Source: Heptranchias perlo
Taxonomy: Eukaryota
Assembly (NCBI RefSeq): GCF_035084215.1
Contig: NW_027139729.1
Span: forward strand, 2,790,001 to 2,854,000
Reading direction: 5' to 3'
Length of the DNA: 64,000 nt
In this document: one piece after another, positions 1-64,000 of the stretch
How positions within the stretch are numbered: position 1 is the first letter of the stretch
How the letters are laid out: each line of letters starts with the position of its first letter
Notes under the pieces: generated by a model
The model's input: only the letters and a program-made list of their open reading frames with translations
Databases searched by the model: none
What the model was told of the DNA's origin: nothing
Position numbers and translations under genes: made by a program

Positions 1-259
1 TCGATGAGCAAAGAGACTTAGGTGCCCAGGTACAGCAATCACAAAAAAACTAGTGCACATGTACCAAAAATTATTTTAAATTTCGAGGCTGTCGTATCCC
101 AAGGTATCAGTTACTTCGCCAACTCTCTGGAATTTGCTGACACAATCAGGCACCACGACCTCCCTCGCTGGTCCATTCCATCCATCCAGCACCATCTGCA
201 TTAAAAAATTGTAAACAATTTTACAACACCAAGTTATAGTCCAGCAATTTTATTTGAAA

Positions 260-298
260 TTCACAAGCTTTCGGAGGCTTTCTCCTTCCTCAGGTGAA
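260..298 (-). ncRNA. Minimal type I hammerhead ribozyme motif (Penelope pLTR)
   Basis: Reverse complement reads UUCAC-CUGAGGA-A-GGAG(AAAGC)CUCC-GAAA-GC-UU-GUGAA. Confidence 0.75.
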
Positions 299-347
299 CA
301 TTCACCTGAGGAAGCTTTCGGAGGCTTCCTCCTTCCTCAGGTGAATG

Positions 348-386
348 TTCACCTGAGGAAGGAGAAAGCCTCCGAAAGCTTGTGAA
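348..386 (+). ncRNA. Minimal type I hammerhead ribozyme motif (Penelope pLTR)
   Basis: Stem I UUCAC/GUGAA, core CUGAGGA and GAAA, stem II GGAG/CUCC, palindromic AAGCUU in place of stem III. Confidence 0.75.
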
Positions 387-759
387 TAACTTGGTGTTGT
401 AAAATTGTTTACAATTGTCAACCCCAGTCCATCACCGGCATCTCCACATCATGCATTAAAAAAAGTTACATTCAAGCATTCTGCTCATCCTGTGCCCCAG
501 GTGGATAAGACGAATCGTGGCGGGAGGACCCAGACCATCAGCCTTATGTGAGTTTAGACATTTCTGTTTTAAATTCAGCTTATTGTATTTGCAGTTTTTT
601 TTCCCTTTTTTTGGTACATTTCTAATTTTATTTCATTCTTGCACATTTTGCATTTTACACAAATTCTCCAAACCCTGTGCGCAGTGAGTGCTGAATCCGG
701 GCCCTTTGATTGACAGCTCTCTCCTCCCCCCGTCTGCTGGGCTGACACCTTCCACCACG

Positions 760-1110
760 TGACACTCTGAAGCGTCACCCACCTTTGCGCGCTGACGTCA
801 CGAGGCGTATGTGCCGCTCGGGCCAGAGGGATGCCGCACATGCGCCGCGCGGTTCCTGTGCCGCGTTCCCTCAGCAACAGGCCGGCGCCGGGAAGATGAC
901 GGCGGGCGGGCGGTGCTGTGGGCGGGGGCGAGGCCGACAGAGGGAGGGCCCGCACCCGGGAGTGGCCTGAGAGGGGAGGCGGGCGGAGTTACTCCTGCGG
1001 GCCCCGTGAATCTCCACTCTGTCAGCGGCCGGTGTCGAGCTGGGCTCGGGGGGGAGTCACTCTCCCGCCTCCCCGTCAAACGGGCCGTGGGTCGGAGCCC
1101 AAAAGTGAGC
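760..1110 (+). promoter_or_regulatory. CpG-island promoter (CRE TGACGTCA, E-box CACGTG, NRF1-like GCACATGCGC), possibly with a degenerate first exon
   Basis: High GC and CpG density with visible motifs; duplicated at ~31900-32260. Confidence 0.6.
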
Positions 1111-1124
1111 GAGAATCAAACAGC

Positions 1125-1720
1125 ACAGAGAGAGGCCGCTCGGCCCATCCCGCCTGTGCCGGCTCTGTGAAAGAGGCCGCTCGGCCCATCGCGCCTGTGC
1201 CGGCCCTGTGAAAGAGGCCGCTCGGCCCATCGCCCCTGTGCCGGCCCTGTGAAAGAGCGATCCCAGTAGTCCCACTCCCCCCTGCTCTTTCCCCACAGTC
1301 CCGGAAATTTCCCCCCTTCAAGAATTGACCCGATTCCCTTTTGAAAGTTATTATTGAATCTGCTCCCACCGCCCTTTCAGGCAGTGAATTCCAGATCAGA
1401 ACAACTCGCTGCCTAAAAACATTCTCCTCATCTCCCTCTGGCTCTTTTCCCAATTCCCTTCAATCTGTGTCCTCTGGTTACCGACCCTCCCGCCAGTGGC
1501 AACAGTTTCTCCCCATCGACTCCATCAAAACCCCTCCTCATTTTCAACCTCTCTTTTAAATCTCCCCTAAACCGTCTCTGCTCCAAGGAGAACAATCCCA
1601 GCTTCTCCAGTCTCTCCCGGTAACTGAAGTCCCTCATCCCCGGGACCATTCTGGTAAATCTCCCCTGAACTTTCTCTGCTCCAAAGAGTGTAATCCCAGC
1701 TTCTCTATTCTCTCCACATA
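1125..1720 (-). mobile_element. CR1 LINE 3' fragments; tail region locally triplicated (~1128-1256)
   Basis: Peptide PGMRDFSYRERLEKLGLFSLEQRRFRGDL typical of CR1 ORF2 C-terminus. Confidence 0.85.
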
Positions 1721-1922
1721 ATTATTATTATTTATTAAGTGGGTTGTGCTGGGTATCTGGAAGCTGTAATTCGGTGAGTAGAAAGCAGTGGGAGGATAAG
1801 TCTGCAGATTGATTTTGGGAGATGGTGAAGACGGTGATCGTGGATTCAGACAAGGGAGGGAGGTGGTCTTTGAGACCGTCCGTGCTCTGTTATAAGATCT
1901 CACTGTGTGTGTCTTGTTCCAG

Positions 1923-2043
1923 CCGTTCCCATTTGTACCTGTGACCTGACTGGCGGAGTCTGCGACCTCAACTGCTGCTGTGACCCTGACTGTTCCTCCG
2001 CGGACATCAATGTCTTCTCCACCTGTCTGCCGGGCAGTGAACC
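1923..2043 (+). pseudogene. Isolated Tectonic-family (TCTN1/TCTN3-like) Cys-rich exon, donor site mutated
   Basis: After acceptor TTGTTCCAG encodes [39 protein letters not shown] (CxCDL-x4-CDxxCCCDxDC Tectonic signature); followed by CTAAGT instead of GTAAGT. Confidence 0.75.
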
Positions 2044-2059
2044 CTAAGTTTCTGTTCGT

Positions 2060-2175
2060 GTGTTGCTACATTGGCTCCCGGTCCGGCAAAGCCTCGATTT
2101 TAAGACACTCGTTCTCGTTTTCAAATCCCTCCATGGTCCTCGCCCGCTCCCTATCTCTGTAACCTCCTCCAACCG
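2060..2175 (+). mobile_element. L2 LINE ORF2 C-terminal fragment
   Basis: LHWLPVRQSLDFKTLVLVFKSLHG motif. Confidence 0.7.
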
Positions 2176-2277
2176 ATTTATTCTCCACCGACAACCCCAT
2201 GTCACTCCAACCTATCATGGATTCGACCCAACCCATTTATCTTCGCTCACAGCCCATGTATACTCTACGCACGATCA

Positions 2278-2721
2278 TTGCTGGGACACTCAGGTCTGTT
2301 ATACACACAGTCGGTGCTGGGACACTCAGTTCTGTTATACATACAGTCAGTGATGGGACACTCAGTCCTGTTATACACACAGACAGTGCTGGGAAACTCA
2401 GTCCTTTTTATACACATTGTCAGAGCTGGGACACTCAGTCCTGTTATACACATGGTCAGTGCTGGGAAACTCAGTCCTGTTATACACATTGTCAGTGCTG
2501 GGACACTCAGTCCTGTTATACACACAATCAGTGCTGGGACATTCAGTCCTGTTATACACACAGTCAGTGCTGGGACACTCAGTCCTGTTGAACACACAGT
2601 CAATACGGGGACACTCAGTCCTGTTGCACACACAGTCAGTGCTGGGACACCCAATCCTGTTATACATACAGTCAGTGCTGGGTGAGTCACTCCTGTTATA
2701 CACACAGTCAGTGCTGGGACA
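2278..2721. repeat. 36-bp minisatellite (GTGCTGGGACACTCAGTCCTGTTATACACACAGTCA), ~12 units
   Basis: Direct tandem units visible; 5-6 units in the paralog at 32995-33197. Confidence 0.95.
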
Positions 2722-3307
2722 TATTGGATATATTGGCCTTGGAGGGAGGACAGTGCAGATTCACCAGAATGAGACTGAAGCTTGAAGGGTTCAATTAATG
2801 AGGACCGGTTGTACAAACTGGGTTTGCATTCCCTTGAGTTTCAACGGTTGGGGGGTGATCTGATCCAGATATTTAAAATTATAAAGGGATTCGATAGGGT
2901 GGAAATAAAAACTATTTTCTCTCGTCGGTGAATCCAGAACAAGAGGTCATAAACTTAAATTTAGAGCTAGGGTGTCTTGGATTCAAATCAGGAATCTCTT
3001 TTTCACACAAGGGTAGTGGAAATCTGCTCAGGCTGATTGAAGTGGACCATGTGATATAATGTAATTTTCTGTCCTGTCAGACTTGGACATCTTGTAGATC
3101 CATTTTTTAAATTGGTGGAGGAACTGAGTGATAAGATGGATTCCACTCACTTCATCATGAGTTCTCAAACTGCCTCTCTTATCATCGAGATATCAAGGAC
3201 TGGACACACTGTGTTCAAATGAAAGCTTATTTATTTGACACTTGTACAGAATATTAAACTCCAGCCCAGTTAAAGGGATTATTAACATCAGAAACAACCC
3301 CCAACAG

Positions 3308-4051
3308 TCAGAATGAACATGGTTCAGTCCTGGATGTGATTAACATCAGCAATAACAGCAGAATCCAACCCCTGCAGTCCATGTGAACTCGCTGGTGACT
3401 CAGCAGGTGGGATGATTGAGTGAATCCCATCCCACACACAGAGCAGGTGATGGGCCTCTCCCCAGTGTGAATACGTTCATGTCTCAGCAGATCCCATTTT
3501 CTTTTAAAGCTCTTCTCACAGTTCGAACATTTAAAGGGTCTCTTATCAGTGTGAACAAGTTGGTGTTCAATGAGGCCGGATGAACAAGTGAATTCCTTCC
3601 CACACACGGAGCAGGTGAACGGCCTCTCCCCAGTGTGAACTTGCTGATGTCTCAGCAGGTGGGATGATCGAGTGAAACTCTTCCCACACACGGAGCAGGT
3701 GAACAGCCTCTCCCCAGTGTGGACTCGCTGGTGTGTCAGCAGGTTGGATGACTGAATGAATCCCTTCCCACACACGGAGCAGGTGAACGGCCTCTCCCCA
3801 GTGTGAGTGCGTTGGTGTGTCAGCAGATCACTTTTTCTTTTAAAGCTCTTCTCACAGACAGAACATTTAAAAAGTCTCTTATCAGTGTGAACAAGTTGAT
3901 GTTCAATGAGGTTGGATGACTGAGTTAATCCCTTCCCACACACGGAGCAGGTGAACGGCCTCTCTCCATTGTGTCTGCGTCGATGAGTTTCCAGCCGGGA
4001 TGAGTAACTGAATCCCCTCCCACAGTCCCCACATTTCCACGGTTTCTCCAT
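3308..4051 (-). CDS. C2H2 zinc-finger protein, 8 fingers (247 aa from MEKPWKC), with a read-through C-terminal tail
   Basis: Tandem CxxC-x12-HxxxH with TGERPF linkers; ATG at 4051; acceptor before 4403; AATAAA at 3230-3235 (minus strand). Confidence 0.8.
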   Translation of the reverse strand: MEKPWKCGDCGRGFSYSSRLETHRRRHNGERPFTCSVCGKGLTQSSNLIEHQLVHTDKRLFKCSVCEKSFKRKSDLLTHQRTHTGERPFTCSVCGKGFIQSSNLLTHQRVHTGERLFTCSVCGKSFTRSSHLLRHQQVHTGERPFTCSVCGKEFTCSSGLIEHQLVHTDKRPFKCSNCEKSFKRKWDLLRHERIHTGERPITCSVCGMGFTQSSHLLSHQRVHMDCRGWILLLLLMLITSRTEPCSF

Positions 4052-4859
4052 GGTGCGGGTGTCCTCATTTCTCTCCACGTTGGAGATCAGTGGAAGTCTC
4101 GTCTGCACAGAGAACACGTGTCTCGTTTCTCTCCACTGTGAATGGTGTGATGTTTCTTCAGGCTGTGTAACTGGTGAAAGCTCTTCCCACAGTCAGTGCA
4201 CTGGAACACTCTCAATCGGGTGTGTGTGTCTCGCTGCTATTGCAGTCACAGTGATGTTTGAAATGTTTTCCCACAGATAGAACAGATCAACATTTCTCCT
4301 ATATTTTAAGGCCGATAATCTTCAGGTGCTGGTGAATGGAGTCAGATCTTGACGTGATGTTTGGTTTGAGTTTCTCGTCTGCAAATCCGCCCCTTCTAAT
4401 ACCCTGTAAAAGGAGATAACAAAAGTCCTCACTGTGAATACAGGATAGAAATTCAGAACAGGCCATTCCAGTTCCTGTGGAACATTCTTCCCGCTCATTC
4501 CCCCAGACTGTAAATCCCTGTCCCACACACTCACCCTCCTCCCTCTGCTGAAACCCAAACCCATCACACCATCTCCAACATTTTTCCTTCTATTTAAGTT
4601 TTCTCTCTCTCCTGAAGATCCTGACTCTGACTGGGTTCAGTTCTGCACTAAATGGTTCCCCTCCCTCTCCTCCCCTGAAGGTGCTGACTCTGGTTGGGAT
4701 CAGTTCTACACTCACTGGTTCCCCTCTCCTCTCCTGAATATGCTGACTCTGGCTGTGTGTATATGCTCTGCCCCTCATTTCTACACAATGTCCCTCGCTA
4801 TAGCTGCCTGTAAGCCGTCCATCTGTGATATCTCCCAATTTTGGCGACAGACTGTCTCT

Positions 4860-5570
4860 GACCAGTTACCATTTCTCCTTCATTTAAAGAATATCCTTGA
4901 CCTGTCACAATTTCTCCTTCATTTTCAGACACTCCTTGATCAAACACCATTTCTCCGACATTTATAGATGCTCTCTTTTCCTTCAGATTTCTCCTTCATT
5001 TACAAACTCTCCCTGACCCGTCAGCATTTCCCTTCATTATTAGACGCTCCCTGACCCATCACTGTTTCTCCTTCAGATATGGACACTACCTGACCTGTCA
5101 ACAATTCTCCTGCATTTACAGACACTCCCGGACCAATCACCGTTCCTCCTTCATTTACAGACACCCCCTGACCAGTCACCATTTTGCCTTCATTTACAGA
5201 CAATCCCAGAACAAACACCATTTCTCCTTCATTTGCAGACACTGCCTGACAAGTCACCATTTCTCCATCATTTACAGACACTGCCTCATCTGTCACCATT
5301 TCTCCCTCCTTTATAGACACTCCGTCACCCGTCACCATTTCGCCTTCATTTTTAGACACTCCCTGACCTGTCACCATGTCTTCTCCCATTTATAATACTC
5401 CCTTACCAGACACCATTTCAAATTCATTTATAGACACTCCCTGACACGTCACCATTTCTCTTTCATTTATAGATATTCCCTGACCCTTCACCGTTTTTCC
5501 TTCATGTATAGACACTCCCTTACCAGACACCATGTTTCCATCATTTACAGACACTCCCTAACCAAACAAT
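4860..5570. repeat. ~40-bp intronic minisatellite (CACCATTTCTCCTTCATTTACAGACACTCCCTGACCAGT-like)
   Basis: Degenerate tandem units; paralog at 35770-36090. Confidence 0.9.
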
Positions 5571-5589
5571 TTTTCCTGGCACTTTACAT

Positions 5590-8500
5590 GATTGTGAGGT
5601 TTATTCTGTATCTGTCGGTCTCTGATAATGTGTGTGAGTATGAGATTCATTCTGTTCCTGTCATTCTCTGGTATTGTATGTGATTGTGGGGTTTATTCTG
5701 TATCTGTCAGTCTCTGATACTGTATATGAGTGTGGTGTTTATTCTGTAGATGTCTGTCTCTGGTACTGTGTGTCAGTGTGGGATTTATTCTGTGTCCGTC
5801 TGTCTCCGATACTGTAGATGTGTTTGGGGTTTATTCTGTATTTGTCTGTCTCTGGTACTGTATATGAGTGGGGGGTATATACTGTATCTGTCTGTCCCTG
5901 GTACTGTATATGAGTGGGTGGTACATATTGTATCTGTCTGTCTCTGACACTGTATGTGAATGTGGGGATTATTCAGTATCTGTCTGTCTCTGATACTGGA
6001 AATAAGTGTGGTTTTTGTTCTGTATCTCTCTGTCTCTGGTACTGTTTGAATGTGGGGTTTATTCTGCATTTGTCAGTCTCTGGTACTGTATATGAGTGTG
6101 GGGTTTATTCTGTATCTGTCAGTCTCTGGTACTGTGTGAGAGTGTGGGGTTCATTCTGTGCCTGTCAGTCTGTGGTACTGTACCTGTGTGGGGTTTATTC
6201 TGTATTTTTCAGTCTCTGATACTGTACATGAGTTTGGGGTTTATTCAGCATCTGTCTGTCTCTGATACTGGAAATGATTGTGGTTTTTGTTCTGTATCTG
6301 TCAGTCTCTGGTGCTGTATTTGATTGTGAGATTCATTCTGTATCTGTCAGTCTCTGGTACTGTGTGTGAATTTGGGATTCATTCTGTATCTGTCAGTCTC
6401 GGGTACTGTGTGTGAGTTTGGGATTCATTCTGTATCTGTCTGTCTCTGGTACTGGAAATGAATGTGGGGTTTATTCTGCATCTGTCTGTCTCTGGTACTG
6501 TTTGAATGTGGGGTTTATTCTGTATCTGTCAGTCTCTGCTGCTGTATGTGAGTGTGGGGTTTATTCAGTATTCTGTCTGACTCTGGTACTGTATATGAAT
6601 GTGGGGTTTATTCTGTATCTGTCAGTCTCTGGTACTGTGTGTGAATTTGGGATTCATTCTGTATCTGTCTGTCTCTGGTACTGCAAATGAGTGTGGGGCT
6701 CATTCTTTATTTGTCTGTGTCTGGTACTGAACATAAATGTGAGGATTATTCTGTATCTGTCAGTCTCTGGTACTGTGTGTGAGTGTGGGATACATTCTGT
6801 GCCTGTCAGTCTGTGGTACTGTACGTGTGTGGGGTTTATTCTGTATCTGTCTGTAACGGGTACTGTATGCGAGTGTCAGGTTTATTCTGCTTCTGACTGT
6901 CTCTGGTGCTGTCTCTGAGTGTGTGGTTTATTCTGTACTTCTCAGTCTCTGACACTGTATATAAGTGTGGGGTTTATAATGTATCTGGTACTGTACATGA
7001 GTATGTGGTTTATTCTGTATCTGTCTGTCTCTGGTACTGTGTATGAGTGTGGGATTCATTCTGTATCTGTCTGTCTCTGGTGCTGTATGCAAATGTGGGG
7101 TTTCTCCTGTATCTGTCAGTGTCTGATACTGTATATGAGTTTAGGATACATTCTGTATCTGTCAATCTCAGCTAATTTATCTCAGTCTGGGTTTCATTCT
7201 ATAATTCAGTCTCTGAGACCATGTGCAAGTCTGGATTCATTCTATATTCTTATTTCAGTTTACATTATTGTATTTGAAACTATATCTTTAATACTTTAAA
7301 GTATATGCAGTATTTATCGAGTGTTTAATTTGTAAATATTGATACACTTTTGGATTTTCTTTAATCAAACAACGTGTGTGAGTTTTGGAGTAGTATTACA
7401 TCTTCATCTCTGAACTCTGTTGTGAATGATAATGTACCTTTCAATCTGTTCATGGTGAAATTATTTAACTGGTATATAATGTGTAGCTCAGTCGATAATA
7501 ATGGAATTAATTCTGTATCTCAGTCTGACACTGAGATTTTTGGACTGGAATGTAATATATAGCTCAGCCTGCACTAATAGATTTGATAATGTATCAATCA
7601 GTCTGTTACTGTATGAGATTTTTGGACTGGTGTGTAACATGTAGCTCAGTCTGTGCTAATGGAATTGATGTATCTTTGAGTCTGGTATGGTCTGACAGTG
7701 TTGGACTGCTATATAATGTTTGGCTCAGTCTGCACAAATGGAATTGATACATTATCATTCAATCTGACACTAAGATTTTTGGACTGGCATGTTATGTGTA
7801 ACTCAGTCTGCAGTAATTTGACTTAGAGATTCATTCTGTATTTGTCTGACTGTTACTTTGTGATTCATTCTGTATCTGTCAGCCTGTTGTACTGTGTGTG
7901 AGTGTAGGATTCATTCTCTATATGTCAGTCCCTGGTACTGTGTGTGAATGAGATTCATTCTGTTCCTGTCAGTCTGTGGCACCATGTGTGAATTTGGGAT
8001 TAATTCCATATCTGTCAGTGTCTGGTGCTGTATGTGAGTGAGACATTCATTCCATTTCCATCAATCTCTGATACTGTATATGAGTGATATATATACTGTA
8101 TCTGTCAGTCTGTGCTACTGTATGTGAGTGTGGGATTCGTTCTGTATCTGTCAGTCACTTGTACATTGTGTGAGTGAGGGATTCATTTTATATGTCAGTC
8201 TCTGGCACTGGATCTGAGTATTAGATTCATTATTTATCTGTATCTAATTTGTATCTCAGTTTACAGCATGGTGCTCAAAACTGTATCTTTAATACCTAAA
8301 TGTATAAATAATTTTTCCCAGTATTTAAGTGGTAGATAATCATATCCTTTAAAATCTGATGCTGTCGGTCATAATCAGAGAATGAGTGCACTTTTTGGGC
8401 TACTACTAAATCTGCATCGATGTGAACACAGTTGTGATTTAGTGTATCTTCCAAACTGATATGGTGACATTTTTGAACTTGTTTACAATGTGTAGCTCAG

Positions 8501-9300
8501 TCTGCATAAATGGAACACTGTATATTTCAGTCTGAATCTGTATTGGTCTTTTGTATTGGTATATAATATGTAGCTCAGTCTGCACTAATGGAATTGATAC
8601 TGTATCTTTCAATCTGACACTGAGATTTGTGGACTGGTCCCTAATTTGTAACTCAGTCTGCACGAATGTAGGTGACTGTGAGATTCATTTTGTATCTCTC
8701 AGTCCGTGATACTGTGTGGGATTTATTGTGTATCTTGTGAGTAGTTTGTTTGAGTTTGCGATTCATTCAATATATACAGTCTCTGATGCTGTGTGAGTGT
8801 GGGATTCATACTTTATCTGCCAGTCTCTGCTACATTATGAGATATTTGGGATTCATTTTATGTCAACTTTGGTACCATAAAAGAGTGTGAGATTTATTCT
8901 GTATCTGTCTATAATTATTCTCTCTGATTACATTATAGTGTTCAATACTGTAGCTTTAATATCTTCATGTTTAAATAGTTTTTTCTCATTTAATTGGTAA
9001 ATATGGATAAACTTTAGAATTTCATGCTGGAGGTTTTTAATCAGATAATTTGTGTATCTTTGGACTACTGTTAAATCAATATCTCTGTGTACTATTGTGA
9101 ATGGTAATATATATTTCAAACTGATAATGATTTTTGAATTGGTATATAATGTGTAGTTCAGTCTGTACTATTGTAATCGATACTGTGTTTTTCAGTCTAA
9201 TATTGTATGAGATTTTTGGACTGGTATGTAATGTGTATCTCAGTCTGCACTAATAGAATTGACACTGTATCTTTAACTCTCATACTATGAGTGTATTATA
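5590..9300. repeat. Satellite-like array of ~46-bp units (TGTGGGGTTTATTCTGTATCTGTCAGTCTCTGGTACTGTATATGAG) with longer derived units
   Basis: Tandem degenerate units; inverted homologs at 48540-52930 and 62180-64000. Confidence 0.9.
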
Positions 9301-11900
9301 AACTGGTTTCTAATTTCTTTCTCAGGTTACACTGTCACAGCATTTCTCGGTCTGATGCTGCAGATGAGTTTTGGACTTGGCTGCAATTTGTATCTCATGA
9401 TACACTATTCAAATGGATACTGCATGTATTAAAGTCACATGTGCGAGTTGTGGGGTGGTATTCAGTTGGAATCTCGGGGTACATTATTGGGGTTCATTCT
9501 GTCCCTTTCAATTGAGTACTATGTGTGATTTCTATCTGGTATTTAATGTTGCCCTATTGTGAGATTGACACAGTGCCTTTCAATCCGAGAGTGTGATTTT
9601 GGACTGGACTTTTTGTATCCACCTGTCAGCGGGACTGAGTTCGGGGGAAATGGAACAGTGTCTGCCTCACCTGCTCTGTTTGACAGTTAGATTGAAAATG
9701 TGTCCCTGGGTCTTGGGATCAGTGTGGGACTGACGACTTCTGCTGTCTGAGACTGTGGAGCTGATGAGCTGTCTGTGATTCCGTACTTACTGTGTGTGAG
9801 AAGGAGCTGGCTGCACTGTTCCTTGTGCCTCGGGTGGAGGAAACATCACATTCATTCTGGATCCTTCAAGGATTTGCCTGTAGAAAGAAAATTATCTCTT
9901 GTTACTCAGGAACAGGTGAGGTAGAAAATACAAAAGTGATCAGTTTAATATCTCTGTTAATGATTATTATGAATATCCACAAATGAAAACCAGTGATACA
10001 AACAGTGTCAATGTCTGACTCCACTGCAGTACTGCAGCACTCAGCTTCTGCACACCAGGTGTGTTCGACGATTTTAAAACAATTTCGTGACATCCAGACA
10101 CAACCCAACCCCTGCACTGATCAGTGAATGGGACTACCCGATGGGGCAGGGACCTTTGTGCAGGTCAGGTTTCTCAACTCCTCGAACATGGGACTAACCG
10201 TTCACCCGAAACCAAGCAACCGCTGTTTAAAATGTGTCCTTCACACTTCTCACCTGGTGCCTGCAATAGATACTGTTTGTCTAACTCCCCACATCCTGAC
10301 TGTTCACTGTCCAGTAACAGGGTGAGACTGGAACTGAACCAGGAACATTCACCACTGATTTGGGGAGAGAAAGCAGCAATGATTTTAAATAGCAGGTTCT
10401 TCCCATTCTCTCTCCCTTCCCCTGGACACACCCTGGACACACACAGCCCGAGAATGACCTCTCCCTTCCCCCGCTCACTCCATGTTCCGGGACCAGTTCC
10501 TGATCCACTCCGCCTCTTACAAACAGCCCCCGGACTCCCCCTGACCTTCCCCCGGACTCAATGCCGATCTCTGAGCCCATCTGCGGACACGGTCCCGAAG
10601 CGATGAGCTGCTGTAACGAGGCTGCTCTTTGCTCCCTTCCCCCGGGGGCCGTGATCTCTCCATTCCCGGCTGTTTTAAACCATCTTCTTCCGCTCACTGA
10701 GGGAATGGCGCCCACAGGCCGAGCTGGGGGAGGGGAGCGCGCATGCGCTCTTCTGCTCACCAACAACCAGCGCTGGGGGCGGGGCTAAGTCACGCATGCG
10801 CAGATATCTGGTTTAATTCCCAATACAAAAATCGATGGAAACTTTCCCCAATTGGAATTTTTCCGAGTCTGAGCAAAGGAAGTGGGTCTGGGGGAAAGGT
10901 CAGAGGGAATGGGGTCCACAGGCAGTGCAGGAACAGGCACCAGAATGGGAAACAGATGGGATTCCACCAGTGCCTAACGCTGGAATCCAGACTGACTTTA
11001 CAATCTCTAACTATTAAACTAGATGTTTCCATCCCTGCTGTTTCTCTCGGTATCTTTTGATGGTAAAGAGTCTTTCAGAGATAAAGTGAGCGGTTCTGAA
11101 ATGAACCTATGGATTCTGTTCATTCGTGGCCCCTTTAATGATAAAACTGATGCGAGGATTTCTCAAACCAATCCTGGAGAAACATAAGAGGAAAGAGTGA
11201 GTCGGTGTGTTTGTTGGGACCGTATAGGATTCATATCTGACAGCAAAAGTCACAGATTAACTTAACCGGAGTGAAACTCTCGGTCACTGAGAGTAATACC
11301 AAAAGGCCCTGAGCTGCATAACTGCAGATGGTAGAACAGGCAAAAGAGGGTTAAATGTCGCCCATTGTTTTTGTCACTCTCTGCACTGTCCCTGAGTGTG
11401 GGATTAAAAGCGTGTCTGTCTCTGGTACAATAACAGTGAGAGATGAGACCGCATCTTTTCTCTCTCCAACGGGATCTTTCTGGATAAAACGCAACTTTAC
11501 AGATCAGTCTGGAACAAATACTGTATATGTCTGTCGTTCTCTCTCTCTCTGGTGCTGTATACGTATGTTGGATACTGTTGGCAAGTGTGATACAGACACA
11601 CTGATTGGAAGTGTAATTCTGACAGTGTGTGTTTGTCTCTCTCTAGTGCTGAACATGAAGGTGGGAGACCGTCTGATATAAAACAGAGAGAATGAGATGT
11701 CCGGGCCGGGCCTCACAGTAACTGAGGTTGTGTTCGGCTCCAGTCCCAGTTCATGCTCATTTTTTTTTAACAGATTCAGGGCGAGAGTCTCTGTGCGACG
11801 GTAACACTGGCGGAGAAATTCTGCGCCACAACTCAAACACCAACACACGAGATTCTCCAAATCAGCTGGAATAAGGTGTTTGTAAACTGCTGAACCCTTC
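9290..11900. repeat. Promoter-bearing repeat cassette, copy 1; inverted copies at ~45680-48560 and ~60500-62200
   Basis: Near-identical translated frames at 10743-11060 (+) and 46864-47181 (-), and at 10124 / 47799 / 61427. Confidence 0.9.
10545..10805 (-). promoter_or_regulatory. CpG promoter and probable non-coding first exon of the ZNF gene at 3308-4403
   Basis: Two NRF1 palindromes (GCGCATGCGC, CGCATGCGC), GC box, ETS/YY1-like CGGAAGAAGATGG, donor-like GAAG|GTCAGG near 10545 facing the ZNF exon. Confidence 0.55.
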
Positions 11901-14900
11901 TGCGAGGGGATGTGTGGGGAGATAGAATCGGGTCTGGGACTGCAATGGAAGGAGGCGGGTTGACTTGTTATCGAAGGGACTGTATTTAGGCAGGAATATT
12001 ACTGACTGTTAATTGTAACGGGGTTTATTTAAAAGCTCCAGGCTTCTGGGAATCCGTGAATATGAAGACCGAGTCTGTAAGGGTTTGTGCGGAGCGCTGT
12101 GTTTTGGTTCTATTGTCGAGAAACGGTTTGAAATTGGCGGTTGGAGAAAGCTGGAGGTGGTATTTTCATTCTCACAGTCGTTACCAGGGCGATATGAGAG
12201 AGTAAACCAACTCAATATCAGAGTCACATTGAACATATCCATCTATATTCATTATACCAGACATCCGTGGAACTAAATTGCTACCGGGTTTGGATGTTCC
12301 AGTTTTATTTTTAATCGTCTGTAATGTAATAAGGAAAACACTTCACTAAACAAGCCCACGGGAGGGCTGTTTTGGGAAATAGAAAAGCAATGATCGATAC
12401 AGTAGCTCTTCTGAGGTTTGGGTTGAGGCACTTTGTTGTTACATTTTGCTGCGCCTGAATTTTGGGTGCTTGATGCTGACACCGAGTGCCTGAAGTGGGA
12501 CACGGTCCCTTCCCAGTAATAGAGATCCTGACCATGATGGGAGCAATCGTTCCAACTAAACACAAATGATTTACGCTGTTGTTCTGGGTAAATGGTCCAT
12601 TCTCACCCCTTCATCCTGTGATCACCGTCTAATAGTCAAAGGCTGCCATGTTAGATCATTGCAATGTTCCAAACCCCATCTTATTTCAGGTTCTACAAAA
12701 CTCTGTGTTGTTGCTTCAATTGTGGGAACCAACTCATTCCCACCCAGCCTCTGTATCCGCTCTCAGTCTCTCAACTCTTCCGGGTTTGTCCTTCTGTGAG
12801 TTGGAGCAAGTGATTCAGTTGCCGTTCCTTACAGCTCTCATGTCTCAAAGTAGCACTTCTTCGAAAATGGATACAACCGGCTTTTTACTGCTGTTTGGTG
12901 AGTCGTGAAACAATTTTATACCAATTCCCGGTCTGAGTGGGCAACTGTAAGCGGGAGAGTGCGACTGAACCCGGCGGTGTCCGAACTCCGGTATCTCAGT
13001 GGATGAAAGCAACTCATAATTTGGTGTGGAGCCTTCGACATTGGAAAGCATTCAGAGCGGTTGCTTGCTTGTGCTGAATTCTCTGCGGGTAACGGTGAGG
13101 GGAGTGTAACGGTGAGGAGACAATCTCTCTTCATATCGGTATTAAAGTATCTCGGATCTAGTTTTTCTTTGACAATTGAATCTATGAGAATCTGTCTGTT
13201 AAAACCTACAGCTTTGACCAACTGTTGGTCACCTGACCTAATATCTCCTTTAGCGGCTCGGTGTCACATTTTGTTTGATAACGCTCCCGTGAGGCGCCTT
13301 GAGACGGGCTGAAAAGGGGAGATATTGGTCTCCCGATTGCCCAGTTACTGTCTGCAGTGTAGGAGTAAGATGTCTATAAAAGGAAAATTCAACAATCAAC
13401 ATCCGCTGAGTTTGCTGATCTCGATCAAGGGGCGGGGGGAGGGGCGGGGTGGGGCGATAGCGGCGCTCCTATTGGGCTCAGTGCCCCAAAACCATTGAAT
13501 GTAATGTCGGCCAAGTGTCGCCTTATTGCATCATATTGCATCTCGGACGAGCCCTCTATTTTTGGCGGGGCAGTGGGACTAACTGGATTGTTCATGCATA
13601 GAGCCAGCACGGACTTGATGGGCCGAATGACCTCCTGCCGTGCTGTAACCTTCTATGATTCTGTGATTCTATGATGCGATGTGGTCCAGGCTTGGAAGTG
13701 ATCATGCGCGTCAGGTGGGTGCAGTTATCCAGGGGTCACCACGGCTGACCTCAGGTCAATCAACCCCCTGCACTCAGACATGAGCAGATAATGCGGTGGG
13801 GTATTGGAGGGCGGCCCTGAGCAACTCCCTTCGTGAATACACGTCTTTGGGGGAGACAGAGAGAAAAAAGGGGAGAAGAAACATTTTAACACATTCAGTG
13901 GATAAACTCGTAAATATATTTTTAGCTGCTCAGTTGGTGCTGAGACATTGTTCGCTCTGTCAGAGGTTAAGTTCCTCTTTCTTTGAACTAACCCACCGCT
14001 GAGTTGAAATCGCTTTCTTCCGCCAGGAAGCCAACTGCTCTTACTGTTCTCTTCAGTACTGGTCATTTTCAGTTTGCTTGATTATTTTTCATTCTCTATT
14101 CCATCTTGCATCTCGATTTTAGGGGTTTTGTGGTATTTATGTGCGTGTGAACTGTCTGTACGAATAAATGTTTCTGGTGAATAACTCAGGCGGCATTCAG
14201 TTTTAGGAATTTATTTTAACTCCACTTCCTCCTTCACTGTGCTGGAATTGACCATGTCACTAAGATACAGATCTACACAATGGGTGGAGACTAAAGTTCC
14301 TCAATGAACACAGTGCTGCAGCTGCAAGTTGGGCGCAGCATTAACCCCTTATCTCCAACTTTTCATGCTGTTTTTTGTAATTAGACCCAAGGACACCTAT
14401 TGATAATTACCATAGTTTAATGGAATTAGTTCCAAATTTACACCTCTCGATAGACCTTATTCAGTTATGGTGGTGAAATGGAGAACAAGGGGGCACAATC
14501 TAATATATCCACTTATTGCTAGCTTAGGAGATATTAGGTGTAATATTAAACATCTCTATCAATTTCAAGTGAATTCAATTCAATTTTATTAATAAATGAA
14601 TGCCTGATAATCAGTGTGCCACTGCACCACTATTAGGGGTGGTTTTCAAAGAATTAATTAATTATTTGGTTAAAAGCCTATCAGAAAAATTGCCACAATG
14701 TCTTTTCATTCAAAATATTTCAACACATCTACTGCACTGTTCTTAATGTCAGGGTTTCCCATTCTGTTTGAGTGTTGTCCCTAAATAGATCTCCTTAATT
14801 GTAGCTTCGGAGATGGTAGTTGCAATATTAAATATTTTTATTTATTTTAAGTGTCTTGAATTGTATTTTATTAATAAATGAATGCCTGAGAATATATCTG

Positions 14901-15739
14901 TTACTGCACCTCTAATAGTGGTTGCTTTCAAAGAATTAATGACTGTAACCATCACTTGGAAGAAAATCAGAAAGATTGGCACAATGAATTTTCATTCAGT
15001 GTGTTTAAACACATTCTTGTTCTGCTGACTGTCCTTACTGTCAGCGGTTAAACTTCCTCTTTGTCCGAGGTGAAGCGCTTCTGAGCTGAAACCATTGGCT
15101 TCCGTTCAAAATATTTGAGGTCACTGTTAAATTCTGCCTGCAATATTTTCAGATTCTTTACTTATTCATGTTCAATTTACTTCCTCCTTCCATACCGTTC
15201 ACCCGAATTGTGACATTTGTAACAATGAGTAAACTGTTTGTAAAAGTATCGGTTCCCAGTGAGTTCAAACACCATTCTGTTCTCATTATTTAGACTCCAC
15301 CTCCTCCTTCAGTATGCTGCAATTGACCACATCACTGAGATATAGATCTGCACAGTGGGTGGAGACTAATGTCCTTCAACAAACACAGTGCTACTGCTGA
15401 CCGTTGCTCAGAAAAAAATAATGAAAGGTTTTAATCGAGTAGTTGGGGAGAGACTGTTTCCAGTGGCAGGAGGGTCGGCATTTACCGTTTAATCTCCAAC
15501 TACCACCTTCAATGATTTCTGTATGTGAATCCCCAGGTCTCTCTGTTAATGCTCCCGCTGTGCAATTTGATCATTTAGGTTATATTGCCTCTTCGCACTC
15601 TTCTTTCCAAAATACATCATTTCACACTTCTCTACATTAAATGTCATCTGCCATGTGTTTCCCCATTTCACGAATCGACCAATGTCCTCCTGAGCTCTGC
15701 CAATATCCTTCTCACTGTTTACTAAAATTTCAAGTTGAC

Positions 15740-16285
15740 AAGAATCATAGAATCATAGAATCTTACAACGTGGAAGGAGGCCTTTCGGCCCGTCGAGTCT
15801 ATGCTGGCTCCTTGAACGAGCTATCCAAATTAGTAACACACCCCAATTTTTTTTTCTCCATAACCCTGCAAATTAGTCCCCTTCAAGTACATGTCCAATT
15901 GCCCTTTGAAAGTTCCGATGGAATCTGCTTCCATCACCCTTTCAGGTAGTGTGTTCCAGATCTTCGCAAACCTCATATGTAAACATTTCTCCTCATTTCC
16001 CTCTAGTTCTTTTGCCAACTATTTGAAATCTGACCTCTGGTTACAGACCACTTGCCAGCGGAAACAATTTCACTCTACTTGCTCTATCAAAGCCCCTCAT
16101 TATTTTGAATAGCTCTATTCGGTCTGCCTTTACACTTCCCTGCCAGTAGGAACAGTTTCTCCCAACATACTCGATCAAAACCCTTCATAATTTTGAACAC
16201 CCCTATTAAATCTCCACTTAACCTTCTCTGCTGTAAGGAGAACAATCCCAGTTTCTCTAGTCTCTCCACACAACTGAAGTCACTA
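15740..16285 (-). mobile_element. CR1 LINE 3' fragments
   Basis: (TTCTATGA)n tail in reverse at ~15742-15762; ERLEKLGLFSLQQRRLSGDL. Confidence 0.85.
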
Positions 16286-16289
16286 AGAT

Positions 16290-16520
16290 TAAGACCATCC
16301 ATTCAGGTGCCTCTGCAAAATCCCACAATTCCCAATATCACCAAGCCCAACCTCTCCTCAGGCTCTCCCGTCATCCAGCCCTGATCCTGAGCCTTTTTCT
16401 AGTTTCCCTCCGATCTCCACGCATGTACTTTCCGAGCTGAGCTTGTCCATTAGACCCACCTCCTGCTCCCTTGACCTTATTCGGAATAAACAGCTGACTA
16501 CACAACTTCCATTCCGGGCC
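16290..16520 (+). mobile_element. L2 LINE ORF2 fragment
   Basis: Translates as FSSFPPISTHVLSELSLSIRPTSCSLDLIRNKQLTTQLP, resembling the L2 pre-RT region. Confidence 0.55.
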
Positions 16521-16939
16521 CCAAACCAGCTGAAATTGTGAATGGTCAGTTTCCTCAGGTACTGTCCTCCTCTTGCAAAACTGCCGTGAGACTGTTTGTT
16601 TCCTCTGCTTTCTCCCATTCTGATTGAATACTGTACCTAAATACATCTCCTTATTTATAGCTTAGGAGATGTTAGTTGCAATATTAAATATTTCTATGTA
16701 TTTTCAGTGACTTGAATTGAATTTTATTCATAAATCAATGCCCAAGAATAAGTCTGTTACTACCCCTGTAATATTGGTGGTTTTCAAACAATTAAATAAT
16801 TATTTGAAATTAACTTTCGGTTGAAAGCATATCAGAAAGATTGACACAGTGAATTTACGTTTAATATGTTTCACCACAGTTTTCCGTTTGATGTATTTGC
16901 TCTCACTGCTAACTTCAGTCTGATGTTACAGAGGATTAT

Positions 16940-17720
16940 TTCGAATTTACAGCATGGAAACAGTCCATTCGGCGTAACTGGTCTGTGCCGGTGTTTATGC
17001 TCCACGCGAGTCTCGCCCCATCCTACATCAGCTAACCCGATCAGCATTTCCTTCTACACCTTTATCTCTCATGTACCTATCGAGCCTCCCCTTAAAGGCA
17101 TCTATACTATTTGCCCCAACTACTCCATGTGATAGCAAGTCTCACATTCTCACCACTCTCTGGGTAAAGAAGTTTCTCCTGAATTCCCTATTTGATTTAT
17201 TGTGACCATTCTATAGTTCGGGCTCCTGGATTTGGACTGTCTCACAAGTGGAAATGTGTTCTCTACTATGACCCTATCGAACCACTTTATAATGTTTAAA
17301 ACCTCTATCATCTCACCCCTCAGCCTTCTCTTTCCTCGAGAAAAGATCCCCAGCATGTTCAATCTTTCCTGATGGGCGTAACCACTCAGTTCTGGTTTCA
17401 TTCTTGTGAATCTTTTTTGCACCTTCTACACTGCCTCTGCATCCTTTTTTTAATATGGCGACCAGAAGTGTGCACAGTATTCTAAGTGTGGTCTAACCAA
17501 GGTTCTATATAAGTTTAACATAACTCATCTGCTATTCAATTCTATTGCTCTAGAATTGAACCCCAGTGCTTTGTTTGCAATTTATGGCCTTGTTAACTTT
17601 ATTTGCTGCTGTTAATGATTTGTGAATCTGGACCCCTACATTGCTTCGCTCCTGTGTCCAATTTAGACTCTAATTTTCCAGGGAGTACGTGGCCTTCTTA
17701 TTCCTTCCACCAAAATGTAC
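16940..17720 (-). mobile_element. Decayed CR1 LINE 3' part
   Basis: QKRFTRMKPELSGYAHQERLNMLGIFS...RRLRGEMIEV. Confidence 0.85.
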
Positions 17721-18339
17721 CACATAATATTTTCAAATTCTTTACTTATTTATCTTGGATTTTTAGTCCGCCCTCCAAAGCGATGACACTCATATTATGA
17801 TGTTCGTGACAGTGAGTAAAGTGTCTCTCAAAGTACCGGTTTCCAGTGGATTCTAACACCATTCGGTTCTCATTATTTAGACTCCACTTCCTCTTTCAGT
17901 ATGCTAGAGCTGACCATATCACTGAGATATAGATCTGTACAGTGGGTGGAGACTAATGTCCTTCAATAAACTCAGTGCTGCAGTTGCCCGTTGGGATCAG
18001 CATGAAGCTATTAATCCCCAATGTTTCCATATCAATTCCCACCGTTAATGCATCCATCCATCCATCCCATAATAGAGCTCCGACACTTCTAATGCAATTC
18101 TGTTTCATGGTGTGGAGATGTGGGAATCTGTAAAAATGCACAGTGTTTGGACACACACCCAACCCAGCTGCTTTCCTTTATCTTTCAGTGACGGTTTCAC
18201 TCTGTCCCAAACCGGGGCTTTTGTGCATTTTGAAGAACTTTACACGCTGTTTTGTGTCAATAGGCTCAAGGCCACCTTTTGAAAGTGACCATGGATTATT
18301 GGAATTATTTGCAAACGGACATCTTGATAGGCCTCACTG

Positions 18340-19010
18340 TGTACACAAATTCTCCTCATCTCGCCTCTGGTTCTTTTGCCAATAATTTTCAATCTGACCC
18401 ACTGGCCACCGACTCTTCTGCCAGTGGAAACATGTTCTCCTTATTTACTCTATCAAAACCCTTCATGATTTTGAACACCTCTATTAAATGGCCCTTCAAC
18501 ATTCTCTGCTCGAAGGAGAACAATTCCAGAGTCTCTAGTCTCTCCAATTAATTGACGTTCCCTATCCTTGATATCATTCCAATAAATTTCCTCTGTACCT
18601 TCTGTAAGGTCTTGACATCCTTCCTAAAATGTGGTGCCCAGAATTGAACGCAGCACGTCAGCTGCGGTCAAAACAATGATTTATAAAGGTTTAGCATAAC
18701 CTCTTTGCTTCTTTTCCCTATACCTCTATTTTTAAAGCCAATGATCCTATAAGTTTTATTTAACAGATTTATTGACTTGTACTGCCACCTTTCATGATTT
18801 GTGCACATACACCCCGAGGTCTGCCTGTTCCTGCAACACCTTTAAAATTGCACTATTTAGTTTATATTGCCTCGCCTCATTCTTCCTCCCAAAATGCATC
18901 TCTTCACACATCTCTGTATTAAATATCATCTGCCATGTGTCTGCCCATTTTATTACCAGTCTGTCTGAAGTCTGCTACTATCCTCCTCACTGCTAACTAC
19001 AATTTCAAGT
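18340..19010 (-). mobile_element. Decayed CR1 LINE fragment
   Basis: Antisense CR1 ORF2 sequence similar to the other copies in the window. Confidence 0.75.
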
Positions 19011-19177
19011 TGACTACATTTTCAACCGAGCTACAAGGTGACGACTTTTTAAATAAATATTTTTAAATATTATCCTCCCCTTCTTTGAAGCACGTCTCTG
19101 TTATTGCCACTAGATCATAGTCCCATGTGGCGACTTGAGCCTGCAGATCACCTACTTTATTTACAACGCTACGTGTC

Positions 19178-21329
19178 TTTTTTTTATTCGTTCATGGGAT
19201 GTGGGCATCGCTGGCGAGGCCGGCATTTATTGCCCATCCCTAATTGCCCTTGAGAAGGTGGTGGTGAACCGCCGCCTTGAAACGCTGCAGTCCGTGGGGT
19301 GAAGGTTCACCCACAATGCTGTTAGGAAGGGAGTTCCAGGATTTCGACCCAGCGACGATGAAGGAACGGTGATATATTTCCAAGTCGGGATAGTGTGTGA
19401 CTTGGAGGGGAACGTGCAGGTGCTGTTGTTCCTATGTACCTGCTGCTCTTGTCCTTCTAGGTGGTAGAGGTCGCGGGTTTGGGAGGTGCTGTCGAAGAAG
19501 CCTTGGCGAGTTGCTGCAGTGCATCCTGTGGACTGTACACACTGCAGCCACGGTGCGCCGGTGGTGAAGGGAGTGAATGTTTAGGGTGGTGGATGGGGTG
19601 CCAATCAAGCGGGCTGCTTTGTCCTGGGTCGTGACGAGCTTCTTGAGTGTTGTTGGAGCTGCACTCATCCAGGCAAGTGGAGAGTATTCCATCACACTCC
19701 TGACTTGTGCCTTGTAGATGGTGGAAAGGCTTTGGGGAGTCAGGAGGTGGGTCACCCGCTACAGAATACCCAGCCTCTGACCTGCTTTTGTCGCCACAGT
19801 ATTTATGTGGCTGGTCCATTTAAGTTTCTGGTCAATGGTGACCCCCAGGATGTTGATGGTGGGGGATTTGGCGATTGCAATGCCGTTGAATGTCAAGGGG
19901 AGGTGGTTAGACTCTCTCTTGTTGGAGATGGTCATTGCCTGGCAATTGTCTGGCGCGAATTTTCCTTGCCACTTATGAGTCCAAGCCTGGATGTTGTCCA
20001 GGTCTTGCTGCATCCGGGCTCGGAATGCTTCATTATCTGAGGGGTTGCGAATGGAACTGAACACTGAGGAATCATCAGCGAACATCCCCATTTCTGACCT
20101 TATGATGGACGGAAGGTCATTGATGAAGCATCTGAAGATGCTTGGGACTAAGACACTTCCCTGATGAACTCCTGCAGCAATGCCCTGGGGCTGAGATGAT
20201 TGGCCTCCAACAACCACCACCATCTTCCTTTGTGCTCGGTATGACTCCAGCCACTTGAGAGTTTTCCCCCTGATTCCCATTCACTTCTATATACTAGGGC
20301 TCCTTGGTGCCAAACTCGGTCAAATGCTGCCTTGATGTCAAGGGCAGTCACTCTCACCTCACCTCAGGAATTCAGCTCTTTTGTCCATATTTGGACCAAG
20401 GCTGTAATGAGGTCTGGAGTCGAGTGGTCCTGGCGGAACCCAAACTGAGCATCGGTGAGCAGGTTATTGGTGAGTAAGTGCCGTTTGATAGCACTGTCGA
20501 TGACACCTTCCATCACTTTGCTGATGATTGAGAGCAGACTGATAGGGCGGTAATTGACCGGATTGGATTTGTCTTGCTTTTTGTGGAAAGGACATACCTG
20601 GGCAATTTTCCACATTGTGGGGTTGATGCCAGTGTTGCAGCTGCACTGGAACAGCTTGGCTAGAGGCGCAGCTAGTTCTGCAACACAAGTCTTCAGCACG
20701 ACAGTTGGGATGATGTCGGGGCCCATAGCCTTTGCTGTATCCAGTGCACTCAGCCGTTTCTTGATATCACGTGGAGTGAATCGAATTGGCTGAAGACTGG
20801 CTTCTGTGATGGTGGAGATATCAGGAGGAGGCAGAGATGGATCATCTACTCGGCACTTCTGGCTGAAGATGGTTGCAAACGCTTCAGCCTTGTCTTTTGC
20901 ACTCATGTGCTGGACTCAACCATCATTGAGGATGGGGATGTTCACAGAGCCTCCTCCTCCCGTTAGTTGTTTAATTGTCCACCACCATTCACGACTGGAT
21001 GTGGCAGGACTGCAGAGCTTTGATCTGAGCCGTTGGTTGTGAACTCGCTTAGCTCTGTCTGTAGCATGTTGCTTCCGCTGTTTAGCATGCATGTAGTCCT
21101 GAGTTGTAGCTTCACCAGGTTGGCACCTCATTTTTAGGTACGCCTGGTGCTGCCCCTGGCATGCTCTTCTACACCCTTCATTGAACTAGGATTGATCCCC
21201 TGGCTTGTTGGTAATGGTAGAGTGAGGAATATGCTGGGCCATGAGGTTACAGATTGTGCTGAAATACAATTCTGCTGCTGCCACTGGCTCATATTGCCTC
21301 ACGGATGCCCAGTTTTGAGCTGCTAGATC
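19178..21329 (-). mobile_element. Non-LTR retrotransposon of the CR1/L2 group (family B), RT region and 3' end, frameshifted
   Basis: RT motifs NYRPISLLS, DIKAAFDRVWH, GVHQGSVL, FADD; A-rich 3' end at ~19178. Confidence 0.92.
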
Positions 21330-22555
21330 AAGAAGATAGATGAGGGCTGTGCAGTAGACGTGGTCTACATGGACTTTAGCAAAGCCTTTGACACGGTACC
21401 GCATAGTCGGTTGTTAGATAAGGTTAGACCTCACGGGATCCAAGGTGAGGTAGCCAATTGGATACAAATTGGATTGACGGCAGAAGACAGAGGGTGGTTG
21501 TAGAGGGTTGTTATTCAAACTGGAGGCCTGTGACCAGCGGTGTGCCTCAGGGATCGGTGCTGGGTCCGCTGTTATTTGTTATTTATATTAATGATTTGGA
21601 TGAGAATTTAGGAGGCATGGTTAGTAAGTTTGCAGATGACACCAAGATTGGTTGCATTGTGGACAGTGAAGAAGGTTATCTAGGATTGCAACGGGATCTT
21701 GATAAATTGGGCCAGTGGGCCGATGAATGGCAGATGGAGTTAAATTTAGATAAATGTGAGGTGATGCATTTTGGTAGATCGAATCGGGCCAGGACCTACT
21801 CCGTTAATGGTAGGGCGTTGGGGAGAGTTAAAGAACAAAGAGATCTAGGAGTACATGTTCATAGCTCCTTGAAAGTGGAGTCACAGGTGGATAGGGTGGT
21901 GAAGAAGGCATTCAGCATGCTTGGTTTCATTGGTCAGAACTTTGAATACAGGAGTTGGGATGTCTTGTTGAAGTTGTACAAGACATTAGTTAGGCCACAC
22001 TTGGAATACTGTGTACAGTTCTGGTCACCCTATTATAGAAAGGATATTGTTAAACTAGAAAGAGTGCAGAAAAGATTTACTCGGATGCTACCGGGACTTG
22101 ATGGTTTGACTTATAGGGAGAGGTTGGATAGACGGAGACTTTTTTCCCTGGAGAGTAGGAGGTTTAGGGGTGATCTTATAGAAGTCTATAAAATAATGAG
22201 GGGCATAGATAAGGTCGATAGTCAAAATCTTTTCCCAAAGGTAGGGGAGTCTATAACGAGGGGGCATAGATTTAAGGTGAGAGGGGAGAGATACAAAAGT
22301 GTCCAGAGGGGCAATTTTTTTCACTCAAAGGGTGGTGAGTGTCTGGAACGAGCTGCCAGAGGCAGTAGTAGAGGCGGGTACAATTTTGTCTTTTAAAAAG
22401 CATTTCGACAGTTGCATGAGTAAGATGGGTATAGAGGGATATGGGCCAAGTGCAGGCAATTGGAACTAGCTTAGTGGTATACTGGGCGACATGGACATGT
22501 TGGGCCGAAGGGGCTGTTTCCATGTTGTAAACTTCTATGATTCTATGATTCTATG
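21330..22555 (+). mobile_element. 5'-truncated CR1 (shark HER1-type) LINE inserted into the family B element
   Basis: 312-aa RT ORF with GVPQGSVLGP and FADD; (TTCTATGA)n tail at 22533-22555. Confidence 0.95.
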
Positions 22556-23062
22556 TTCTGAATCTATCCCATTTAGCACGTTGGTAGTGCCACACAACAC
22601 GTTGAATGGTGTCCTCAGTGCGAACACGGGACTTCATCTCCACGAGGACGATGCGGTGGTCCCTCCGACCAATACTGTAATTGACAAATGCATTTGCGAC
22701 AGGTAGATTGGTGAGGACGAGGTCAAGCAGGTTTTCCCTCGTGTTGGTTCGCTCACCACCTGCCGCAGGCCCAGTCTGCCAGCTATATCCTTCAGGACTC
22801 GGCCAGCTCGGTCAGTAGTGGCGCTACCGAGCCACTCTTGGTGATGGACATTGAATTCGCCCATCCAGAGTACATTTTGTGCCCTTGCTACCCTTAGTGC
22901 TTCCTCCAAGTGGTGCTCAACATGGAGGAGGACTGATTCATCAGCTGAGGGAGGACGGTAGGTGGTAATCAGCAGGAGGTTTCCTTGCCCATGTTTGACC
23001 TGATGCCATGAGATTTCATGGGTACCAGAATCAATGTTGAGGACTCCCAGGGCCATTTCCTG
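22556..23062 (-). mobile_element. Continuation of family B LINE (APE endonuclease region)
   Basis: YRPPS and WMGEFNVHH endonuclease motifs; same strand as 19178-21329. Confidence 0.85.
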
Positions 23063-23064
23063 CT

Positions 23065-23392
23065 TGGATTCCAGTTGAAGGAGCTGTCCACGACCGAGTG
23101 TTGCCGAATGGCACACTCCAAGGTCCAGGAGTATGATCTGAGGGACGCACTGAAGTGAGGTGCTGCCTCCGAAAAGGTTCTTTGAGGAAAGGCGACCATG
23201 TAAGGACATGTCACTTTGTATGGTACAGAATGTATTTGAACATATGTACTGTGTTTTGAATTGTAATAATGAGATCTTAGTGTGCACGACCTGTATTGTA
23301 TTGTTTTGAACGGTAATTGTGACATTTTCATTGACATGTGTGTATCATTAAATTTTATGAAATAAAGCATATTTTGAAATTTTAATAAAATT
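23065..23392 (+). mobile_element. 3' end of a Tx1/L1-like LINE
   Basis: ECCRMAHSKVQEY..RDALK-like peptide and AT-rich tail with AATAAA; related copy at 29853-30098. Confidence 0.55.
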
Positions 23393-23394
23393 TT

Positions 23395-24650
23395 GTGGCA
23401 CAAACAGACCAATCACTAAAAGTAGCGACGCAGGTTTACAAAAAGGCGAGTCAAACACTGGGGTTGAATTCTCGATGGATAGAATTGATAAACAAAGAAG
23501 TTATGTTAAACTTGTGTGGAGCCTTGGTTCGGCCACACTTGGATTATTGTGCACAGTCTGGTCTCCATATTATAGAAAGGATATACAGGGATTGGAGAGG
23601 GTGCAGAAAAGATTCACAGGGATGATACCAGAACTGAGGGGATATCCTAATCAGGAAAGGCTGAACAGGCTGGGACTCTTTTTCTTTTGAAAAGAGAAGG
23701 CTGAGGGGTGACCTGATAGAAGTCTTTAAGATAATGATAGAATTTGGTCGGGTAGATGAAGAGAAAATGCTTCCACTTGGGAGGGAGTATAAAATTAGAG
23801 TTCATAAATATAAGACTGTCACTGATAAATCCAATATGGAATTCAGGTGAAACTTCTTTACCGAATGAGTGGTAAGAATGTGAAATGCGCTACCACAAGG
23901 AGTACTTGAGGGAAATAACGTAGATGCATTTAAGGGGAAGGTAGATAAGCACAAGAGGCATAATGGAATATCGTATCCTGATAGGGTTAGATGGAGTAGG
24001 GAGGGAGGAGGCTCGTATGGAGCATACATGCTGGCATAAACAAGTTGGACCGAATGGCCTGTTTCTGTGCTGTAATTTCGAAGTAACTCGATGGAACTCA
24101 ATGTACTATTTTGGGGGTGGTGGAAGAGCAGAGGGACCTGGGGGCGCATATTCACAAATCTTTGAAGGTGGCAGGGCAAGTTGATAAGGTGGTTAAGCAA
24201 GCGGATGGGATACATGGGTTTGTAAAAGAGGGGCATTGAATACACAAATAGGGAAGTCATGTTAAACCCTTACAAAAGACTGGTTAGGCCTCAGCTGGAG
24301 TATTGTATCCAACACTGGGCACCACATTTTAAGAAGGATGTAAAGGCCTTGGAGAGGGTACAGAGGAGAGTTACCAGGGTGATACCAGGGATGAGGGACT
24401 TCAGTTATGTGGAGGGATTGGAGAAGCTGGGCTTGTTCTCCATGGAGCAGAAAAGGTTAAGGGGAGATCAAAAAGAGGTGATCAAAATAATTAGGCGTTT
24501 TTATAGAGCAAATAGGGGTAATTAAATAATTGGATTGATAACCAGAGGTCATCGGTTTACAATAATTGTCAAAACAACTCGAGCGGAAATAAGGAGAACA
24601 TTTTTCACACGGAGTGTTTTCAAGCACTGCCTGAAAGGATGGTGTCTCTT
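23395..24650 (+). mobile_element. Two decayed CR1 3' fragments
   Basis: LVRPHLDYC, LVRPQLEYCIQHWAPHFKKDVKALERVQRR. Confidence 0.88.
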
Positions 24651-25137
24651 TTAGAGGCTGTCTTCGTGTCAACATTCATATTTTCACTGGGAAACTGCAG
24701 GAACAGAGTGAAACGGGTCTGCTTGTGTCCCTGGATTCAATGTATAATGTGGAGAAATCTATAAAATTTATAATTGAATCGGTAAAAGTGAACATGGTCA
24801 ATACAATTATATGAAAACTGTAAATGCTCATTGTTGTTGGACCAGTCCTTTCTGAGCACAGCTTTTTACTTTATTCCTGAGAGAGGTCTCATTAAGACAA
24901 GGTTCTGAACTTTGAGAAGTTTGTGATATATCCACGTCATCATTTACATCGGAGTCAAAGCTGCTGATGTGGCCTGTTTGTTCAAATGACTGTAACTAAT
25001 AGCAATGATCAGGGGTATAACCGTGTCAGTGGAGATTTACCCCCTGTATAAATCAGGGATCGCTGTAATGAATCCACACAGAGTGCCTGCCGGAGCTGCG
25101 GTTTCCAGGCCAACAGAAATAATTGCTTCTCACGGAA

Positions 25138-28100
25138 ATGGGATATTCAGTAATGTATCTGATAGAATGTATTTATTATCCAGTTCTCGCAGCCGTTGGA
25201 ATCCCAGGTAAGCCATTATCTCAGCTGTTCAAGGTATAAATCGTTATTAAATCTGCTGCTGTACTTGATACTTTTTTTTTCTCCCATCTTGTATTACACA
25301 GTGGACTGTTCTGTCCTCAGTCTCTGGTCTTTTGGTCTTGGAGCAGCTGCATTATATGCTTTACGATTTTGTTTATCCAATTCTGGCATTGTTACTGGAT
25401 TATTCTCTGTGCTGAATGTATTGGAATCAGGTGTCTGGGCTAAGAGCTGGTCTCAGACCATCAGGAGTTGTTCACAGTTTCATGTTGTGGAACTAACCTG
25501 TCCTGGAATATTTTTTTCATAAACGTGTTTTTAGTGATTGATAATGAGACAGCTCACGGTCTCAGTGTTACAAGGAGGCAGCGCAATGTCCTCCGTCCAC
25601 AATAATATGGTTCAGTTTAACTGGGATTTCAATGTATTTATTGGTTATCACTATTCCGAAAGTTTATTTAATTGTGTGTGTATCTGACGCCGCTTCAGAT
25701 GTCTGCCTATTGAACTAAGTTTGCAGCTGATCCTTTTACACCTCATTCTCTGCTTCACTGTCGATGAATTCACTGTAAAATGCAATGTTTTGATGTTATG
25801 TTGTATCAGTTTGCACTTTATCTGTTGGAATCATGGGCCCTTCTATTTATCTGCAGACTTTCAGCAGCAGCGGTGATGTCGGCGTTTTGTTAATTGAACA
25901 ATGCCGCCATCTAACGCTGTACTTTGTAATTACAGGAGAAGGAATTTCAATTGTTGTGAGGTGTGTCTGGGAGAGGGATTCGATTCTGTTCATTCCATGC
26001 ATTGTAGATGAAGTGAACAGTGTAGGTGAACAGGTGGAGAACGGGATGATCTGTAGAAACATTAAACCGTTCACAGAGACTTCACCATTAAACAAACTTA
26101 CACTAAGAATAGGATCTTTGGAACACGGGGCTGGTGAGGAGAAAGCAGGCGCAGGATGTTAGGATTTACTCGGATGTCAAAAGGGGCATTGAGAAAGAAA
26201 TTAGAGAGAGCGGAGAGTTAGAGAGGAGCGACAGAGAACGCGACTGAGAAGGAAAATGAGAGAGGGGGCAGAAGAAACGAGAGACAGACAGACAGACGCA
26301 CACACACTCAGAATGAGAGCGAGAGGGGAAGAGAGAGAGAGAGCAGCAGCGGTGTGAATAATTCATCGGAATGAACTGCGAAACTTCCAGTACAATTGTG
26401 AAGAGGAAATGTGACTTCAAGGTTTTATTAGGATGTTGTCAGATTGTGAGAGTTTTATTGTACTCTCTCCGGGTGTGTTTATCACGATCAGATCCTCAGT
26501 CTGTTTATGTGAATGTTCCTTTTACTTGTTTACTGACTGAATACATGGACATAAATCAAATGTATTTGAAGAATAAAATCAGTGATTTTTTGATCGCAGT
26601 GAATTATTAGAATACTGTATTCTAGAGAATGTATATTTCAGCTTAATTCAACAAAGAACGGGGCAAATTTAATCAATGCATTTTAATTTAATTTCAGTTG
26701 CATGTACAAAGTAAATTTGTTGTACACATTATGTAGCCAACGAACTATTCACTGACACCAATAATCACAAAAATATAATGGTTGAATTTATTAATTGGAT
26801 TGTGAGTTGGACCTATCGATCAGATTTCCTCCAACACTCTGCTGCAGTCTCTCCCTGTGAATCCCAGCCTCTCCTCCCACTGCATTGAATCCTCTGTCTC
26901 CTCATCCGTTACTTCTGTTTATCCGCTTTCACAAACCATCTGCTCCTGTCTCCCCTCCAGCTCCGACATGTCCTTTTCTTTGTCTCCCTCCCAATTTCAC
27001 TCACTGGCTCGGCCCACAGCTGCCCCTTCCAATCCGATTCGAAGTATAAAACTTACCGACGCGGATATTGGTCTTTCCCGTTTTGTGCCGGCCCCTGTCG
27101 GCTCTCTTCATCCAGAGCAACAAACCAGCAGCACCTCCCGTTGTCCCCTCACCTTCTCGGCCATCAGTCACTTTCCCTTCTGTCTGGAACCCAAATCCGC
27201 ATTTCATCGGTTCAGGAAAGCACCTTCTCACTTCCCCACCGGCACTGCGCCCTCTCTCGGCCCTTCCAGTGGATCCGGTGTTCAATTTATTCACTTTCTG
27301 TATCAATTTCCCAATTCATTGTTTATAATTGTGTTTAAAAACATTTCTCCGCCCGAAAGCGCTGCCCAGGTCAGTGAATCAGTTTCCACCGTTTGATGCA
27401 GCAACAAAGCTGGAAATTTCACCCCAGATCCTCTCAAACTGCTGCTTTGGCTCCAGGTCTGATCAGTAATTTCTCTCCTTCCGTTTCTCTCTCTTACAGT
27501 TAACTTGTTGGCGATTGTAATCCTGTCCCGAGGAAAGTGCGGCCTCTCCAAATGTATCACTCGCTACCTGGTGGGAATGGCGGCGGCCGATCTCCTGGTC
27601 GTTATCACTGATGTCATAATGTGTCGCATTGTTGTTATTTATTTCCCAGTTTCATTCTTGACCATTACCCCCGTGTGTCGTCTCATTGTCACCCTGAGTT
27701 TAGCAGTCACAGTGGCCTCTGTCTGGTTTACAGTGGTTTTCACCTTTGATCGATTTGTGGCCATTTGTTGTCAGAAGCTGAAAACAAAATATTGCACCGA
27801 GAAAACGGCGGCTGTTGTTATCGGGGTGGTGAGTGCGCTGAGCTGTTTACTAAACATTCCCATGTACTTTGTAATTGGCCCGGAATATATAATGGACAAT
27901 GTACCTCGGGGTTGTGTCTTTAAACCGACATTTTTCACTTCACCCACATTTGCTGCGTTTGACTTGTTTCATCTTGTGTTAACTCCTTGTCTTCCATTCA
28001 TTCTGATTTTGCTGTTCAATGTTCTCACCGCCAGGCACATTTTAGCGGCAAGCAGAGCCCGCAGGGGACTCCGGGGCCGCAGCAATGGAGAGAATCACAA

Positions 28101-28389
28101 GGATCCAGTGATGGAGAACCGAAGGAAATCCATCATTTTACTTTTCAGTATATCAGGCAGTTTTATATTGTTATGGAGCGCAGAAGTTTTTTATTTTATC
28201 TCTCTGCGTATAACAGACGCCCAGTTCTATACGGTCAGTGACATTGAGTCAGCCGGATTCATGCTTCAACTTCTCAGTTCCTGCACCAACACGTGTATTT
28301 ATGCTGTGACCCAGACTAAATTCAGAGAGGAGCTGAAGAACGGGGTGAAATACCCACTGAATCTAATTGTTACATTAGTTAAATCATAG
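25138..28389 (+). CDS. Two-exon class A GPCR, GPR139/GPR142-like (319 aa); exon 1 25138-25207, exon 2 27500-28389
   Basis: Exon 1 MGYSVMYLIECIYYPVLAAVGIP ends G|GTAAG; exon 2 follows CTCTTACAG| in matching phase (V-N-L-L-A); hydrophobic 7TM pattern, MAAADLL, FDRFVAIC, NTCIY; TATAAA 25047-25052; AATAAA 28420-28425. Confidence 0.9.
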
Positions 28390-29852
28390 AAACGTCTGAA
28401 TTCTTTCCATCCGAAATTAAATAAAAAGTTAATTAGAGTCAATTAGAGTTTCACGTTTGGCGGTGGCCTAAGACGGGCGGTAGCGGATCGGGCGCCCGTT
28501 ATTCACCGCGCCTGATTTTACTATCTATTGACATCAATGAGTTCACTAAAGTAACTGATATCAATCGAATACTTGAAATAAATTTGGAAAAAAGCAGACA
28601 GGAATTATATTTTACCCGACAAATGCGGTGTTTGTGAAATGATACAAGATGTGATTCTAACATGAAATTATTTGCTGTTATTAGTTTGGAAATAATATGA
28701 TTTCAATATTAAATGTTTAATCCTGAAATGAATAAAATCAAATCCTCCTTTTCGGTTGATGATTATTTCCCATCACACACACTGCTCGGTGGGATGGACT
28801 GAAGGTGAGCTGTCAGTGTCAGACAGCGTCCTGTTCATTGGGACATTTGTTTTGACCAGAACAGAATAATAATGGACCAACACCCGGACCGTTACTAACT
28901 GGTAAAATATTAATGTAATTTCAAACTCCAGTGGGGAGTTCCGGAGATCGTTTCCTCTCTGAGCTGCTGTTCAGCAATGTTTACTCACTGCAGGGAGTTT
29001 AATGGGACATGAGGCTGGGCCTGGTTACACAGATCAATAAGGAAACCTCCTGATACATTTCTGAGACGATCAGGGGCCGGGAGATTTCTCACGGCCTCAG
29101 CAGGCCAAGGGAAAGCTCTCCTGCTCATCCTTACTCCAAAAAATATAAGTTAAAAATAAACTTCTCAGTGTTCTGGATCACTCAATGCCCATCGATAGGG
29201 CGGCTCCTCCTCCCATTCGTCACCAAATTTAAATACTGTCCCAGATACGTCACAATACTCTGATTTACATATTACACGTGGTCTGACCCGGAAACAGGTG
29301 GGTGTTGCTCCGGCCGCTCTTCTCAGGACCCGACCCACGATGGTGGAGGCAGGAACTCCAACGTTAAAGGGGCGGTAAGTGACCTGACACCATTTACTCG
29401 CCTCTACCACCCCATTTCCGGCAGGCGGGGATAGTTAAAATCGGCCACACCTTACCTGACCTACGCCCAAGTATCAATCTTCGAAGACCACAAGCTGGTC
29501 CATTGTCTCAAACTACACCGGTTCACAACACGTGGAGGGAAATTTTCACCATCGCTGGGGGCTGAACCGATGGAGTGGATCACCCCCCCCCTCCCCCCGC
29601 TGAAAGTACAGGCCCGATTTTATTTTCTGCTCCCTCAGTTTACCGCCCAAGCAGTGAAGGTGAAATTACCCCCTACGTCTCTGACCCCAAGCTTCTACAG
29701 GTGTGTGAAAGACATCAGACAGTGTTTGCCAAACACTAACATGAATGTGGGCGAATGGATCCATGTATTCGGGTAAAAGGTGATAACCCCCATTCACAGA
29801 GACAGGATCCCTATACCATGGAGTCGAAGAGGGGTTCACCCCCGACAGCAGT

Positions 29853-30098
29853 GGGACACACTGAAGCGAGGTGCGGCCCAGGCAAAGGCTCTATGGGGAA
29901 AGGCCACTGTGTAAGGCTATTTCACCTTGTATTGTACATCATGTCCGAGAAAATATATACTGTGTGTTGAATTGTAAAAATGGAATCGTCGTGTGCACAA
30001 TCTGTATTGATTATTTTGAATTGTAACTGATATTTACATTGAACTGTGTGCATCCATAAATTTTATGAAATAAACTATATTTTGAAATACAAAAAAAA
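29853..30098 (+). mobile_element. 3' end of a Tx1/L1-like LINE
   Basis: DTLKRGAAQAKALWGKATV stop, then UTR and A-tail; similar to 23065-23392. Confidence 0.55.
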
Positions 30099-30344
30099 GT
30101 TCCAGTCTCGCCGTCTCTGTTGTTATTGGACAGTGAATAGAGTAAACACTGCCAGACTGTAAAGATGCGGGGAGTAATACAAAGAGCATCTATTGGGACT
30201 GTCGAGGAGCAAAGGGGCTTTGGTGTCTCGGTACACCAAACAATAAAAGTCCATTACTTTTACTGGCGAAGTTTGGAAATCTAGTGCACATGTATCAAAA
30301 ATAACATTGAAGATCCCAATTTCGAGGCTGTCATATCCCAAGTC

Positions 30345-31268
30345 ATGATGTGGAGATGCCGGTGATGGACTGGGGTTGACAATTGTAAACAATTTTACAA
30401 CACCAAGTTATAGTCCAGCAATTTTATTTTAAATTCATAAGCTTTCGGAGATTTTCTCCTTCCTCAGGCAAATGTTTCAAGATCTCCTTGAAGCCTACGC
30501 ATTTATACATATTGAACAATACATGGTGTTTACAGACTGCCCCTGCAACTGCCCGTTGCCAAGGCAATCACCGTGTTCAGACAGAGAGGTGTTACCTGCA
30601 GAACCTCCGAATACACATTCAACAAAAAAACAAACAGGGAAAAAAAACAGAGAAAAAAAAAACACAGAGAGAGGCAGAAACATCCGGAAGGCAGAGAGAG
30701 CCAGCAAATGACCCATTATATTAAAAACAGATAACATTTGTTCGCTGGTGGGGTAACGTGTAGCGTGACATGAACCCAAGATCCCGGTTGAGGCCGTCCT
30801 CATGGGTGCGGAACTTGGCTATCAATTTCTGCTCGACGATTTTGCGTTGTCGTGTGTCTCGAAGGCCGCCTTGGAGTACGCTTACCCGAAGGTCGGTGGA
30901 TGAATGTCCATGACTGCTGAAGTGTTCCCCGACTGGGAGGGAACCCTCCTGTTTGGCGATTGTTGCGCGGTGTTCGTTCATCCGTTGTCGCAGCGTCTGC
31001 ATGGTCGCGCCAATGTACCATGCTCTGGGGCATCCTTTCCTGCAACGTATGAGGTAGACAACGTTGGCTGAGTCACAGGAGTATGAACCATGCACCTGGT
31101 GGGTGGTGTCCTCTCGTGTGATGGTGGTATCTGTGTCGATGATCTGGCATGTCTTGCAGAGGTTACCGTGGCAGGGTTGTGTGGCGTCGTGGACGCTGTT
31201 CTCTTGAAAGCTAGGTAGTTTGCTGCGAACGATGGTCTGTTTGAGGTTGGGTGGCTGTTTAAAGGCCA
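30345..31268 (-). mobile_element. 5'-truncated Penelope-like retroelement (Neptune-type): Cys-rich linker, GIY-YIG endonuclease (ORF 30721-31269), 3' pLTR with hammerhead motif (30434-30472)
   Basis: PCHGNLCKTC; VVYLIRC...YIGAT..LRQRMNEH; EQKLI; GLN; 3' end shared with the fold-back insertions. Confidence 0.92.
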
Positions 31269-31899
31269 AGGAATAGAAAGATATGCTGTTAGGGTTAGAT
31301 GAAGAAGGGTGACAGGAGGCTCATGCAGAGCATAAACACCGGCCTTCTGTACATTCACTTGGCACCAAGTGAGAAATAGGAGAATTTTCTTAATGGTGAG
31401 AAACTAGGGACTGTAGAGGAGCAAAGGGGTTTAGGTGTCCAGGTACAGCAATCAATAAAAACCAGTGCACATGTACCAAAATAATTTGAAATTTCGTGGC
31501 TGTCGCATCCCAACGTATCGCTGTCAGGTACTTCGCCAACTCTCTGGAATTTGCTGATACAATCAGGCTCCATTGCCTCCCTCGCTGGTCCAGCACCATC
31601 TGCATTAAAAAAGGTACATTCAAGCATTCTGCTCATCCTATGCCCCAGGGAGAGACGACTAATAGTGGCGGGAGGACCCAGACCATCAGCCTTATGTGAG
31701 TTTAGACATTTCTGTTTTAATTTCAGATTATTGTATTTGCAGTTTTTTTTTCCTTTTTTGGAACATTTCTAATTTTATTTCATTCATGAACATTTTGCAT
31801 TTTAAACAAATTCTCCAAACCCTGTGCGCAGTGAGTGCTGAATCCGGGCCCTTTGATTGACAGCTCTCTCCTCCCCCCGACTCCTGGGCTGACACCTTC

Positions 31900-32260
31900 C
31901 ACCACGTGACACTCTGAAGCGTCACTCACCTTTGCGCGCTGACGTCACGAGGCGTATGTGCCGCTCGGGCCAGAGGGATGCCGCGCATGCGCCGCGCGGT
32001 TCCTGTGCCGCGTTCCCTTAGCAACAGGCCGGCGCCGGGAAGATGATGGCGGGCGGGCGGTGCTGTGGGCGGGGGCGAGGCCGACAGAGGGAGGGCCCGC
32101 ACCCGGGAGTGGCCTGAGGGGGGTGGCGGGGGGAGACGGGGGAAGTTACTCGGGGACTCCTGAATCTCCACTCTGTCAGCGGCCGGTGTCGAGCTGGGCT
32201 CGGGGGGGAGTCACTCTCCCGCCTCCCCGTCAAACGGGCCGTGGGTCGGAGCCCAAAAGT
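31900..32260 (+). promoter_or_regulatory. CpG-island promoter (NRF1 GCGCATGCGC, CRE TGACGTCA)
   Basis: Paralog of 760-1110 with a perfect NRF1 palindrome near 31983. Confidence 0.6.
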
Positions 32261-32649
32261 GAGCGAGAATCAAACAGCACAGAGAGAGGCCGCTCGGCCC
32301 ATCGCGCCTGTGCCGGCCCTGTGAAAGAGCGATCCCATTAGTCCCACTCCCCCTGCTCTTTCCCCACAGTCCCGCAAATTTCCCCCCTTCAAGGATTGAC
32401 CTGATTCCCTTTTGAAAGTTATTATTGAATCTGCTCCCGCCGCCCTTTCAGGCAGTGAATTCCAGATCAGATCAACTCGCTGCCGAAAAACATTCTCCTC
32501 ATCTCCCTCTGGCTCTTTTCCCAATTCCCTTCAATCTGTGTCCTCTGGTTACCGACCCTCCCGCCAGTGGCAACAGTTACAAGGGAGGGAGGTGGTCTTT
32601 AAGACCGTCCGTGCTCTGTTGTAAGATCTCACTGTGTGTCTTGTTCCAG

Positions 32650-32770
32650 CCGTTCCCATTTGTACCTGTGACCTGACTGGCGGATTCTGCGAACTCGACT
32701 GCTGCTGTGACCCTGACTGTTCCCCCGCGGACATCAATGTCTTCACCACCTGTCTGCCGGGCAGTGAACC
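32650..32770 (+). pseudogene. Second Tectonic-like Cys-rich exon
   Basis: [39 protein letters not shown] after TTGTTCCAG; donor position reads ATACGT. Confidence 0.75.
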
Positions 32771-32994
32771 ATACGTTTCTGTTCGTGTGTTCGTACATTG
32801 GCTCCCGGTCCGACATTTTAAGATCCTCATCCTCGTGTTCAAAACTTTCCATGGTCCTCGCCCTCTCCCTATCTCTGTAACCTCCTCCAACAGATTTAAT
32901 CTCCTCCGACAACCCCATGTCACTCCACCCTATCATGGATTCTACCCCACCCATTTATCTCCTCCCACAGCCCATGTACACTCTACGCACAGTC

Positions 32995-33197
32995 ATTGCT
33001 GGGACACTCAGTCCTGTCATACACACAGTCAGTGCTGGGACACTCAGTCCTGTTATACACACAGTCAGTGCTGGGACATTCAGTCCTGTTATACACACAG
33101 TCAGTGCATGGACACCCAGTCCTGTCATACACACAGTCAGTGCTGGGACATTCAGTCCTGTTATACACACAGTCAGTGCTGGGACAATCAGTCCTGT
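32995..33197. repeat. 36-bp minisatellite, 5-6 units
   Basis: Same unit as 2278-2721. Confidence 0.92.
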
Positions 33198-33483
33198 CAG
33201 ACTTGGATGTCTTGTATATCCATCTTTTAAAAGGTATAGGAACTCAGTTCTAAGATGGATTCGACTCACTTCATAATAATCCTCAATCAGCTTGTCTTAT
33301 CATCAAGATGTCAAGCACTGGACACACTGTCTTCAAAGGAAAGCTGATTTATTTGAATCTTGTACAGAATACAGTAAAAATGGGTTATTAACATCAGAAA
33401 CAAACCCCAACTGTCAGAATGAACATGGTTCAGTCCTGGATGTGATTAACAGCAGCAATAACAGCAGAATCCAACCCCTGTAA

Positions 33484-34911
33484 TCACATGTGAACTCGCT
33501 GGTGACTCAGCAGGTGGGATGATTGAGTGAATCCATTCCCACACACAGAGCAGGTGAACGGCCTCTCCCCAGTGTGATTACGTTCGTGTCTCAGCAGATT
33601 CCACTTTCTTTTAAAGCTCTTCTCACAGACAGAACATTTCAGGGGTCTCTTATCAGTGTGAACAAGTTGATGTTCAATGAGGCTGGATAACTGAATGAAT
33701 CCTTTCCCACACACGGAGCAGGTGAACGGCCTCTCCCCAGTGTGAATGCGTTGGTGTGTCAGCAGATCCTTTTTTCTTTTAAAGCTCTTCTCACAGTCGG
33801 AACATTTAAAAAGTCTCTTATCAGTGTGAACAAGTTGGTGTTCAATCAGGTTGGATGAGTGAGTGAATCCCTTCCCACACAGGGAGCAGGTGAACGGCCT
33901 CTCCCCAGTGTGAACTCGCTGGTGACTCAACAGGTGGGATGATCGAGTGAATCCCTTCCCACACACGGAGCAGGTAAACGGCCTCTCCCCATTGTGAACT
34001 CGCTGGTGTCTCAGCAGGTCGGACGAATGAGTGAAACTTTTCCCACACTCAGTGCAGGTGAACGGACCCTCTCCAGCGTGAATTTGCTGGTGTCTCAGCA
34101 GATCCCTTATTCTTTTAAAGCTCTTCTCACAGTCAGAACATTTAAAGGGTCTCTTATCAGTGTGAACAAGTTGGTGTTCAATGAGGTTGGATGACTGAGT
34201 GAATCCCTTCCCACACGCAGAGCAGGTGAACGGCCTCTCCCCAGTGTGAACTCGCTGGTGTTTCAGCAGATCCCTTGTTCTTTTAAAGCTCTTCTCACAG
34301 TCAGAACATTTAAAGGGTCTCTTATGAGTGTGAACAAGTTGGTGTTCAATGAGGCCGGATGACAGAGTGAAACCCGTCCCACACACAGAGCAGGTGAACG
34401 GCCTCTCCCCAGTGTGAACTCGCTGGTGTATCAGCAGATGGGATGACTGAGTGAATCTCTTCCCACACTCAGTGCAGGTGAACGGCCTCTCTCCAGTGTG
34501 AGTCCGTTGGTGTGCCAGTAGATCCTTTTTACTTTTAAAGCTCTTTTCACATTCAGAACATTTGAAAGGTCTCTTATCAGTATGAACAAGTTGATGTGCC
34601 AGAAGATTGGATGAATGAATGAATCCTTTCTCACACACGGAGCAGGTGAACGGCCTCTCCCCAGTGTGACTGCGTCGATGAGTTTCCAGCTGGGACGGGG
34701 AACTGAATCCCTTCCCACAGTCCCCACATTTCCACGGTTTCTCCGTGCTGCGGGTGTCCTCGAGTCTCTCCAGGTTGGACGATGAGTTGAAGCCTCGTCC
34801 ACACACAGAACACGTGTACGGTTTCTCCCCACTGTGAATGGTCTGATGTGTTTTCAGGCTGTGTAACTGGTTAAAGCTCTTTCCACAGTCAGTGCACTGG
34901 AACACTCTCAC
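33484..34911 (-). CDS. C2H2 zinc-finger array, 17 repeats (16 intact); open frame without an initiating AUG
   Basis: 475-codon frame of tandem fingers; acceptor before 35108; AATAAA 33348-33353 (minus strand); paralogous ATG is ACG at 34744-34746. Confidence 0.8.
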
Positions 34912-35324
34912 TCGGGTGTATGGTTCTCGGTGATTTTCCAGTTACACTGATGTTTGAAATATTTTCCCACAGACAGAACGGAAAAAAAATTCTCCTTCTA
35001 TATTCAAAGGCCGATGATCTTCAGGTGCTGGTGAATTGAGTGACTGTCAGGTCTCCATGTGATATTTGGTTTGATTTTCTCATCTTCAAATCCTCCCCTT
35101 GTAATACCCTGTAAAAGGAGTTTACAAAAGTCTTCACTGTGAATACAGGGAATACAGGATAGAAATTCAGAACAGGGAATTCCAGTTTCTATGGAACATT
35201 CTTCCCATTCATTCTCCCAGACTGTAAATCCCCGGCCCACACACTCACCCTCCTCCCTCTGCTGAAATCCAAACCCATCGCACCACCTCCAACATCTTTC
35301 CTTCTATTTCAGTTTTCTTTCTTC

Positions 35325-35665
35325 CATGAAGGTGTTGACTCTGACTGGGTTCAGTTCTGCACTCACTGGTTCCACTCCCTCTCCTCCCCTGAAGGTGCTG
35401 ACTCTGGCAGGGTTCAGTTCTACACTCACTGGTTCCTCTCCCTCTCCTCCCCTGAAGGTGCTGACTCTGACTGGGTTCAGTTCTCGACTCACTGGCTCCC
35501 CTCCCTCTCCTCCGCTTAAGGTGCTGACTCTGGTTAGGTTGAGTTCTACACTCACTGGTTCCCCTCACTCTCCTCCCCTGAAGGTGCTGACTCTGGTTAG
35601 GTTCAGTTCCACAATCACTTGATCCCCTCCCTCTCCTACCCTGAAGGTGCTGTCTCTGGCTAGGT
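35325..35665. repeat. ~63-bp intronic tandem repeat, ~5 units
   Basis: GAAGGTGCTGACTCTGG..GGTTCAGTTCTACACTCACTGGTTCCCCTCCCTCTCCTCCCCT; about 2 units in copy A (4615-4755). Confidence 0.9.
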
Positions 35666-36175
35666 ATTTATGCTCTCGTCCTCTTTTCAACACAGTGTCC
35701 CTCCCTATAGCTGCCTGTAAGCTGTCCATCTGTAATAGCTCCCACTTTTGGTGATGTCCGCTAGCTGACCAGCCACCATTTCTCCTTTATTTACAGACAC
35801 TCCCTGATCAATCACCATTTATGCTTAATTTATAGACGCTCCCTGACCAGTCACCGTTTCTCCTTCATTTATAGACACGCCCTGACCAGTCACCATTTCT
35901 GCTACATTTGTGGACACTCCATGACGTGGCATCATTTATCCTTCATTTAGAGACACTCCCTGACCCGTAACCATTTCTCCTTCATTTACAGACACTCCCT
36001 GACCAGTCATCATTTCTCCTTCATTTTTGGCACTGCCTGACCAGTCATCATTTCTCCTTCATTTATAGGCACTGCCTGATCGGTCACCTCCTCTCTCCTC
36101 ATCTCCCTCCAGATGTCCGTTCAATCTGAACAAGGCCCTTGCCATCCACAATCTTATTGCGGATGGTTGCATTTC

Positions 36176-36620
36176 GGAACATAGGAACAAGAGTCGGCCA
36201 TTCAGCCCCACGATCCTGTTCCGTCCTTCAATTAGGTCATGGCTGATCTGTATCTTAACTCCATCTACCCGCCTAGATACCTTAACCCTTAATATCCGTG
36301 CCAAACAAAAATCTATCAATCTCAGTTTTGAAATTATCAATTGACCCCCAGCCTCAACAGCTTTCAGGGGGAGAGAGTTCCAGATTTCCACTACCCTTTG
36401 TGTGAAGAATTGTTTACTGAATTCACCCCTGAACGGCCCAGCTCTAATTTTAAGGTGATTTCCCTTTGTTCTGGACTCCCCCACTGGAGGGACTAGTTTC
36501 TCTCTATCGACCCTATAAAATCCTTTAATCTTCTTAAACACCTCAATTAGATCACACCTTAATCTTGTAAATTCAAGACAATGCAAGCATAGTCTATGCA
36601 ATCTGTCCTCATAATTTACA
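36176..36620 (-). mobile_element. CR1 3' fragment
   Basis: YEDRLHRLCLHCLEFTRLRCDLIEVFK...FFTQRVVEIWNSLP. Confidence 0.85.
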
Positions 36621-36802
36621 AAAATCATCACTGTAAGTACAGGTTAGAAATTCACAACAGACAGTTCTAGTTTCTCTGGAACATTCTTTCCGCTCTCGTC
36701 CCACCTAAGCTGTAAATCCCCCGTCCCACACACTCTCTCTCCTTGCCCCTATTCAGCTGTAAATCCCCCGTCCCACACATTCTCCCTCCTTGCCCATATT
36801 AA

Positions 36803-36922
36803 GCACGGACTGCAGCGGTTCAAGAGGGCGGCTCACCACCACCTTCTCAAGGGCAATTAGGGATGGGCAATAAATGCCGGCCTCGCCAGCGACGCCCACA
36901 TCCCATGAACGAATAAAAAAAA
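36803..36922 (+). mobile_element. 3' tail of the family B LINE
   Basis: Reverse complement of ~19178-19295 ending in an A-run. Confidence 0.85.
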
Positions 36923-37199
36923 TCCCCGTCCCACACACTCTCCCTCCTTGACACGTCCTCGCAGTTTGAAATCCAGATTCATCGCAGGCTCTATTTTTTT
37001 CTCCCTTTCTCTCTTGAAGGTGCTGCGTGATGCTGGGGTTCGGCCCCAGTCACTGTTTGCCCTCCAGTACCCGGCCAAGTGGTACTTCTGCACCTGTGGG
37101 CCTACACAGCGAGCTGCCGGCATTTCGACCATGGGGAGCAGCGCAGCCGCCGTCCTTGGCTGATTCTGTCTGACAAAGCTGAGGCCAACGTTAGCACAT

Positions 37200-37470
37200 C
37201 AACAACAACCTGCATTTACATTGCGCCTTTAACGTAGTAAAACGTTCCCAGGCACTTCACAAGAGCGTAATCAGAAAAACAATTGACTTTGAGCCAAAGA
37301 AGGAGACATTAGGACTGAGCTTGGTCAAAGAGCTCACGGCCTCGGCAAATGAAGGCAGAGCCGCCAATGGTGGAGCGAAGGAATTTGGGGATGAACAAGA
37401 TGCCAGAATTGGAAGAACGCAGAGTTCTCGGAGGCGACATGGAAAGAGGGAAATGAATGACATTTAAACA
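37200..37470 (-). mobile_element. L2-type 3' end
   Basis: Reverse reads ...ACTACGTTAAAGGCGCAATGTAAATGCAGGTTGTTGTTG. Confidence 0.6.
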
Positions 37471-37949
37471 CTTGATCCACTGAGCACTGAAGTGTCTGAA
37501 ACTAATAATAGGAACTCCAGGTAAACAAAAAATACTGACAAATATTAAAACTGCTTTCTTGACAAAAGAAATCTCGACTGAGCTTTTAAAGATAAATTAT
37601 TAACAGGCGTTCACACCAACTCACCTGACTCGCCGACCCAGGTTCCACCCCTCAAGCACCGCGATTGGTGCAGAAGACACTGCTCCCGGGGCCCTCCGGC
37701 CTGGGCTCTCTTCCTGTTGGTTCTCGGGGAAATTAATCACCACTCGCCAACATTACGCTGCCGGGTGAAATTGAGGGGCTCAGAGGAAGAAAATAAAAGG
37801 AGGCCTTCAATCTGAGTCGGGAAATTAGAGAAACATGATTCAGTTCATAAACGTAGCTATTTAAAATCAAATCAAATGAAAAGCTGCAATTATTATTGGC
37901 GTGTCTTTGGCTCTCTGCTTCAAATGCACTTCTTTCGGTTCACGATATC

Positions 37950-38250
37950 ATTTACACATCGAGCTGATTTTAAAGTTCCTCTAGACCCATCCTTTGTTTC
38001 TTTATTTGGCCCATTACCACCCTCATTCCTTTGCACCATTATTCCTTTTATCATTACACATCGTGCTGTCTTTAAAGCTCCTCTAGACCCATCTTTTTTT
38101 TCTTTATTTGACCCATTAACACCCTCATTCCTTTGCACCATTATTCCTTTTATCATTACACATCGTGCTGTCTTTAAAGCTCCTCTAGACCCATCTTATT
38201 TTTCTTTACTTGCCCCATTAACACCCTCATTCCCTTTCACCATTATCCCT
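37950..38250. repeat. ~102-bp tandem repeat, ~3 units
   Basis: TTACACATCGTGCTGTCTTTAAAGCTCCTCTAGACCCATC repeated at ~37952, 38055, 38156. Confidence 0.85.
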
Positions 38251-51500: not shown

Positions 51501-52930
51501 TGCAGATACAGAATAAATCCTACACTCACACTCAGTACAGAGACTGACAGATACAGAATGAATCTCACACTCACACACTGTACCAGAGACCTGCAGATAC
51601 AGAATGAATCCCACACTCACACACAGTACAGAGACTGACAGATACAGAACGAATCCCACACTCACACACAGTACCAGAGACTGACAGATACAGAATGAAT
51701 CCCACCCTCACAGACTGTACTGGAGACTACAGATACAGAATGAATGTCACAATCACATCACTGCAGGCTGAGTTACACTTTATAGACCAGTCCAAAGATC
51801 TCATAGTGTCAGATTGAAAGATATAGTATAAATTCTATTGGTGCAGACTGAGCGACATGTTAGATATATTGGTCAATACTCAGTATTATACTGAAATAAG
51901 CATAATCCATACCATTGGTACAGACTGAGCTATACATTACATACGAGTCCAAAAATCATAAATGATCAGACTGGAAGATATAATTTAAATTCTATTCACA
52001 CCGCCTGAGCTCAACATTATATATCAGTCCAACAATCTCATACAATATTAGACTGAAAGATACAGAATCGATTCAATTAGTGCAGACTGAGCCACACATT
52101 ATATAGCAGTCCAAGAATCTCATACCCTATCAGACTCAAAGATACAATATCAATTCCATTAGCACAGACTGATCTGTATGTTACTCACCAGTCCAAAAAT
52201 CTCATACAGTATCACAATGAAAGATTCAGTATTAATTCCATTCGTGCAGACTGAGCTATACATTGCATTCAAGTCCAAAAATGTAATACAGTATCAGACT
52301 GATAGATACAGTATCAATTCATTTCGTGCAGGATGAGCTACATATTACCTACCAGTCCAAAAATTCTCATACAGTGTTAGACTCAGATACAGAATTAATC
52401 CCATTATTGCAGACTGAACTATACATTACATACTCGTCCAGTAATTTCATTGTGAACAGATTGAAAGGTATATTATCGTTCACAATAGAGTTCAGAGATT
52501 AAGATGTAATACTACTCCAAAACTCACACACGTCGTTTGTTTAAAGAAAATCAAAAAGTGTATCCATATTTACAAATTAAATGCTCGATGAAGAACTGTA
52601 TATACTTTAAAGTGTTAAAGATACAGTTTCAATGCAATATTGTAAACTGAAATAAGAATACAGAATGAATCCAGACTTGCACATTGTCTCAGAGACTGAA
52701 TTACAGAACAAATCCCACACTGAGATAAAGTAGCAGAGAATGGCAGATACAGAATGTATCCCACACACACAGACAGTACCAGAGACTGACAGGTACGGAA
52801 TAAACGCAACACTTATACATAGTACCTGGAGACTGACAGATACAGAATAAACCCCACTCTCGTACACAGTACCAGAGATACAGATACAGAATAAATCCCA
52901 GTCTCATATACAGTACCAGAGACTGACCTC
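48540..52930. repeat. Inverted satellite-like array with ~1.2-kb higher-order repeats
   Basis: ACAGATACAGAATGAATCCCACACTCACA units; landmark GTAATACTACTCCAAAACTCACACA at ~50020, 51220, 52507. Confidence 0.9.
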
Positions 52931-53542
52931 TGCTGGCGGTAAGCGACAACTGTAATGAGGGAACAAATTCACATTATCTGTCATGGTGACAGAAACAGGA
53001 CAATGTGCAATGTGAGGGAAGTTTCTGTCTGTAACGTTTACTCTCGTATTTTTGCACTTTTTGACGATGAAAAATGACGACAATTGATTCATAATAAAGT
53101 TTTTGTTTCACTCATTCCATAGTTGTGAATTTGCCCCATTATATTTCACTGTACATTGCGCAGTATTTCTCTCTGATTTCTCAGGATGATTTACATTGCT
53201 CCTCTACCCCATTCAGACTCTTATTTTGCAAGCAGTGTGTGGCCTCCTTATTCCCCTTAGCGAAATGCCCCACCTCACACCTTTCGATATTGAAATTCAA
53301 TGGCCATTTACACGGCCGTTCTGCAAGTTTATTTTGTCCCAGTCTTCCTCAGTATCGACTATATTTCCTCAATCAATTACCAGAATTTAACACAGCATTA
53401 CAACTAATGTTTGGTCTAACAAAATGTACTTGCAGCTCGTCTCCATTCCGAGTTTTTCTAAATCCCACCCGTGCAATATAATGTGAAGAATGAGTTTATC
53501 TTCTGTCCCTCTCTCATCTGTAAACTTCAATGACCCGGGGTT

Positions 53543-53576
53543 TGGGGACATCTACTGGCCGGAAGCAGAACTGCAA
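53543..53576 (-). promoter_or_regulatory. Putative CTCF site with upstream module
   Basis: Reverse reads TTGCAGTTCTGCTTCCGGCCAGTAGATGTCCCCA. Confidence 0.55.
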
Positions 53577-53837
53577 CAGTTCGGAACAAATTGCAGAAAC
53601 CGGACAATGTGCAGTGTGAGCGTGTTTGTGATTGGTGGCAGGTATTAAATCCGATTGGATATCTGAAGAAACCAATCAGAGAGTGAAAGGAAAAGGTGAC
53701 GTTGCATCACTCCCAATGACCCAATCACAATCATTGCCTTCCCCCATCCCTCATTACCATAGGGCTGTGGGGCTGCCCATTTAATCCGAGCTCGGAGCGG
53801 ATTTGAGTCATTTCTGGGTCTGAGATTGAGTTTGAAA

Positions 53838-54212
53838 ATGCCTGAGGACAAGAAAGCAGCTCCCAAGAAGGGCGCCAAGAAAACCTTGAGTAAAGCACCA
53901 GCCAAGGGCGGCAAGAAGCGGAGAAAGTCGAGGAAGGAGAGTTACTCCATCTACGTCTACAAAGTGATGAAGCAGGTTCACCCCGACACCGGCATCTCCT
54001 CCAAGGCCATGAGCATCATGAACTCCTTTGTGAACGATATTTTCGAGCGCATCGCGGGTGAAGCTTCCCGCCTGGCCCATTATAATAAACGGCGCACCAT
54101 CAGCTCCCGGGAGATCCAGACCGCCGTGCGCCTGCTGCTGCCCGGGGAACTGGCCAAGCACGCCGTGTCGGAAGGGACAAAGGCGGTGACCAAGTACACC
54201 AGCTCCAAGTAA
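53838..54212 (+). CDS. H2B: Histone H2B, replication-dependent (124 aa)
   Basis: MPEDKK...[11 protein letters not shown]...KYTSSK; CCAAT boxes upstream; stem-loop downstream. Confidence 0.98.
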
Positions 54213-54240
54213 AACTCCACAATGTACTGAAAAAAACAAC

Positions 54241-54256
54241 GGCTCTTTTAAGAGCC
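54241..54256 (+). other. Histone 3' stem-loop (H2B)
   Basis: GGCTCT-TTTA-AGAGCC-ACCCA. Confidence 0.95.
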
Positions 54257-54951
54257 ACCCACAACCTCTCTGAGGGAGATGCATTTCCTAAATTATTCGG
54301 ATTATTTTAATACTGTAATATTATTCCAATCTTATAATGAAGTGATACTGTAACTGCCCCGTTGAAATCCCTGACCCATAAACTGATCCGCTCCTTCCCC
54401 TTTGCTTCGCTCTTAAAGCGTTACTATTCTGTCCTCTCCCACTCCCTTCGTGTTTCATTTAACTAAGAATCCAATCTCCGAATGTTTCCTCGCTGATGTG
54501 AAAATCCTCATATTAACAGCAACCCACCCCTTGCAGAAACACAGCGGAATAGGGGCAGAATGAGAGCTCCGGCCGGGTCCGTCTTTTCACAGACTTTTAT
54601 AAAGACTAAATTGAAATGTGTCCCTTCGCGGAATGCTGTGAATGGGATATTTGTCCCGAACCATACAGTTTGAAAGCGATGATAGAATGAGCTATAATTT
54701 AAAGCAGATTTTAAACAGCGCCAGCGATTGGTGACGGGTAGCGCTGAATATGACAAGATAAAAAGAACGGGTTTAAAATCTTGTGCTCAGGGCGACATTG
54801 ATCGAAATCCGGTCCTTTACTACACTGAAATTGGCGGGCTTTTTGAAATTCATCAAATTCCTGGTCTGACCGTTGAGGCCGGTAAATCCCGCCCTCTTCT
54901 GATTCCCAGCAATCTGATTGGTTAATGAAATAGGCAAATGAGGTGTATTAA

Positions 54952-55434
<483 letters not shown>

Positions 55435-55464
55435 AGCGGCCAAGATTTAATCTGATAACCCAAA

Positions 55465-55480
55465 GGCTCTTTTCAGAGCC
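55465..55480 (+). other. Histone 3' stem-loop (H2A)
   Basis: GGCTCT-TTTC-AGAGCC-ACCCA. Confidence 0.95.
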
Positions 55481-55586
55481 ACCCACTGTATTTATGAAAG
55501 GGCTGGTTACTGTCAGTCAAAGGACTTGATTCCGATTCGCGAAACTAACAATAACTTGTTAAACACAAATGATCCATATCGGTCTG

Positions 55587-55621
55587 TTGCAGTACTCGCT
55601 TCCGGACCGCAGATGTCGCCA
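55587..55621 (+). promoter_or_regulatory. Putative CTCF site with upstream module
   Basis: TTGCAGTACTCGCTTCCGGACCGCAGATGTCGCCA. Confidence 0.5.
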
Positions 55622-56009
55622 ACCTCCAATAGATTGAAATTCGCAGTTTGTCTGGTGAATGAGACAAAATACCGGAACCGTCAGAATTGTTAACTGGGTG
55701 GGTGGGATGCAGAAATACCAGGGACGCTTGTTATTATTTACCGTCCCATCCTCGGACAAGTCTGCCTCGGTTTGTTATTTTACCCAGATGTATACAACAG
55801 ATGCTGAATGATCAGTTGTTTATTGTGTCAGCGATTACTGAATAAAGAATGTGTGAAATTTGTGTTTGGATGTGAGTGAGGTATTTATTCTGTCCCTGCC
55901 CGTCTGATATCTGCTCCCTCCCGTTTGTACATTTCCCGTTTAAGCAAATTTCTCAAGGACATGCCATTTCAACCCAGGAGATCACAGCTCTTTCCATCGC
56001 CGATTTGGT

Positions 56010-56025
56010 GGCTCTGAAAAGAGCC
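56010..56025 (-). other. Histone 3' stem-loop (H3)
   Basis: Reverse GGCTCT-TTTC-AGAGCC; HDE-like GAAAGAGCTG downstream. Confidence 0.95.
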
Positions 56026-56058
56026 CTTGTTGCACTTGGTGCTGAAGCCGGGTCGGGT

Positions 56059-56598
<540 letters not shown>

Positions 56599-57315
56599 TC
56601 AGGGAGGGACTGTGATTCGCAGGTTTGAACCGAGCTCCAAGTCAGACCGAAACGGCGGGAGATATTGGGCCCCAATTGGCTGAGCTGAAATTAATCTTCA
56701 ATTTCAAAAAGCCCGCCAATTTCAGAGCATCAAATAACAGTTTCAAGAAAATCTCATTTCCCTCCAGCAATTTAAGAATCTCTCTCTTTATAATCTCCAT
56801 TATTTCCCACTCCTCAGCTCAAATCTCAGGCTGTTTCACATTCCGGTTCATTCTCTGATCTGTCTGTAAACGGGCGGGAATAAAGCCCCGGTCATTGCTT
56901 TCCGTAACGGGACAAAGTCCAGCTTCAATTTCAAAAATCCCGTCAGTTCCGGCCCGGTGAACCGCTCCTCAAACAGAAACTTCACATCGAACTGATAATT
57001 GAATGAGGGCAGGAAATAAAGACCGAGCAGAGAGGACACAGCGGGAGAGGGAGTGAGGAGGGATTTTACTCTGAGCGGAGAATGTAATGTCTGGGGAAAG
57101 ACTCTGTATCACCGCCTGTTCATTTATACCGTGAAACCTGGAATTCCGCTCCTTCTCTCGGGATGGCCGAGAACCCGGGCCGTTGTTTCTGATCTCCCTG
57201 TACCGAGTTTTGGGGAATCTCCCTATACTAATTAAATATCGGAAACTGCTTCCTCACCCCGAGATCTTTCCTCTCCCCGTTCCCAGGTCAGTGCTCTCTC
57301 TGTGAGGCGGTGGGC

Positions 57316-57331
57316 GGCTCTTAGAAGAGCC
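57316..57331 (-). other. Histone 3' stem-loop (H4)
   Basis: Reverse GGCTCT-TCTA-AGAGCC followed by GCCCA. Confidence 0.92.
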
Positions 57332-57363
57332 TTTGTTTTGTGGGTTTGAAAGGGTCGAGTTGT

Positions 57364-57684
<321 letters not shown>

Positions 57685-58535
57685 TCATTCAAATCGCTGC
57701 TGAATGAATCACAAACTTATGCTGCTTCCGTTTTTATGCAGCCTGCCCCGACCTGACTGAAACAGACACAGGGTGAGAGAGGGACTGGAGGAGACAGAAT
57801 GAGATATTAAACAGGGAGGGGAGGAGACAGAGTGAGATATTGAACAGGGAGGGGAGGAGAGAATCAGAGTGACGGACAGAGCGGAGAGCGGCCTCTGATC
57901 TTCCAGCTCCACCTCCAGCTTTCTCCACCCGCCAATTTCAAACCGTTTATCGATAATAGAACCGAAACACAGCGCTCCGCACAAACCCTTACAGACTCGG
58001 GCTTCATATTCAAGGATTCCCAGAAACCCGGAGCTTTTAAATAAGCCCCGTTACAATTAACAGTCAGTAATATTCCTGCCTAAATACAGTCCTTTCTATA
58101 ACAAGTCAACCCGCCTCCTTCCATTTCAGTCCCAGACCCGATTCGATCTCCCCACACATCCCCTCCCAGACGGGTTCAGCAGTTTACAAACACTTTATTC
58201 CAGCTGATTTGGAGAATCTCATGTGTTGGGGTTTGAATTGTGATAGCGGCGGATCTCCGCCAGTTTTACCCTGTCACGGACTCTCGCCCTGAATCTGTGA
58301 GAAAAAATGAACTGGGACTGGAGCCGAACACACGCCAGTTCCAGTGAGGCCTGGCCCGGACATCCCATTCTCTCTATTTTATTTCAGACAGTGGGGGTGG
58401 GGCGGGGATAGCGAATATCAGCGAGTCACCAGGACCCTGGGTTTATTTGAAATGATTTCTATCTGAAATCTGAGCCCGGCCCCGGGACAGGAATCATCTG
58501 ATTCCGGGATCAGCTCTTTTCTGAGAGACGTGGGT

Positions 58536-58551
58536 GGCTCTGAGAAGAGCC
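58536..58551 (-). other. Histone 3' stem-loop (H1) with U7-binding HDE at 58511-58520
   Basis: Reverse GGCTCT-TCTC-AGAGCC-ACCCA then AAAAGAGCTG. Confidence 0.95.
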
Positions 58552-58588
58552 GTTGGGTTCAGATGGTCACAAGTTGCACTTGATTTTT

Positions 58589-59206
58589 TTACTTCTTTTT
58601 GCCCGCTGCTTTCTTAGGCTTTGCTGACTTCGGCTTGGGCTTGACCCTCGGTTTTTCCACCTTCTTCGCCTTCGCCTTCACTGTCTTGGGGGTCTTGGGC
58701 TTCTTCGCCGCCGCTTTCTTCTTAATTGGTGATTTCGCCGCCTTTTTCGTGGTCGATTTCTTGACCGCTGGTTTCTTGGCCGTTAATTTCTTGCCGGCTG
58801 TTTTTTTGGCCGCTGGTTTCTTTCCGGGAGATTTCTTGGTCACTTGTTTCTTCACCTTCTTTACCACTTTTGCCTGGGTTTCCTTCTTAGCGACTCTGAA
58901 GGAGCCCGAGGCGCCCGTGCCCTTGATCTGCACCAGGGAGCCTTTTTCCACATTTCTCTTGATACTTAATTTGATCTGGGACCGGAGCTTCTCCACATCC
59001 AGGCCTTTGGTAGCCAGAACCTTCTTTATCGCGGCCAGGGATATCCCCTTGCGATCCTTGCAATCCGCCACAATCTTGAGGATCTGTTCTCCCAACGGGG
59101 GGCCGGTGGTCTTGGGTCTGGGAACCGCCTTCTTCTTCTTGGGAGCCTTGGGTGGAGCGGCGGCGGCGGCAGGAGGTGCCGTTTCGGCGGCTGCAGTGTC
59201 TGTCAT
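58589..59206 (-). CDS. H1: Linker histone H1 (205 aa)
   Basis: MTDTAAAETAPP; globular domain with GISLAAIKK and KGTGASGSF; Lys/Ala/Pro-rich tail. Confidence 0.97.
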   Translation of the reverse strand: MTDTAAAETAPPAAAAAPPKAPKKKKAVPRPKTTGPPLGEQILKIVADCKDRKGISLAAIKKVLATKGLDVEKLRSQIKLSIKRNVEKGSLVQIKGTGASGSFRVAKKETQAKVVKKVKKQVTKKSPGKKPAAKKTAGKKLTAKKPAVKKSTTKKAAKSPIKKKAAAKKPKTPKTVKAKAKKVEKPRVKPKPKSAKPKKAAGKKK

Positions 59207-60499
59207 GTCCGGGACTCTGTCGAAAATCTCTCTGACAGTCAGAGCTGGGTCAGAAATGAAACGAGAGGCGGCGGCACAGAGCAACTTAAAGGCACAGAGC
59301 GGACGGGGCGGAGACATCCTGCTGTCAGCTCCCGGCCCCTCCAGCCTCTCTGTGTTTCTCTCTCCTCTTAAACTCCCCGATTCCAATTCAAATCGGGCAC
59401 TCCAGAGCCCCAGACTAGCCCCTTCCCATCTCTAACACCGGTATGTTTGCTGTTGAAAAACTTTCACCGGAATTAAAAGCACCAGTTTCGATTTAAACCC
59501 GTTTCATTGCTGCACTGATCGCGCTCTCTCACCCGATCGCTGACATGATCTCCGTTTTTCGGCTGAAATCTTGAATTGATCTGAAACTTTACCTTAAATT
59601 TCCACTTCGGAGCTCGGCAGTGGAGGAGGGTTATCCTTTGACAGGGATTTTTTAAAATTTTACTCAAAAGGGACTCGGAAATCCGGCGATGAGACCGGCC
59701 ACACAAACACAGTGACATTAATCTAACCCGCCTGCCCCTTCAACACACTCTCTCTGACACAATGTTCACATCTTCACATTCACAGGACAAACTGTTCGCC
59801 AGATTGACAATTCCCGGGACAGGCTTTCCTCCCCGCTCGGCCTGTGCTGCAGATTCTCGGGGGTTAGTTGTCGTTTCCCAGCTCAGTAACTGTTAAACAC
59901 TCTGAGGCCGGCGCTCCTCACAGTGTCTGGTCCCCAGTTTCAGGGACAGGAGACAATCACAGCTGTGGATGTGATAATCCAGATCTGGTTTTACATGATT
60001 ATATTATTCACACTCAGCAATATGTTTGGTTGAGACGATAATACAAATTATCCGCTCTGGGCTCCTCCAGTCTCTCTGTCTTTCTCTCCCTCCTCCTAAA
60101 CTGACTGACAGACAAAAGTAACTGGTGTCCTATCCGTCCCATTCTCAACACCCAGAGACGGCCAGTTACTGAATAAATTCAACATTCACAGGCAGTCCAG
60201 TGTCAGACAGTTACAGGCTGTTTCTCTCCAACTTTCCTTACTCGACTGGAGACTGATAAATGAACCGTCAGACCGGCTCACACACAATAGAAGGGACAGT
60301 GACCGTCTCACTAACAGCACCGGAGGTCTGTTCACAGACACAGAATCAGTCTTTACCTTCCAACAGGGTGTTCATATTACGCTCAATAACACTATCCCGC
60401 TTTCATGTACAGCGCTAGAGATAGAGAAATACAGACGGACAGATAAAGAGACAGACAGAGACAGGCACACAGACAAAGTATCATTCTCACACTTCCTCT

Positions 60500-63400
60500 C
60501 AGTGTGTCCGTTTCACACTCAGCAAACAGTAACCCACCTTCGTGTGCAGCGCCAGAGAGATACAGACAGGCAGAGTATCAGCCATACGCTTCCCATCAGT
60601 GTCTCTGTATCACGCTCAGCAGCAGTATTCCACCTTCATATGTTGTACAAAAGAGAGAGAGAAACTGACCTGCAATGTCCCGTTTTCACGCAGTAACAAA
60701 TTGGAAAATTCTCCATTCCAATTGCCATTCCAAGCTGGAGTGACAGAAGATGCAGTCTCATCTCTCACTGATATTATTTCAGAGACAAACACATTATGAA
60801 TCCCACTCTCAGGGACATTTAACCCTCTCTTGCATGTTGTACCCTCTGCAATTTTGCAGCTCAGGGCCCTTCTGCATTTCTCTCAGTGACCGAGAGTTTC
60901 ACTCCGATTGAAATAAACTGGGACTGTTGCCGTCAGATATTAATCCTACACGGTTCCAGCAAATACACCGACTCCCACTTTCCTCCCATGTTTCTTCAGG
61001 ATTGGTTCGAGGAATCCGGCCTCCAGATACGGAGTCACAAGTTTCTTTATCAGTAAAGGGACCAAGAATGAACAGAACCAATTGGCTCATTTCACAGCCG
61101 CCCACTTTATCTCTGAAAGACTATTTTCCATGAAAAGATTCCGAGAGAAACAGCAGGGATGGAAACATCTAGTTTAATAGTTAGAGATTGTAAAGTCAGT
61201 CTGGATTCCAGCGTTAGGCACTGGTGGAATCCCATCTGTTTTCCATTCTGGTAAGGATGTGGGGAGTTATACAAAGAGCGTCTATTGCAGGCATCAGGTG
61301 AGAAGTGTGAAGGTCTCAATTCAAACAGCGGTTGTTTGCTTTCATTTGAACGGTTTGTCCCATGGGAGAGGAGATGAGAAACCTGACCCGTGCAAAGGTC
61401 CCTGCCCCATCGGGTAGTCCCATTCATTGATCAGTGGAGGGGTTGGGTTGTGTCTGGATGTCACTAAATTGTTTTAAAATCGCCCAACACACCTGGTGTG
61501 CAGAAGCTGAGTGCTGCAGTGGAGTCAGACAATGACACCGTTTGTATCACTGGTTTTCATTTGTGGATATTCAAAATAATTATTAACAGAGATATTTAAC
61601 TGATCACTTCTGTATTTTCGACCTCACCTGTTCTTGAGTTACAAGATATATGTTTCTTTCCACAGCCAAACCCTTGAAGGATCCAGAATGAAAGTGAAGT
61701 TTCCTCCATCCGAGGCAAAGGAACAGTGCAGCCAGCTCCTTCTCACACACAGTAAGTACATTATCACTCACAGAGCACGGAGTCACAGACAGGTCATCAG
61801 CTCCACAGTCTCAGACAGCAGAAGTATTCAGTCCCACACTGATCCCAAGTTCCAGAGACACATTTTCAATCCAACAGTCAAACAGAGCAGGTGAGGCAGA
61901 CGCTGTTCCATTTCCCCCTCACTCAGTCCCGCTGACAGGGAGATACAAAAATCCCAGTCCAAAGTCATGCTTTCAGATTGTCAATTTCAATAAAGGACAA
62001 CTTTAGCCATGAATTAAATCCCAGATACCCCAAGATTCCAATAGTATGCGAGCCCAAAACTCTCTCACACACACACGTGAGTTTAATACATGAAGTATCC
62101 ATTCGAATTGTGCACCATTCGAATACAAATTGCAAGTCCAAAACTCATGTACAGTATCAGATTGAGAAATGCTGTGACAGTGTAACCTGAGAAACACATT
62201 AGATACCAGTTTATAATAAACTCATAGTATGAGATTTAAAGATAAAGTATCAATTCTGTGAGCACACATTACACACGAGTCCAAAAATCTTATAATAAAA
62301 CTTAAAGATGCAGTATCAATTCCTTCAGTGCAGACTGATCTACACATTATATACCAATTCAAAAATGTCACCATATCAGGTTGAAAGATATATTATCATT
62401 CACAACAATACTGACAGAGATACAGATTTAATAGTAGTCCAAAATCATACAAATTATCTGATTGAAACCTCCAGCATCAAATCCTAAAGTGTATCCATAT
62501 TTACCAATTAAATAATGAGAAAAACTACTTTAACATTAAGATATTAAAGCTACAGTATTGAATACCATAATGTAATCGGAGAGAATAATTATGGACAGAT
62601 ACAGAATGAATCTCACACTCAGATACAGTACAGAGACACACAAACACAGAATGAATCTCACACTCATATACTGTAGCAGAGACTGACAGATGCAGAAGGA
62701 ATCCCAAGCACACATACAGTACTAGAGGTTGCCAGACACAGAGTGAATCCCACACTCAAGTATGGAACCAGAGATGACAGAAACAGAATGAATCCCAAAC
62801 GGGCTGACAGTACCAAGGACTGACAGATACTGAGTTCATCCCACACTCACATACAATACCAAGGACTGACAGATATGAGTTCATCCCATACTCTCATAAA
62901 GCACCAGAGACTGACAGATGCAGAAAGAATCCAACACTCACATACAGTACCAGAGACTGACCAATACAGAATTAATCCCTCACTCACAACCAGTACCAGA
63001 TGCTGACAGATACAGAATGAATCCCACAGTCACAAAGAGAATCAGGAACTGACAGTCACAGAATGAATCTCACAATCACACTACTGCAGACTGAGTTACA
63101 TTTTACATACCAGTTCAAAGATATCATCGTGTCAGATTGAAAGATATCGTATAAATTCCATTAGTGCAGTCTGAGCTACATATTAGATATATTAGTAAAT
63201 ACTCAGAGAGTATTATACTGAAATAAACATTATCAATACCATTGTTTCAGACTGAGCTACACATTACATACGAGTCCAAAATCCTCATAAATGATCAGAC
63301 TGGAAGATACTGTATCAATTCTTTTAGCACTGCCTGACCTGTACATTACATACCAGACTGAAAATCCCGTACAATATTAGACTGAAAGATACATTATCAA

Positions 63401-64000
63401 TTCCATCAGTGCAGACTGAGCCACACATAATATAGCAGTCCAAGCATCTCATACCCGATCAGACTCAAAGATACAATATCAATTCCATAGCACGTACTGA
63501 GCTCCATGTTACTCACCAGTCCAAAAATCACAGAGAATATCAGATCGAAAGATTCAGTATCACTTCCATTATTGAAGACTGAGCTACACATCTCATTCCA
63601 GTCCAAAAATCTCACAGAGTCAGACTGATAGATACAGTATTAATTCCTTTAGTGCAGGCTGAGCTACATATTACATACCAGTGCATAAATCTCATACAAT
63701 GACAGATTGAGATACAGAATTAATCCCATTATTGCAGACTGAGCTAAACATTACATCCCAATCCAATAATTTCACTGTGAACAGATTGAAAGGTACATAA
63801 TCTCTTAACTCTATTGTGAATGATAAAAATGTAATACTAATCCAAAGCTCACACATGTTTGATTAAAGAAAATCGAAAAGTTATCTATATTTACAAATTA
63901 AACACGAGATGAAGAACTGTATATAAATTAAAGTATTAAAGATACAGTTTCAAATTCGATACTGCAAACTGAAATAAGAATACAGAATGAATTCAGACTT
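60500..64000. repeat. Third copy of the cassette plus satellite array, with the CpG promoter deleted
   Basis: Colinear with 45850-50190; junction TTCCATTCTGGT|AAGGATGTGG at ~61252 skips ~46985-47625. Confidence 0.88.

Follow-up and report, generated by a model that had tools for sequence, protein, structure and literature searches.

A fold-back leader fragment of a Penelope-like element at five loci in Heptranchias perlo, with a partial third hammerhead likely made by one later template switch

The partial third hammerhead of the insert at 197-463 of the window (the whole 64,000-nt stretch of Heptranchias perlo DNA analysed here) likely arose from one later template switch during DNA replication, within a fold-back leader fragment that is shared by five loci and whose ribozymes are predicted to be silenced by a hairpin. 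The insertion itself was found to be real but ordinary for this genome, because the 33-nt hammerhead motif had 15,734 exact genome matches, compared with 0 for a reversed control, and head-to-head motif pairs within 30 nt were present at no fewer than 2,630 loci, a minimum that covers similar hairpin scars. The genome-wide copy count proposed in an earlier note on this DNA thus revealed an abundant class.

The same 12-mer was found at 197-208, 452-463 and 31601-31612, and the interval between the first two copies, 209-451, is 243 bp long, so that the 243-bp insert between 12-bp duplications described in the earlier note was exact in its coordinates. At either end, 2 nt are common to the target duplication and the insert, which makes the true duplication 10-12 bp. 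The features are as follows:

197..208, plus strand: left target-site duplication; its last 2 nt double as palindrome-arm letters (microhomology)
209..298, minus strand: inverted arm, Penelope-like 5' leader without tail, AATAAA kept
259..314, minus strand: putative templated segment of the later switch (maximal extent; minimal 281-311), exact reverse complement of 332-387
260..298, minus strand: complete minimal hammerhead in which the fifth stem II pair is an A-C mismatch, apparently copied from the right arm
299..300: 2-nt fold-back spacer, inverted copy of the original at 346-347
309..317: putative return junction of the template switch, with 3-nt microhomology
312..345, minus strand: partial hammerhead with the family-type G-C pair, lacking the stem I 3' strand; probable remnant of the original left arm
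346..347: original fold-back spacer, identical in 5/5 filled paralogs
348..386, plus strand: complete minimal hammerhead, with the fifth pair of stem II lost to G>A at 365
386..387, plus strand: 23-bp deletion junction of the right arm, with 2-nt microhomology, common to 5/5 filled paralogs
415..451, plus strand: unpaired tail of 35-37 nt, whose last letter is the A of the ATG that starts the element's ORF
452..463, plus strand: right target-site duplication; its first 2 nt are the element's next letters
600..1400, strandless: CpG island of the duplicated zinc-finger-cluster unit, candidate promoter
31601..31612, plus strand: empty target in paralogous unit B

As evident from this list, complete hammerhead motifs were present on both strands (348-386 plus; 298-260 minus), with a partial third at 345-312 on the minus strand, as had been described. 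The predicted cuts lie after 381 in the plus-strand motif and between 265 and 264 in the minus-strand motif. Two perfect inverted repeats, of 56 nt (259-314/332-387) and 31 nt (207-237/386-416), were found in the insert, together with a 47-nt direct repeat (265-311/312-358) that shows three differences between its copies. The left arm has 23 bp, AATAAA among them, that are missing from the right arm. What had been taken for two stem II loop variants was a difference at the fifth stem II pair, outside the loop, and reflected one G>A mutation.

The Penelope origin was borne out by a parent element that carries a reverse transcriptase and hammerhead-bearing pLTRs. In particular, a longer copy (L031) contained the same motif and leader followed by an ATG and an ORF at 2688-5393 with one internal stop, and this ORF matched Pfam RVT_1 (E 2.7e-9), which identified it as a reverse transcriptase. 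The pLTRs around the ORF each carry a hammerhead, with motif and leader at 2621-2736 and 5658-5758; an inverted copy of motif and leader lies upstream at 513-640, and the leader after the ORF is without the tail. Additionally, positions 976-2554 of this copy hold an inverted Penelope ORF piece and a reverse transcriptase fragment, presumably CR1/L2-like, in one minus-strand open frame that is probably an insertion boundary. When read by eye, the translation of L031 revealed a CX4CXXC linker, followed by VVY...C...C...YIGET and two later His residues; the GIY-YIG endonuclease region gave no match at E<=1 in Pfam and NCBIfam. The layout of L031 appears to be that of an EN+ Penelope-like element (PLE), and since its leader runs into the ATG, the insert is a copy of the last ~125 nt before the element's start codon. 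The linker suggests the Neptune/Nematis type, which a section of PMC8557442 defines by a CX2-5CxxC linker between RT and EN.

The earlier note had called the insert inverted Penelope 3' pieces; the assignment to Penelope stood, and the 3' designation was only partly right, because the tail at 415-451 matched only pre-ATG or inverted copies. This tail has no match in the full element's 3' pLTR, and the pieces come from the region directly before the ORF start. The insert fits the EN+ PLE pattern of an inverted 5'-truncated copy, a one-sided tail and a target duplication; PLEs typically insert as an inverted truncated copy plus a 30-40 bp tail, according to part of PMC8557442. Compared with the EN+ PLE insertion units in sections of PMC8557442 and PMC11167929, however, the present insert is extremely short, contains the leader only and was apparently rearranged later. 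Its tail stops at the start codon of the ORF, whereas that of Anolis Poseidon reaches ~111-118 nt into the ORF.

The motifs contain the features of minimal type I hammerheads, namely the core, the G10.1-C11.1 pair, an extra nucleotide before stem II and a palindromic stem III, and these features, together with the 5-bp stem I, are similar to those of the minimal hammerheads of metazoan PLE pLTRs in the relevant part of PMC4209133. Opposite-strand hammerhead pairs 100-700 bp apart were already reported in the same part of PMC4209133; unlike those pairs, the arms here are 2 nt apart and able to pair together, and one stem II pair is broken. An Rfam scan of 100-600 at E<=5 placed 0 of 24 matches in hammerhead families; the matches were hairpin look-alikes below gathering scores, which dominate this region. 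A second subfamily with an A-U fifth pair accounted for 9,343 further genome matches. Overall, at least 15,569 copies (15,734 minus the 165 of the 33-nt motif with the A variant) had G-C as the fifth stem II pair, 9,343 had A-U and 270 an A-C mismatch, although these counts represent copies of a few master elements and not independent events, and the G-C count covers one loop. The covariation supports the view that the active element folds as a hammerhead; since the family keeps the fifth pair as G-C or A-U, the A at 365 would mark decay that breaks a covarying pair. At the pair that closes stem II, a compensatory G-C/A-U change separates the two large subfamilies; the A-U subfamily, among the matches listed, often shows ~3.08-kb spacing, as expected of tandem full-length units. 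Close tandem motifs were rarer than head-to-head pairs, with 21 loci including that of the window.

A search with the right arm, in which 40 of 384 candidates were scored, revealed the same insertion at four further loci (L002-L005), and at least 5 loci, including the window, are filled. The flanks, target duplication, spacer and 23-bp deletion of L002-L005 were as in the window, and their insert of 196 bp was 47 bp shorter, forming a plain fold-back without the partial third motif. This 196-bp sister form folded as DNA at -75.7 kcal/mol (z = -18.8), which 0 of 200 shuffles equalled. For empty sites, 30 of the best 40 loci among 518 candidates were fetched, and 30/30 contained a single target copy. 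Upon alignment with copy B, the site proved empty, with the entire insert falling into one gap, as the earlier note had stated. With 86% over the flanks, copy B is only distantly related; the closest empty paralog examined showed 93-94%. The filled copies were 98.1-99.8% alike over ~1,050 flank bases, compared with at most 94.0% between empty and filled copies, and they formed one clade with a support of 100 (2,227 ungapped columns). This tree and the single target of the 30 empty paralogs indicated an insertion and not a deletion. Within the clade, the window and L002 share 26 derived sites among the 2,227 ungapped columns, and their blocks are 98-99% identical across ~32 kb; L002 is unlikely to be a simple allele of the window locus, because similarity of >=96% ends inside the fetched stretches (~-2,100 to 29,800). 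The branching of L003, L004 and L005 had weak supports of 61 and 54, and its conflicting site patterns suggest that gene conversion has blurred the branching order. Given one filled clade and single-target empty paralogs, the insertion appears to have occurred after the A/B split but before several later duplications. The earlier claim that it postdates the segmental duplication is thus correct for the A/B split and incorrect for the later duplications, which spread the insert to at least 5 loci.

The origin of the extra 47 bp was evident from the differences among the filled copies. L003 and L004 have the same insert sequence, in which both arms carry the family G, and L005 adds one private change; L002 differs from L003 and L004 by a single G>A in the right arm only. 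The window copy carries this A of L002, and its extra 47 bp hold the complement of the A and the spacer in inverted form. A single four-point switch applied to L002 reproduced the window copy letter for letter (92 equivalent placements), while the same operation on L003-L005 did so in 0 of 3 cases. The templated segment is 31-56 nt long and returns at a 3-nt microhomology; at its maximal extent (259-314) it gives a net gain of 47 bp and is private to the window copy, and the junction 23-mer (302-324) occurs once in the 3.25 Gb genome. Some placements have the order 1-4-3-2, which represents 31% of human-chimp template-switch events in PMC5453318. The inverted spacer points to an inter-strand switch, and because the switch must postdate the point mutation, chromosomal DNA would most likely have been the substrate and not element RNA. 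A plain tandem duplication left 3 mismatches in its best version, and an origin of the two variants from separate RNA templates was ruled out by the paralog series and the single-switch fit. Arm homogenisation and spacer inversion by template switching are described in a section of PMC8604942. As in the short-range switches covered by portions of PMC5453318 and PMC8604942, a reverse-complement segment from <100 bp away, an inverted spacer and a copied arm difference are all explained by one event; unlike in those switches, the substrate here would be a retrotransposon palindrome, and an out-of-register return would duplicate 47 bp.

The earlier note had proposed that the three-motif form was made by repeated template switching at insertion, which did not agree with the simple 196-bp form of the four paralogs and with the 47 bp being an exact inverted copy of sequence that already bore a sister-specific point mutation. 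For this proposal to hold, the 243-bp form would have been built by repeated switching of the reverse transcriptase, and the paralogs would later have lost 47 bp between direct repeats. Insertion-time restarts appear common in the Penelope family, as most of the 20 other close tandem motif loci resemble restarts close to one common leader position, and a complex original form is on this account plausible a priori; slippage between 265-311 and 312-358 could also yield the L002 form, and the deeper paralog branches are weakly resolved. However, the rare A variant (165/15,734) would be needed in two of three copies from one RNA, and at least two identical deletions plus an A-to-G reversion in L003-L005 would be required, compared with two events in the favoured model; the reverse order takes at least twice as many events, and 1 site unites L003-L005 while 26 unite the window and L002. 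We consider this order of events very improbable. An error of sequencing or assembly at a perfect hairpin, with a real locus of the L002 form, is somewhat less improbable but still unlikely. The uniqueness of the junction, the -75.7 kcal/mol DNA hairpin of the sister form and the position of the window on an unplaced contig in a highly duplicated cluster are consistent with such an error, and in public contigs (four runs, one sample) none of the pieces listed spans the private junction at 302-324. On the other hand, the segment is the exact product of two switches with spacer inversion and microhomology, as in natural events, the flanks align cleanly to the sister block (98-99% across ~32 kb), and pieces covering 164-229 in runs X1 and X3 of that one sample support the left insertion junction. 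In two of the runs, presumed to be RNA, the unique flanks were covered at zero or trace depth, a result that is not evidence on expression.

With one later switch as the preferred reading, the history of the locus would consist of five steps. A single insertion into an A/T-rich target within a repeated unit of a zinc-finger gene cluster produced an inverted arm, a 2-nt spacer, a forward arm with 23 bp deleted and a tail; two short cDNAs may have been primed at two nicked ends through 2-nt microhomologies and joined head to head, which fits the 2-nt sharing at both insert ends. Segmental duplication then carried the insertion to at least 5 loci, as the filled paralogs show. The G>A at 365 probably arose next, on the branch of the window and L002, where this state is observed. 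Subsequently, a polymerase replicating the left arm may have switched onto the opposite strand in the right arm, copied the spacer and a further 11-14 nt on its way back, and returned early at the 3-nt microhomology, adding 47 bp; the order 1-4-3-2 of the four-point model fits this step. Finally, read-through RNA of either strand is predicted to form a long hairpin and not a hammerhead.

The energetics of the last step were obtained by constrained folding, in which an isolated motif adopted the monomer hammerhead fold at ~+1.9 kcal/mol. Within 190-470, the cost of the hammerhead rose to +60 kcal/mol on the plus strand, +33 for the minus monomer and +64 for the minus tandem hybrid, a site composed of the partial and complete minus-strand motifs; these values are equilibrium predictions without protein, and the Anolis PLE ribozyme cleaved only with its protein (PMC11167929). 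The simple L003 form already paid +50 to +53 kcal/mol, and only an RNA starting near 345 escaped, at +2 to +5 kcal/mol. Folding thus predicts that each motif, whichever strand is transcribed, lies buried in a long perfect hairpin. Hammerheads with a U at position 17 cleave slowly. The bidirectional self-cleaving cassette of the earlier note was not supported by this analysis: with a predicted cost of 33-64 kcal/mol in read-through RNA, a functional cassette is unlikely. A working cassette could act, for example, on antisense RNA of the CpG island, with the minus tandem motifs as an intramolecular dimer, and the duplication has indeed set two minus-strand motifs 47 nt apart, AATAAA is retained in the minus arm, and a hybrid site with a stem III of 4 bp would cost an RNA starting at 345 only ~5 kcal/mol. 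Nevertheless, any island-derived RNA contains the antisense arm first (+64 kcal/mol), the insert is absent from 30/30 empty paralogs examined, and the window copy carries a stem-breaking mutation. Moreover, minimal PLE hammerheads are poor cleavers even as dimers according to PMC4209133, where single motifs gave no cleavage and dimers cleaved weakly. We regard a working cassette as the least probable of these alternatives, with almost nothing of the likelihood left to it, and we take the locus to be, most likely, a neutral scar.

We also folded 12 of the 21 close-tandem loci; the other 9 were excluded, as a copy was missing stem I, the core or the 3' strand. Three loci, L071 (G000:C4:98674312), L079 (C11:56792874) and L070 (C3:35030904), contain two complete tandem motifs 41-52 nt apart, and no antisense motif arm was found nearby. 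Their predicted costs were +6.5 (L079), +8.3 (L071) and +17.3 kcal/mol (L070), and L075 has an antisense arm that is mutated. L071 and L079, and also L070, would be better natural substrates for a dimer-cleavage test than the window insert.

The CpG island reported near the insert was present at 600-1400. A C2H2 zinc-finger exon at 3311-4192 (minus strand) points toward this island and is repeated in unit B and many paralogs, and no zinc-finger exon was found within 26 kb leftward of the island. Since most paralogs examined are without the insert, the island does not need it. The zinc-finger exons at 3311-4192 and 33487-34941, both on the minus strand, contain 8 and 16 fingers by pattern, and their 3' ends face CpG islands; at least 40 related units are present on contigs C1562, C1456 and C1275. 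A histone gene cluster (H2B, H2A, H3 and H4 by motif) with a degenerate H2A copy occupies 44663-45106 and 53763-57684. Three more insertions of the same family were found in the window, at 30346-30468 onward, 40903-41031 and 46247-46585. The first belongs to a longer minus-strand copy of the A-U subfamily (30346-31200) with a pLTR and the ORF end, close to where the duplicated block ends on the right; the second is an even shorter fold-back without a hammerhead; the third is a nested or double insertion, in which a fold-back unit with a 16-bp duplication lies beside an older inverted arm.

The insert is a known kind of insertion altered by a known kind of mutation, and it carries little weight as a single locus. 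Its value is that of a control case, in which duplicates separate the parts made by the retrotransposon (the fold-back, the spacer, the tail and probably the 23-bp deletion) from later changes (one point mutation and one template switch). This calls for caution, as complex Penelope junctions are not all records of reverse transcription. We tentatively suggest, as a possibility that is on balance doubtful, that later template switches during replication are concentrated at the thousands of perfect Penelope palindromes in this genome, which would act as hotspots, in which case some complex junctions ascribed to reverse transcription would have formed long after insertion and could build tandem hammerheads. 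If this were true, the paralog series described here would be a dated, stepwise example.
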